Shown: positions 1 through 64,000 of the stretch, one piece after another
Position numbering within the stretch: position 1 is the first letter of the stretch
Layout: each line of letters starts with the position of its first letter
Assembly (NCBI GenBank): GCA_965261505.1
Contig: OZ253448.1
Coordinates: forward strand, 394,807-458,806
Origin: Mycoplasmatales bacterium
GTDB lineage: Bacteria > Bacillota_I > Bacilli_A > Mycoplasmatales > Mycoplasmataceae
DNA: 64,000 bases
Direction: 5' to 3'
Made by a program: the position numbers and the translations under genes
The notes under the pieces: generated by a model
The model's database searches: none
What the model saw: the letters and a program-made list of their open reading frames with translations, nothing else
What the model was told of the DNA's origin: nothing

Positions 1-2526
1 CACAGCAGTTTGTAAAGCAGTTTTAATACGGGCATCAATATCACCATCTCCTGTTTTTCCTCCTGCTCCAGTAATATCTACTTCCCCCCTAGGAATTCCA
101 TTTTTAATTAAGGATTGGATTTCAACTCTGGTTCTATGAATTTTAACTTGAGTTAAATCAACAGTATCAGTTGCTTTAGGAGTAGCATCATCTGTAATGC
201 TTAGTTTTACTGTATTGATTTGTTCATCCCCCTTTAATGTAGTACTGCTTGCGTCAGGAAAGGTAATGGTACTTATATCATAGTCACTTAAACTATACTG
301 AGTTTGAATCGCTTTTTTAAGCACTGCTTGAGTAGTAGCATTAGCTAAACTCTTATCAGAACCTGCTGGAATACTAATTTCGGTAGTAGTAGGGTTAGTA
401 ATTAAGGCTTTAATGTCAGCAGTTGATCTATGGATTTGTACTTTAGTCAAATCCACAGTATCAGTGTTCCCAGCACTTTCTGTAATGACAGCACTTACTG
501 GATTATTGGCTTCTGCTGCGTTTAAATTACTTCCTGTAAAAGTAATTTTTGCTGCTTCTTGTGCAGTAAGCTTAACATCACTATTAGCAGTAACTAAAGA
601 GGCTCTTAAAGCTGTAACGGTTGCTGGGTTAGTAACACTAACATTAGCCCCTGTTGGAATTCCTACTATTAAAGCTGTTCCTATTTTATCTGCAATTTTA
701 AAAGCTTGGTATTTAGCAGTATCAGCTGTAAACCTAGCAACTTTAATAATAGTGTCAGCAGATGTTGAAGGTGTTTGATCATCTTTAATCTTAAGCGTGA
801 CATCCTCTCTAGTATCGGCAGTAAGAGTTTTTGAAGCGTCCACATCAATGCTAAGTTGGTTTAAGTCATAAGAACTTAACTGAGGATTATTAGCTTTAAT
901 AATAGGAAGGATGAGATCAATGTTAGTTTGGTCTAATTTATCATCAGAACTTTTAGCATTGATAAAACTAACAGCTAAGCGAGCTACATTATCTAATTTA
1001 GCTTGAATTTGAGCTGCAGTAGCGTGAATTTGTACTTTAGTTAAAGTAATAGTAGTAGTTTTTGAATTTACTGTAACTGTAGTAGTAACAAGGTTGTCTG
1101 TTTCATCATCTGCTAAGTTCCCTTCTGGAATGGCAAAAGAAATTTTTGCTAAGTCATCTTCTAATAAAGCAGGATTAGCTTCTTGTAAAGAAGTCTTGAT
1201 AGCTTTAATCGTATCTGCATTACTAATAGCTACATTAGATCCTGCTTTAATTGCTACTAATAAATTAGGGTCTATTTTATTTGCTATGTTATCTGCTGTG
1301 GCTTGATCTGCGTCAGCCACACTTCTTCTAGTTACTTCAAGATTAAACTGCACAGGAGCAGAAGTACCATTTTTAATATCAGCTTTAATAGTAACAGGAG
1401 TGTCCTGAGTTAAAGGTGTTGGAGTTGATTTACTAACTGGAATAGAAATTTGGGTTAAATCTCATGCGGTTAAAGTATCAGTATTAAGGCTATTAAAAAT
1501 ATTTTGAACTTTATCCGCATTAACTTGAGTTAAATTAGCTTCATCACTACTAATACTAATGTTAGTTCTGATATCTTTCGCTGCAATTTGAGCAGCTGTT
1601 GCTTGAATAGCTACTTGTAAAGGTACAGAAGCTTTTGTTTCAGTACCTATTTTAATGTCACAAGTTACTGGTAAAGTTTTTTCTGAACCATCATTAATTA
1701 AGTTAGTACTATTAAAACTAAAGATAGAGTCTGCTTGGAAACTTAAGGCTGGATTAGCTACTTTTAAAGCAGCAATTAAAGCTTTAATAGTCTCTGGATT
1801 ACTAGTACTTTTATTAGTATTAGAAGCAAGTAATAAATCTTTATTAGAGATTTTTTCTGCTACTTTCCCTGAAGCATTGAGCATTACTACTTCTAATTTA
1901 TTGACAGATTGTTTTTGAGATGCAATTTTAAAATTAATTGAGGTACCTGCTAAAACATTAAAATTAAGTTTGCTTAAATCATCAAAGCTAATTTGGGTTA
2001 AATCATATTGAGTAAGCTTAAAATTAGCTGTTTTTAATCCTTGCTTTAAAGCTTTAGCTTTAATAGTAGGATCAGTAGCTGCTGTTTGTTCTGCTTGAAA
2101 ATTAAATTTAATACTAGTAATTTTTTTAGTAATTTGAGCTGGAGTAGCATGAATCGAAACAAATAAAGTAATTTGAGCTGTTTGGTCTTCTACTTTAATA
2201 GTAGCAAGGACAGGAGTCGCTTCTTCTGAACCATCATTTTTAAGTGCTACTTTAGTAGCAAAACTAAAAACACTCATGTCTACATTTTGAAGCCCAGGGT
2301 TTAATTGCTTTAGTAATGCTTTCATAGCTGCAATTGTTTTAGGGTCTGATGTTGTGGGAAGAACACTAGAATCTAAAGCTAAATTAGGGTCAGTAATTTT
2401 ATTCTTGATGTCATTTGCTTCATTATTATCATTAGGTTTTTTATTATTAGTTGTGCATGCTGCAACACTAATAGTTCCAGTAGTTAAAAATGTAGTAGCA
2501 GCAAGTAGGCCTAGTAATTTTTTCAT
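1..2526 (-). CDS. Multi-repeat surface lipoprotein, 3' end beyond left edge
   Basis: Starts MKKLLGLLAATTFLTTGTISVAAC (signal peptide plus lipobox Cys). Track ORF 1462..2526 continues in frame through TGA at 1462-1464 with no TAA/TAG down to position 1. Body is reiterated ~90-100 aa modules (I.NP..S.P.G.N..T..A....ANP.L...DL..I.F). Confidence 0.85.
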
Positions 2527-2659
2527 ATTAATATCTCTTGTTTTTTATTAATAATAGTTTAACATAAATTAATTTTCTGGTTAAGGTGGAAACATTTTAA
2601 AATAATTCTTTAGTAAAGATATTTTATTAAATAAAAGGGTTGAAAAAATTAATTTTTTA

Positions 2660-2668
2660 TGATAAAAT
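2660..2668 (+). promoter_or_regulatory. Candidate extended -10 (TGaTAAAAT) for the 2706 gene
   Basis: tgataaaat lies ~38 nt upstream of ATG 2706. This argues against the TTG at 2640 used by the ORF track. Confidence 0.3.
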
Positions 2669-2705
2669 CTATACAGATTTTATATTTTTAAAATTAATAT
2701 TTAAA

Positions 2706-3593
2706 ATGGAAACTTTAAGCAATCAAAAACCTGTTAACGCAAAAATCATTAAAGAAGGTGTTTTAGAAAAAATTAATTTTTTAAAGGAACACCGTAAAAC
2801 TTTTTTTGATGAAAAGCAAAAAAGTTTTGTTTTTTTACAAAAAGATATTCCTAAAAAAGTGATTTTACAAAATAAAAGAAAAGTCTGATATAAAGACTTT
2901 CATAAATTTCCTCAAGCAGTATGAAAAGAAACCTATCATATTAATCCTGAAACTGATAAAAAGTGCATAGCTTTTACTTTAGCAAAAGATGATATTGCTA
3001 AAATTCAAATTTTTTATCAAAAATATTATTCTAATGTGTCTTTTAAAAAAATTAATGAGTTATTAAAAGAAAAATTTAATAATCATTTTCAAACAGCTTA
3101 TATTATTAAAACAACTTTTAATAAGATTTTAAATTTTCAATTACCTAGTCATGTAAATTTAAAAGATATTTTATTTTTGATAAATAAAATATTGAATTTA
3201 AGTAAAATTTTAAAATTTAAATTTAACCCAAAAATAAATTGTCAATCTTTTTGACTTAATAACTATAAAAATGATTTTTATGAAATTATTCATAATAAAG
3301 GTTTTAAAAATGCTTGAAAAGAAGATACAAATAAAAATGATGCTAAATTAAAGAATTTAAAAATTTTAAGAGATTTATTAACACATTTAGATTACAAAAA
3401 AGAACAAGAAAGCAAAAAATTTATTATTTGTAATGATTATTTTTTAACAGACGATTATATTTTTTTAGAATTATTTGGTAATTATTGAAATAATGAAAAG
3501 AAAAAAATTTGCAAAATTCTTATAGAGCAATTTTCAGATATTAAAGAAAAATTTATAAAACTTTTTATAAAAAATATGAGTTTAAAATCTTAA
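2706..3593 (+). CDS. Hypothetical protein with Rx4H (HEPN/Abi-like) motif
   Basis: Track ORFs 2640..2888 and 3036..3254 share a frame and join through TGA codons to TAA at 3591-3593. ATG at 2706. ILRDLLTH (R-x4-H) is encoded at 3369..3386. The stop lies 2 nt before the Fic start. Confidence 0.7.
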
Positions 3594-3595
3594 TT

Positions 3596-4621
3596 ATGAT
3601 GAATGATAAATATAAATATAATCTTAAAGAAGAATTATTGAATTATATTAAGGATCCTCAAAAAGATGCTAGATTTTCTGCAGAAGAGTGTATTGAATAT
3701 ATCGAAAATTTTATTAAGAAGCATAATTTATTAGATGAAGTTAAAAATTATAGTCAATTTGTTTATCGGGAACTTAATATTTTATGAAATCAAAAAATTA
3801 TTATTCGTTTTTCATGAGGGAATTATTTATATAAAAGAGCAGAATATTTCTCTCCAGATATAGCTAAAATTGATTTTAATAAAATAAAAACTAATTTTAA
3901 TGAGAATGAAGTTAAAAAAGCCTTAAGATATTTATCAGAAGCAGATAATCGAATCAATGAAAAAGCTTTTTTCAGAGAATCTTTATCTAGTTCTATTATT
4001 GAAGGTTCAAGTGTAAACCTTGATAATTATAATTATCGTAAAAAAAATCAGGACGATATTGAGATAAAAGAATTGAATAATCAAATATTAGTTTTTGAAT
4101 GATTAAATAAAAATGATTTAAAAATGAATCATGAACTTTTAAAAACTATTCATGAGAAAATGTTTTTTAATATTATTAATAGCTCTCGAAATCATTCCCA
4201 ACATGCAGGTGTTTATAAAACATCTATTAATTTTTTTACAAATGGAATCGTCCCTTGCCTACCAAGTGATGTTTTTAATGAATTAAATAAATTTATTGCT
4301 TTTTATAATGAAAAACCTTCTTCTATTAAGGATGCCTTTTTAAAAGTAGGATTTATTCATGCCTGGTTTGAATTTATTCATCCCTTCCCTGATGGAAATG
4401 GTCGTGTAGGAAGAATTTTAATTAATCATTATTTAAAATATCATAAAATTATTTCTTTTATGAATTTTAGAATTAGTGAGACTTTAGAAAAAAATCGTGA
4501 AGAATATATTGAGAATTTAGCTAATCAAGCAATTAATAAAAATTATCTTTCTTTTATTAAATGGTTTATGGATACTCCTTTAGCTTTAACAATTAAAAAT
4601 ATTAATCAAAATATTAAATAA
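3596..4621 (+). CDS. Fic-domain protein (class II, N-terminal inhibitory helix)
   Basis: Track ORFs 3596..3787 and 4124..4621 are in the same frame and joined by TGA codons. Canonical HPFPDGNGRVGR at 4379..4414. Autoinhibition motif S-x-x-x-E-G (SSIIEG) at 3989..4006. Confidence 0.9.
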
Positions 4622-4715
4622 ACAAAAAAAGTCTTTATATAAAAGAAGATTTAATAATTAAGTTAAATAGTTTTATTAAATAAAAGTAAAGAAAATAAAA
4701 CTCTATGAAAATTCT

Positions 4716-5399
4716 TTAAAATGTTATTACTATCCCTTTGATTAAATCACTTGGATTATCAGGATTTTTAAATTTATTAAATTTAGTCAAAGTTAATTCT
4801 ACACTTTTTTCAATCTTTAACCGAGAATTCTTATTAAACAATTCATATGTTTTAAGACTCATCAAAACTTTGACCTTTTTTAATTCAATTTTGAAGTCCT
4901 CAAGATATTTAAAAACCCTGCAAGGATGATCAATAATCCACATACCTCTTACTCTCAATGATGTTATTTTTAAAGGATCTAGATTTTTAAAATTTGCAAT
5001 TTCGTTTGTTTTTAATGATTCTAATGATGTATTTATATTGTTTTTTATTTTACTTTTAAAAGAATTATAAATAAATGATGATGCAGCATATAAAAGTCCA
5101 TCTAAAATTCATAAATCCTTTATTTTATTATCTATAACCCTACCAATAACATACATAAAAGGTATTTTTTTATCACCAATAATTTCTTTACATTTTTTGG
5201 TAATTCTTACATTATCTGTTGCTTTTAAACTTTGTTCAGGAAAAGAACTATTAAGATGAATTATAGATGTAGAATTAGTCTTTTTAATCTCAAAAGCAAT
5301 TTTTGGTGTTCTTGATATACAGTCTGGAGGATGATTAGCAGTACCTTGATAACATCACGCATCAGATAAAGAAATATAATCTGCCTTCCCAGCCAACAT
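4716..5399 (-). CDS. Candidate type II restriction endonuclease, PD-(D/E)xK
   Basis: Track ORF 4716..4958 extends upstream through TGA codons to ATG 5399 (684 nt). Contains HPPDCIS..(11 aa)..FEIKK, a PD...ExK arrangement. Sits immediately downstream of the m5C methyltransferase on the same strand. Confidence 0.6.
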
Positions 5400-5471
5400 T
5401 AATTTAAAAAAAGCTTCTAAACCAGTCCAATTTCTTGAATTTTATTTTTATAATTACCTACTGGTTCTTCA

Positions 5472-6512
5472 TTAATTAAAAAAGATTGATTCTTTGCTAG
5501 AATTACTAAGCTCTCTAAAAGGTTCATGTTGTAATTTTAGTTTTTTTAATATACTTTTAGCAATTATTTTAGCAAGTTCTACTGGAACAGCATTCCCTAC
5601 CATCTTATAACCGTCGTTTATTTTTTGATAATAAAAAATAAAATCCTTAGGAAAAGTTTGAATATTAGCACACTCCCTTACACTAAGTCTTCTATAAAAA
5701 TTAATTTTACTTTTAACAAAAATAAATTTATTGTTATTTACTTTAATCATCCTAGGTGCTTGTGGATGAAGAGGGGCATGTCTACCACTTGCTTGAATTG
5801 TAAAAGATGGTTCATCATAACCCCTTACTCTATTGCGTGACATATAAATAGAAGAAAAATTTCCAATCATATATTCATTGTTGTTAATTGATGCGGGATT
5901 ATGATAATTTTTATCTAAAGCAGCAACAGGCTTGATAGCATCGTTCAAAACATCTTTTAATAATTTTTTATTATTTTGTTTTTTAGGGAATTCATATTTT
6001 ACATTCATTTCTTGCTTAAAACCAATTAAAAAAACTCTTTTTCGTGTCTGTGCTACCCCAAAATCATTAGCGTTTATTAAATTTAAAAAGTAATCGTACC
6101 CATATTCATTAATTTTATTTTTAAATCAATTTAAAAATTTATCATGCTTTTGGAATAAAATTCCTCTCACATTTTCTATTACAAAAAATAAAGGTTTTTT
6201 ATGTTTTAAAATTTTTAAAAAGGTAAAAAATAATTCCCCTCTTTCATCATCTATTCCTTTTTGAGTCCCTGCTTCACTTCAAGATTGGCAAGGAATACCA
6301 GCAATGATGCCATCACAATCAGGGATATCATCAATTTTAATATTATTGATATTTTTTTTATTTAAAAAAGTGTTTGGATGATTTGCCTGATATGTTTCTC
6401 AAATAGCTGGATCAAATTCATTAGCCCAAATAACATTAAATCCTGCTTGTTTAAATCCTAAATCAAGTCCTCCACATCCACTAAATAAAGATACTATTTT
6501 ATGTTTTTGCAT
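5472..6512 (-). CDS. DNA (cytosine-5)-methyltransferase, M.HaeIII-like
   Basis: [20 protein letters not shown] (motif I), GIPCQSWS (IV), ENV (VI), QTRKRVF (VIII), GNAVP (X). The TRD (..[41 protein letters not shown]..) resembles M.HaeIII as I recall it. Track ORF 5472..6008 extends through TGAs to ATG 6512. Confidence 0.93.
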
Positions 6513-6584
6513 TAATCTTTTGAAAATAATTTTACAGTTTAATTTATTTTAACTTTTTTAAACTGAACTAATAGATCTAAAATA

Positions 6585-7541
6585 TTAAGCCTGTGGCTTC
6601 ATCCCAACAGAAATTGCTACATTCCCAATAGGGTCTGAAGCATGAGGGACATTAACATAAACTATGACATCTTCGGCTGTAGTAGTTAAAGTAATGTTAG
6701 GAGTAATGGCTAAGTATGATATTTGATAAAAATGCAGCTTCCCAGATAATTTTTGCAGTAAATCACGATTAATCACCTTAATTGTGTTTTTATTACTTGT
6801 GTTAGGAGTGTTTCCATTAGGAACCTCGATCTCAATTTTTTTACCCTTATTTTTTAAAACATTGGTTAAAGTACTATTGCTTAATGTAGCTACAGTTGCA
6901 ATGTTATGAACAAAAACCTGGGGATTATTTTGATCCACATAATTATCAAAAGCTAATTTAGTAGGAGTGTTTGTATTAATCTTTAAGGCTTGAATTTTAG
7001 CACCTTCATAAGATAAATGTAGATGGTTAATGTCATAATCACTAGCTTGAGGATTAGCAGTTTTTAAAGCCTTTTGGTATTTTGCTAATAAGGTTTTTTC
7101 TGTTAATAAGTTTAAATCACTTGGATCTGGTAACTTAATGGCTTGTTGGTTATTAAAATGACTTGCCATAGTTTGGTTAGAAGGGCTTAAAAAAACATTA
7201 AGGTTTAAACTAGCTACTGCACCTTTTTGGGTATCAATACTTAAAGGTACTGAAACAGTTTGGTAGACAATTAAATTAGCCTGAGCAACCTTAAAAAAAG
7301 CTATATCAGTTTTTTTTAGTAAATGGTTATTAATTAAAAGGGCATGCAAAATAGCTGCTTTAGTATCAGCATTAATGGTGTTATCACTAACATCAGGTCT
7401 TAAAACAATGCTAGGGTTTGTAATTTCTTTTTTAATATCTTCTGCTGTAGGAATAACTTCATTACTACTACAAGCAATAAGGTTAGAAGCACAACTACTA
7501 GTAATGCCAAATGCTACTAAACTAAAAAGAAACTTTTTCAT
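6585..7541 (-). CDS. Lipoprotein (modular family)
   Basis: MKKFLFSLVAFGITSSCASNLIAC lipobox. Intact 318 aa ORF ending in TAA. Confidence 0.85.
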   Translation of the reverse strand: MKKFLFSLVAFGITSSCASNLIACSSNEVIPTAEDIKKEITNPSIVLRPDVSDNTINADTKAAILHALLINNHLLKKTDIAFFKVAQANLIVYQTVSVPLSIDTQKGAVASLNLNVFLSPSNQTMASHFNNQQAIKLPDPSDLNLLTEKTLLAKYQKALKTANPQASDYDINHLHLSYEGAKIQALKINTNTPTKLAFDNYVDQNNPQVFVHNIATVATLSNSTLTNVLKNKGKKIEIEVPNGNTPNTSNKNTIKVINRDLLQKLSGKLHFYQISYLAITPNITLTTTAEDVIVYVNVPHASDPIGNVAISVGMKPQA

Positions 7542-7569
7542 GCTTAGCCTACATTAGCCCAAAATGATA

Positions 7570-9153
7570 TTATTTTGACCCTAATGTAACCAATAAGTTA
7601 ACAATTCCTTTTGCTTGTGGTGAGGAACCATATTTACATCCTATCTGCACAAGTACAGGTCTTCCTGATGCCAAAACTACACTATCTTGGTCAGGCTTGT
7701 CAAATGTTAAAGATGTCTTGTACTCTTTAATTCTAGGATTGCCTGTAGCTACCGCATCTTGAATAGCTGTTTTAGTAGCAGCATTACTTACTGCTGGATT
7801 AGTATTTAGCGGAACAGTAATGTTTTTGTCAGTAATAGCACTTAAAATTTCTCCAGAAGACGGACTAGCTATATCAATGCTAAAGCCAGTAACATTAACA
7901 GTAGTTTGACCAGGGATTACTATATCAAAAGCAAGAGAAGTATCCCCAGCACTTGCAAGAGGTATATCACTACCTGCTCCTAATGTAAATGTTTCAAGAG
8001 TAGTAAGGTCATAATCTGTAATAGTAGTTCCATCAGGAGCTGTGTTTTTTATGGCTTGTTTAACAGCATTATGAGTAGCAATTTGGGCAGCGGTAGGTTT
8101 TGCTCCAGGAGTAGTAGGTCAGCTTAAATCAGGATCAGTATCAAAAGGAACAGCTATTTTTTTAGTAGTATAACCATTAAATTTGGCTGCTAGATCCGCA
8201 ATTACAGGAGCCATTAAGACCTTAATATCTTTACTAGCTGACTCTCCATCCACAGTAAAAATAATTTTATAAGATACTTTAACATCAACTTGTAAATTAG
8301 GAGCTGCTTCTCCAGAAAGTGATTTTATTGTAAAAACACTAGTAGTAGGGGCGTCTGCATCTAAACCAGCATTACTGGCCTTTAATGCATCTAAAATATT
8401 ATCTTTATTAGTAGTTTGAGTTGGATCCTTACTGTTATTATTAGCAATTGCTATATCATTTACAGCAATGTCTTTCACAAAACGATCCGCTGATGGTTCA
8501 ACTGCCACAGTTACTCCTGTTACTTGTACTGTTGCTTTATTTTTATTCACAGTTAAATTAATATTAGTACTAGAAGCAGTAGTAATTGTTATATTTTTCG
8601 GTATAACTATTTTTTGAAGATCACTATTTGATAATAAAGGGTTATTCCGCTTTAGACTATCTATAATATCATTTCTTACTCCTAAATTATTAGTATTATA
8701 AGTAACGACATCCCCCTTTTGATGATAACCTTGTTTGTAATAAACCAAAGCTTTGTTTGTAATTTTACTACTAATTTGCTGAGCTGTATCATCGTCCATT
8801 GTTATGCTCAAGGTAGCATAAGCTACATCTTTTTTAACAGTGCTAGTTACTTTTATGTTACTAGTAGATCCATTATCAAGCCCTGCACTAGAAAAAGTTA
8901 ACTTAGTTAGATCATCATCAGTTATGCTAGAGTTAGCTTTTTTTAAGGCTGATTTAATAGCTGTGATAGTGGCTGTGTTAGTAGTATCTGGATTAGTGTT
9001 CCAAGGCACACTAAACGATTTGTTTTTAATTTTATTAATAATTGCTTGAGCTGGACTAGGAGGGGTATTTTCTTTACTACCACAAGCAATTACACTAGAA
9101 GTTGCTGACGCACTTAAGGCTAGTGCTCCTAAAATAGATAAAAGTTTTTTCAA
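7570..9153 (-). CDS. Lipoprotein (modular family)
   Basis: MKKLLSILGALALSASATSSVIAC. Track ORF 8119..9153 continues through TGA 8119-8121 to TAA 7570-7572 (1584 nt). Confidence 0.85.
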
Positions 9154-9251
9154 AATAATAAGTAATAATTAAACTTGATATAAATTACAAAATCACTAAT
9201 GAATCTGTTTGCAATATAATAATTATAATAAATTTTAATAATTTTTTAGCA

Positions 9252-10166
9252 TTAATCTTTTATGCTTTTTTGAATTTCTGTCCCTTTTCCTAAACAACCA
9301 AACCAAGTCACTAATTCAACAAAAATTTTTCCTAAAGCTTGCATTCCTGGCTCCATAATGTTTGTGACATCATAGCCTTTGCCAATAGTATCTTTTCCTG
9401 CTTTAAAATACTCATGCAATGCTTTTTGAAAGGCTAACTTACATTCAGTAGAGACATTAACTTTAGCAATTCCCATACTGATAGCTTTTTTAACTTGTAC
9501 TTGAGGAATTCCTGAACCCCCATGAAGTACTAAAGGAAGATTTGCAGTTTTGTTAATAGTTTCTAAAACATCAAAAGATAATCCTTCTCAGTCTGCAGGA
9601 TAAGGTCCATGAATATTACCTATTCCTGCAGCCAGGGCTGAAAGTCCCAGGCTTTTTAATTTAACTGCTTGGGCAGGGTCTGCTAACTCTCCTCTTCGAA
9701 TCATCCCGTCTTCTTCTCCTCCAATGCTTCCTATTTCTCCTTCCACAGAAACATAATATTCTTGTGCTAAAGGAATAATTTTTTGAAGCGTTTTATAATT
9801 ATCTTCAAAATTAAGTTCAGATAAATCTGCCATAACACTAGAATATCCTGCTTTAATGGCAGCTTCAATTAAAGGAACTCTAGTAGCATGATCCAAATGA
9901 AGAGCCACAGGAACAGTAATGTTTAAATCCTCTAATAAACCATTAATCATTCCTACTACAGTTGTAACTCCTCCCATATATTTAATAGCTCTTTCTGATG
10001 TTGCTAAAATTAAAGGAGTATTAGTTAATTGTGCTGTAATTAAAAATGCTTTAGCAAATTCTAAGTTGTGAATATTAAAATGTCCTATTGCGTAATGATG
10101 CCTCTTAGCATGAGCAAGCATTTTAGTAATAGGACTAAGTTTTTTATGATAAATTGGTTTTTCCAT
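9252..10166 (-). CDS. fba: Fructose-bisphosphate aldolase, class II
   Basis: Track ORFs 9588..10166 and 9252..9476 are in one frame joined by TGA. Contains ..VALHLDH.. and ..LPLVLHGGSG.. motifs. Confidence 0.92.
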
Positions 10167-10340
10167 ATTTCAAAAATTTGTTCTTGTTAAAAATGTAAAT
10201 AAGTATCTTTATAAACATTATATTAGATTAAGAAAGTGAATAATACTTTAATACTTAAAGTAAATGACTGAAAGTATTTTCACTTTAATTTTTACACTTA
10301 TCATTATAAAAACTAGAAATTTATTGAAATATTTTATTTA

Positions 10341-11137
10341 CTAGATTCCTTTAACATAAAAATAAACTGGATTTTCTTTAGTAAAGCCAAGTTTTGGAAG
10401 ATACATTTCACAAAGGACTGGTTTACCCTTAATAATTGTAAACTTTTTATAGGTTGCATAAGAATCTAAACCATCATCTAAGCCACCCATTGAACTTCAA
10501 GATGAATTTAAGGTATAACTTACCTGATCTTTATCCCATTCATTTGGTTCAATTTTTTTAGCTCCTCCCATAGGGAATAATATAGCACCTTCTTTAGAGT
10601 TATTTCCTGAATGAGTTAATGCATGCTTTTCTCTACTATAATTAGGAGCTATTATTGAGGCTGGAATTTGCTTGGGTTTAGGTATGAAACCTTTAATTTC
10701 TACATTTAATTCCTCTCCTAATTCTCATAAAGCTTCAAGATGTAACATAACGCCTTGAGCTAGAACCTTTTTTAAACTATCCTTGTTACTAGGAGCATGC
10801 AGATAAGATGCTTTTATGTTATTTCTAATCCCGACAACATGTAAACATTGATTAATTTTTTGTAATGCTTTTGTTAAGCCTTTTTCTTCCATAGAGCTGG
10901 TTTTATTAACATGCTTAATTCAACCTCCTCATGTTGATAAATGAGATTGGGCTGCTACTTTCAGATACGCTTTATTAATAATGGCTTTTTGAGCCTTACC
11001 TCAAGTATTAAGATTATCAGATTCAAATGGAGAAACTGGATTTAATTTTAAAGGCTTTTGATTATTACATGCATTAACAGCACTTAACATTGACTAGAAA
11101 CTGCTTATACTGCTAATAAAGATAAAATTTTTTTCAT
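10341..11137 (-). pseudogene. Lipoprotein with disrupted signal peptide, sharing the C-terminal module of the 58.7-64 kb array
   Basis: ATG 11137 gives MKKILSLLAV then TAA. A shifted frame hits TAG, then MLSAVNAC..(ATG 11090) stays open for 750 nt to TAG 10341. The C-terminus ..WSSMGGLDDGLDSYATYKKFTIIKGKPVLCEMYLPKLGFTKENPVYFYVKGI matches the array family. Confidence 0.6.
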
Positions 11138-11422
11138 TGTATGATTTTATAGTTTTGTTAACTTAATTTTTGATAAGAAGTTTAGTCATAAAAGATTATC
11201 CTTCTTACAAACCTCAGAAATATATCATAAAAGATAAAATTAAGCAAGTTTTGCTTTTATAGGACTGAAATCATCTTAATAAATTTAAGTAAAAAGGCAT
11301 GTAAACTAAGTTAATGTGCCTAATTATTCAAAGGAAATTAATTAAAGAATTTAACTATATTTATATAAATAAATTAAAATAAAAAAAATTACTTTTAAAA
11401 TATGGAAATTAATTTATGAAAC

Positions 11423-12406
11423 ATGAATAACCCTTTAAAATTTATTGATTTATTTGCAGGTATTGGTGGATTAGGATTGCCTTTTAGAGAATTAGGAATG
11501 AAATGTGTTTTTAGTTCTGAAATTGATAAATTTGCTTGTCTAACATATGAAGCTAATTTTCATGAAAAACCTTTAGGAGATATTAAAAAAATTAATATTA
11601 AAGATATTCCTGATCATGATTTATTATTAGCAGGATTCCCTTGTCAACCTTTTAGTATGATAGGGCAAAGACAAGGATTTAATGATCAAAAAAAAGGTAA
11701 TTTATTTTTTTATTTATTAAACATTCTTAAAAATAAACAACCAAAAGCTTTTTTATTAGAAAATGTACCAGGCATTAAAAGCATAAATAAAGGAAAAACC
11801 TTCATTTTAATTAAACATTTATTAAATGAAGTAGGTTATGATCTTTTTATTTTAGAGGAAGATGCTAAAGATTATGGTCTTCCTCAAAGACGTAAACGAA
11901 TTTATTTTATTGGTTTTAGAAAAGGCTTAAAAATAAATTTTACTTATCTTAGACCTATTTTTGAAGAAGCATATATTGGTTCCTTCATAGAAGAAAATAA
12001 AACTGGATATGCTTTATCAAATAACATAATTAAAAATTATTTATTTAAAAAACATGATTCAAAACCAGAAATTGTTGATACAAACAGCGAAAAACAAATC
12101 AAAACTTTTGTAGCAAGCTATCATAAAATTCAAAGACTTACTGGAACTTTTGTAAATGATCATGGAAAAATAAGGTTATTAAGTGAAAACGAATGTAAAT
12201 CCTTAATGGGCATTCCTAGAAGTTTTATTTTTCCTGTTTCAAGAACTCAGATGTACAGACAAATAGGAAATAGTGTAGCAATACCAGTTGTAAGAGCAAT
12301 AGCCAATAAAATTAACTATTTTTTAAAAACTTTACAAAATGACAAAAGCAGAAAAAATTATCCAAAATATTCTTCAAGAGAATCCAGAATTCAAAAAAGT
12401 GCATAA
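11423..12406 (+). CDS. DNA (cytosine-5)-methyltransferase
   Basis: FIDLFAGIGGLG (I), GFPCQPFS (IV), ENV (VI), QRRKRIY (VIII), GNSVAIPV (X). Intact 327 aa ORF. Confidence 0.93.
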   Translation: MNNPLKFIDLFAGIGGLGLPFRELGMKCVFSSEIDKFACLTYEANFHEKPLGDIKKINIKDIPDHDLLLAGFPCQPFSMIGQRQGFNDQKKGNLFFYLLNILKNKQPKAFLLENVPGIKSINKGKTFILIKHLLNEVGYDLFILEEDAKDYGLPQRRKRIYFIGFRKGLKINFTYLRPIFEEAYIGSFIEENKTGYALSNNIIKNYLFKKHDSKPEIVDTNSEKQIKTFVASYHKIQRLTGTFVNDHGKIRLLSENECKSLMGIPRSFIFPVSRTQMYRQIGNSVAIPVVRAIANKINYFLKTLQNDKSRKNYPKYSSRESRIQKSA

Positions 12407-12917
12407 CCCATCTGACTTTGTTAATGAATGTTATCAATTTTATTTAAAAAAATATAACACCTCTAATAACTTGAATGGTTTAGTATTTGAACAAATCATT
12501 ATTAATTGTTTGCTGAATTGAGATATAAAAATATTTTATACACAAGCTAAATTAACTTTTATACCAAATATAATTTATGATTTAGTTTTATATAACAGAA
12601 CAACTCCAGTTATTTTAAGTTTTAAAACATCATTACGCGAAAGATGAAAACAAGCAGATTTAGAAGGGATGGCATTTAAAAATGTTTATAGAAAAGGAAT
12701 AGTATATCTCATAAATTATTCTAAAAAAGAAAATCTCACAAGAAATAAAAAAAATGATCAAAATTTTGCCATTGATCAATTTATTTATGCTGGCGGAAAT
12801 GATTTTAATCATTTAATTAAAAAATTGAAAACTATATCTTTTTATGAATGTGAAAAAATACATGTTTTTCAAAAATTTATAGAATATAAAAATACAAGGA
12901 AATCATCTAAAGTATAA
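12339..12917 (+). CDS. Candidate type II restriction endonuclease
   Basis: Track ORFs 12339..12521 and 12669..12917 share a frame and join through two TGAs (579 nt). Contains ..YDLVLYNRTTPVILSFKTSLRERWKQ.., a nuclease-like D...xK plus (S/T)xRERWKQ signature. Overlaps the methyltransferase 3' end by 68 nt. Confidence 0.6.
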
Positions 12918-13267
12918 ATAGAAAGGTTTACGAAGAAGACTTTATTTTAATACTCAGTATAACTAGGATACAAAACTTAATGTTATAGACAAAATATTAA
13001 TTCCAAAAAACACATTTTTTAATTGAATTATATTATTTAAGTGTAATCCTGACTTCTAATTTTAATTCTTACACTAAAGTATAAAATTGCTTAAATTAAA
13101 TTAATAAAATATTAGAAGTAAAAAAAAATAATTTAATATTTCATTAGAAAGTTAAATTTACAAATGAAAATTGTCACTAGACGCCTTTTGTTTTAATTAA
13201 TTTTTTTTAACTTTCGATATTAATATTATTTTTAATTTCATAAAGAAATTATAAGGAAGAAAACACA

Positions 13268-13894
13268 ATGTTTTTACAAAAAATTGTTATTGGCATAGCC
13301 CTTGGTAGTGTTGTAGGGTCTGGTTTTTCACAAACCGTAAATGTTAGTAGCTTGTCTACACCTGCTAAAATAAGTACAATTAGTGATGGATATATGCCTT
13401 TTAATCCTTTTGCGTTTGTACATGAATATACGGCAGATGGTAATGTTTACGATTATTATAGAAATACTGCCTTCCCAGTGCAAACTCCTAATACAATTGC
13501 TAATGGTTTTGCTTTCCAACTAACTTCAAAATCAATGCAAGATATGCTGAGTGCATGAAGTATAGCAGGTAATGGAGCAATGCTATCTTACATAACTGGT
13601 TGTCTTGATAATTGAACAAAATATACAGGACAGTTTGTTTTATCCAAACAATATCGTCAAGATGCACAAAAATACGAAGGAAGAATGGTTGAACAAAGTT
13701 TTGATGTGAGTAAACTACCTCTTGCGCAATTCATACGCAATGTTTTAAATAGTCACCAAAATCTTTATCTCAATTTTTATTCACAAATAAAAACAGTAGG
13801 GCCTAATGTAACTTTTTATGATAAAGCTCAATTGTATAATCCATTAACTGGTGGAAGCTTAACAACTAATTATGTTCATAATTTCGATAATTAA
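13268..13894 (+). CDS. Hypothetical secreted protein
   Basis: Track ORFs 13268..13558 and 13685..13894 share a frame and join by two TGAs. N-terminal hydrophobic signal MFLQKIVIGIALGSVVGSGFSQ. Confidence 0.65.
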
Positions 13895-14022
13895 TAATTT
13901 ATAGTAATTAATACTAAATTATTAACAAAAATTGATAAAAAAGCTTAAAATATTTTAGTAGTGATAGATTCTAATTTTTTAAACATTTTCTACTAAATAA
14001 TAAATAATATAATCACTACTTG

Positions 14023-14071
14023 ACATTAATGTACATGTACAATTTGCACAAAAACATTAATGTTTTTTTTA
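14023..14071 (+). terminator. Candidate rho-independent terminator
   Basis: The self-complementary 10-mer acattaatgt occurs twice (14023-14032 and 14054-14063), so the two copies can pair. A T8 run follows. Confidence 0.4.
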
Positions 14072-14109
14072 TTTTATAAGCAAAATTTCGTATCAATTAA
14101 TTCAAAATT

Positions 14110-14832
14110 TTACGCACATAATGTTGCTAACAAAATGGCACATGCCATTGAAACATTTAAGGAATCAAATTGCTGTTTGCTTTTAATAGTAATTAATTGA
14201 TCGCATTTTTGTTTTAATTTAGGACGCATTCCTTGGTGTTCGTTTCCTATCACTAAGGCTTTTTTATCTGCATAATCTACCTGCTTATAATCAAGAGCTT
14301 CATCGGGATTAACAGTAGTACCATAAAGCCAAAAGCCTATTTTTTTTAGTTTTTGAAAAACTAAGGATAAATTACTAACTAAACATATTTTTTGCACTAA
14401 AGCTGCTCCTGCTGAAGTTGCAATCACTGTTTCATTAATTTTAACTTGCTGTTTTTTGGTAATCACAACAATATCTACTTTAAAAAAATAACAAGACCGA
14501 AGCATATTCCCTAGGTTAGCAGGACTATCAGTATGATCTAAAATGACAACTGTTTGTTTTTGATGCTTTTGGGCTTGTAAAAAACGGGTCAACATTTGAT
14601 AGCTATAATATTCAACTTCTTTGATGAGAGCAGCTACATAAACTTTTTTGGCTAAAACTTTTTTATTAATAATTAAGGCAGAACTCTTCATAATTACATA
14701 ATTAAGCTTAAGCTTTTTTAGCCTTGCTAAATCTATTTTATTTTGTCTTCCGTCTTTAATAAAAACTTTAATAATTATTTCTGGTTTATGTTTTAAACAC
14801 AGCTGTACTATGTTAGCTCCTTCAATAATCAT
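14110..14832 (-). CDS. rlmB: TrmH/SpoU-family RNA 2'-O-methyltransferase (RlmB-like)
   Basis: Intact 240 aa ORF with SpoU motifs (..VILDHTDSPANLGNMLR.., ..LVIGNEHQGM.., ..LNVSMACAI..). Directly downstream of cysS, as in Firmicutes. Confidence 0.8.
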   Translation of the reverse strand: MIIEGANIVQLCLKHKPEIIIKVFIKDGRQNKIDLARLKKLKLNYVIMKSSALIINKKVLAKKVYVAALIKEVEYYSYQMLTRFLQAQKHQKQTVVILDHTDSPANLGNMLRSCYFFKVDIVVITKKQQVKINETVIATSAGAALVQKICLVSNLSLVFQKLKKIGFWLYGTTVNPDEALDYKQVDYADKKALVIGNEHQGMRPKLKQKCDQLITIKSKQQFDSLNVSMACAILLATLCA

Positions 14833-14834
14833 CT

Positions 14835-16073
14835 TTAATTGTAAGATCCTTGCTTAGGAATAGTAAAACCTAATAAATTTTCATAAATAGTAAAGAATTG
14901 CTGTTTTAAACTTTTACTAACTAGTTTTTGTTGTGTTAATTGTTTATTTATTGCCTTTACTAAACTACCTAAAACTGTTAAGGCATTAGCAGTGTTAAGA
15001 TTATCAGCTAAATGATCTTCTACTTGACTAACATAAGCTTTTGTTGTGTTAATATTTTCAATTTCAATGTTTAATAAGGTTTGAGCTAGTTTTTCTCATT
15101 TATGCATAGTCTTAAGGGCTTGTTGTACTAATACTTCTGAGACATTAAGAGCTAAGCTATATCTACTATTGAGAAAAATAAACCTTAAAACATTAGCAGA
15201 ATAGTCTTCTATAAATTGATGTAGCATTCAAGTGTTTTTAAGTGATTTGCTCATTTTAACTTGTTCTACTTTTAAATGCCCATTATAAATTCATATTTTA
15301 GCTAAATCTACCTTATTAGCAGCAATATATTGGATCCTTTCGTTTTCATGGTGAGGAAATTTAAGATCAATCCCTCCTGCATGAATGTCAAGAGTTTGCC
15401 CTTTATAAAAAAGGTTATTTAAAACACAACATTCTGTATGCCATCCAGGTCGACCTTTACCTCATGGGGAATCAAACTTAACTCCCTGACTTGTTTTTTT
15501 TCACAAAATGAAGTCCCAGTAATTTTTTTTAGCCTTGTATTCCGCTTCAGAAAGGCGACCTTGGTGGGCTTGTAAATTTTTATGTGCTAACATATTATAT
15601 GCTAAGGGTGGAGTGCTATTAATGTATTGCTTTGTGTCAAAATAAACATTTCCTTCATTAACATAAGCTTTTTTGTGAGTTACTAATTCTGCTATAAAGT
15701 CAATTTGTTCTTGAATGTAATCACTAACCCTTGGTAAAAAATTAGGTTTTATAATGTTTAGTTTGGTTTGGTTATTCATAAAAGACTTAAGATAAAAATC
15801 AGAAATTGCTTTTTCTGTTTTATTTTCTGCTAAAGCACGGTTAATAATTTTATCATCAATGTCTGTAATGTTTTGCAAATATTGAAAAGGTTGTTTTTGG
15901 TAGGTTAACAAGCGCACAATAATATCTATCACAAGTAAGGGGATAGCATTCCCAATATGAATATCATCATAAACAGTAGGACCACAAGCAAAAATTTTAA
16001 TAGCTTTAGCTTTGTTATAAGCAACTTCTTGCTTAGTTGCCGTTAAGGTGTCGTAAAGAATAAGCTTTTTCAT
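14835..16073 (-). CDS. cysS: Cysteine--tRNA ligase
   Basis: N-terminus ..[14 protein letters not shown].. (HIGH-type motif). Track ORF 15501..16073 extends through several TGAs to TAA 14835-14837 (1239 nt, in frame). Confidence 0.9.
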
Positions 16074-16240
16074 AAAAAAATAAAAACTTTTATATTGATT
16101 AATTATATGTTTATAAAAATTAAAAATTAAAAAATTAAAGCAAAAAATTAAAGCAAAAGGGCTAATATTTTTTTATAAAAAAAGTTAAAAAAATAAAATT
16201 AAATTGTAAATTAATTATTAACTTAAAGGAAATTACTCTT

Positions 16241-16321
16241 ATGTGCGACTGCAAAAAAGACTGTAAATGCGAATGCGGTAAAAAATGTTCTGAATGCGAC
16301 TGCGATAGCAAATGCAAATAG
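16241..16321 (+). CDS. 26-aa cysteine-rich (9 Cys) metallothionein-like micro-protein
   Basis: atg tgc gac tgc aaa aaa gac tgt aaa tgc gaa tgc ggt aaa aaa tgt tct gaa tgc gac tgc gat agc aaa tgc aaa tag gives MCDCKKDCKCECGKKCSECDCDSKCK. aaagga lies 9-14 nt upstream and a perfect 13-bp terminator hairpin 21 nt downstream. Below the ORF-track size cut-off. Confidence 0.5.
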   Translation: MCDCKKDCKCECGKKCSECDCDSKCK

Positions 16322-16341
16322 TTATTTCACTAAAAAACATT

Positions 16342-16373
16342 AAAAACCTTTTTCTATTTAGAAAAAGGTTTTT
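16342..16373. terminator. Bidirectional rho-independent terminator
   Basis: aaaaacctttttc / tattta / gaaaaaggttttt is a perfect 13-bp stem. It lies between the convergent micro-ORF (+) and the mob gene (-). Confidence 0.6.
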
Positions 16374-16393
16374 ATTACATTATAAAAAGAAGC

Positions 16394-17464
16394 TTACAAA
16401 TAAAATTTTTTCTTTTTTCTTAAATAACGGAGCCTGTATTCTGCATACCTAAAGTCTTTTTTAGTGTAACCTATATTTAAAAACCTTTGTTTGTTAGCCA
16501 TAATAAAATCATAATCACGACGCATTCAAATTTCCAAATTTAACTTTCTTAGTTTAGACATGTTTTTTCTAATCATTCTTTTTTCTAATCTATCTTTAGT
16601 CAAAGTAAGACGCTTGACATTTTTTTCTAAGCAAGCAATTTTAAAATCTAATAAATTATAATATTCTTTAGTCTTCCTTTTAAAAGCAACTGGCACATGC
16701 AAGTCATAACGATATAAAAGCTTTTTGTTATAGACTTTTAAATAATCTTCTTGTAGCTCATGTAAAAACTCTCTTTTACGTCATGCTTCAGGGTTAGAAA
16801 AATCATAGCGTAAACCTTTAGTGCGTTTATCATATTTAAATTGAAACCTTAAATAATGAAAATGAATGTGCGGGTTGTTTTCATCAAGATGGAGCATCGC
16901 CCCAATAAAATTATTTTTCCCGTATGATTTTGCTATTCTTTGATAAGCCCATTCATAGATAGTATTAGCTCATATGTTTAATTTAGTTTTATCCAATACC
17001 TCAAAGCCGTGCTTGTTGTTAACTTTAATAATTTTATTTTGCACAAACCAGTCACGAGAAACAGACATAATTCACTCTCCTACTGGTTGCTTTTTACACA
17101 TGTATTGTGCAAAAGAACGAGTTTTAGTGTAAGCATGCTGTTTAATGTATTTATCATTTTGGCTATCTAGTTGTTGTTTCACTAAATGAAGCATAGTTTT
17201 ATACTTATAAAGAAACTCGTCATAACGCTTTTGACGATCCTCTCGACTATGATAACCCTCTCATGTCTTTTGCCCGCTTCAAATAATCCTGTTAAGATGA
17301 GTTTTCTGTGGGTCAATATCATGCACTGGGTTTTCTTTGGCTGTTAAACGCATAGCGTGTTTCACCAACCCTTCCGCTGCTTTGATTCCTGTTCCAATAC
17401 TTTTACTTCTTCCTTTGCTTTTAGTTATCACTAAAATAGGAGAACAACATTGCTGTTTTTTCAT
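16394..17464 (-). CDS. MobV/Pre-family relaxase (plasmid recombination enzyme)
   Basis: Motif I HxxR (VKHAMR) and motif III HxDExxPHxH (HLDENNPHIH). Track ORF 17279..17545 extends through TGAs to TAA 16394-16396. Start set at ATG 17464 (MKKQQ..). Confidence 0.85.
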
Positions 17465-17469
17465 TTTTT

Positions 17470-17485
17470 TTACTTTTAAAAGTAA
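17470..17485. promoter_or_regulatory. 16-nt perfect palindrome just upstream of mob
   Basis: ttacttttaaaagtaa lies 6 nt upstream of ATG 17464. Candidate operator or oriT-associated repeat. Confidence 0.3.
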
Positions 17486-17528
17486 TTTAAAAAAAACAAG
17501 CAATTTCCTTTTAAAAATAAGCAAAATA

Positions 17529-17549
17529 AAACTTGCTTTTAGCAAGTTT
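17529..17549 (-). terminator. Hairpin terminator downstream of the ECF-S-like gene
   Basis: aaacttgct / ttt / agcaagttt is a 9-bp stem. On the minus strand a T-rich tract follows. Confidence 0.45.
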
Positions 17550-17572
17550 AAAAAACATGATCAAAAGAAACC

Positions 17573-18490
17573 TTAATCCTTATCAATTAAAGGTCGCACC
17601 GCTCGGTACACCACATAAATAATAGCAGTGTTAATAAAAATTTTTCCAGGAGCCATCACTAGTCTAGCAATCATAGTAATCGCATATCCCCCACTACTAA
17701 TTCCTTGGGACGCACTTAGAAAGGCAATATCCCCTCAAGAAGAAATCAGGGTGGTAACTCAGTATTCAGTAATGGTAGCAAGGACAATAATCGGAAGCAT
17801 TTTGCGTCATTGGTTTCTTTTGGTTGCAGTTCAAATAAAGTAAAGAAAGGTGAGCCATAAAATCGCTAAAGTAGTGCCAGTTCCCAGCCCTACTAATCAT
17901 ACTACTTCACTTGCAGGAACAAAAATACCTGCAAAAAGTTTAATCCCTCCGTGTGTAATTGGATAGTAATATACCATGCTAATCGCATAAGCTCCAAAAG
18001 CAATCACAAAAGCGTTAATAAAAAACATAATAACTCATTTTTGTTTTCCTACTACTCTATCTAAAGAGCCCATACAACCAGACAAAAAGCCAAAAGAAGC
18101 AATCACAATTAAATAGGCAATATGAATGTAAGAAGGAACAAATAAGATACAAATTAAATCAGTAAGCGTTCCAGACATAAAACCTACAATTGGTCCAAAA
18201 ATAAAGCCAGCAATTTTAACCATAATTCCTTCAAACGCAATTCTGACAGGTGGAAAGACAGTAATCGGGAAGACTTTTGATACTACTACTGTCACAGTAA
18301 CAGAAACAGAAGTTAAAAGCGCAATGTATGAAATATTACGAGTGGTAAAACGAATCCCATGGTACCGATCAGGATGGTGCACATAAACATACCCGTTATA
18401 ACAACAATAAATAACAAACATGATTCCGACTACGCCAGAAGCAATGTAAGCCATATAGTTAGAAAAGAAAATGTGACTTAAAGTATGCAT
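17573..18490 (-). CDS. Polytopic membrane protein, ECF transporter S-component-like
   Basis: Track ORF 18035..18490 extends through TGAs to TAA 17573-17575 (918 nt). Multiple TM helices and a ..KIAGFIFGPIVGFMSGTLTDLI.. segment typical of ECF substrate-binding components. Confidence 0.6.
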
Positions 18491-18497
18491 GTTTTAT

Positions 18498-19193
18498 TTA
18501 TTTGGTTCAATCAATTTGAAGCAGATTCTTTCTTGCCAATATTGTATTTATTTTACTAAAGGGTTTACTATTTTTAAATAATTTATAACTAAATGGAGAG
18601 GGGTGAGCACTTTTAATGATGCTACATTTTGTAGCTAGTAAAGCTTCACAAGCTGTTTGAGCTTTTTTGCCTCATAAAACTGCCACTGCTACAGAACTAT
18701 TATTTAAAATAAATTTTAAAAGATTAGTACTAAAAGTTTGCCAACCAAAGTCATGATGACTAAAAGCTTGATGAGCTTGCACAGTTCAAACTGTATTCAT
18801 TAAAAAAACACCTTGCTTGACTCACCCTTGCAAACTTAAATTTTGGGCATGATCAATCAGACAATCATTTTTTAATTCTTTAAAAATATTAAGCAAAGAC
18901 GGAGGAGTTTTAAATGGGTTATTTTGACAACTGAATGCTATCCCGTCTGCTTGATTAAAATTATGATATGGGTCTTGACCAATCACAATAACTTTAATTT
19001 TAGCAGGAATTGTTAATTTTAACAACCTAAAGATATCATGAGTTTCAGGAAAACATTGATGCTGAGAGTATGCTAATGCTACAGCTTGCTGTAATTTAGC
19101 AAAATAGGGTTGCTTGATTTCATTTTCAACAAAAGGTAGTCATGACTTATCCAATTGTTTAAGCAACGCTCTTAGATCTACCTTTTGTTGCAC
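18498..19193 (-). CDS. ung: Uracil-DNA glycosylase
   Basis: ..[10 protein letters not shown].. and ..SAHPSPFS.. motifs. Fragments join through TGAs. GTG start at 19193 (no in-frame ATG upstream). TAA at 18498-18500. Confidence 0.88.
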
Positions 19194-19198
19194 GATAA

Positions 19199-20368
19199 TT
19201 ATGATTCTTGAATTTTCTCGCTAAGAGTAACTTTTAATTCAGGATAATTAATTCCTGTTTTACTTGTTGTTTTTGTATCAAACTCTCCTTTATCAGTAGA
19301 ACCTTTTGCTGCATCAGTAGGAGTTTTAGTCTTATCCCCATCATAAAAACCTATGTATAAATTGCTTGTAGTTCCTGGAATGGATATTTTTTGATATGCT
19401 TGAGTGCCAAGATTAGTAATTGAAGCTGAGCTTCAAAAATCATATCCTGCTAACATTCATGCCTGATACGTGTCTTTTTTATTTACTTGGTAGTCTTTTA
19501 ATTCTAAATGAGCTACTAAATTTTGTAATTTTGCATCAAAAAGATAAGTGTGGTTTGGTCCTTTAAAATGAAAAACAAAGTTAATTGGTCCTAAATCTAC
19601 TAAAGCATGCCTTGCGTCCTGAGTAACTTTATCATTACTTTTATTATTGTTTAATTGATCTTTTGTAATATATTTTTGCGAAAAAGGCGGTTTAGGAGGA
19701 CTAAAACTATTAAGTGCTCCTAAAGAAGTATAAACAGCAGCAGGCACAACTAAATTATCATAAGCTTTATTAATACTGTAATCTCCTTCCCCTGGTAACC
19801 CCCCTTTTGTTTTATTATAATAGTCTTCATTGACAGTATCTTTTGGGAGGGCTGTCACTGCTAATGGCAAAAAAGCAGTTGGATTAGTAGGAGAGCTTGG
19901 TACATTATCTGCTTGTTCTTCATTTTTGTCATTTAAAGAAGCATTAACATCTACATTTGTAAAATAAGTATCGTCTGAACCTGACCAGACTTTAAAAAAA
20001 TCACTTCATGCCTTACCATCTTTTGAAGCCTCTAAGGTTTTTTGTTGCCCTTGCAAACTACTATCATATAAAGATTCATTAAACTTAGGTCCTGTTCCTT
20101 TAGAATCTTCTTTTAGATTAATTGATGTTAAAGCAGGTCATACTAATTGACCATTCATCCCTAAATATTGATAAGGATATTTTTTTTCTCCTGAATTTTT
20201 CCCATCTAAAGTAGTTTTATTAATATCTTCTGTTTTAAAATTAGGAGTATTTGAAACAGCAAAATGAGCTTCCACTTCAGGACCATCTGCTGCTCCACAC
20301 CCGATCACTAAAGAAGAGTTAGTTGTAACTAATAGCACAGCATTTAATAGGATTAAAAGTTTCTTCAT
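19199..20368 (-). CDS. Lipoprotein
   Basis: MKKLLILLNAVLLVTTNSSLVIGC. Track ORFs 20138..20368 and 19457..19870 are in one frame joined by TGAs. TAA at 19199-19201. Confidence 0.8.
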
Positions 20369-20420
20369 AGTTTGTAAAATAAATTAAATAAAAAAAATAA
20401 CTATAGCATTATATCAAATT

Positions 20421-21791
20421 TTAGTGCTTAGGCTGTGGACTTTGGATTTTTGTTTGTGGAGCAGGGTTTGATTTAAATAAGGAACGCTGAGCGTTAAATT
20501 TAAGCGTAATCGTTCCAGTCTCTCCATTACGGTGTTTAGAAATTATTAATTCTGTAGCTTTCGGGTCTGCTCCATGCGGGTTATAATAAACCTCACGGTA
20601 CAAAAACATAATTAAATCTGCGTCTTGTTCAATCGAACCTGAGTCCCTTAAATCACTCATAATTGGTCTTTTATCGTCTCTTCTTTCAACAGCACGAGAA
20701 AGTTGACTTAAACAAATAATAGGCACATCAATTTCTCTAGCTAAGGATTTTAAAGCAAAAGATATATAGGCAATTTCTCCCTGTCTTGAATCATAATTAA
20801 GATCTCTAGTAGAAATTAATTGCAAGTAATCAATAATGATTAGATCAAGCTTTTCATCTCTATTAAGCTTTCTTAGTTTGCTTTGGATATCGCTCATAGT
20901 CATTCCTGCTGAATCCTCAATAAAAACATAAGGATTGTTAGCAACATCAGCCTGACTATTATAAAGGCTATCTCAATCTTTTCTATCCTCAATGTTGCCT
21001 TTACGAATTTTTCCTACGCTTACGCCTGTCAACATTCCTAAAATTCTTTGTCCTAAAAGGTTTTTCGGCATTTCTAAAGAGACAAAAGCTACTTTTTTCT
21101 TTTTTTCCATAGAAGCGTTTACTAAGCAATTTAAAGCAAAAGCAGTTTTACCCATACTAGGACGCCCTGCAATAATAATTAACTCCCCTTTTAAAAAGCC
21201 AGAAGTAATTTGATCAAGTTCTCAAAAACCAGAAGGAACTCCCAGCATTTCTTGCTTGACTTCATGCAAATATTCAATTTGCTTAATGTTTTCATCAATT
21301 ACGCTTTTAAGGGAAACAAAATTAGAAGCTTTGCCAATGTCATAAATTTCCATTAAACTTTTTTCAATGTTAACTACAATTTGACTAGGAGGAGTTTTTT
21401 TTGCAAGATCGGCATTAACATTTTTAGTTAACTGTCCAAGCATTTTTTGCTTGGCATAATTATTAATGATTTCACAATACTGTTGGATTCTTTGGCTACT
21501 CACAAATTCATGAATCACTCCCAATAAATATTCTTCTGTCACAATTTTAGCTTGTTGTTTTTGCACTAAATAATTAATAATAGAAAAATAATTAAGGGCT
21601 TCGGTTTTTTCTTTAATAGTTTTAATCGCTTGAAAAATAATTTTATGGCGTTCATCTACAAAACAGTCAGGTTTGACATTTAAAAAGATTTCTTCTGTTG
21701 AAGCAGGACTATGAATTAAAATAGACAAAATGTTCCGCTCACATTCAAAAACTAACTTAAATTCTGCTATTTTTGGGTCTTGTGGATTCAT
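20421..21791 (-). CDS. dnaB: Replicative DNA helicase
   Basis: Three track ORFs (21222..21791, 20973..21155, 20421..20903) share one frame. Walker A ..GRPSMGKTAFAL.. and ..IIDYLQL.. motifs. Confidence 0.95.
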
Positions 21792-22241
21792 TTAATCTTC
21801 TTTTAATGTTATTTTGACTTTAATAGTGGCTTTAATTTCATACCCTAAATCTAGGTTAATAAGATTAACTCCTGCTTGGTTGAGTGGTTTAAAAGCAATA
21901 AACTGCTTTTTATTTAATTTAATTTGACTAGCTTCAAAAACATCATGCATTAATTGCTTCATAGAAATAGTGTTGCCCACCTTATCATGGAAGCTGTGCA
22001 GTTGGTAGTTTAAAGCTACTTGTTCAAGTTTCTTTTTTAATCCTAAAGCTTGTTTTTGGTTTTGTAAATAAATTTTTGCTGCTTGGCGTTGCGAATTCTG
22101 AGCTCTTTTTAAGTTAGCAGGGTTAGCAAGTTCTGCTAAATTACGCTTAATTAAAAAATTAAGTCCGTACCCATCTGCTACTGTAATGACTTCGTTTTTT
22201 TTACCTAACTTACTAACATCTTGTTTCAGAATAACCTTCAT
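21792..22241 (-). CDS. rplI: 50S ribosomal protein L9
   Basis: [33 protein letters not shown] 22241 preferred over the TTG at 22250. Confidence 0.92.
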
Positions 22242-22450
22242 ATCACACAATTAAAAAGATAAATATTATTTTAATAATTATTTATGTAAACTAAATTAGT
22301 TTACTTTAAATTAATAAACTATTATATTTTATAATAATTTATTTTATTTTAATTTATCTTACTTTAATGTAAACTAAATTATTATATTTTAGTTTAAATT
22401 ATAAAAGATAAAATTAAAACATTAACATAAAATAAAAAGTTTTAAATGTG

Positions 22451-22720
22451 ATGAGTGAAAATGGCATTAAAATAATGTGTGAAATGCGTGATTGTGAAAA
22501 TTTAGCAAGCTATAAAATAAGTGATAAGGCAATCCCTTTTCATACTTGAAGAAAAACAGTTTGAAGACATGTATGTAATGAATGCAACCCTGGATTTATT
22601 AACTGACAAAATAATAGAAAGGGAAATATATTTGTTGCTTTATTATTAGGCTGATTATTAGCAGGTTTCCTGCCTTTTTTATTATTTATATTTTTAGGTA
22701 GGTTAGTATTAACATTTTAA
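22451..22720 (+). CDS. Small Cys4 zinc-ribbon-like protein with C-terminal TM helix
   Basis: MSENGIKIMCEMRDCEN...VCNECNPGF...VALLLGWLLAGFLPFLLFIFLG. 89 aa with four TGA codons. Not in the ORF track. Confidence 0.5.
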
Positions 22721-22775
22721 GAAATGATTTAGGATAATTTTTTAAGATATTTATTCTAATAATTATTCGTACACT

Positions 22776-24554
22776 TTAAACTGCATATTTTTGCCTTTCA
22801 TTTAATAAATGATCATGTTCATCTTTAATGATTGTTAAATGACCTTTAATGTGATCCATCCGGTACTGATTACTGAAAGGAATATCAATTAAATAAGCCA
22901 CTTGGTCTAATGAACTCGCTTCTGCAAAAGCAAAATCTGCATATAAGTCATAAAAAATTAGTTTTTGATAAACTGCTTCAATTTTAGCCTGGGAACTATT
23001 AATTGTTCCTGCTTGATCAATAATAGCAGCATAACGTTCCAGTTTATTATTAAAAGGTAAAATACGGAAATGACTATCTAGTACTTTTTGTAAAGCAGGG
23101 TTTTTAGCAAGTCTGGCTTTTAAAATTGGAGCATAATAAAAGAAGTATTGTCCTAAAATAACCATTAAAATTATCGCAATAAAACTTAGTTGCACAAGAG
23201 CAAAAGGAAGGTCTTTTATGGGAGCTTTAATAATCCCATCATAAATAGTGACATACAAGAAGTAAAAAACAAAACATACCAAGAAAGGAAAAGCAATAAT
23301 TCAATAAGCTACTAGCCCATTGCTTATGTTTTTATGATGTTTAAACTTAAGGGAAATAGCAATTCCTACTAAAATAATATCTGCTACTAACACTAAAAAG
23401 ACTGTCATCGTTAGCATATCAGCATAATTAAAATAAGACTGCGGAAGCTTAGCCGCTCAAACAATAATGTCCGGTACGATTAAAAACATAAAGGAGCTAA
23501 AAATAATTGATCCACAGTAGAGTATTAAATTACGTTTACAAGTTCCGTTTCCATCTTGATGACTAAACCAAGGACTAATGTAACCTTCTCTTGAAAACAT
23601 CCTTAAAGGAGCCTGAATATTATAATAAGTTAATTGCATCCCATTATTAATTTTAGTAGTAAAAATAGTCACCAGCATCACAATTGCTCCTAATCATTTC
23701 AGGGTGTTATTATTTAAACGGTTAAAAATTTGAACATTAGGGTTTGGTCCAAAACCAGTACTAATTATTGTTCCCATCATTAAAACTGAAACTACAATGT
23801 AAAACAAAATAGTAGATCATAACACTAAAAGAATCACAATCGGCATGTTTCTTTCCCCATTTTTCATTTCTCGTCCTACCATGACAAAAGCTTCTAATCC
23901 TAGCATTAAACAAAAAGTAGGAAGCAAGACCCCTAAAAAACTTTTAAAATTAATTTGTGTGTTATTAGCCATAATCACAAACCCTTGTCCTTTTTCACTA
24001 CCAATAGCATAAATAATCATCACCATTAAGATCAGAGCGGCTCCTCATTTGATAAATAAGTTTCCATAAACCATTTTGCTTATTCATTTCAGTCCTACAA
24101 TTACTAAGCAACAAATCAAAAGATAAATTAAAATTCCCATGCCGTCTAGTAAAAAATCAGTTTTATAGCCTCAGTCCACATTAAAAGGAGCAGAGGTAAA
24201 ACTTGCTCGCATTAAAGCAATAACCTTACCAATGACAGCCACAGGAACAGACATGTACTGAACTGCCATAATAAAAAAGCCTCAGAAACGTCCCATACTA
24301 GTACGAGCATAAACATAAGCTCCTCCGTTGGTTTGCCGATGATGTTTCCCTAATTTTAAATAAGCAGTAGCAATAGCACCAACTAGGACTCCATCTAATA
24401 ATAAAATTCAAACTATGTGCCAGCCTATCCTGTATCCTTGTCCGTTAGAACCGAAAAAGAAAGTGGCAAATGCTACTGTAAAGGTAAAACCACAAATGAA
24501 ATTGAAGGCAAACCAAGTCATTTGGGCAAGTGATAGTTTTTCTTTTTTCTTCAT
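22776..24554 (-). CDS. APC-family amino acid/polyamine permease with soluble C-terminal extension
   Basis: Start MKKKEKLSLAQMTWFAFNFICGF at 24554. Track ORFs 23817..24026, 23457..23681 and 22776..23282 are all in frame (1779 nt). The last ~120 aa are hydrophilic. Confidence 0.85.
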
Positions 24555-24647
24555 GATTAAGAAATTTTATAATTAAATTGTTTTCACAGGTTATTATAAA
24601 CAAAAGACTTAATAATCAATACTATTTACATTAATTTAAAACAAAAA

Positions 24648-24674
24648 ACAACCCTTTTTTTTATAAAGGGTTGT
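24648..24674 (-). terminator. Rho-independent terminator after rpsR
   Basis: acaaccctt ... aagggttgt is a 9-bp stem. On the minus strand ttttgtttt follows. Confidence 0.6.
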
Positions 24675-24705
24675 TAATAAAGATTAATTAATGATAAAAC
24701 TGAGC

Positions 24706-24957
24706 TTAATCTCTTACATAAGGAATTAATGCCATCTCTCTAGCTAGTTTAATTGCTTTTGATAAACCTCTTTGGTGTTTAGTACAAGTTCCTGTGAAAC
24801 GTCTTGGAGTAATTTGAGCATTATTTAAAGTGAATTTCTTTAAAACATCTAGGTCTTTGTAATCCACATAATCCATTTTCTTTTTACAGAAATAACAAGG
24901 GCGATAAAAAAGGCGTTTTTTATTACGTGACCCTCTTCTTGGAAAACCTAATCCCAT
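24706..24957 (-). CDS. rpsR: 30S ribosomal protein S18
   Basis: ..CYFCKKKMDYVDYKD...ITPRRFTGTCTKHQRGLSKAIKLAR.. Intact ORF. Confidence 0.95.
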   Translation of the reverse strand: MGLGFPRRGSRNKKRLFYRPCYFCKKKMDYVDYKDLDVLKKFTLNNAQITPRRFTGTCTKHQRGLSKAIKLAREMALIPYVRD

Positions 24958-25424
24958 AATACACTGTCCTTATTGTCATCAGCAAAAGTAGTTTTTACTT
25001 CTGCCTTGTTATTACTATTATTGTTTTGATTAAAACTGCTTGGGGTAGGGTTTGCTCCTGGAGCAGAATAAGGTTGACTATTAGAAGGACTAGGATTAGA
25101 AGCCCTAGCTCCTTTTTTGTCTAGAAAGATTATTTTTGAAGCAGAAACTTCTACTATATCAATCGCATAGCCAGAATTTTGCGTAGGTCCTTTACGAGTT
25201 GTTAAATATCCGTCTACTAAGACTAAAGAACCTTTAGCTAGATATTTTGCTACATTTTCTGCTACTTTGTTTCAACATACCACTGGTATAAAATCAGTTT
25301 TTTCAGACGCTCCAAAACTATTACTACAAGCCACAGTTAAAAAGCAGAAATTTTTATTATTGACACTTGTTTTTAGTTGAGGGTCTCTTGTTAGTCGCCC
25401 TACTACCGTTACTTTATTAAACAT
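24948..25424 (-). CDS. ssb: Single-stranded DNA-binding protein
   Basis: MFNKVTVVGRLTRDPQLK... OB-fold N-terminus followed by a low-complexity tail. In-frame TGA codons. Overlaps the rpsF stop (ATGTTTAA) and the rpsR start. Confidence 0.88.
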
Positions 25425-25929
25425 TTTTTTGAGTTTTTTCAGTTTTTGTTACTTCTTGCTCTTCAGCCTTTTCTTCTTTAACTTTAGGTTCTTCTGGAGT
25501 TGTTTCAGGATTAGTTCTTGGTCTAAAGTTAGCAGGTCTTCTTTTATCAGATTGGGTAATGCGATAATAAGAACCACGTACCCGCATAAAGTCTTCATCT
25601 TTTAATTCAGTTTTAGCAAACTCTAAAGATTGTTCATATTTTTTATGCTTAGTGGTGTTAATAATCAGGATGCGATAAATATCTTTAGTTAAGTTCACAT
25701 AATTACGCAGTTCTGCAATGTTATTAGTTGCTGTTTCTACAATTAACAAATGGTAAGAGCCTTGCTTGGTTTTTTGGATAGGGTAACTAAATTCCCTAAT
25801 GCCAAAGTCTTTGTCTGCTACTACCTTCCCAGTTTTATCATGGGTAAGGATGTTCAGAATTTTTTTATGAATATCTGGAGCCTTTTCTAAATCAGCTGGC
25901 AAAATATACATAATTTCGTATAAGATCAT
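25417..25929 (-). CDS. rpsF: 30S ribosomal protein S6
   Basis: MILYEIMYILPADLE... followed by an acidic/lysine-rich tail. Intact ORF. Confidence 0.95.
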   Translation of the reverse strand: MILYEIMYILPADLEKAPDIHKKILNILTHDKTGKVVADKDFGIREFSYPIQKTKQGSYHLLIVETATNNIAELRNYVNLTKDIYRILIINTTKHKKYEQSLEFAKTELKDEDFMRVRGSYYRITQSDKRRPANFRPRTNPETTPEEPKVKEEKAEEQEVTKTEKTQKNV

Positions 25930-25946
25930 ATTTTTTTGGTCTAGCG

Positions 25947-25967
25947 GCCTATTTTTTGAAAATAGGC
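25947..25967 (-). promoter_or_regulatory. Hairpin in the rpsF 5' leader
   Basis: gcctatttt / ttg / aaaataggc is a 9-bp stem that ends 18 nt upstream of the rpsF ATG. Confidence 0.25.
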
Positions 25968-26211
25968 AAAAATTAGTAATAAATTATTTACTTTCTTATT
26001 TTATATTGAATTTTAAAAAATTAAATAGTTTTTATGATTTATTCCTTGCAAGATTAATTTAATTAATTAATATAAGTAAGTGGATTAATCTAATCAGTCT
26101 AAACTTTTTTTATTATTTAAAAATTGTAAAATGTTTCATTTTCAATCCTTAGTTGATTTTTCGCATGAAATAGACTAATCTCTCCCTTAAACAAGAATTG
26201 GATAAAAATAA

Positions 26212-28053
26212 TTATGAAGCAGTTTTAAATTTAATAACACTTGTTGTGGCAAATCCTGCAGTAGGGGAAGCATCATCTTTAATGTTAATTTTAACTGCTG
26301 TATAACCCTTATTGTCAAGGCGTGTACCGTACATTATAGAAATTTGGCTTAAATCTCATGTTGTTAATTTAGGAGCTTCTGTTTGTAAGGCGGTTTTAAT
26401 TTGAGCATCTATTGTACCCTTTCCAGTTGTGCCTGCAGGACCTTTAATATTAATATCTTTATTAGTAATATTAGTAATAAGGGTTTTAATTTCATTAGCT
26501 GTACGATGAATGATGACATTAGTGAGCATAACTTTTGTTTGTACAGTTCCATCTTTAATAGTATCCGTAAGAACATTAGGAGTTTCTTCCCCATTTAATG
26601 CTATAGAACCTGATGGCATTTCAATGTCCATTTTCTTGAAGTTATTTAATGTTAGAGCAGGATTAGCTTTTATTAAGGCTTGTTCAATAGCATCAAAAGC
26701 CCTATAAAAGTTAGTACTAGTCCCAGCAGGGGTTGCAACGACTAAAGAGGGTCCTATTTTATCACTTATGTGATCTACATTAAATTGATCATTGTTAGTA
26801 GCAAACCTGCGTGCTTCAATAGTTGTTGTTGCAGATCCAGGTTTTGAAGCATCATCTTTAATTTTGAGCGTTACATTAGCTTTAATTCCTTCTTTAGAAA
26901 AGCTGATTGATGACTTATCATCCATACTAAGTTGAGTTTTATCTCAGGTGCTTAACTGAGGATTATTAGCTTTAACTTTGTCTAAAATTAAGCCTGGATT
27001 TACTCCTGTTAAATCTGTAACATTGCTTACAAAAGTCGCAGTCAAACGCCCTGCTTCAGTTATTTTAGTTTTAATTTGGTCTGCTGTGCGATGAATGCGA
27101 ACCTTATTTAATAATAAGATTGCAGTGCCTTTTGATGATGATGATCCAACGATTATCTTAACATTAACAGAATTATTTACCTCTCCACCAGTTAAAGTAA
27201 AGGTTCCTCCAATTAGTTTTATTGCTTTTAGATCATCTGCATTTAAAGCAGGGTTAACTTTTTTTAATGCTGTTTTAAAAGCAGTGTCAGAATCACTAAG
27301 AGTTGTACTTGAACCAGCTGGTATAGATACCACTAATTGTGACCCTATTTTATCCCTTATTTGATCTGCTTTACATTGATTAGTACTAGAACTAAATCTA
27401 CAAGCCTCAATTCTTTCTATTACAGGTTTTGAATAAAAAGCATCATCTTTAATTTTAAGCCCTACAAAATATATTTTTCCTTCTGTAATAAATGTTTTAT
27501 GAGAATCAGGAACCATACTAAGTTGGTTTAAGTCATAAGCACTTAACTGAGGATTATTAGCTTTAACTTTGTCTACAATTAAGCCTGCATTTTTTGATGT
27601 TAAGGTCTTATCAGTACTTACAAAAGTTGCTGAGAAACGTCATGCATGATTTATTTTCTTTTTAATTTGGGCTGCTGTAGCATGAATCTCTATATTTAAA
27701 TTTACAGAAGCTTTATAATCTTTAATTTGAATATTTGCTTTAACAGTATTGGCTTGTTCATTGTCTTTTAAGTTAGCTTGATCGATAAAGATGTTTTCCA
27801 TTTCATCATAATTTAAGCCATTATTTTTTGCAACAGTTGTTAAAATGGCATCATAAGTATCTTGATAATAAGTATCTGGATTAGTTCCAGCTCTTAAAAC
27901 TACATCTTTATTTTTAATTTTATTAGCTAACTCAAGGGCTAAGTTTGCGTAAATTCCTGTAATTTTAGCCAGTTTTGGACCACATGCAACCACAGTAGTT
28001 CCTGCACTACCTACTAACGCTATTGCACCAAGTAAACTTAATATTTTTTTCAT
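26212..28053 (-). CDS. Multi-repeat lipoprotein (modular family)
   Basis: MKKILSLLGAIALVGSAGTTVVAC. Track ORFs 27640..28053, 26944..27516 and 26356..26925 are in one frame joined by TGAs. TAA at 26212-26214. Confidence 0.85.
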
Positions 28054-28111
28054 ATTGCTACTTTGTTTTGCTTATTACTTTTTATTTTTAAGATGATTTT
28101 ATATTAACAAA

Positions 28112-28179
28112 ATTAGTTACTGAATATATTGATTTAAATAACCAAAAACAAAAAGGGTTGTGATAACTAGGTTAATCTA
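28112..28179 (+). mobile_element. Degenerate solo right end of the IS3-family element found at 57368..58646
   Basis: attagttactgaatatattgatt (23 nt) is identical to 58508..58530. It then continues taaataac...gataactaggttaatcta, compared with the IS tail taaataac...gatcaactaggctaatcta. About 68 nt are deleted internally. Confidence 0.6.
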
Positions 28180-28198
28180 AAGCTTTATTTAAAACTTT

Positions 28199-30739
28199 TT
28201 AAAGCCCACATTTTAATTGAACATTACAGTTACTGCAAGTAGAACAACCTCCTGAGTTAACCATAGTGCCTTCTCCACACATAGGGCAAACATCTCCTAC
28301 ATTAATCCCTTTTGAGCGATCTTGGTTCAGCCCTCTTAAAATCACTTTTTCCCCTAGTTTTTTTACTACTTTTTCATCATCTTCTGGAGTACTTTCTGGG
28401 TGTAACCCAAAGTCTTTAATAGTAGGTTGGGCAATCGCATCATCTTCTTTATCTAAAGATAACACTTGTGAATCACGAGAACCATCTACATAAACCGTTC
28501 CTCCCTTAGCTCCTTTGTCATACAGTTCCATGTAAATAGTTTGCACATCTCGTACAGAATAACCTTTAGGAGCATTAACTGTTTTAGAAACAGAAGAATC
28601 AATTCATTTTTGAATAGTACAATGCACTGCTACATGTTTTTCAGGACTTAAATCCATCGCAGAAACAAAAATATCAGGAAGGTCTTTTCCTTCGTACTCA
28701 GGATGAAGGGCTAATCATTCTCTAATAATTGGAGAAACTACTTTCATTTTGTTTCCTAAACGACCAGAACGTAAATAATTAAAAGCAAAGTATGGTTCTA
28801 GTCCTGTAGAAAGACTCATTAAAGTAGCAGTAGATCCAGTAGGAGCTACAGTTAATAAGTGAGAATTCCGAATCCCTTGTTTTCTAATGAGATCTCTAAT
28901 TTCTCGTTTCATTTTTTTCATAAAGCCAGTGTTAACAAATCTTTCATTATCTACTAAGAAGGGGAAGGAACCTTTTTCTTTGGCTAGGTTACTAGAAGCT
29001 TCATAAGCTGTTTCACAAATAAATTTAAAAAGCTTATCTACTAATTGGTTAGCTTCATCTGAACCATAACAATAATTAGCTCAAATTAGCATATCATGTA
29101 GTCCCATTACTCCCATCCCTACTCTTCTTTCGCCTTTAGCTTGTTTTTCATTAACATCAAAAAAGTAAGAAGTAGCATCAATAACATTATCTTGCATTCT
29201 TACCATCACTCTAATGGTTTTTTCTAATTTAAGCCAAAGGATTTCATGGGTTTTCTTATTGACAAACTCAGATAGATTAATAGCAGCTAAGTTACACACA
29301 GACCATGGAGCAAGGGGTTGCTCTCCACAAGGGTTAGTAGCTACTACTTTCATATCATATGCACTAGCATTAGTCATTTCGTTAGCTCGATCTATAAAGA
29401 AAATACCAGGTTCTGCAGAATAGTTAGCACAAAAAGTAATTAAATCTCATAAGTCTCTAGCTTTCATTGTGTAGTAAGTTTTGACAGCAAAGCCTCTTGC
29501 TTCTCATTCTCTGACATCACCACTTTTTTCTCATTCTTTATCGTATGTTGCTTTTTCTTGACTATTATAGCTATCTAAATCAGGATATTTTAAAGCTCAC
29601 ATTTTGTCTTCTTTAACTGCATGCATAAAATCATCACTCAGCAATACGGAAATGTTAGCTCCACTTAAAAACTCAGGGTTGTTAACAACCCATTCCCCTT
29701 TTTCGTTCAGTTTTTTTTGAGCAGAAGCGACAATGTCACTATCAATGTTGTTTGCATTTTTAACAATTGATTCACAAATAGCCATTTCTTTTTGATCGTA
29801 GTTCTTAAAACTAATTTTTTCTCTAACGGCTTTTTTGATCATTTCATCTTTAGCATTATCTTTTAGTCATTGTAAAACAAGCGTGTTTTGCATTTTAGAA
29901 ATGACAAAATTAATAATATCAGGATGTCAATCAGCAAGCATAATCATTTGGGCTCCTCTTCTCGAACCTCCTTGTTGTACTAAATGGGTTAAGGTACTTA
30001 AATCATGTAATCAAGAAACAGCTCCAGAAGAACGACCTCCTACTGATTTAGCTACTGCTCCCTTAGGACGTAAAGTCGACCCATTGCTTCCTACTCCTCC
30101 TCCATGCGACATAATCTCCATTACTTGACGACGGTGTTCTGCAATTCCATGACGAGAGTCATTAAACAAAGGCATAACAAAACAATTTAAAAGCGTCACA
30201 TCTGCGTTACTTCCTGAACCAAACAAAACTCTTCCAGCAGGAACAATTCTTTTACTAATCATTTCTTCACAAAAGATTTTTTGAAAACCGACAATGTTTT
30301 TAAAGTTTTTTTCCATACTAGCTAAAGCAGAACTTACTCTAGTAGCAATTTGTTCATAAAAAAGTTCTAAGGGTTTGTCTAGATTATTAATCAGTTGTTT
30401 AATGACATTTTTAGAACCAGCTACTAAAAAAGCAGGGTCAATAAAAGGAGCATATTCCTCTTCAATTAAAACATGAGCATGCTTGTTAGCATGGTCTATT
30501 TTAATAACCTCTCCAATTCCTCTCGTCGGGAATCATCTGTCATCTTTAATAATGGTTAAAACTACATCTCCTTTTGCCAGGGTTCTTAAGGTTTCATCTT
30601 TTTGTGAGTAACGATCAAGCATGACCATCCTTGCTATTCCTTCATATGTCATATGAAAGTTTGGTTCAATCGTAGTAAGATGGGGGAAGTTTTGTTTGAT
30701 ATTTTGGTTAAGGTTTGAAATATATTCAGGCTTATACAT
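28199..30739 (-). CDS. nrdJ: Class II (adenosylcobalamin-type) ribonucleotide reductase
   Basis: Six track ORFs share one frame (2541 nt). ..ATNPCGEQPL.. active-site loop, ..TVAPTGST.., and a C-terminal Cys cluster CPMCGEGTMVNSGGCSTCSNCNVQLKCGL. Confidence 0.88.
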
Positions 30740-30828
30740 AAGAGGTCTTTTCTTTAAATAGTTATATAAATTATTTTATTCTGTAAAATAAATATTAATA
30801 GAATTTTTGTTAAATTGAATTAAATAAA

Positions 30829-31029
30829 TTGATTTCTAGTTCAACCACTGTTTTTATCATCCTAGCAGCCATTGCTTTTTGTGCTCCTTTTTTTATTTGA
30901 GCTATTTTTAGGTTTTTACATAAAGTAAAGGGGATTTATCGCTATTGACATAAGTGGTTTGTAATTAGTGCTTTTATGCTTGGTTTATTATTATTTATAA
31001 CTTTTTTATTACTGGCTATTTTCACTTAA
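30829..31029 (+). CDS. Possible small two-TM membrane protein
   Basis: TTG-initiated 66 aa hydrophobic ORF with two TGA codons. No homology support. Confidence 0.25.
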
Positions 31030-31040
31030 ACTAAGCAAGC

Positions 31041-32147
31041 TTAAGCCTTCCGAAAGGCGTAAATTTTTTCTGGAAGCATATCTAGGGCTATTTGTAATTC
31101 ACATGTATCCTTTAAAGTTCCTAAATAATTTCTTAAGCCGATGTTTTTAATTTTTTTAGTAATGATTTGAATTTCTGCATGGTAGTTTTGAGAACTATCA
31201 TTCAGCATTACTACATCTCCAGGTTCAAAGTAGGTTTTATCACATAAACGAACAGGGATACTTGTTTGTTTATATTTAAGACGGCTTCATGTAGAACGAA
31301 TCACTAAATCATTACTATCTAGCCTTTTAGTATGTACCTTTTCATCTAAAAGAATCTCGGTTTCTAAAGGAGTAATCTCAGAAGCTAAAGTAAGATACAA
31401 AATAACTTTTGTAAAATCAAAATTAGCTAGAGCTTTAAAATCTGCTTCATTTAAAAATTGTTCTGCTACTCAAACAGCCCCACATCCTAGAGCTTGTAAA
31501 TGGCGAGCTTGAGTAGTTAAAGGTCAATCACGATGCATTTCTAAACTAGGCATTTGATCACGATATGCTCAAGGTCCATTCCCCTCGTGTTGTAAAGTAA
31601 TAAAGGCTTGATAATCTATTTTTTTTGCATGATTAGCAATAAAAGTTTTAAACACAGACAGTTCTGTTGCAGTATAACGCTGAGGGTAAAAGTTTCATAA
31701 AATTAAACTTTTCTGTTCTAAACTTAAATCTTTAGTCACAAAAGCTAAATGTTCTTCTGTAATGGCGTTAGGTAAAATAACTAAAAAATCTTGATTAGCT
31801 ATTTCAACTAGTTCTTTAGTTTGTTCTCAATTTTCAATCACATCTAATCTAATCCCTTTTAATTTATGCTTTACAAAGAAGGCTTTAACATCTGAAGCCC
31901 TACTTTGCTCTAAAGCATGGTTTTTTAAAAAATTAGCATCAATATCTGAGTACATAGCAAGGCCAGCTTTGTTACTTATTGATACTAAATGAGCTAATTC
32001 TGCTTTTTGGGCAGGATTGGTTAAATCACACCCAATTAAATTGGTAAAAACTCCTGATACATTGATCGCTTTACATTTACTAAAAAAAGCACTTAAATTA
32101 AAACTAGGATGAATGAATTTCGGATAAAGAGAAATAAATAACTTCAT
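31041..32147 (-). CDS. DUF871/MupG-like putative phospho-sugar hydrolase
   Basis: Track ORF 31827..32147 extends through TGAs to TAA 31041-31043 (1107 nt). The size, the TIM-barrel-like N-terminus and its position last in a PTS operon fit the DUF871 family. Family assignment is from memory. Confidence 0.65.
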
Positions 32148-32156
32148 AAAAAATCT

Positions 32157-32519
32157 TTAGGGTTGTTTTTTTTCTAAATCTAATATTCTATTTTCTAAGG
32201 CTTGAAGTTTTTTACTTTGCTGCATAATGTTTGCTCCTAAATCAATAAAGGTTTGAGCACTCATCATAATGTCTTCTGCGTGTAATAACAGCATAGAAAA
32301 GGGTAAAACTTCTTTTTTCGCTTCTTTTTGAACTAAAGTCATATGAGCTTGTTCTGCTTCTACTAAGGATTTTTCTGCTTTCTTAATCAGATCCTTATAT
32401 TTATCAAAATCATATTCTAAAGCAGCTTTAATAGCTAAAATAGCTTTTGACTTAGCTATTCCTGCATAAGAAATGATAGTGAAACTAATTTGTTCATTAT
32501 CTTTTATTTTTGTTTCCAT
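32157..32519 (-). CDS. PTS lactose/cellobiose-family EIIA
   Basis: ..ISYAGIAKSKAILAIKAA...AHMTLVQKE...LLLHAEDIMMSA.. helical EIIA(Lac/Cel) pattern. Intact 120 aa. Confidence 0.88.
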   Translation of the reverse strand: METKIKDNEQISFTIISYAGIAKSKAILAIKAALEYDFDKYKDLIKKAEKSLVEAEQAHMTLVQKEAKKEVLPFSMLLLHAEDIMMSAQTFIDLGANIMQQSKKLQALENRILDLEKKQP

Positions 32520-32565
32520 ATGATTACATTATAAGCTAAGGTTGCTAAGTAAAAGTATTATCCTT

Positions 32566-34419
<1,854 letters not shown>

Positions 34420-34490
34420 AATTCCTTAATAAATTAAATAAAATTGTATTTAATGTAATAATAAATAAATATCAAACTAATTTCAATATA

Positions 34491-34688
34491 ATGACGATTT
34501 ACTTTTATTTTATTTTTGTCCCAATTGCTATTTTCCTTTTTATATACTTGTTTTTTAACATTATAGAAAAAAACTTTCATCATTATTTTTTTTATAAAAA
34601 TAAAATTTTATTGATTAGTGGAATTGTTTGTCTGATTTTAGTAATAATTTTTTTAGTGCTTGGGTTTACAGTAGGGCCGAAAGTATAA
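34491..34688 (+). CDS. Possible small membrane protein
   Basis: 65 aa with two hydrophobic helices. No other support. Confidence 0.3.
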   Translation: MTIYFYFIFVPIAIFLFIYLFFNIIEKNFHHYFFYKNKILLISGIVCLILVIIFLVLGFTVGPKV

Positions 34689-35336
34689 TTAAGTTTTTAA
34701 GTGTCTAGCCTGAGCGTTAAATCGGTTAATTTTTTTAATTCTTGTTTGCAAATTAAGGATCGCTACATCTAATTTAGTTTTTTGTACTTCATTTAAAACT
34801 AAAACCTCTTTTTTAAGCATTAAAATTTTAAGGCGAAAATTTAATATTTCTGCTTTTAAAAATCTCCCTGCTCCATAACTATCAAGCGGTCCTGTTTTAG
34901 CTTTTTTATTTTTAAGCAATACTTTATAAATAATTTTTGTTTTATTAGCTTTTTTGCTTACTAAAGTAAAACTCTTACTTATTCAATGATAATCAGTATA
35001 TCATTCAATAGAAATTTGAGAAGGTACCCTGTAATTTTTTAAATGCATAATTTGATGATGATTATTTTTATTACTTCTTAAAAATAAATCCGCCTTTAAT
35101 TGGTTAACATCAATTCTAGCATTAACATCTTTAATTAATAATACTACCAAGGCTAAAAACAATTTATTTTGTTCTGCTTTAATAGTATGGGCAATACTAG
35201 CAGTAACATTTCGAGATGCTTCACTAAAGTGAGAATGATAAACCTTTTCAAAAAAAGCTTCCTTAGCTTTCTTAAATTGGGTTTGGTATAATTTAATTTC
35301 TGCAGGATTTTCAATGAAAACAGGTTTTTGTTTCAT
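34689..35336 (-). CDS. Hypothetical protein
   Basis: Track ORFs 35001..35336 and 34689..34919 share a frame joined by TGAs (648 nt). The start lies 2 nt after the stop of the upstream lipoprotein gene. Confidence 0.6.
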
Positions 35337-35338
35337 GC

Positions 35339-36463
35339 TTAAGTTTGATTTAGCTTGATAATAAATTTTTGGCTAAAGGTTCCATAAAAATGATTAATTA
35401 AACTTTGTTTATTAACAATAAGTGATCATTCTGCTTTGTTACTATATTTAGTTACCCAATTTAAATTATTCATTTCAGCTTGCAAATTTGGCACAGAAAC
35501 CTCTCCTGGTGTTATAGTTCCTGAAGACAGAATTTCTTGTAATTTAGTATTAATAGCCTTATTAATTTGCTTAATTACCTTCACTTGCTGGCTTGGAGTT
35601 ATATTTGCTAAATCTATATCGCTAGGAACATTATTAACCTGAAGGGTATTATTAGTAAGCGTGCTTGAAAAATCATTTATACTATAACCTTGAATCCCAT
35701 ACATATTTGAAATAACATTTTGCGATGGTCTACTAGTTCCAATAATTTGACTGATAGGATTAATGGGAACAAAATTACCTAAGGGTCTTGCTTTTGATGT
35801 TTTTGTTATATTTGTGTTAGGTTTTAAATCCTTGGGAGGGCTTCCTGAATAATCTCCTTCATTTGCATTTCTCCCCTTAACGATTTTGTTAAGTTCAGCT
35901 TGAGTCATTCCTTTAGCTAAAGGTACATTTCTTAGTGCTGCATAAACTTTTCCCTCATATACTTCTCTGATCCAAGCAATATCACTTAGAGTGATAGAAG
36001 CAGGATTACTAACTCCTATTTCTGGTCTATCAGAACCTTGAAAAGCTTTAGTAACATCTGTTTTATTACCAAACATAATTTCATAAGGAGTAGATGCTAC
36101 ACTTTTAAAAATACTAGAACTGGCAGTACTTGTAATATTAAAAGTAATAGGAGCTGTTATTTTTTGACTATCTTTAATCAAAGAAGCTAAATCATAATTA
36201 TAATCTACAGCATTAACAGCTTTTTCTTTTAGACCGTTTTCACTAAGATAGTTATTAATTTGGTTTGTAATATCAGTTCCTACTTTTTTTTCTAAATCTA
36301 AAACTCCTGGTTGATGAATAGTTTGATGAAGCAAATTATAATGAAAAGGTTTCATTTTAATAGCATTTAATTTTGGTACAAACTGGTCACAAGCTACAAC
36401 CATAAAAGCAGGTTGACTTACTAAAGCAAAAGTAGTTAATAATTTTAAACAAAGCTTAATCAT
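35339..36463 (-). CDS. Putative lipoprotein
   Basis: MIKLCLKLLTTFALVSQPAFMVVAC. The track ORF end at 35426 is a TGA, and reading continues to TAA 35339-35341. Confidence 0.75.
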
Positions 36464-36502
36464 AATAAACCCTTCCTTTTAATCTTATTTTAATTATAAA
36501 GC

Positions 36503-38011
36503 TTATTTATTTTTTAAAACAGGAAATAAAATGACATCTTTAATTGAATGACTATTAGTAAGAAGCATTACCAAGCGATCAATGCCAATTCCCATTCCTC
36601 CTGTAGGAGGGAGACCATACTCTAAGCACTCCACATAATCCATATCAACCAAATGGCTTTCATGGTCTCCTTTTTCTCTTTGCGAGGCTTGTTGTTCAAA
36701 GCGGGCTAATTGGTCAATTGGATCATTCAATTCAGAAAAAGCATTGGCATATTCTTTTCCTGCAATAAATAATTCAAACCGATCTGTAAAACGAGGATCT
36801 GTTTTATTTCTTTTAGCAAGCGGAGAAATTTCGACTGGATAGTGATAAATAAAAGTAGGTTCAATTAAGTTTGGCTCTATATAATGATCAAATAATGCTT
36901 CCATAATTTGCCCTACATTGCTAATATGATCCTCTAATTCAATAGGTAGTTTTGCTACTAAAGCCTTTACTTGTTCAAAAGAAAGGTTTTGTTCAAAATC
37001 TATTCCCGTGGCTTCTTTAAGAGCGTCAGTTAGCTTAACTTTTGCAAAAGGTTGATTAAGATTAATTTCATGTTCTTGAGTCTGAACAATTAAATGTTCT
37101 TTATTATTAAGGACTTTAGAAGCACATTCTCTAATTAGTTCTTCGCAGATTTGCATCATATAATTCATATCCTCAAAAGCAGCATAAAGTTCAATAGTAG
37201 TAAATTCAGGATTATGACTTGAATCTATTCCTTCATTACGAAACAGTCTCCCTATTTCATAAACTTTTTCTAATCCTCCTACAATTAACCTTTTCAAATG
37301 CAGCTCTGTAGCAATTCTTAAATATAAATCCATTCCTAAAGCATTATGATGAGTTTTAAAGGGGCGTGCTAAGGCTCCTCCATGCATTTTTTGCATAATC
37401 GGAGTTTCGACTTCTAAATATCCTCTAGCATCTAAAAAAGCTTGAATAGTACGGATAATTTTAGTACGCATGATAAAGACTTTTTGCACTTCTTTATTAA
37501 CTAATAAATCAAGGTAACGCTTTCGATAGCGTTCCTCTACATTATGTAACCCTTGGAATTTATCTGGTAGCACTTTTAAAGCTTTACTTAATAAAATTCA
37601 TTTTTGAACTCGAATTGTTAGCTCTTGAGTATTAGTTTTCATAGCATAACCTGTAACTCCGATAATATCTCCTAAATCTAAATCACACAAAGCATTAAAA
37701 CTTTGCTCTCCAATTTCATTAATACGAGCATAAAGTTGTACTTTATGGTTTTGGTCACTAATAGTTAAAAAAGATGACTTTCCTGCTTGCCGAATACTTC
37801 TAATGCGTCCTGCTATTTTAACGATTTCTGCTTGTTTAGTAGTTAATTCTTCTTTGCTAAAAGGATGATATGTTTGATAAAAAGCAGTAATATCATGACT
37901 ACGATGAAAGCTTGTGACTAAAAAAGGGTCTGCTTGTGTTTGTTGAAGTTTAGTTAGTTTTTGTCTTCTAATTAATTCCTGTTCTGTAAAATGACGTTTT
38001 GTTTGAGACAT
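36503..38011 (-). CDS. lysS: Lysine--tRNA ligase (class II)
   Basis: Two track ORFs share a frame and join by TGA. ..FRNEGID.., ..GGMGIGIDRL.. class II motifs. Confidence 0.95.
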
Positions 38012-38105
38012 ATAAAATAAAAAAAAATTTATGTTTAAAGATATATATAGTTAAAGTTATTTTATTATAAGAAATATTATTTCTTTTTCTTTTAAAAAAA
38101 TAAAT

Positions 38106-38756
38106 ATGGAAAAAATTATGAAAGTTTTAATTAATTTCGGAAGCACTCGTAGTTACATAGATCCTGTTCGTTTTTTAACTAATGCTTCTTCTGGTAAAAC
38201 AGGGATTCTTTTAGCTTATGCTTTAGAAGACTGTTATTTTAATGTTAAGGCGATTGTAGGAGATGCAAAAGTTAACCTTAAAAAACTTAATTATGAAAGA
38301 GCCTACACAAATGAGGCTATGCTTAAGGCTATGCAAAAAGAAATTAACGAAGCTGATGTTGTAATTTTTTGTGCTGCTATAGCTGATTACAAACCACAAG
38401 TCTTTTCTGAGCAAAAAATTCAAAAGGCTCAATATCCTAACCTTAATATTAAATTAGAGCCTAATTTAAACATCATAGGTGAGTTAGCTAAAAATAAAAA
38501 AACTCATCAAATATGAATAGGTTTTAGTTGCCAAGAAGACTGATCAATCACAACAGCTTATCAAAAGCTAATAAATTCAAGCTTAGATTACTTATTAATT
38601 AACCTCAGAAATGTAATTAACAGTCATAACACCCATCTTAAAATGATTAATTCGCAAAAAACTATTTTATGAGAAAAGCAAGGACCTAAAAAAGAAGTTA
38701 TGCCTGAATTAGCTTATTATATAAAAGAACTTCTTCAAAAAAATAGTTATGAGTAA
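38106..38756 (+). CDS. coaB: Phosphopantothenate--cysteine ligase (stand-alone CoaB)
   Basis: ..DPVRFLTNASSGKTG.. and ..AAIADYKP.. CoaB motifs. Continues through TGAs to TAA 38754-38756. Confidence 0.78.
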
Positions 38757-39399
38757 TAATCTTTCAAAAGCAGGTTTTACAATTGAAACTCATACCGATC
38801 AACATAAGCCAAGAATAGCAATGGCTATTGGGGCAACAATGGCCACTCCTAAGGGAGCTACTTTAGCGTTAAAACTTGCTAAATTAGGGCATGTTGACTT
38901 ACTTTTAAGTTTTAATATAAAACATTTTTTAGACCAAGCCTTGATTCATAAATTAAAAAACACTAATAATATTAAAGTTTATGATAAATTGTTTTTCAAG
39001 AGTCCATATGAAAAAAAGGATTATATGTGGCATTGTGAAGTAGCACAAAGAGCTTGTTTTTTTATAGCTTATCCTGCTAGTGCTAATCAATTAGCAAAAT
39101 TTAACCTTGGTTTTCTCAATGATTGTGCAAGCTTAGTTTTTCATGCTTTACCTAATTCTACTTTAAAAGTAATTAGCTGTGCTCTTAATAATCATATTTA
39201 CTTTAGCACTGCTGTACAAAAAAACATAAAAAATTTAATGAAATTAAAAGAAATTATCTTTATTAAACCTAGAAAAGGAGAGCTTGCTTGTAGTCAAGGA
39301 GAGGATGCTATGGGAAGAGCATTAGAAGCAGAAAAAATTTTTGAACTGCTTAAAAATATAACTTCTTCTCTTCCTCAGCATTGTTTTAAAATTAATTAA
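38749..39399 (+). CDS. coaC: Phosphopantothenoylcysteine decarboxylase-like flavoprotein (stand-alone, divergent CoaC)
   Basis: ..YPASANQLAKFNLGFLNDCAS.. and ..GELACSQGEDAMGRAL.. Start overlaps the coaB stop (ATGAGTAA). Confidence 0.72.
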   Translation: MSNNLSKAGFTIETHTDQHKPRIAMAIGATMATPKGATLALKLAKLGHVDLLLSFNIKHFLDQALIHKLKNTNNIKVYDKLFFKSPYEKKDYMWHCEVAQRACFFIAYPASANQLAKFNLGFLNDCASLVFHALPNSTLKVISCALNNHIYFSTAVQKNIKNLMKLKEIIFIKPRKGELACSQGEDAMGRALEAEKIFELLKNITSSLPQHCFKIN

Positions 39400-39427
39400 A
39401 TTTTAAACAAAAAATTAAGCTTTACGC

Positions 39428-40423
39428 TCAATCAATTTCGTCAGGAGATTTACGTTCTTTATTATATTTAATTTCGTCAATTCTTCCTTCTCTCACATGG
39501 CAGACAATATCTGCTATTTCAGCAATAAAAGGGTTATGGGTTACTAGAATAATAGTGGTTTTATATTTACGGTTAATTTCTAAAAGAATTTTTAAAACAA
39601 TTCTTCCCATTTTTTCATCTAAAGCTCCAGTAGGCTCATCCCCAAACAGAATGCGAGGATTTTTAGCTAAAGCCCGAGCAATTGAAACCCTTTGTTGTTC
39701 CCCTCCAGATAATTGATGGGGGTATTTATGTTTTTGGGGGGTCATCCCAATTGTTTCAAAAATTTCATCAATAGTATATAACTTACTTTTTTTACTAGCT
39801 AAATTACCTCCTACTTCAGCATTTTCACGAGCAGTTAAATTAGTTAAAAGATTATATTGTTGAAAAACAAAACCTAAATATTTTCTTCTTAATTTAGTTA
39901 AGTCCACATCTCGCATTAATGACAGGTTATGTCCAAGGACACAGACATCTCCTTCTGTAGCCTTATCTAAGCCAGAAATCAGGTTAAGTAAGGTAGTTTT
40001 CCCACATCCAGAAGGTCCTAAAATAACCACAAACCCTCCCTTAGTAATTTTAAGGTCTAGTCCTTTTAAAACAGGTGTTTCTAAATCTCCACTAATGTAT
40101 GATTTTTTTACATTAAATAATTCAATATCATATTTTGCAAGGTTAGGCTTCTCTTTAGTGGTAGTAGTAATAACATCTCCTTTAAGAATTTTTTTAGAAT
40201 ATTTTCTACTATCAATGTTTTGTTGTTTAAGTTTAGATTTAAGATCCCTTATTTTAACAATGTTTTCATTTTTAAGCTGTTTATTTTTTTGCTTTATTGC
40301 TCATTGCTTTGCTTTTTCATCAGTTTTCTTTTTAATTTGAGCTATTTTTTCAGCAGAAACTTTTTTCTTTTCTTTTGTTTTTTTAGGTTCTTTATCTAAA
40401 ACTGGTTTTGCTTTTGTTGCCAT
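39428..40423 (-). CDS. ABC transporter ATP-binding protein (MacB/LolD-like) with Lys-rich N-terminal extension
   Basis: Walker A GPSGCGKTT, signature LSGGEQQR, Walker B ILFGDEP. About 95 aa of K-rich N-terminus from ATG 40423. Confidence 0.9.
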
Positions 40424-40531
40424 AAGAGTAATTAACGAAAAATTATATTAAGATATTTTGTTTAAAATAAAACAAATTTATTTAATACATTTTATGCTTT
40501 ATTGCTTAAAAAAACTAATTTTTATTAAAAA

Positions 40532-41590
40532 TTAAGCTATTAAGGATTTATCTGCTATTTTGTTAGACTTTCTAATTTGCTTTTCTAATTTTGATCATTT
40601 ATTAGGAATTGATGTATTAATAAATTTTTTAAAATCATCTATTTCTTTAGTAAGGCTTTTAATACAATCATGTCATTCTTTAATGTTTTTTATTTCATCT
40701 TCCTTATTAATTCAAAATTTTCTTGCTTCTTCATTTTTTCTTCATCCTAATAATGTAATCAGTAGCGTGCTGGGTCCACAAATAATAACTTTTTGCTGCT
40801 GGCTATATTCCACAATTTTTTGATAAAAATTATTAAAAATTTCTATTCATATCGCTTCAGAAGGAAGGTACATAATAGCATAGCTTGTTTTATATTTTGG
40901 AGCAATATATTTTGTAATATCATTAATCTTCTTTTTTACTGCTACAGCAAAATCATTTGCACTAGTTTTTCTATCTTTATAATTTAAAAAAACTTCATTT
41001 GGGAATTTACTATCAATAGGAATTAACTCATTATTAATATGAACCATCACATCTGGGTTAAGATTAGTACTATCTGCTGATTTCAAGGCATATTGTCTTT
41101 CTCATAAGTTATTTTTTTCTATACTTCCTCCCTTCCCAAGCACATTTTCCAGCATTTTTTCAAGTAATATTTCTCCTGTAGCTCCTACCTTTTGGTTACT
41201 TAAAAAGAGATTACTAATTTTAGTTAAGGTACCTACAGCATCTTCACTACTTTTGTTAAGATTTTCTATTTTGTTTTTTATTTTGTTTTCAAAATCCTTT
41301 AATGTTATTTTAAAGTTGTCTTGTTTTTCAAGAGATGATTCTTGTGATGAAAGAATGTTTTGATTATGAGTAGATAATGTTGCAAGATCTTTTATGATTT
41401 GACTAATATTATTGTTTATGTTTAAAATATTAGTATTATCTTGTTGGTTTTCTGGAAGGTCTTTTTGTTCTTGTTGCTTGATAGCTTTATTTTTATAACC
41501 GATTCATTTAATTAAAAATACTAAAGCCATCACTAAAGCAAAAAAGACTAAAATTGCCACAACTACAACGATAATTTCTCAAGTTGTCAT
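40532..41590 (-). CDS. rmuC: DNA recombination protein RmuC
   Basis: N-terminal TM helix, coiled-coil region, and C-terminal ..IPIDSKFP...AIMYLPSEAIW.. nuclease-like domain. Fragments are in one frame (1059 nt). Confidence 0.82.
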
Positions 41591-41686
41591 ATTTTATATA
41601 TAAATAATTTGTTTTTATTAATTAAGAAAAGACTTATAATCTTCTTTTAAGATTATATATTTTTTTATAGCTTTATATTTACAACA

Positions 41687-41710
41687 AAAAACCTGTTAAA
41701 GGCAGGTTTT
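41687..41710 (-). terminator. Rho-independent terminator after GH18 gene 1
   Basis: aaaacctg / ttaaaggc / caggtttt forms a stem. On the minus strand a T-run follows (ttttttgttg). Confidence 0.6.
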
Positions 41711-41737
41711 AAAGCGTAATTAATTAAACCAAAACTT

Positions 41738-43120
41738 TTAACTTTGATAACCAAAGACACTTTTTCAAATGTTAGCAAAATCATTGGGTTGTTGGTACAG
41801 ACCAGAATTATAGTTGCTGACATACCAGCTTGCTTGAGCTTTAGCAGGGTTTGGAGAAGCGATATCACGGTTAGAATCTCAAAAGGATCCTAAAACAACA
41901 GTGTGTTTATGAGCTCAAGCTGCTACTTTCATTAAATCGTATTTGTAAAAGATTTGTCCTTTCACATCGTTCATCCCAAGCATAGGCGTAATCCCAAGGT
42001 GTTGAGTTAAAATTGCATGAGCATTTAAATGAAAATGTTTTTTAGCTCATAAAGCTGCTGTTCCTTGAGCAGTTTTTTTTGCAACTACAATTGCTGCTTG
42101 TCCCATTTCATACCGAGAGGAAGTTAAGCCATAATCCATTGCCATAATGTTAATAATCGGCATATGGTTTAGGTTAGACCCTAAAAGGGTATAAGGCTTA
42201 GCAAAAACTGGGTTAATCCCTTGGGGTTCATGAGGACCTACAACAATAGTTAAAGAAATAGCTTGCTTTGGATACTCAGCTTGTACATTATTAATTGCTT
42301 TTGATAAATTAATTAAGCCTAAACTATCAGTAAGTTCTGCTCCTTCTATATCAAAATCTAAACGACTAGTATGATATTTAGCCACTGTAAATTTTAAAAC
42401 TTTAGTAATAGCTTTTACTGTAGCTCCTGTAGGGTCTCCTCCATGTCAAATAGGAGTACCTGCTTCTCCTCCAAAAGAAGCAGCTACTTGTCCTCCGTTT
42501 TGACGAAACTTTTTAATTGCTTGGTTAATAACTTTTACTTTTTTGGAAGGGTGACCAGTCATAATAGCTTTATTTTTAAACCCTCCTCAGGCTGCTTCTA
42601 CTCCTTGCTTGCTGGCATTTTGGATAAACCCAAGCGTTACTCCTGGAATATGAGCTTTAGTTAATTTTGCTAATTCAACAGCAGGGTGCAAATTAATATC
42701 AATGTAGGGAGCTACCATGTGTTGGTATGAATCTTTTTTTTGTAAAGTAACCTTGATCGTTTTTTGAAGTTTGGCTCCAATATGGGTGATAATTTTTACT
42801 GCTTTTCCTGCTTGTAGAGTGGGTCCGCTAAAAGTAAGAGCTCTTGCATCTTGAGGGTGAATGTTTAAATGGTTATCAGTTTGGTATGAATTATTGTAAC
42901 GAATTGCTTCAAAAATACTTTTTATAGTTTGTTTGTTGGTTACATCAGGACTATTAGTAGAACTAATGTAATAATTATTTTTAACCATTGCTTTAGCAAT
43001 TCTTTGGTCTTGTTTGGCATTAGACACTAGCACGCCAGAACCGCTACTAAAAGCGGTCATGCTAATTCCTGTAGATCCCATTAAAAGACTACAGCTTAAA
43101 ATTTTTAATAGTTTTTTCAT
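41738..43120 (-). CDS. Secreted GH18-like glycosidase with one N-terminal lipoprotein-family module
   Basis: Signal peptide MKKLLKILSCSLLMGSTGISMTAFS. Track ORFs 42587..43120 and 42047..42385 are in frame. SRLDFDIEG at 42344..42367 (xDxDxE). TAA at 41738-41740. Confidence 0.75.
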
Positions 43121-43201
43121 AGTTTTCCTCTATTTTGATTTTGTTTTAATTATAAATCAATCTTAAAGCAAACTACTAAAAACAAGGCTTTGGTTGTAAA
43201 A

Positions 43202-46200
43202 CTAGCTTTGGTTTCCAAACACAGTGTTTCAAATGCTAGCAAAATCTCCTGTTTCTTGGTACAGTCCTGAGTTAGAAAGGTCTACTTGCCATCCTAAACG
43301 AGAAGCAGTTGGGTTAAGAGCTGCAAAATCACTGTTCGCATCCCAGTAACCAATTCATTTCACATGGTTTTGGTTGGCTCAAGCTGCTACTTTCATAGCA
43401 TCATATTTAAAGAAGATTTGCCCCCGTGTATCATTTAGTCCCAGCATTGGAGTAATTCCAAAGTATTGATTTAAAACATCTTGCCCACTTAAACCAAATT
43501 TTGCTTTTGCAAACAAGCTAGAAGTAGTATTGGCTGTATCTTGAGCTGTTTTAATGGCTCCGTCTCCCATGTCTTGACCTGTTCAGCCTGACCCAAAGTC
43601 CATTGCCATCACATTAATGATTGGCATTTTATCAAAAGCGTTTCCCATTGCTGCAAATGGTTTAGCAAACAATGGATTAATTCCTGCACTCTCGTTAGCG
43701 TCACTAGCCACGGTTAAAGAAATAGTTAAGTTAGGAAATTCCTTTTGAATGTTATTAGAAGCTTGAGCTAAGTTAACTAGCCCTGCAGTATCAGTCAGTT
43801 CTGCTCCTTCAATGTCATAATCAAGGCGGTCAGGACTATAAGTAGTCACAATTAGTTTTAAAGCATTAGTAATAGCTTCTACAGTTGCTCCGCCTGCATC
43901 TCCTCCTGCTCAAATTGGTTGACCAGATGCTCCTCCTAGTGAAATAGCATAGTTCCCTCCAGCTGCTTTGTATGCCTTAAGGTTTGATGTTAGCCCTTGC
44001 ATTTGTTCTGAAGTAGACTTACCAATTTCTAAGGAAGCTAATCCTCCTCAGGCAGGAGTTACGCCATGCCCTGCCGTAACATTTTGGATAAATGCCAGAG
44101 TTGCGTTTTTAACATTTTGTTTGATTAATGTTGCTAAATTATAAGTAGGTCAAGCCAGCACATCCACAAAAGGTGAAACAAAATGTTTATAACTTGGGTC
44201 TTGTTTTTGTAAAGTGACTTTAATGGCTTTAGTGTATTTACCATTGCCAATGTTTGCTGTAATATCTACTGCTACTCCAGGTTGTAAGGCTGGACCACTA
44301 AAAGTAATTTCAGAAGCATCACTAGTCTTAATGTTTTTAGTGTTGTTCATACTAAAGGAGTTATTATAACGGATCGCATTAAAAATGCTTGCTCTAGTAG
44401 TTTCATTAGTAACAGAAGGATTATTAGAAGCTGCTATGTAATAGTTATTATTAACCATGTTTTGATCTATTGCTTGATCAATAGGTAAAGCACGGAATAA
44501 AGTAATATTTAAAGTAGTGCTAGCAGAAGTTTGTCCTGAGACATTAGAAGTAGCTTGTACTGAAACTGCTTGTCCTGCAATAAGGGTAGCTTTAGCAAAG
44601 CTAAGGCTTTGGGCTTCATATAAAGGAAGGGCAGGGTTAGCAGTAACAATTGCTTGTTGCAAGGCTGCTATCGTATCTGGATTAGAAGTATCTGGGTCAG
44701 TTCCTGTCGGAACAGTAATGTCTTTAGTTTTAATGCCATCAATTACTTGTTTAGGACTAAAAGCTGTTTCTAAAGTAACAACTAATTTTTTTGTGCCTGG
44801 GAATTGATGTCCCCATGGATCAATAATAATTTGCCCTGCTACTGCTTTCCCTGCTACCAACACTCCGTTAAAAGTCATTTTAGCAAGCATTCAATCTGTT
44901 AGTCATGGGTTAGCTGCTTTTAGTTTAGTTTTTAAAAGAGCAGTAGTAGTAGGGTCATCAAAAGAAGTTTTAGTTCCGGCAGGCACAGAAAGGTTGTTAT
45001 TAATAACATAAGCTAAAATATCATTAGGAGTAGCAGGATTAGGAATAGGGGAAGCAGATAAAGTAATATGTAAAACTTTAGAAGCTTGTTGGGTCCCTAT
45101 GTAACTGGTAATATTGACATTACTTACTGCTCCTGCAGTTAATGTAGCTTGAGCAAATGCTAAAGTACCCATATCTGCATCTGTTAGTTTTGGATTATCT
45201 TGTCTTAACACATAGATTAATAAGGCTAAAGTAGAGGCATTATGCGTATCTGGATTTACTCCTTGGTACAAGGTTAAATTAGGGTTAGTAATTTTATCAA
45301 TTACTGCTTGTGGTCCTTGCGGAGTGGGACCTGGTTTATTTGCTAAAGTTACTTGTAAATTAGTTTGAGCTGAAGGTGCCCCTGTAGATTGAGAAATAAC
45401 AGTAACATTAACAGCTTGGCCTACTACTAAAGTAGCACTACTATAGCTCAAAGTACTAAGATCATGATTATTTAAGCTAGGGTTAGCACTTTGTAAGGCT
45501 TCACATAAAGTAATAACAGTTGCTGGGTTAGTAGTACTTGGATTAGTTCCATTAGGGACACTAATGTTTGTGTCTTTAATTTTAGCAATTACTGCTTTTG
45601 GAGTATCTTGTGCTTTGTTAATGTTGGTTCATTTTTGGGGAGGAGCAGGTTGGGTTGCAAGGGTTACTTGTAAATTAGCTTGAGCTGAAGGTGCTCCTGT
45701 AGATTGAGAAGTAACAGTAACACTAACAGCTTGCCCTACTTCTAAAGTAGTACTACTATAACTTAAAGTAGTAAGATCTTGACTAGTTAAGGTAGGGTTA
45801 GCAGTTTGTAAAGCTTGGTTTAAAGCAGTAACAGTTGCTGGATTAGTAGTACTTGGATTAGTTCCTTTAGGCACACTAATATTTTTATTTTTGATTTTAT
45901 TAATTACTGCTTTTGGAGTATCTTGTCCTGGAGTAATATTATGCATTGATGGGTTAATATTATACATTGCTGGTTTAATGTTTGATTCAGGGATAGGTTT
46001 ACCAGTTAAGGCTACATTTAAAACAATTGATGCTTGTGGGTCTTGTGCATCAGAATATTTAGATGTAACAGTAACTCTAACAGCCTTGTCTGCTACTAAA
46101 GTAGCCTTACTATAACTTAAAGTAGAAAGATCTTGACTAGTTAAGCTAGAGTTAGCTTTTCATAAAGCTTGGTTTAAGGCATTAATAGTTTGTTGATTCG

Positions 46201-46417
46201 TTGTGTCTGGATTAGTATTATAAGGAACAGAAATATCTGTATTTGTTATTTTACTAATAATAAACTTGGGTGCATCTCTTGAAGCATTATTGGCGTAATT
46301 AGTGTCCTTTATATTATTCTTCCCTCCACCCCCATTGCTATTTGAGCATGCTACTGCGGTAGAAGCTGATGCTCCCGCAACAGTTAAAGCTGCAAGTAAT
46401 TGCATTAATTTTTTCAT
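43202..46417 (-). CDS. 1071-aa lipoprotein: seven family modules plus a C-terminal GH18-like domain
   Basis: MKKLMQLLAALTVAGASASTAVAC. Six track ORFs are all in one frame and every junction is TGA. DRLDYDIEG (DxxDxDxE) at 43808..43831. TAG at 43202-43204. Confidence 0.82.
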
Positions 46418-46527
46418 ATTGTTCCTTTTATTTTGTATTTATAAGTAAGTTAATTTTACCATAAAAAAAGACTATGCAATTATAGTCTAAAAAGCTTATT
46501 AAAACAAAGAAAATAAATGGTTTTAGT

Positions 46528-48765
46528 TTATTTAGTTTTTTTAGTGGCTTGGTCTTTTTTAGCAGGCGTTTCTTTTTTGGGTTTAGTTTTAGGTTTAGGT
46601 TGAACTGCTACTTTTGTGGGGGAAACTTTTTTGTTAGTTTTAGAAATTGTAGAACTTTGAGGAGTACTATGCGGTTTGATTTCAATGATGTCTCCTGCAG
46701 CTTTTTTCTTAGCATGTTCTTCTGCTTGTTTTTGTGCTTGAACCACACTTGGAGGCAATTTCATGTATTTATCAATGTATTCAATGTCTTCTGCTGAAAT
46801 AATTTCTTTATAACGAAGGGCTAAAGCTAATAAATCAAGAAGTTCTCTGTTTTCTTTAATTGTTTTTAAAGCTATGACATAGCTTCGATCAAAGATATTT
46901 TTAATTTCTTGATCAATTTGATGAGCTACTTCATCAGAATAAGCTTTATTGAAACTTTGCGAAACAGTTTGTTCATCTTCTAATTCAATCATTCCTAACG
47001 GGCTCATCCCAAACTTAACTATCATTTTTCTTGCAAGATAAGTGGCTTTTTTAAAGTCATCATGAGCTCCAGTAGTAATTTGGTCTTTACCAAAAATGAT
47101 TTCTTCTGAAGCTCGCCCTCCTAAAAAGCAAGTAATTTGTCCTAGTAATTGTTTTTTACTTTGGAAGACATTTTCTTCTTCTGGAGCCATCACAGTGTAT
47201 CCTCCTGCAGCACCCCTTGGAATAATAGTAATTTTTTGGACTTTATTCCCGTATTTTAGTTTAATTCCTAATAGGGCATGACCTGCTTCATGGTAAGACA
47301 CAATTTTTTTATCAATAACACTATAAGTACGAGATTTTTTAGCAGGTCCTCCTACTACCCGATCAATCGCTTCTTCTAAAATCTCATTATCAATCATTTT
47401 TTTATTATTCCGCACTGCTAAAATAGCTGCTTCATTTAAGACATTTTCTAGTTGTGCTCCACTAAAGCCTGGCGTAATTTGAGCTAAGCGATAAAAGTCT
47501 ACAGAAGATGAAATGTTTTTATTAGCTGCGTGAAGTTTAAGAATTGCTTCTCTTTCTTTTTGCACAGGAAGCGTCACTGTAATTTTTCTGTCAAACCTAC
47601 CTGGTCTTAAAAGAGCTGTGTCAAGGACATGAGCCATGTTACTAGCAGCAATGACGATAATTCCTGTGTTAGTACTAAACCCATCTAGTTCTACTAATAA
47701 TTGGTTTAAAGTTTGTTCTCCTGTGGCGTTTCCAAAGCCTTTATCTCTTTTGCGTCCAATTGCATCAATTTCATCAATAAAGACAATACATGGAGCGTTC
47801 TTTTTAGCTTCTTGGAACATACTTCTAATTCGAGAGGCTCCTAGTCCGACAAACACTTCTTCAAATTCAGAACCAGAAACAGCATAAAAAGGTACCCCTG
47901 CTTCCCCTGCTACTGCTTTAGCAAGCAGGGTTTTCCCAGTTCCTGGAGGTCCTTCTAATAAAACTCCTTTTGGTACCCGCGCTCCAGCTGAGGCATATTT
48001 TTGGGGTTGTTTTAAATAATCTACTAACTCTATTAGTTCGTCTTTTTCGTCTTTAATTCCTGCGACATCTTTAAAAGTTAATTTAGACTCAGCCCTTTTA
48101 GCTTTGTTTCCTCCCATCCTGAATGGGTTCATCCCTCCACTTTGAGCTTTCATCATAACTCTTAAGAAGAAAATAAATAAGATTGCAAATAAGACTCAAG
48201 GAACAATCGCAATTAAAGCAGACTCTCATGTAGGGACATAAGTACGATCAGTAAATAAAAACTGATTAACTAAAGGAGCTTTATAACTTTTATCTTTTTC
48301 ATTATAAGCTGCTATGTAAAAAATATCAGTGTTGCTATTAATGGAAGCCCCAGATCAGTCATCAGGACGAGGAGCTTCTGAGTACCAATCTTTAATTTGA
48401 TATCTTCATTTATTGAGACTAGTAGTATCAAATTGAGCTTGATAAGCCACTTTATTATCGTTTGCTAAAGTTAGCACTCCTGAAATAACAGTTGTGTTAT
48501 TTCCTTTTGAGCCTTGAGCTGTAAAGCTTGTAATAACTTGTCCTTTATATGTAGCTTCGGCGTAACCAGGATCTGATCCACTTGGTTTTTTTCCGTCCGC
48601 AAAATTCATTCTTGCTTCGTTATAAACAATGCTTTTGTACTCATTTACTCCAAGCTGAGCTACATTTGACCTAGACCATACTACAACTAAAACTATGATG
48701 GCAGCAATTACAATCAGAGCAACCACAACCATTAAGATAATGTTTTTTTTATTTTTTGAATTCAA
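46528..48765 (-). CDS. ftsH: ATP-dependent zinc metalloprotease FtsH
   Basis: GPPGTGKT, ..IVFIDEIDA.., HEAGH. Track ORFs 48406..48765 and 46528..48156 share a frame. TTG start. Lys/Pro-rich C-terminal tail. Confidence 0.95.
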
Positions 48766-48932
48766 AATACCTTATAGAATCTAATAAATAAATGCTAAGC
48801 ACTTATCTTTGCTTTATTTTATCTGCTAAAAAATAACCTTAAATTTAAAAATTTAATTTTTAACTTTAAAAATTATAACTTAATTTAATGATTTATTTAA
48901 TAGTTATCAATATTTTATAATTTTAAAAACTT

Positions 48933-50126
48933 TTATTTAGTTTTAAATGCTTTAATTAATCTTGCAACTAATTGTTGGATGTATTCAATGTTAAGCCCAA
49001 TCACCATTCTGACATAAGCCTCTTCTTCACTAATCCCAAAAATAGAACCCATAGCTCCTTTAATTTTAATCGCTGCTAGTTTATCCTCTAGTTGTTCTTC
49101 ATTCAAATGATAATTTTTAAAATTTAATCAAATCAGATTAGTAGCTTGAGAAGGACAAATGATAATGTCTGTTTCTGCTTTAAGTGCCTGAGCAATGTAG
49201 TTATAATTACGTTCTAAAAAACTACAGTATTCATCATGTCACATGTATGCTTCTGGGTACTTATAAGCAGCGATTAACATATGACAGGATAAATAATTAG
49301 AAGATGAATAATGGAAGGAAGCTTCTAGGGACTTATGCATTTTTTCCATAAATTCTTCATTATAAGTCATTGCATAAGCGACCATTAATCCCCCTAAATT
49401 AAAACTCTTGCTTGGAGCATGGATTAAAATCACATCTTTAAAACTTGGATCTACATCTAAAAAGATATGGTGTTCTCCTTGGTTATAAACAACTTCAGAC
49501 CATATTTCATCAGAAATAATAAAGACTTCATATTTTTTAGCTAAAGCAATAATTTTTACTAATTCTGCTTTAGACCAAATACGGTTAACTGGATTATGAG
49601 GACTACAAAAAATGATGGCTTTTGTTTTTGGGTCGCTAAATTGTTTTTCTAATAAAGCAAAATCAATTTCATAACTACCATCTTCATTTTGCACCAGAGG
49701 ATTAATTAGTAATTCTAACTCTTTATCTGGAACAATATGTAAAAAAGGTGGATAAGCAGGAGTCATCACCACCACTTGCTCTGATTTTTTACAAATAGCA
49801 TCAAGAGCTACTTGAATTAATTGCACTACGCTACTGCCAAAAATTACTTGTTCTTCTTCAAATTCACGCTGGTGATGGTTATGGAACCATTTGTTAACTG
49901 CTTTAAGCATTTTTTGGTCAAAGAAAGCATAAGAAAGATCCCCATTATTTATAACTTTATGCAAGTATTGCTTAATAATATCTGCAAACTGAACATCAGA
50001 GTCTGCTACGCTTAAACATAATTCATCTGGATCTTTTTGTTCTTTATAACGGCGACTTTCTTGTTGAAAAGAAAGAAATTCATGGTTATCTTTTAAGAGG
50101 TGTAATGATTTTTTTTTATCACTCAT
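48933..50126 (-). CDS. PLP-dependent aminotransferase / C-S lyase (PatB/MalY-like)
   Basis: ..HAPSKSFNLGG.. PLP-lysine motif. Extends through TGA 49239 to TAA 48933-48935. Confidence 0.82.
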
Positions 50127-50137
50127 ATCTGTTATCC

Positions 50138-50632
50138 TTATTGTTTAGTTAATTCTTTATATTCTTTTTCTACCATTTTTTTTATTAGTTTATTATTAAA
50201 GCGGTTCATCACCATAATTATTTTAGGCCTGATTAAGCTTTTAATTTTAGTCGGAATTAATTTTTCTTCTTGGTATTTAATAATATTGATAATTTTAATA
50301 TAAACAATCACTAATGTGATTAAAGTAGCAATTCAATTAGGAAGAATCACTGTTAAATTAGAAAAAAGACTGGTATTAAAATTAGAAGTACCAATATTAT
50401 TAGTCACTGAAATAATTCCCCATAAGATTCAAGAGCAATTAGCACAGCAATAAAAAACATACATTCATAAAGAAATTCCTTTTGTGTTTCTGGTTTTAAA
50501 AACCTTAAGTGATTGAGGTAAAAATGCACAAATAGATAAAGCCCCTGCAATTCAACCAATAATATGACCGATAGTAGAGGCATCATTTTTAAAAAGTTCT
50601 TCGCTAATTTTACTAAATAAGAGAGCTGTCAT
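50138..50632 (-). CDS. PQ-loop (SemiSWEET-like) membrane protein, paralog 2
   Basis: ..GWIAGALSICAFLPQSLKVFKTRNTKGISLWMY.. with three predicted TMs plus a basic tail. The frame differs from track ORF 50404..50586. 495 nt, TAA at 50138-50140. Confidence 0.7.
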
Positions 50633-51026
50633 CCTTAACCTTCTTTGCTGTTGACTTGTTATTAGCTAAAGCTTTTATTGGTTCTTCTGCTTTAACTTTA
50701 GCTCCCCTGATTGATTCTTTTAATTTCACAATGTTTACTATCTTGACATACAAAACAAAGGAAGAAAAGAAAATGGTACTAGCATAAGCAATACTTAAAG
50801 TAAGCCCTCAAACTAAATAATTATTCCCTGTTCTTAAAGCAGGAACAGTTAAAGACATAATTCCAAAAACTAACCATAAGCAATTAGCAGATGTAAAAAT
50901 AACAAAAGTCCATAAAGAAATGTTACCAGTCATTCTATGTTTTAAGGTTTTAATACTTTGAGGAATAATAGTAACAATAGAGAAAAAAGCGGCAAGATAA
51001 CCAAAAATGTCAGCTGCTATAAGCAT
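50613..51026 (-). CDS. PQ-loop (SemiSWEET-like) membrane protein, paralog 1
   Basis: ..FGYLAAFFSIVTIIPQSIKTLKHRMTGNISLWTF.. with three predicted TMs. Continues through TGA 50808 to TAG 50613-50615. Overlaps paralog 2 by 20 nt. Confidence 0.7.
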
Positions 51027-51087
51027 ATGAACTTAAGAAGAATTATTACTTTAATAAATAATAACCTTATTGTAACTTTTTTATAAA

Positions 51088-52002
51088 TTAATCTAAAGTT
51101 GTTTGAAGATAGATTAAGTTATGACTTTTGCATAAAGCCATGCTTGAATTTAATTGATAGCAATGCATTTTTTTATTAGTTTGCATTTGTTTAGTAATTT
51201 CAAAAATAACCTTTGCTTTTTTAGTAACAAGTCAGGCTTGCATGTGTTTTTTTAAATAATAAAAGATAATTCTTTGCTGGTTAAAATTAGACAATTGCTT
51301 TCACGCCTGATAATCAATCCCTTGTGATGTCATAAAATCTTTATAACAAAGCTTAGCTAAGTTTTTGTTTTTTTCTATAATTTCTAAGGCAAGGCTATTT
51401 AAATCAAGGGTTGATAAGGATTTTCGAATAACATTTCTTTCATATAAGTCTGATGCGTTTGAAGCATCTATCATAAAGGGGATCCGATGTTGTTTTAAAT
51501 ATTTTTCAATAGCTTTTCTTTTTACATCAAGCATAGGTCTAATAATAGTTATTTTTTGATAAGTACTAGTAGGGCGTAACCCATAGTAGTTTGTAATAAC
51601 TTGACGTTTTTTTTGCAGTAAGTAAGTTTCAATGTGATCAGAAAAATTGTGAGCTAAAATAACGCCACAAGCTTTTACTTTTTTTGCTACTGAAGCAAAA
51701 AAATCATATCTTATATAGCGGGCTATACTTTGAAAATTAGTTTTTTGCATTTTTTGTTTGTAAAGAAGGTACATAGCAGGAGTAACTTTTTTAACCATAC
51801 AAACAAGATTGTTTTTTAAGCAAAACTCTTGAACCATTGCTACTTCTTTTTTGCTAGCAATACGTTTTTGATAATCTACACAAGCTACAGTAAGGTATCC
51901 AAACCCTTTGTTTAAGAGTTGGGCAAGCAAAAACATACTATCAGGTCCTCCTGAAACTGCTACTACATAGTTTTTTTGTTTGTTAAGAAAATGTGCTTGC
52001 AT
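51088..52002 (-). CDS. tilS: tRNA(Ile)-lysidine synthase
   Basis: ..VAVSGGPDSMFL.. PP-loop. Extends through TGA 51301 to TAA 51088-51090. Confidence 0.9.
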
Positions 52003-52008
52003 TTTAAA

Positions 52009-52677
52009 TTAGGCAAAATTAACTTGAAGATTTAAAACAAAACTAATGCCTAGTACATAATCATTAATTTGCATTTTTACAGAAGCAGGACTAGTACTTA
52101 GTTCGGTGTGACTAAAAGTTAAGAGACCAGGGAAACTAAGGGAAGGACTATACTTAGTATGGTCCACAAAATAACTAATAATTTTACTTGCGTTGTCTAC
52201 ATTATCTGCATACTTTGATGCTCCCTGAGCAGGAGCTGCAATGGTGATTAACTCTTTTTGAAGGGGGAGTAATTTTTGATTAATTAAAAAAGCTTGAGAA
52301 GGAGTTAAAAAAATTTTTAAAGTAGTAGAAGCCTGTTGGTCATTAATCACACTAGTTACTTTCACATTGATAGTTTTGCCTTCTTGTAATTGTTGTTGAC
52401 TGCTAAATTTTAAGCTTAAAAGGTCTTCTTTATTTAATTCATAATTCACAAGCAATAAGGAATTAGCAATACTTTTAGTAATAAGAGGGTTTTTAGCCAC
52501 AGAAGGGTTCTCTAAAAAAGCCCTTTTAACAGGTAGAGTCACATTATGGTTTTTAATTCGTTCAATTACTTGTTTCGCTTCTGCTGCAGGGAGCGAAACT
52601 TGTTCACAAGCAACAACGGCACTACTGGTTGCTGCTAAACTTAAAATTGATAAAAAAGCAAGAATTTTTTTACGCAT
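52009..52677 (-). CDS. Lipoprotein (modular family)
   Basis: MRKKILAFLSILSLAATSSAVVAC. Intact 222 aa. Confidence 0.85.
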   Translation of the reverse strand: MRKKILAFLSILSLAATSSAVVACEQVSLPAAEAKQVIERIKNHNVTLPVKRAFLENPSVAKNPLITKSIANSLLLVNYELNKEDLLSLKFSSQQQLQEGKTINVKVTSVINDQQASTTLKIFLTPSQAFLINQKLLPLQKELITIAAPAQGASKYADNVDNASKIISYFVDHTKYSPSLSFPGLLTFSHTELSTSPASVKMQINDYVLGISFVLNLQVNFA

Positions 52678-52754
52678 TAAAACTTCACTTAATGTTTATT
52701 AATTAAATGATTATTATATGTTAATTTTAACACGCTTGACAAAAAAGGATAAAA

Positions 52755-55007
52755 TTATGGACTATAAGGAGTGTTGTAACTTCCAAGGATTAAGCCTGAA
52801 GCAGACATAAGATAAAGGTCGTTACTATTTAGTCTATTTTCAAGACCTCAAATAATGTTTTTATTTTGGGTTTTTAATGATGGATAAGCGATATAATCTG
52901 AACTAAAACTTCCGTCTCCTTGTAAGGTTAAAACTCCTAAACTTCTTGCTAAAGGTCTAACAGAAGTATCAACTGATGCTATAAAGAGACGCTGATTATC
53001 TTGGTTACTATCAGTAAACGCATTATACATAAAACCATATTTTTGTAAATTTGCAGAAAAAACAGGATTTGTATTAACAGTTAATTTATTTTCACTATTA
53101 ATAGTTAAAGCATAAATAAATCTATCTGTTAGGTAATAAACTATTCCAGCAGAAGTATAAATAATTTTAGTAGGACTTGAACTTAAGGCAGAAGCGTTAG
53201 TAACAGTAGTGGTAAAGCTTCCTGATGCTTCCTTGGTTAAAAGAAAAACATAGGTACCATAACTTGCTGCTACAGTGGATCCATCATTGCTTACACTAAT
53301 ACTGGAAAGGTCGTAATTACTTTCATAACGGCTTCAAGTTTGGGCACTTCCATCATAAACATAAAGTCCTTTCCCTTCATCTTGCGATCCTCCTGCATAC
53401 ATAACAAAGAGATCACCATTATTTGCTAGCACCATTTGTTCTATGTTAATGTTAGCAGGAACTGCAGCATGATCAAGTTTTGTAAAGCTGTAAGAACCAT
53501 CTTGTTCTCTAATTCCTTTATAAATATAATAATTACTTCCCTCTATAGTTTTAACATAGATAGTCTGATTATTATCAGCCATGGCAGAATATTGAATTTG
53601 AGCTTGACTTGGAATCCCAGTTATAGATAAAGGACTAAAAGTTCATGCTGGTTTTTGGTTAGGTGGGTTACTATTAGTTCCTTTTTGTAATTGGTTTACA
53701 CTTTGAAACCTATCGAACGTTGCAATAGCTGTTTTATCATCAAAAGTTTTAAATTGTTTAATAGAGAAAGAGGTACCACTTACAGAGCTGAAAGTATACT
53801 CTTGATCTACTCCAATGTTAAGTTTAACATTTGTAGTACTTCCTTCTTTATTAATAGTAGCTGTAACAGTAGTATTAATGCCTGGAGTTAATGTTTCATT
53901 ACTAAAGCTAATTTTGCTTAAATCATCATTAGTAAGAAGTGGGTTTTCTTTTTTTAGATTCCCTTTAATAAGATTGATAGTATTAACATTAGTAGTACTA
54001 GTTGGTGATTTAAAAGGTAAAGAAAGAGAGCTATTAGCTATTTTATTAGCAATTTTTTGAGCTGGAGAAAAATCAACATTAACAGTTATTGCTAATAAAG
54101 CAGTAGATTTATCTTGGGCTTGAATTTCTAATTGAATTTTTTGATTATGAGAATCAATAACAGTTTTTTCAAAATGAAAAGTATCTATATCTGTCTGTGT
54201 TAAAGTAGGATTATTACTTTTTAGTTCTGTTTTTAGCTGATTAATAACAGCAGGATTAGAAGTATCAGGACTAGCTGAATAAGGAATTATAACACTAGGA
54301 TTAGTTATTTTATTAGCTATTTTTTGAGCTTCTCCTGTTTTATATTGAACATTAATAGTAAAGTTATAAGTAATTTTGATAGGACCAGTAATAAAAACAT
54401 TAACTTTAGTAGGTGTATTAACATTAATAGAACTAGAAGCATCTTGATTACTAAAAGTTAGCATATCTCTAATATCACTAATTGGTAGACCAGATTCAAT
54501 CGCTAAATAACTACTTAACGCAACTGAAACATCTGGGTCAGATGCCTTGGTAGCACTATTAGGTTCAATGAAAATTGTTGTGTCACTTAATTTAATAACG
54601 CTGTCATATAATTTCGTAGCTAATGATTCTGTTAAGGTAACCTTAATATTTTTAGAAGCAGATTGCCCATCCAAAGTACTTGTTACTGTTACATCAACAG
54701 GAACGCCTTCAGCTAATGGCTCTTCTGCTGTAAATGTTAGAGTTTCTAAATCTCCTATACTTAATTCACTATTTGAAAAAGCTAATTGAGCTTTAATAGC
54801 TACAGGTAATAAAGAATTACCACTTATATCTGAATTTTCAAAAAAATTAAGAGTAATGGGAATATCTATCTCTGTGGTTTTTATTTTTTTTAAAACTTCT
54901 TCAGCTGAATTTGCATTCTCTTGTTGAGCGTTATCACAAGCAACAACTGTTGTTGCTGATGTTCCTAAAATCAGCAAAGAAGAAAACAATGATAAAAGTT
55001 TTTTCAT
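52755..55007 (-). CDS. 750-aa lipoprotein: family modules plus a C-terminal repeat-rich (beta-propeller-like) domain
   Basis: MKKLLSLFSSLLILGTSATTVVAC. Track ORFs 53643..55007, 53334..53582 and 52848..53030 are in one frame joined by TGAs. TAA at 52755-52757. Confidence 0.85.
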
Positions 55008-55090
55008 TTATACTTTTCTCTTTCTTTACTTTTATTTTCTTTATTTAATAATAACATTTTGAAGCTATAATTCCTTTATCTATAAAGGCT

Positions 55091-55789
55091 TCATATTTCT
55101 TCACGAAAAGTTCCGTTTTTATTGTGAATAATTAAGGGTCTTATAATTTTTAAACTAGTGTTACTTTGATAACGGGCTTCTAACAAAAAAGTTTGGGCAG
55201 GTTTATCAAAATGAGAGTGAATAAATTGAACTCTAGAGACAGCAAAATTATGGGATTCTAATAAATCCATCACTTCTTTAAAACGCTCTACTCGATGAGT
55301 TAAACAAAAATATCCTTTATTATTAATATTTTTTTTAACACTAATAATTAATTGTTCTAAAGTTAAATTAATTTCATGACGAGCAATTTTACTTAAATCA
55401 TTTTTTGTTTTATTAAACCTTTTACTAAGGTCAAAAAAGGGAGGATTACATACGATGAGATCAAATTTTTTTCCTTTAAAATCATAAATCCTTACATCTC
55501 CTTCTAAAACTTCAATTTGAAGTTCTTTATTATTAAAGCTAATGTTCTTTTTAGCTAATAAAACAGCCTGGGGTTCTATTTCTAAAGCATAAATAAATTT
55601 AGAACTGTTGGTAGCCATAATTAAACTAATAATTCCATTATTAGTGCCTATTTCTAAAATGTTATTCCCTCTGTTTTTAAAAAGGATAAAATTTGCTAAA
55701 AGCACACTTTCTAAAGAAAAATTAAACATCTCAGGATCCACTAAAAGTTTAAGCCCTTTATATGAAAAAACCCTACTAAGATGTTCCAT
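55091..55789 (-). CDS. SAM-dependent N6-adenine methyltransferase (TrmN6/YfiC-like)
   Basis: ..ILEIGTNNG.. SAM motif and ..VCNPPFF.. catalytic motif. Intact 232 aa. Confidence 0.82.
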   Translation of the reverse strand: MEHLSRVFSYKGLKLLVDPEMFNFSLESVLLANFILFKNRGNNILEIGTNNGIISLIMATNSSKFIYALEIEPQAVLLAKKNISFNNKELQIEVLEGDVRIYDFKGKKFDLIVCNPPFFDLSKRFNKTKNDLSKIARHEINLTLEQLIISVKKNINNKGYFCLTHRVERFKEVMDLLESHNFAVSRVQFIHSHFDKPAQTFLLEARYQSNTSLKIIRPLIIHNKNGTFREEI

Positions 55790-55792
55790 TAA

Positions 55793-56608
55793 TTATAGAT
55801 TTAAAGCTCTATTAACATTAATACCTCATGCTTCTAAACTTAATGCTTTGTTACAATTAGTATTTAATCTACTCTCTAATATTAAAGTGTTTTTTAAACA
55901 TGCTCTTCTTGCAGATAAACTTAATAATTTATTCATATTACTGCTAAAAAATAATTTTAATTCCTTAATAAATAGTTTAAGCTTAGCTAATTCTAATTTT
56001 TTTAATTCCTGAATTAAAAAATAGTTTTTATCTAATTGCTTAATTTCAATATTTTTTATAAGCTTTAATATAAGAGGGTTTTTAAAATTTTCTTTTTGTT
56101 TTTTTTGATTACTAAAACTCATAACAGCACATCTAGAGTAAAAAGTTGGAAGGACATTATTAATGTTAGTAGTAAGAAAAACTCCATAAACATTATCTGG
56201 TTCTTCTTCTAAAAACTTTAGCATACTATTTACAGCAGCACTACTAATTAAATCAATCCCTTTAATAAGATAAATTCTTAAATTTCCTACTAAACTAGTT
56301 TGATTTAATTCTGTAATAAGTTGTTTAATTTGTTCTTTTTTAATTTTGTTTCAAAAATCTCCAATGGTAAAAAGATCTTGATGGCTATTATTTTCTATAA
56401 TTGAATGTACTTTATTTGTACAATTATTAAAGCTATGATGATTGCATAATAAGTTGTTGATTATAAAGGAACTGATTTCACATAATTTCTTCCTACTACG
56501 ACAAGATAAAATAACCTTATTAGGAAAGTGTTTATCCTTTATTTTTTTAAAAATAGTTGCTAATTTTTCTTTATCAGAATACTTATCTATAATTTCTTCT
56601 TTAATCAT
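55793..56608 (-). CDS. holB: DNA polymerase III delta' subunit
   Basis: Track ORFs 56351..56608 and 55826..56224 share a frame. ..AAVNSMLKFLEEEP...FLTTNINNVLPTFYSRC.. Extends through TGA 55826 to TAA 55793-55795. Follows tmk. Confidence 0.8.
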
Positions 56609-57237
56609 GGTTGTAAATGGTGGATAACTTTTTCTACAATATTTTTAATGCTATCTTCTGCGTTAATAATAATAAAATTACGATCTGAATCCTTAATAAT
56701 CTCTTCAAATCCTAACAGCACTTTTTGATGAAAAAAGAGCACTTCTTGATCAATTCTGTTTATTTCTTCTGGCTTTTTTTGCTTGGATCTCTTTTGGGCT
56801 TCTGTTGCACTTAAACGAAAATAAAAAGTTAAATCAGGTTTTGGCATTCCTAAAATATCTGTTTGAATTTCTTTAAGTTTATCAACACTTAATCCCCTCC
56901 CGTGTCCTTGGTAGGCAATAGTAGAATCATAATAACGATCGCAAAGAACTAAACCATTTGGAGCTTTTACAAAAAAAGGATAAATTTCTTTTTTTAAAAG
57001 TTGGTTACGTGAAGCTATATAAAGTAAAGCTTCTGTTCAGGCATCTATCTCATTAGTAGGATTATTAAGAATAACCTCTCTAATTTTTTCACTTATTTGG
57101 TTACCACCTGGTTCCCTAGTAAAAAGAAGAGAATTAATCTCTTTTTGAGAATAACTTTCATTAATAAAAGTTTTTATTAAATTCATAATGGTAGTCTTAC
57201 CAGAACCATCAATTCCTTCAAAAGTTATAAAAGCCAT
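56587..57237 (-). CDS. tmk: Thymidylate kinase
   Basis: MAFITFEGIDGSGKTT P-loop. Fragments are in frame. The apparent stop at 56605 is TGA and the true TAG is at 56587-56589. Confidence 0.92.
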
Positions 57238-57367
57238 AAAATACTATTTTATTCTAATAATTATTACACTTTTAATAAGTTTAACATTCTTTTTAAACCT
57301 AATTATTTAATAATAAAGGAACTTTTAATCAAAAATTTATTATTAATTTTGTTATTAATTTTAAAGA

Positions 57368-58646
57368 TAGATTAGCCTAGTTGATCCCAACACTCCCCTA
57401 AGGAGTGAACATGAAACATTTTACATTTGAAACAAAAATTAAATGAACTGAAGCGTACCTAAAAGCTAAAAAGAAAAACCTTATTATTAAAAGCTTTTTA
57501 AATGTATATCAATATCGTTATAATAAAGGTTATAAACAAGCATTAAGATGTGCCTGAACTAATCTTTATTTATGAAGTAGAATTTATGAAAAGTATGGAT
57601 CATGAGCTTTGCAAAGAATGAACAAAAATAAAAGACGAAAACCAGATAGTATTACTAAACTTAATAAGAATGATTTACAGATTTATCAGGAAATCATGGA
57701 GGCAGTTTTAGCCAAAAAGGGAGTAACTCCTGAAGACATTGCTAAAGAATTTCGAAAAAGAAAAGAAGAAATTGCTAATAAAAAGCAAAGTGCTGGTTGT
57801 ATAAGCATTAATCGCTGTGCTGCTTATTACCAACCTCGTCCTAGAAACAAAAGAGTAAAAATTAATCCTTGGGTTTTACAAAAAATTCAAGCAATTATTG
57901 CATTCAGTGATTACACGATTGGGCGAGATAAAATTGTTGCTATGATTCAAAATATGTATCACAACACACCATTAAAGCTAAATACTTATTTAGTTCGCCA
58001 ACATATCCAATATCTTAAATACAAGTCAAGAATACATACCAAAAACCATTATCGTCCTAGAGAGAAAAAGCTAAAAGCAGAACTATTTGCTGATTTGATC
58101 CAAGGAAAATTCAAAAGCACAACATATAATGAAGTTTGATACACTGATGTCTCGTACATTCCGATAAATAAAAGATTTTACTTCTTATCAATCATGATTG
58201 ATGGATTTAATAACGAAATTGTTGGTTGATCAATTAGCAGAACTAATGACACCAAATTAGTTATAGATTCATTTAAAAAGGCTTTAATCTATAGAAATAA
58301 TCAACCTCCTAAAATAATCCATTCTGACCATGGTGTGCAATATGGAAGCAATATATACATTGGATTAATGAATGACCTTGGAATAAAAATATCAATGTCT
58401 CCAAAAGGTGATTCATTAGCTAATCGTCCTGCTGAATTCTTCTTTTGCAATATTAAACGAGAAAAAATAAGAATCCACAAGCCTAAAAACTATTCAGAAC
58501 TAATAGCATTAGTTACTGAATATATTGATTGATATAATTTCAGACGTGTACAAAAAAATCTAAATTACCAATCTCCTTTTTTCTACAAGTAACAATTTTT
58601 AAATAACAAAAAAGCCAAAAGTGTTGGGATCAACTAGGCTAATCTA
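57368..58646 (+). mobile_element. Intact IS3-family insertion sequence (1279 bp)
   Basis: Perfect 27-bp terminal inverted repeats: tagattagcctagttgatcccaacact (57368..57394) and its complement at 58620..58646. They enclose a single transposase ORF. Confidence 0.9.
57411..58592 (+). CDS. IS3-family DDE transposase (single 393-aa ORF)
   Basis: aggag RBS at 57401. Track ORFs 57609..58139 and 58335..58532 are in the same frame as ATG 57411. DDE triad context WYTDVSY / IIHSDHGVQY / NRPAEFFF...K. Confidence 0.9.
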
Positions 58647-58700
58647 ACATAAAAAGCTAATTTATGAATTGATAATAAGCAAATAAAAAATAATTATTTT

Positions 58701-59204
58701 TTAATCCCCTTCAATGTAAAAAGGACGAGGGTGATCTTTTGTAAATCCTAGTATTGGTAAATACATTTCACTAAGGGTAGGCTTATTATAAATAATTGTT
58801 ACTGGTTTATAAGAAACATAAGGAATTAGTGACTCCACAAGTCCCCCCATATTACTTCACTCTTGATTTAAAGTTGAAGTTACTAGATCGCTCTTCCAAT
58901 CAGAGGGTGGCATTTGCTTTCTACCTGCAATATTAATTATAAGAGGATCTGTTTTAGAAGCATGTGACGGGTCATCTAAAAATTTTTTTTGGGGACTATA
59001 GTCTATAACTAATTTTTCAGCAAATTTTACTTTAATATCTGGAATTATTATAGCAGGTATTATTTTATTTTCTTTAATAGGGTTTTCTATAGGATAAAGA
59101 GGAATAGGAGGCTCTTTCTTTTCGCTACAACCACTAACAACATTAGCTAAAGGACTAAAAAGTGCTATAACAGTTATTAAAGATAAAATTTTTCTCATAA
59201 TCAT
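58701..59204 (-). CDS. Small lipoprotein, array copy 1
   Basis: MIMRKILSLITVIALFSPLANVVSGC. Track ORF 58857..59204 reads through TGA to TAA 58701. C-terminus ..WSNMGGLVESLIPYVSYKPVTIIYNKPTLSEMYLPILGFTKDHPRPFYIEGD. 167 aa. Confidence 0.85.
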
Positions 59205-59255
59205 TTTTAATTAAATTAACATAGTTTATTAAATTATATAAAAAACTAAAATAAT

Positions 59256-59735
59256 TTACTCCCCATAGATGTAAAAATATCGAGGGCGGTCTTTTGTAAA
59301 ACCTAATATCGGTAAATACATTTCACAAAGAACCAAGTGGTTAGGAACAATTGTAACAGGTTTAAAGCTTACTAGAGGATATAACTCTGTACTTAGCCCT
59401 CCTAGTGATCTTCATACATCCTTTAAATCTTCAGCTACATTATCTTTAGGTCAATCCTTTGCTAAAATAGCCTCAGAATTATGAATAAGGTATGGTATAG
59501 GTGATTGTTGTGAACCATTTAAAGGATTATTTAAAACTTTTTTTTCAGAACTATAGGTTCTAACTAATGTAATAGCATATTTTGTTTTAATGTCTGGAAT
59601 TATTATAGCAGTTTCTTTAATAGGATATGGAGGTACATAAGGTAATTGCTTTTCGTTACAACTACTAACAACACTAGCCAAAGGGCTAAAAAAGGCTATA
59701 ACAGTTATTAAAGATAAAATTTTTCTCATAATCAT
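59256..59735 (-). CDS. Small lipoprotein, array copy 2
   Basis: ..VVSSCNEKQLPYVPPYPIKE.. Reads through two TGAs to ..VLCEMYLPILGFTKDRPRYFYIYGE. 159 aa. Confidence 0.85.
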
Positions 59736-59783
59736 TTTTAATTAGATGAACATAGTTTATTACATTATATAAAAACAAACAAT

Positions 59784-60287
59784 TTAATCACCTTCAATGT
59801 AAAAAGGGCGTGGATTCGCTTTTGTAAAACCTAACAAAGGAAGATACATTTCACTCTTGGTAGGTTGATTATAAATGATTGTTACTGGTTTATAAGAAAC
59901 ATAAGGGATTAGTGAATCTACAAGTCCTCCAAGATCGCTTCAATCTAGATTTAATAGCGTAATTATTTGCTTTATCTGTCATTCAGAAGGCAGAATTTGT
60001 TTGTTAAATCCTACAGAAATTGTGATAGGGTCTGTTTTAGAGACATTTGAGAAGTCATCCAAAAAATTTTTTTGAGGGCTATAATCTATAACTAATTTTT
60101 CAGCAAATTTTACTTTAATATCTGGAATTATTATAGCAGGTATTATTTTATTTTCTTTAATAGGGTTTTCTATAGGATAAAGAGGAATAGGAGGCTCTTT
60201 CTTTTCGCTACAACCACTAACAACATTAGCTAAAGGACTAAAAAGTGCTATAACAGTTATTAAAGATAAAATTTTTCTCATAATCAT
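59784..60287 (-). CDS. Small lipoprotein, array copy 3
   Basis: N-terminal half identical to copy 1, distal half different. C-terminus ..KSEMYLPLLGFTKANPRPFYIEGD. 167 aa. Confidence 0.85.
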
Positions 60288-60338
60288 TTTTAATTAAATT
60301 AACATAGTTTATTAAATTATATAAAAAACTAAAATAAT

Positions 60339-60818
60339 TTACTCCCCATAGATGTAAAAATATCGAGGGCGGTCTTTTGTAAAACCTAATATCGGTAAAT
60401 ACATTTCACAAAGAACCAAGTGGTTAGGAACAATTGTAACAGGTTTAAAGCTTACTAGAGGATATAACTCTGTACTTAGCCCTCCTAGTGATCTTCATAC
60501 ATCCTTTAAATCTTCAGCTACATTATCTTTAGGTCAATCCTTTGCTAAAATAGCCTCAGAATTATGAATAAGGTATGGTATAGGTGATTGTTGTGAACCA
60601 TTTAAAGGATTATTTAAAACTTTTTTTTCAGAACTATAGGTTCTAACTAATGTAATAGCATATTTTGTTTTAATGTCTGGAATTATTATAGCAGTTTCTT
60701 TAATAGGATATGGAGGTACATAAGGTAATTGCTTTTCGTTACAACTACTAACAACACTAGCCAAAGGGCTAAAAAAGGCTATAACAGTTATTAAAGATAA
60801 AATTTTTCTCATAATCAT
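60339..60818 (-). CDS. Small lipoprotein, array copy 4 (identical to copy 2)
   Basis: Offset exactly 1083 bp from copy 2 with an identical translated ORF. Confidence 0.85.
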
Positions 60819-60866
60819 TTTTAATTAGATGAACATAGTTTATTACATTATATAAAAACAAACAAT

Positions 60867-64000: not shown

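Follow-up and report, generated by a model that had tools for sequence, protein, structure and literature searches.

In conserved two-gene operons the Fic/Doc protein is almost always the toxin (PMC2701414). In class I Fic pairs such as VbhT-VbhA a single operon carries the partner gene first and the Fic gene after it, and the Fic protein is an AMPylating toxin controlled by its neighbour; in these pairs, as in FicT-FicA, the small antitoxin supplies the (S/T)xxxE(G/N) motif in trans to a Fic enzyme without it. Class I antitoxins are proteins of about 60-80 residues. EcFicT with its antitoxin and Fic-1-AntF are described as class I toxin-antitoxin pairs as well. SoFic-type enzymes have the architecture Fic_N, Fic and C-terminal domain, and are laid out as a single gene, with or without a small AS1 gene downstream. 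The inhibitory helix of wild-type EcSofic does not keep the enzyme from being toxic; this toxicity depends on its C-terminal domain and is neutralised by the neighbouring 47-residue AS1 (PMC12249575). In the Campylobacter fetus Fic1-Fic2 module both partners are Fic proteins and neutralisation works through the inhibitory helix in trans, and the module demonstrates that a class II Fic enzyme can have a dedicated operon partner and can even act as the neutraliser (PMC5651007). AMP transfer is also used in HepT/MntA, in which the nucleotidyltransferase MntA neutralises the HEPN RNase HepT by AMPylating the Tyr of its RX4HXY motif (PMC7641770), in agreement with what a preliminary description of the present locus had said of HEPN-MNT systems.

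The locus described here lies in a window of 64 kb (the whole stretch of DNA that was analysed) and consists of two genes, A and B, with the following features.

2640-2668, + strand: promoter-like site of the A-B operon (TTGAAA, 17-nt spacer, extended -10 element TG-A-TAAAAT)
2706-3593, + strand: gene A, encoding a basic protein of 295 residues (pI 9.6) from a new four-member family, genetic code 4
3591-3598, + strand: coupling junction TAA-TT-ATG (stop codon of A, two nucleotides, start codon of B)
3596-4621, + strand: gene B, encoding a class II Fic (Fido) enzyme of 341 residues related to SoFic, genetic code 4

The nearest likeness is to SoFic and EcSofic-AS1. B belongs to the class II Fic enzymes, with the HPFPDGNGRVGR active site and an SxxxEG helix in its N-terminal part; it matches the PADLOC SoFic model, the SoFic structures 3eqx and 3zcn are among its Foldseek matches, and the setting is defence-island-like; as in EcSofic-AS1, the Fic enzyme has a neighbouring, small-genome-specific partner gene. 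However, the SoFic C-terminal domain is missing from B, an additional domain of about 90 residues is present at its N-terminus, and B does not match the SoFic architecture. The partner also differs, A being 295 residues long, upstream and coupled in all four loci where the pair occurs, whereas AS1 is downstream. The order of partner and Fic gene within one operon is that of the class I pairs, although A is far from their antitoxins in length and carries no (S/T)xxxE(G/N) motif. With Fic1-Fic2 the locus shares a class II Fic enzyme in what would be a two-gene toxin-antitoxin module, but A is an unrelated new protein and not a second Fic.

A coupled gene pair conserved in four loci

Genes A and B are intact only under genetic code 4, in which TGA is read as Trp, the window being Mollicute DNA; in-frame TGA-Trp codons number five in A and three in B. 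Read with table 11 both genes break into fragments, and the open reading frames were therefore called with code 4. The start of A was placed at the ATG at 2706 and not at the upstream TTG at 2640, in line with the aligned N-termini of the homologues. The preliminary description had placed the stop codon of A 2 nt before the start of the Fic gene, and the junction TAA-TT-ATG confirmed this. It had also given the pair an extended -10 element of its own, which is present as a consensus match: the site is the top score of the scan, with 10/12 matches and the TG, and lies 38 nt 5' of the ATG of A. This promoter call is a consensus match only, the region's count of such sites being no higher than in shuffled sequence. 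GC content is 17.3% in A and 22.4% in B compared with 30% for the window, and A has the lowest GC among the ORFs of at least 150 residues listed in the window. Almost every other ORF of the window lies on the - strand, so that the two genes, on the + strand, are in the minority, as had been observed before. The pair is flanked by the following features.

2622-2637, + strand: left direct repeat TTTTATTAAATAAAAG, 16 nt exact, core of an imperfect 44-nt repeat (2603-2646)
4671-4686, + strand: right direct repeat TTTTATTAAATAAAAG, core of the second 44-nt copy (4652-4695)
4716-5399, - strand: NgoPII-family type II restriction endonuclease (Pfam RE_NgoPII, 2.6e-42)
5472-6512, - strand: cognate C5 cytosine DNA methyltransferase (Pfam DNA_methylase, 1.5e-92)

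The two repeat copies bracket the A-B cassette, which measures 2.05 kb, the right copy lying 50 nt past the stop codon of B, and they are the only two matches in the 64-kb window even when one mismatch is allowed (mean of 0.19 in shuffles). Downstream, the endonuclease gene converges on B across a 94-nt spacer, so that the type II restriction-modification (R-M) pair on the - strand, NgoPII-family endonuclease and C5 methyltransferase, is indeed convergent with A-B. Because the spacer is this short and the next gene is convergent, there is no room in the window for a small ORF downstream of B. A scan for intrinsic terminators between B and the endonuclease gene found none, only short AT-rich hairpins, and no Rfam families were found in positions 1-14000 of the window. 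A second R-M pair lies 5 kb away. With its low GC, the adjoining type II R-M pair and this second one, the setting resembles the small defence island that had been proposed. Elsewhere, a Mob_Pre-like gene lies beside the pair in locus L002, and decayed fragments of a type ISP R-M system lie beside it in locus L004. We examined L002 as a candidate small circular Mob plasmid and rejected this, since its contig has no terminal overlap and the apparent C-terminus of B at the contig start scored no better than shuffled peptides.

At each of the four known loci the A-family gene is followed after 1-8 nt by the start of a B-clade Fic gene (2 nt in the window and 2, 1 and 8 nt in the other three). The co-occurrence check suggested in the preliminary description was thus carried out, every A homologue adjoining a Fic gene, and its coupled two-gene module can be extended to a dedicated pair with conserved synteny. 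A is 42, 33 and 26% identical to its three homologues, and B is 54, 46 and 34% identical to its three clade relatives; this shared rank order of divergence points to co-inheritance. An A-family HMM run over about 190 other Fic loci found no A-like gene. A B-clade profile scan of genomes, metagenomes and viral contigs returned only Fic relatives of at most about 37% identity, as partial matches, none of them with an A-like neighbour. In the nearest SoFic-like relatives (L085-L089) there is no coupled upstream gene, and an ORF of 52 or 63 residues lies just downstream. The sample of the pair is these four loci, from poorly sampled organisms, and the pair has been seen so far only in code-4 (Mollicute-type) DNA.

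Perhaps A is no true partner at all: the ORF could be spurious or in decay, or an unrelated gene could by chance precede a SoFic-type defence gene that works alone. SoFic has been described as a system of one gene, and A has a very low GC (17%) and no known domain. However, the reading frame of A is intact, and across the four loci the protein is conserved at 26-42% identity, with 35 invariant columns in the alignment. The gene always lies 1-8 nt 5' of the Fic gene, and its divergence parallels that of B. Together, the synteny and the conservation of the sequence effectively refute this explanation, to which we assign next to no probability.

Protein B, a class II Fic enzyme

Three elements of B were located on the protein and on the DNA.

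3623-3832, + strand: extra N-terminal domain, residues 10-79 of B (DSSP order in the AlphaFold (AF2) model, pLDDT 75-88)
3989-4006, + strand: autoinhibitory motif SSIIEG, residues 132-137 of B, matching (S/T)xxxE(G/N)
4379-4414, + strand: Fic catalytic motif HPFPDGNGRVGR, residues 262-273 of B, matching HxFx(D/E)GNGRxxR

B is a class II Fic enzyme, because it carries its own inhibitory helix, and by sequence and model a predicted AMP-transferase. It matches Pfam Fic at 1e-15, above the gathering threshold, and the PADLOC SoFic model at 1.2e-36 over model positions 17-258 of 361. Its AF2 model (pLDDT 86, pTM 0.81) was matched by Foldseek with probability 1.00 to 7cb8, 4rgl, FICD, SoFic (3eqx/3zcn) and CdFic (4x2c/4x2d), the query-normalised TM-scores being about 0.5-0.6 to 7cb8, 4rgl, FICD and SoFic and 0.38-0.48 to CdFic. 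The perfect active site and the N-terminal SxxxEG helix of the preliminary description were both found, as HPFPDGNGRVGR and SSIIEG. The catalytic motif is conserved in all four B-clade proteins, and H262, P263, D266, G267, N268, G269, R270, G272 and R273 are invariant among 62 Fic homologues, as are S132 and E136 of the inhibitory motif. SSIIEG lies at the end of a predicted helix (residues 118-135) of high pLDDT, 125 residues before the catalytic His. One clade member, B4, reads SAQIAG at this position and has lost the inhibitory Glu, which the other three B proteins keep.

Both ends of B depart from SoFic. Positions 259-361 of the SoFic HMM are unmatched, B ends 15 residues past the SoFic-model match, and the SoFic C-terminal domain is therefore absent. 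Against the NCBIfam SoFic equivalog B scores 42.4 bits compared with a cut-off of 550, and Pfam Fic_N was not detected in B. Other Fic homologues align to B only from about residue 90 on. The domain that precedes this point has the order helix-strand-helix-helix-strand-strand and is not found in ordinary SoFic-like relatives; its predicted topology is winged-helix-like, and a search for a helix-turn-helix in it gave no Pfam match.

Protein A and its conserved block

An exhaustive HMMER search among 1.8e9 representative proteins gave an A family of four proteins, A itself with P0122, P0123 and P0124 (phmmer E-values of the three homologues 3.6e-47, 3.5e-24 and 8.9e-05). All four sit in code-4 contigs and are very basic (pI 9.4-10.0). 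A word-indexed homology search with A, alone or as a profile, recovered just A and P0124. Scanning genome, viral and metagenome contigs with the A-family profile gave no match, nor did tblastn of A against plasmids and phages. The distribution is accordingly very patchy, with four loci in 15 billion proteins. Sliding-window conservation in the four-member alignment located one feature of interest.

3354-3398, + strand: most conserved block of A, residues 217-231, NLKILRDLLTHLDYK

The most conserved 15 columns of the alignment fall in this block (residues 217-230); K219, L221, R222, H227, Y230 and K231 are invariant in the block, and no Arg or His other than R222 and H227 is invariant in the family. 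This block contains the ILRDLLTH sequence that had been singled out earlier in the C-terminal third of the 295-residue protein, here placed at residues 220-227 (R222, H227). R-x4-H alone is weak evidence, because it turns up in shuffles of A (6.8% for R-x4-H, 19% for R-x4-6-H) and because B itself carries two such matches. The motif of A is nevertheless meaningful because it is conserved across the family: each of the four proteins has a single R-x4-6-H match, at this motif, which reads R[D/D/N/E]xxxH in all of them, the Arg being followed by a polar residue. Past the motif His, at a distance of 2-3 residues, comes an invariant Tyr-Lys (x2 in the A of the window, x3 in the homologues).

The preliminary description had read this motif as a HEPN/Abi_2-type RNase signature. 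HEPN proteins are recognised by R-x4-6-H in which the Arg is immediately followed by a polar residue, N, D or H (PMC3710099). A carries such a motif, and profile similarity to families of the HEPN clan (HEPN, HepT/DUF86, Abi_2, RnlA and others) was not found. There was no HEPN or Abi match for the four members in Pfam and PADLOC (hmmscan, E <= 10), for A in NCBIfam and all four members in PHROGs (E <= 1), or for the family in a profile search against PDB sequences (E <= 10), and A matched no known family or PDB entry in these searches. The AF2 model of A (pLDDT 73.6, pTM 0.54), which was built on a four-sequence alignment and three of whose five versions score below 58, is mixed alpha/beta and not a four-helix bundle. 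Its strands are at 33-44, 74-93, 179-184 and 240-272, and the motif sits in a short 9-residue helix between strands. Residues 228-237, including Y230 and K231, have a pLDDT below 50 and form a predicted flexible loop, where the model is least reliable. The fold check that had been proposed, Foldseek of the A model against PDB and BFVD, gave no match at E <= 0.001 (best 0.019), and neither list had a HEPN protein in its top 50. No invariant Glu occurs in the family that could be the usual second acidic HEPN residue (Ex3[KR]); the invariant acidic residues are D35, D96 and D190 only, none in a conserved Ex3[KR] context. The assignment to the HEPN/Abi_2 type was thus not borne out, although a divergent helical core spanning residues 94-230 may be conceivable given the low confidence of the motif segment.

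A resembles Abi_2 (AbiD/AbiF) and other HEPN Abi proteins in having R-x4-H with a polar residue in its C-terminal third and in its R-M neighbours, and Abi2 genes are known to be embedded in R-M operons (PMC3710099). However, A has no Pfam Abi_2 or PADLOC Abi match, its predicted structure is not all-helical, and Foldseek found no HEPN. In size A is similar to Abi_2 proteins, which have about 300 residues. With HepT/MntA the locus shares a two-gene module with an AMP-transferring enzyme, and the invariant R-x4-H of A followed by an invariant Tyr echoes the RX4HXY of HepT with its AMPylated Tyr. In contrast, B is a Fic enzyme and not an MNT nucleotidyltransferase, with no GSX10DXD motif, and A is a mixed alpha/beta protein of about 300 residues with no detectable HEPN fold or profile similarity. 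HepT is a small (about 130 residues), all-helical protein, and the gene order mntA-hepT is reversed relative to that of the A-B pair.

In the functional idea of the preliminary description, the roles of the two proteins are reversed relative to the reading favoured below. A would then be the toxin, acting through R222 and H227 as an RNase or another nucleic-acid-targeting enzyme, either a very divergent HEPN protein or a convergent equivalent. B would be an enzymatic, type VII-like antitoxin that AMPylates the neighbouring Tyr230 and thereby blocks the active site of A, and that perhaps reactivates A by Glu136-dependent deAMPylation, which would make the pair a Fic analogue of HepT/MntA. That the only invariant Arg and His of A fall in its top conserved block, with D, N or E after the Arg, is consistent with this, as is the very basic nature of A. 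The invariant Tyr-Lys 2-3 residues past the His can be set beside the HepT Tyr that is the AMPylation site of MntA (PMC7641770), and Tyr230 lies in a predicted flexible loop, the type of segment that Fic enzymes modify. An enzyme dedicated to the antitoxin role would not suffer from the loss of the Glu seen in B4, there is a precedent in Fic1-Fic2 for a class II Fic enzyme as antitoxin (PMC5651007), and the HEPN genes PrrC/RloC are known neighbours of Fic/Doc in R-M operons (PMC3710099). However, the profile searches in Pfam, PADLOC, NCBIfam, PHROGs and PDB gave no HEPN/Abi_2 signal, the model of A is mixed alpha/beta with no HEPN found by Foldseek, and the Glu of the Ex3[KR] element is lacking. 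The spacing from His to Tyr is x2 or x3 in A and x1 in HepT. The closest characterised relatives of B are toxins or effectors rather than antitoxins, and a constantly acting antitoxin is not expected to be autoinhibited, yet the Glu is retained in all B proteins but one. We consider a HEPN-like toxin neutralised by Fic AMPylation to be a live rival, but an unlikely one.

Possible roles of the two proteins

The pair is probably a new toxin-antitoxin or anti-phage module. Within this, we tentatively favour a Fic-based toxin-antitoxin or defence module of two genes, with B as the effector and A as its regulator; a toxin-antitoxin-like or abortive-infection mechanism would be the likeliest. On this reading the A-B operon would have been acquired horizontally, and in B the winged-helix-like N-terminal domain would have been swapped in for the C-terminal regulatory domain of SoFic. 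A, a new basic protein of about 300 residues, would be the obligate partner of B, and B an effector that arrests growth by AMPylating an essential host protein. Translation would yield A first, with the synthesis of B tied to it by termination-reinitiation at the translationally coupled TAA-TT-ATG junction. A would bind B and keep it in check; it may also sense the trigger. A would thereby take over the role of the small AS1-type antitoxin whose gene follows single-gene SoFic. The small ORF downstream of the nearest SoFic-like relatives, and the lack of room for one after B, fit this substitution. A probably contacts B through its invariant loop K-x-L-R-x4-H-x2-3-Y-K; Tyr230 may enter the Fic active site in the manner of a pseudo-substrate and may become AMPylated itself.

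By analogy, the order of partner and then Fic gene, with coupling, suggests a regulatory role for A, since antitoxin-then-toxin is a common layout. B4 could afford the loss of its inhibitory Glu if the activity were controlled or absorbed by an external partner. However, several observations do not fit so well. A, at 295 residues, is much larger than typical Fic antitoxins, and (S/T)xxxE(G/N) was sought in all four A proteins and was absent, which makes a class I antitoxin-like action impossible. Since three of the four B proteins keep the inhibitory Glu, an external inhibitor is not obviously needed. The most conserved residues of A, which are Arg, His, Tyr and Lys, are more reminiscent of a catalytic site or one for phosphate binding than of a simple contact between proteins. 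Finally, B is far below the NCBIfam SoFic equivalog cut-off and is without the C-terminal domain that EcSofic toxicity requires.

The pair could also be a regulatory module with no toxicity, in which B reversibly AMPylates A, or A is an adaptor that steers B to a substrate; the winged-helix-like domain would serve for DNA binding, and an ordinary cellular process would be tuned. FICD and other class II Fic enzymes with a retained Glu are described as bifunctional AMPylase/deAMPylase regulators of one dedicated client (PMC6826200; bioRxiv 10.1101/323253). The non-significant Foldseek matches of A are to small alpha/beta sensor or adaptor folds (PAS/LOV, Cache and longin/roadblock), and B bears the predicted winged-helix-like domain. 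However, the patchy distribution speaks against such a function, and the deviant GC, the R-M neighbours, the Mob_Pre-like gene in L002 and the R-M fragments in L004 point to mobile accessory DNA and not to housekeeping. The PADLOC SoFic match of B also argues against it, and we regard a purely regulatory module as improbable.

Fic AMPylases are widespread toxins and defence effectors, and in SoFic-type enzymes silencing, trigger and target are open questions (PMC12249575). The A-B pair provides a natural case of a SoFic-like core minus its regulatory C-terminal domain, plus an obligate, co-evolving partner of 300 residues. One lineage, that of B4, has lost an otherwise invariant inhibitory Glu, and partner control of a class II Fic enzyme is testable here with two small genes. 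If Tyr230 were an AMPylation site, the pair would be an independent, Fic-based invention of the neutralisation logic of HepT/MntA. If the roles were reversed, with A as the toxin, B would be the first bacterial Fic enzyme with its own operon partner as physiological substrate, and the pair a Fic-based type VII toxin-antitoxin or defence system that is not homologous to HepT/MntA. To our knowledge, few conflict systems besides restriction-modification have been described in Mollicutes, and a Fic-based module would therefore add to a short list.

Surroundings of the gene pair in the window

Open reading frames (ORFs) in the window are interrupted by TGA under translation table 11, and calling them under genetic code 4 left the orphan gene A and the Fic enzyme gene B intact and adjacent on the + strand, with the junction TAA-TT-ATG. 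The motif ILRDLLTH is present in A and contains R222 and H227. The preliminary description of the two sequences was therefore correct, provided that code 4 is used.

Features of the A-B region
2640-2668: top promoter-like site TTGAAA-17-TG-A-TAAAAT (consensus match)
2706-3593, +: A, 295 aa, 5 in-frame TGA codons
3596-4621, +: B, 341 aa, 3 in-frame TGA codons; SSIIEG at residues 132-137, HPFPDGNGRVGR at residues 262-273
4716-5399: NgoPII-family endonuclease, downstream of B, convergent
5472-6512: C5 methyltransferase, downstream of B, convergent with A-B
11402-12917, +: second restriction-modification (R-M)-like pair, type II, C5 methyltransferase and putative endonuclease

The window has a GC content of 30%. 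A, at 17.3%, has the minimum among the listed window ORFs of at least 150 aa, and B (22.4%) and the R-M genes (22-27%) are also low compared with housekeeping genes (30-37%). The second R-M-like pair is likewise low in GC (22-25%); its methyltransferase (334 aa, Pfam 1.1e-87) shares a 68-nt overlap with the gene of a 192-aa protein that matches RE_BsaWI weakly (E 0.007). Lipoprotein genes are numerous, and many large ones lie elsewhere in the window, including both sides of the A-B/R-M island. An eight-gene tandem array of small lipoproteins (58701-63514, -), in which 167-aa and 159-aa paralogues alternate (MIMRKILSLITVIA... and a lipobox Cys), resembles a multigene family of surface lipoproteins.

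An exact 16-nt direct repeat, TTTTATTAAATAAAAG, flanks the A-B cassette, 84 nt before the start of A (2622-2637) and 50 nt past the stop of B (4671-4686), its copies being the cores of an imperfect 44-nt repeat (2603-2646 and 4652-4695). Allowing one mismatch, these are the only two matches across the 64-kb window; in 100 shuffles the matches averaged 0.19, with 3 shuffles reaching two. The repeat pair could delimit a 2.05-kb cassette that was inserted, or could be a coincidence in DNA of such high AT content. No counterpart repeat was found at the related loci L001 or L004, and contigs L002/L003 end inside the Fic gene, so that their flanks are not comparable.

The A family and its linkage to Fic genes

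A was not recognised by any profile library searched (Pfam, PADLOC, NCBIfam, PHROGs), and a word-indexed homology search returned A itself as sole match. HMMER, run exhaustively on 1.84 billion representatives, identified exactly three relatives, all on low-GC contigs that require code 4, and immediately 3' of each starts a Fic gene of the same clade as B.

Relatives of A
P0122: 303 aa, 43% identity to A, E 3.6e-47
P0123: 301 aa, 33% identity, E 3.5e-24
P0124: 281 aa as called, 30% identity, E 8.9e-05

Counterpart gene pairs
L001 (A2-B2): A homologue 119-1030, Fic gene 1033-2088, gap 2 nt
L002/L003 (A3-B3): A homologue 2627-3532 (L002), Fic gene from 3534 (L002), gap 1 nt
L004 (Tara; A4-B4): A homologue 886-1731 (true start probably GTG 769), Fic gene 1740-2846, gap 8 nt

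The partner Fic proteins are 54, 46 and 34% identical to B, all have HPFPDGNGR[VI]GR in common, and the rank order of divergence is the same for A and B. Profile scans for A of genome, metagenome and viral contigs, and also of plasmids and phages, were empty. The A-family HMM was also run on every ORF of about 190 Fic loci outside the four, drawn from the genome, metagenome and viral collections, with no match. Because all four known A-family genes precede a B-clade Fic gene and none occurs in those other loci, the linkage, which had been proposed from the window alone, is strict both ways within a very small, poorly sampled clade (four known loci, three of them from one pair of sequencing runs). 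That A lies beside B by chance adjacency seems very improbable. Neither protein turned up in the GTDB species-representative genomes, and A, B, CysS, SSB, LysS, DnaB and the C5 methyltransferase of the window each fall in clusters of 1-2 members (90% identity, 15 billion proteins); the source is thus a very poorly sampled Mollicute lineage.

The neighbours of the other pairs differ. On L001 a 203-aa Cys-rich protein (2154-2765), with no Pfam match and no counterpart in the window, is encoded 65 nt downstream of A2-B2 on the same strand. On L002 a 347-aa Mob_Pre-like (plasmid recombination/relaxase) gene (949-1992, -) lies about 630 nt upstream of A3-B3 and divergent from it, which hints at a mobilisable element; the Pfam match, at E 1.5e-05 and 25.4 bits, lies on the border of the 25.5-bit cut-off. 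L002 and L003 break at the identical base within B3, and a circularity test was negative. Downstream of A4-B4, two adjacent L004 ORFs of 248 and 137 aa (4253-5423) both match Type_ISP_C and appear to be remnants of a type ISP restriction enzyme that has decayed.

Identity of the two proteins

The A family is basic (pI 9.4-10.0), and 35 columns are invariant in its four-sequence alignment. The most conserved 15-residue window, 217-230/231, reads N-L-K-x-L-R-[DNE]-x3-H-x2-3-Y-K; R222 is the sole invariant Arg of the family and H227 its sole invariant His, and the Y-K pair (Y230, K231) does not vary either. The polar residue following the Arg is also typical of HEPN families (PMC3710099), and the invariant Tyr after R-x4-H is reminiscent of HepT, in which the Tyr of RX4HXY is AMPylated by MntA (PMC7641770). 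A had been proposed on this motif to be a HEPN/Abi-like RNase, an identity that our analyses do not support. No HEPN-clan or Abi match was obtained for any of the four members in Pfam or PADLOC at E <= 10 or PHROGs at E <= 1, nor for A in NCBIfam at E <= 1; a profile search of PDB sequences, taken to E <= 10, was likewise negative, and the family has no invariant Glu for an Ex3[KR] element. The AlphaFold model of A, built from four sequences (pLDDT 73.6, pTM 0.54; three of five models poor), is mixed alpha/beta; the motif falls on a short helix (218-226) with strands on either side, and residues 228-237 beyond this helix form a disordered loop. Foldseek with this model against PDB and BFVD gave nothing at E <= 0.001 and no HEPN in either top 50; the best match (E 0.019) was an uncharacterised giant-virus protein, and other weak matches were to PAS/LOV, Cache and longin/roadblock-like folds. 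Taken alone, R-x4-H turns up in 7% of shuffled A sequences, and B contains two such matches.

B matches Pfam Fic at 1e-15 and the PADLOC model for SoFic, a class II Fic defence/toxin protein, at 1.2e-36 (model positions 17-258 of 361), and scores 42 bits with the NCBIfam SoFic equivalog, far below the cut-off of 550. Its AlphaFold model, with 62 homologues as input, is confident (pLDDT 86, pTM 0.81) and matches the class II Fic structures 7cb8 (M. marinum Fic), 4rgl (Dde_2494), FICD, SoFic 3eqx/3zcn and CdFic 4x2c. Invariant among the 62 homologues are, in the inhibitory motif, S132 and E136 and, in the catalytic motif, H262, P263, D266 to R270, G272 and R273. Residues 10-79 form an additional N-terminal domain with the predicted order helix-strand-helix-helix-strand-strand, a winged-helix-like topology for which Pfam gave no support. 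From these scores, structures, conserved motifs and domain differences, B is a genuine class II Fic enzyme, related to SoFic and not a canonical SoFic.

Possible roles of A and B

Wild-type EcSofic is toxic despite its inhibitory helix and is paired with the 47-aa AS1 as toxin-antitoxin; its C-terminal domain, which B lacks, is needed for toxicity (PMC12249575). The nearest SoFic-like relatives of B (P0005, P0011; L085-L089; about 30% identity) occur in defence or mobile contexts and have no coupled upstream gene. At 35-125 nt beyond the Fic gene, on its strand, they have a 52- or 63-aa ORF, mirroring the EcSofic-AS1 arrangement, whereas no such ORF follows B in the window, where a 94-nt spacer leads to a convergent gene. 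The A-B clade has lost the SoFic C-terminal domain and gained the upstream A. Among these relatives, the Fic gene adjoins a Multi_ubiq-ThiF-BubE cluster at L085, L086 and L087, with a PhdYeFM/ParE pair upstream at L086 only, and two phage-type integrases at L088.

In B4, the Fic partner of P0124, SAQIAG replaces S/T-S-I-I-E-G, so that Ala stands in place of the inhibitory Glu otherwise invariant in the 62 wider homologues, while the catalytic motif HPFPDGNGRIGR is intact; this loss would be tolerable only where the activity is kept under control or absorbed by the partner. Fic/Doc proteins are almost always the toxin in conserved two-gene operons (PMC2701414). Together with the layout of the SoFic relatives and the exchange of domain for partner, these points lead us to favour, tentatively, B as an AMPylating effector and A as its cognate regulator or antitoxin, perhaps also a trigger sensor. 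A would contact B, probably through the conserved Arg/His/Tyr/Lys loop, and Tyr230 may serve as a pseudo-substrate.

The reverse arrangement, built on the preliminary description, makes A a toxin whose active site is Arg-His and B a type VII-like antitoxin that AMPylates Tyr230. It accounts well for the conservation pattern of A, and C. fetus Fic1 (PMC5651007) is a partial precedent. It lacks fold support, and the relatives of B are effectors, not antitoxins; we consider it unlikely. In our literature search no publication gave a Fic enzyme the role of type VII antitoxin, and known HEPN-Fic neighbourhoods are PrrC/RloC R-M operons, not a dedicated pair (PMC3710099). A regulatory pair acting outside conflict is less probable still.

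Fic-based toxin-antitoxin and defence modules are already known. The novelty lies in the partner family A, with its size and position, in the rearrangement of the Fic domains and in the restriction to code-4 organisms.

Follow-up and report, generated by a model that had tools for sequence, protein, structure and literature searches.

The window (the whole stretch of 64,000 nucleotides that was analysed) comes from a mollicute genome of 30% GC, in which long ORFs emerge only under a genetic code with TGA as Trp. On its minus strand the genes follow one another as L9, DnaB, a lipoprotein, UDG, the S-component of an ECF transporter (ECF-S), a relaxase of the MobV family (mobV), cysS and a SpoU methylase. 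Between mobV and cysS lie a hairpin and, on the other strand, a mini-ORF of 26 codons; restriction-modification genes and an aldolase gene are also found nearby. The mini-ORF, its signals and its two closest neighbours are placed as follows:

16241 to 16321, plus strand: mini-ORF, 26 codons plus stop, with MCDCKKDCKCECGKKCSECDCDSKCK as its product
16253 to 16306, plus strand: in-frame tandem duplication of a 27-nt (9-codon) unit, KKDCKCECG / KKCSECDCD, the two copies being 74% identical
16225 to 16230, plus strand: Shine-Dalgarno-like AAAGGA, with its AAGGA core 10 nt before the ATG
16172 to 16199, plus strand: candidate promoter (TTTATA, 16-nt spacer, TAAAAT), with a predicted 5' UTR of about 35 nt
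16341 to 16374, no strand assigned: perfect hairpin of 15-16 bp, its 16-nt arms (16341-16356 and 16359-16374) separated by 2 nt and both strands bearing T-runs
14835 to 16073, minus strand: cysS (cysteine--tRNA ligase), divergent from the mini-ORF, with 167 nt between them
16394 to 17464, minus strand: full-length gene for a MobV-family relaxase of 356 aa (Pfam Mob_Pre), convergent with the mini-ORF

An earlier note, made from the letters of this DNA, had described here an ORF of 26 codons encoding a peptide with 35% cysteine, in which C-x-C and C-x-x-C clusters are spaced by Lys, Asp or Glu. The mini-ORF is real and that description is accurate: it opens with the ATG at 16241, closes with the TAG at 16319-16321, has no in-frame start 5' of this ATG and reads ATG TGC GAC TGC AAA AAA GAC TGT AAA TGC GAA TGC GGT AAA AAA TGT TCT GAA TGC GAC TGC GAT AGC AAA TGC AAA TAG. 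Its product (26 residues, 2.92 kDa or, more precisely, 2,924 Da) contains 9 Cys, 7 Lys, 4 Asp and 2 Glu, with neither aromatic residues nor His, and neither a signal sequence nor a hydrophobic core. The cysteines, 9/26 of the residues, occupy positions 2, 4, 8, 10, 12, 16, 19, 21 and 25 and form four C-x-C pairs, one C-x-x-C and three C-x3-C (Cys-to-Cys spacings 2,4,2,2,4,3,2,4). Among the 995 ORFs of at least 15 codons in the window this is the strongest Cys outlier, the runner-up having 4/15; nine Cys in 26 codons is also the window maximum, as any other stretch of 26 codons, in any frame, holds at most 7, and shuffled windows (30 shuffles) gave maxima of 5-7.

The repeated 27-nt unit suggests that the peptide grew by internal duplication. 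All the differences between the two units are non-synonymous, and this comparison of the two copies shows no sign of purifying selection.

Coding signals of the mini-ORF

Several signs point to translation of this frame. As the earlier note had remarked, the ORF is more GC-rich than its surroundings (39.5% versus 10.8% in the 167 nt upstream), forming an island of 35-40% GC and coding-like composition within flanking spacer of 8-12% GC, and seven of its nine Cys codons are TGC, the other two being TGT. Two further signals had escaped that note: a codon bias with P of about 1e-5, and a terminator that would act in both directions. In the two-fold pyrimidine boxes of the mini-ORF (Cys, Asp and Ser AGY), 11 of 14 codons end in C (0.79) and 3 in T, whereas this NNC fraction averages 0.22 in the 46 other window genes and reaches 0.38 at most, in the gene for ribosomal protein L9. 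The Lys and Glu codons, by contrast, all end in A (9/9), like those of the rest of the genome, and since the C-ending preference coexists with purine codons that all end in A, the bias is not mere GC-richness. Nor is it simply the imprint of recently imported DNA: codon usage in the neighbouring mobV is host-like (TGC/TGT 1:3, GAC/GAT 5:13, GC3 0.27, NNC fraction below 0.29), and the bias is therefore specific to the mini-ORF. A combination of NNC and NNA codons is usually ascribed to selection on translation, and the bias seen here would be typical of such selection. Read in the open antisense frame, the biased positions become the third positions of the rare G-ending codons TCG, CAG and CCG, for which there seems to be no comparable rationale. 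Two antisense ORFs, one of 51 aa and His-rich and the other of 33 aa, were considered and discarded on account of these G-ending codons, of their extension into spacer of 10% GC and of their lack of start signals.

The purine-rich AAAGGA reported upstream of the ORF is indeed present; a Shine-Dalgarno match of at least 4 nt precedes only 10 of the 48 other window genes, three of which carry AAGGA at a spacing of 8-10 nt. The TTTATA/TAAAAT pair provides weak evidence of a promoter for the mini-ORF, the AT-rich spacer holding 11 promoter-like matches where 5.2 are expected. Downstream, the earlier note had seen a 13-bp stem beginning 21 nt after the stop. This core exists, but the hairpin is longer than described, its 16-nt arms beginning 19 nt after the stop. 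It lies exactly midway, 19 nt from the stop of the mini-ORF (16321) and 19 nt from the stop codon of mobV (16394-16396), and is likely to be a bidirectional terminator common to both genes.

A function at the level of the nucleic acid finds less support. Folding of the ORF region on either strand gave no signal relative to shuffles (z from -0.1 to +0.3), and neither Rfam nor an ARAGORN tRNA search of the region returned a match, so that explanations of this class are weak and a structured RNA or known RNA family was set aside. The same region could in principle serve as DNA, with iteron- or operator-like repeats bound by a protein and an open frame that is merely incidental, a scheme that we regard as very unlikely. 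Three copies of TGCGAMTGC(G) do occur in the mini-ORF, at 16244, 16268 and 16295; there are direct repeats (D4 and D7), the C/G base at the repeat sites is not forced by the amino-acid sequence, and the location in plasmid-derived DNA would suit such a role. However, the copies are spaced by 24 and 27 nt, multiples of 3 and not of the helical repeat, and 9 of the 10 TGY triplets in the 81 nt of the mini-ORF fall in one frame, the one with the ATG, the stop, the Shine-Dalgarno sequence and the terminator. Furthermore, there is no rep gene, and the oriT of a MobV system normally lies upstream of mob, where a separate inverted repeat is found.

The insertion and its neighbours

The earlier note had placed the ORF next to a plasmid-type relaxase gene, and the profile searches bear this out: the mobV product scores 38.9 bits against Pfam Mob_Pre (cut-off 25.5; 1e-9) and carries HLDENNPHIHFH (the HxDE...PHxH motif). 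Against the NCBIfam MobV equivalog it reaches 54 bits, below the cut-off of 100, and is thus a divergent member of the family. In an exhaustive HMMER search, 12 relatives came out at 24-36% identity (E <1e-26); one of them is present twice on a 50-kb plasmid-like contig that also carries ParA, SSB and HNH genes and shares its sample of origin with L001 (a related contig, see below), and another adjoins genes for a T4SS coupling protein and an ATPase.

The wider context, which the earlier note had not covered, is that the mini-ORF and the relaxase gene together make up an insertion of 1.5 kb, with cysS as the neighbour on the other side:

16074 to 17572, no strand assigned: insertion of 1,499 nt between the ECF-S gene and cysS, lacking in relatives
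17573 to 18490, minus strand: gene for the S-component of an ECF transporter, which adjoined cysS upstream in the ancestral order, 59% identical to its L001 and L264 orthologues
16129 to 16158, no strand assigned: 13-nt tandem repeat AAAAAATTAAAGC, 2.3 copies, within the spacer from which cysS and the mini-ORF diverge
17459 to 17531, no strand assigned: 30-nt inverted repeat with 80% complementarity, directly upstream of mobV, a candidate oriT

L001 (a 661-kb contig) and L264 (from a coral metagenome) keep the gene order, their neighbouring genes being orthologous by blastp at 30-59% identity, and in both of them the stop of ECF-S lies 6-12 nt from the ATG of cysS; in a third relative, L282, a gene overlaps the start of cysS. 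Since a gene abuts cysS in these three related mollicute contigs, the 1,499 nt with the mini-ORF and mobV are an insertion, which contains a 167-nt spacer of 11% GC, the mini-ORF, the hairpin, mobV and the region upstream of mobV. Taken with the relaxase, this indicates that the mini-ORF lies within DNA of plasmid origin. The 1.5 kb contain neither a rep nor an integrase gene. MobV oriT sites normally lie upstream of mob, and it is from this usual arrangement that the inverted repeat at 17459-17531 becomes a candidate oriT, in which no nick site was identified; the AAAAAATTAAAGC repeat is possibly an operator or the remnant of a plasmid origin. A 14-nt repeat at 16108 and 17629 was considered as a target-site duplication and rejected, being at chance level by estimate.

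The insertion also bears on cysS itself. A perfect TATAAT on the minus strand (16107-16102) lies ahead of cysS and inside the inserted DNA, and the inserted spacer would thus now supply this element for cysS. The possibility of a tRNA-mimicking cysS leader, in which antisense GCA triplets would resemble the anticodon of tRNA-Cys, was dismissed, as there is no structure and the TATAAT puts the likely start of cysS downstream of these triplets. The cysteinyl-tRNA synthetase (CysRS) encoded in the window is 47% identical to its best non-self matches, which come from marine and coral metagenome contigs and then from Spiroplasma, Mesoplasma and Mycoplasma; the lineage is an isolated one.

The position of the mini-ORF beside cysS raises the prospect of a regulatory short ORF, in which the speed of the ribosome over the nine Cys codons would report the supply of Cys-tRNA(Cys), the codons and not the peptide being what matters. 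We judge this improbable, and equally so the targets that it would have, namely termination at the hairpin, where read-through would run antisense to mobV, or the activity of the cysS promoter, which lies at a distance of 130-170 nt and points the other way. The most Cys-rich ORF of the window does directly adjoin the gene for the Cys-tRNA ligase, a hairpin does follow its stop, and there is a precedent in the Cys-rich short ORFs that act as cysteine-responsive attenuators in mycobacteria (bioRxiv 10.1101/834739). However, the mini-ORF is divergent from cysS instead of upstream on the same strand, no plus-strand gene follows the hairpin for about 20 kb (the next real one is at 38106), and the terminator hairpin stands alone, with no alternative or anti-terminator pairing predicted. 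As for the cluster of codons expected of an attenuator, there are 9 Cys codons in 26, none of them adjacent and most of them TGC. This choice would favour fast decoding over stalling, TGC being the exact Watson-Crick match of GCA, the presumed single tRNA-Cys anticodon. Finally, it was the insertion that brought the mini-ORF next to cysS, and the relatives do not have this arrangement. Still more remote, in our view, is the idea that a mobile element placed a sensor of Cys-tRNA(Cys) charging beside cysS, with the translation rate setting either hairpin read-through or the activity of the cysS promoter; if true, it would couple transfer of the element, or the supply of Cys-tRNA ligase, to cysteine availability, and would be a divergent, non-leader form of amino-acid attenuation.

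The search for relatives

The peptide is an orphan in every search. Profile searches with MCDCKKDCKCECGKKCSECDCDSKCK gave no family in Pfam (E<=1) or NCBIfam (E<=10), the PDB held no chain at E<=10 (in a library that includes 1JJD), and tblastn against PLSDB and phage records produced no match; MobV and the whole insertion were likewise without a match in PLSDB. When the doubled peptide was compared by words with 5.8 billion proteins, 8 candidates shared words and 0 scored. A collection of 15 billion proteins contains neither the exact peptide nor any of three overlapping ORFs, although it includes CysRS and MobV, the neighbours on the same 986-kb contig; the region was therefore left uncalled, consistent with the earlier description of the ORF as unannotated. 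The default minimum gene length of Prodigal is 90 nt, and the mini-ORF, at 81 nt, offers a concrete example of what gene callers miss.

Viral and metagenome contigs were also searched with Cys-spacing patterns that require charged residues at the C-x-C positions. The matches were of three kinds, CxCx repeats, Cys-rich tails on otherwise unrelated proteins and tiny ORFs of phages, with no demonstrable relative among them. Some of the tiny ORFs, from IMG/VR (L270, L273, L277, L278, L271 and L281), resemble the mini-ORF in that they begin with MC and are built of C-x-C units with Asp, Asn, Lys and Glu; they have 15-22 residues and lie on AT-rich contigs, and L270, L273, L277 and L278 each have a strong Shine-Dalgarno sequence. 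Unlike the mini-ORF, they are shorter, use the TGT codons typical of their hosts and occur in other genomic contexts, and homology cannot be shown for peptides of such low complexity. No Cys-rich charged mini-ORF was seen at six loci of MobV relatives or at five loci of CysRS relatives (by a Cys-window scan, and for L282 from the gene table only). In reference genomes, the matches listed for a free-codon version of the Cys-spacing pattern, all of them from outside the mollicutes, were (TGC)n/(TGT)n repeats and off-frame low-complexity DNA. Within the material covered by these searches, the mini-ORF is so far known from one genome, and no conservation of its reading frame was seen.

These results give some weight to the possibility that the ORF is functionless, a product of chance or a decaying remnant of plasmid cargo that is either unexpressed or expressed without consequence, which we consider unlikely but worth serious attention. 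Short ORFs are frequent, this one has neither a homologue in any search nor a counterpart beside the MobV relatives, and the element, without a rep or integrase gene in its 1.5 kb, is itself a remnant. But decay in a genome of 30% GC should yield T-ending codons and stops, whereas the frame is intact, with its Shine-Dalgarno sequence and terminator in place, and no other gene of the window has so strong a C-ending bias, mobV next door having remained host-like.

The metallothionein-like reading and known systems

Our preferred reading, to which we give slightly less than an even chance (roughly 45%), is that the mini-ORF is a translated gene, carried as cargo of a mobile element, whose product is a thiolate-cluster peptide of 2.9 kDa that stays in the cytoplasm and buffers metals or redox state. 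The metallothionein-like reading of the earlier note is supported in part: size, Cys pattern and the lack of aromatics and His agree with it, but no known family, homologue or nearby metal gene adds to the likeness. MCDCKKDCKCECGKKCSECDCDSKCK has the features by which metallothionein sequences are recognized, being smaller than about 10 kDa, rich in Cys arranged as C-x-C and C-x-x-C, and free of aromatic residues and His, and judged by these features a metallothionein-like role, with metal binding as its presumed basis, is plausible. Within about 10 kb there is no metal regulator, metal transporter or pump, thiol enzyme or peptide-modifying enzyme.

We infer transcription, translation, metal binding and a physiological role along the following lines. 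The AT-rich promoter would give a monocistronic mRNA of about 170 nt, comprising the AAGGA ribosome-binding site and the 26 codons and ending at the hairpin that would also terminate the convergent relaxase gene. In vertebrate metallothionein the 9-Cys beta-domain binds 3 divalent ions, and the 7-Cys copper-thionein of Neurospora binds 6 Cu(I). By analogy with these two, MCDCKKDCKCECGKKCSECDCDSKCK would be disordered alone, would fold only around a metal-thiolate cluster, and would take up about three ions if these are divalent or four to six if they are Cu(I). It may thereby serve as a buffer for soft metals (Cu(I), Zn, Cd) or in their detoxification, and its thiols may do the same for oxidants. 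As to its origin, a location within a 1.5-kb mobile insertion with a MobV gene makes the mini-ORF most simply plasmid cargo, and a small mobilisable plasmid bearing it would have integrated upstream of cysS.

Two other fates of a translated peptide have to be weighed here. In the first, thiol chemistry and not metals would be its business, as a redox buffer, oxidant scavenger or cysteine reserve. The coding evidence is identical for this and for the metallothionein-like reading, Cys makes up only 0.9% of residues genome-wide and no metal genes lie nearby; mollicutes in general are not known to synthesize glutathione or cysteine. Nevertheless, no thiol-disulfide oxidoreductase adjoins the mini-ORF, and nine close thiols bind soft metals anyway, so that the two roles are hard to separate; as a distinct explanation, we give it a low probability. 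The second, a RiPP-like precursor (of the thioether, thiazole or metallophore type), had been raised in the earlier note and does not stand up: the peptide is short and Cys-rich, as such precursors are, but no radical-SAM, YcaO, LanM/LanB/LanC or MbnB-type maturase gene occurs within about 10 kb, there is no export gene or signal, and Cys from residue 2 onwards leaves no room for a leader. We find it scarcely credible.

The case for the metallothionein-like reading is built on a single genome and on signs of translation that are indirect. If MCDCKKDCKCECGKKCSECDCDSKCK is made and binds metals, it would rank with the smallest bacterial metallothioneins known, and would bring metal or thiol buffering on a mobilisable element to a wall-less, genome-reduced organism of low Cys content (0.9%). 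The earlier note knew of no metallothionein in mollicutes, and our literature search agrees, as it gave only host metallothioneins in papers on Spiroplasma; this reading would add a non-homologous Cys-rich metal-binding peptide in a clade with none described. Its practical value is modest until there are expression data and a second genome.

Four known systems invite comparison: (i) The mycobacterial polycysteine leaderless short ORFs are, like the mini-ORF, unannotated, rich in Cys codons and placed beside a cysteine-related gene (bioRxiv 10.1101/834739). They lie upstream of, and co-directional with, the operon that they regulate, whereas the mini-ORF is divergent from cysS; and their Cys codons are consecutive and act through RNA structures by which the following ribosome-binding site is concealed, whereas in the mini-ORF the Cys codons are interspersed and never consecutive, and no alternative structure is predicted. 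(ii) Reviews name only the SmtA/BmtA-type proteins and MymT as characterised bacterial metallothioneins (PMC7387436, PMC7558416). MymT, the 4.9-kDa copper metallothionein of Mycobacterium tuberculosis, sets a precedent in having first been a non-annotated small ORF (PMC7558416), and shares with the mini-ORF a Cys-rich, cytoplasmic product and a lineage-restricted distribution (PMC7558416, PMC7387436). However, MymT is about twice as long as MCDCKKDCKCECGKKCSECDCDSKCK, with 13% Cys, His and hydrophobic residues and another Cys spacing, and the length of about 53 aa and the mycobacterial Cys/His motif that define its type are not found here; its gene, in contrast to the mini-ORF, is chromosomal and copper-induced. 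(iii) The SmtA/BmtA proteins of cyanobacteria and Pseudomonas are bacterial, have 9 Cys like MCDCKKDCKCECGKKCSECDCDSKCK and are characterised by a metal-thiolate cluster, but differ in their 50-80 aa, zinc-finger-like fold and His ligands (PMC7387436). The smtA gene has a divergent SmtB repressor, which the mini-ORF lacks, and the Pfam profile of this family, Metallothio_Pro, did not match MCDCKKDCKCECGKKCSECDCDSKCK. With no profile match, no His and half the length of MymT, MCDCKKDCKCECGKKCSECDCDSKCK thus belongs to neither the SmtA/BmtA nor the MymT family. (iv) With the eukaryotic single-domain metallothioneins MCDCKKDCKCECGKKCSECDCDSKCK has no alignable similarity and no Pfam metallothionein match, and it differs from them in its bacterial host and in its mobile-element context. 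In size, nonetheless, it is like the Cu-MT of Neurospora crassa, whose 25-26 aa include 7 Cys, and the vertebrate MT beta-domain, with 9 Cys among about 30 aa, and all three share a Cys content of 27-35%, the dominance of C-x-C, short Lys/Ser/Asp linkers and the absence of aromatics and His. The Cys spacings of the MT2 beta-domain (2,6,2,4,2,3,2,3) are similar in style to those of MCDCKKDCKCECGKKCSECDCDSKCK.

Insertion between the ECF-S and cysS genes

A tight gene pair, formed by the ECF transporter S-component gene (17573-18490, minus strand) and the Cys-tRNA ligase gene cysS (14835-16073, minus strand), has been split in this genome by a 1,499-nt insert that carries the Cys-rich mini-ORF and, convergent with it, the gene of a MobV-family relaxase:

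16074-17572: 1,499-nt insertion (mini-ORF, MobV relaxase gene)
16129-16158: 13-nt unit AAAAAATTAAAGC, 2.3 copies, in the spacer that separates the mini-ORF from the divergent cysS

Inside the insert, upstream of cysS, lies a perfect minus-strand TATAAT (16107-16102), which is now the sole obvious promoter of cysS. The AAAAAATTAAAGC repeat could be an operator or the relic of a plasmid origin. The strand opposite the mini-ORF is also open (16162-16317, minus strand), in a frame that would read as a His-rich peptide (MHLLSQSHSEHFLPHSHLQSFLQSH...); we judged this frame to be spurious, given its rare G-ending codons, its TTG start and its extension into a spacer of 10% GC.

The nearest relative of the relaxase is 33% identical and occurs in two copies on a 50-kb plasmid-like contig (ERZ25067893 ctg26123), which also bears ParA, HNH and SSB genes and comes from the same sample as a related mollicute chromosome (the 661-kb contig L001). 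Similarly, one Tara sample holds relatives of both MobV (locus L259) and CysRS (contig L282).

Other loci and translation initiation in the window

Two type II restriction-modification modules are present, at 4716-6512 (minus strand) and 11402-12917 (plus strand): one pairs an NgoPII-like endonuclease with a C5-cytosine methylase, and the other consists of a second C5-cytosine methylase and a 192-aa partner encoded by overlapping genes, this partner matching no Pfam family. What looks like a variable surface-protein locus is also found, in which 167/163-aa forms alternate with 159-aa forms (MIMRKILSLITVIA...):

58701-63514, minus strand: eight lipoprotein paralogues encoded in tandem

Considering all gene starts in the window, a Shine-Dalgarno match no more than 25 nt from the start is missing in about three-quarters of the genes (36/48), so this organism mostly initiates translation independently of an SD.

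Cys-rich frames in viral and metagenome contigs

Five metagenome contigs of ~30% GC (L218, L229, L230, L240 and L255, of which at least L240 is labelled human gut) contain open frames of ~91-105 codons, a figure that measures the open extent and not a start-to-stop gene length, with an ordinary N-terminal domain followed by a C-terminal (CxC)n tail (...FDDCECDCDCDCDCNCKCNCEECECDCEKCDSHCEDSD). Shorter Cys-rich ORFs, of 15-16 codons (MCNCENCNCDCGCCDK, MCDCCGCDCDCNCKCN, MCKCCDCCDCDCGCNC), occur in four AT-rich marine viral contigs from IMG/VR (L270, L273, L277 and L278), and a further one in two others (L271 and L281):

L277:1449, plus strand: start of a Cys-rich micro-ORF
L278:11530, plus strand: start of a Cys-rich micro-ORF
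L271:1873-1941, plus strand: 22-codon ORF MMKCNCKMCNCGVSCECNCCTC with 9 Cys, also in L281

Directly downstream of the MMKCNCKMCNCGVSCECNCCTC ORF is a 432-aa FAD/pyridine-nucleotide-disulfide-oxidoreductase-like gene (Pfam Pyr_redox_2, 5e-10). In the four marine contigs every micro-ORF is preceded by a strong GGAG ribosome-binding site, and the micro-ORFs repeatedly adjoin a conserved gene of unknown family that encodes 435-473 aa; the micro-ORFs look like a conserved family of CxC micro-peptides missed by gene calling.
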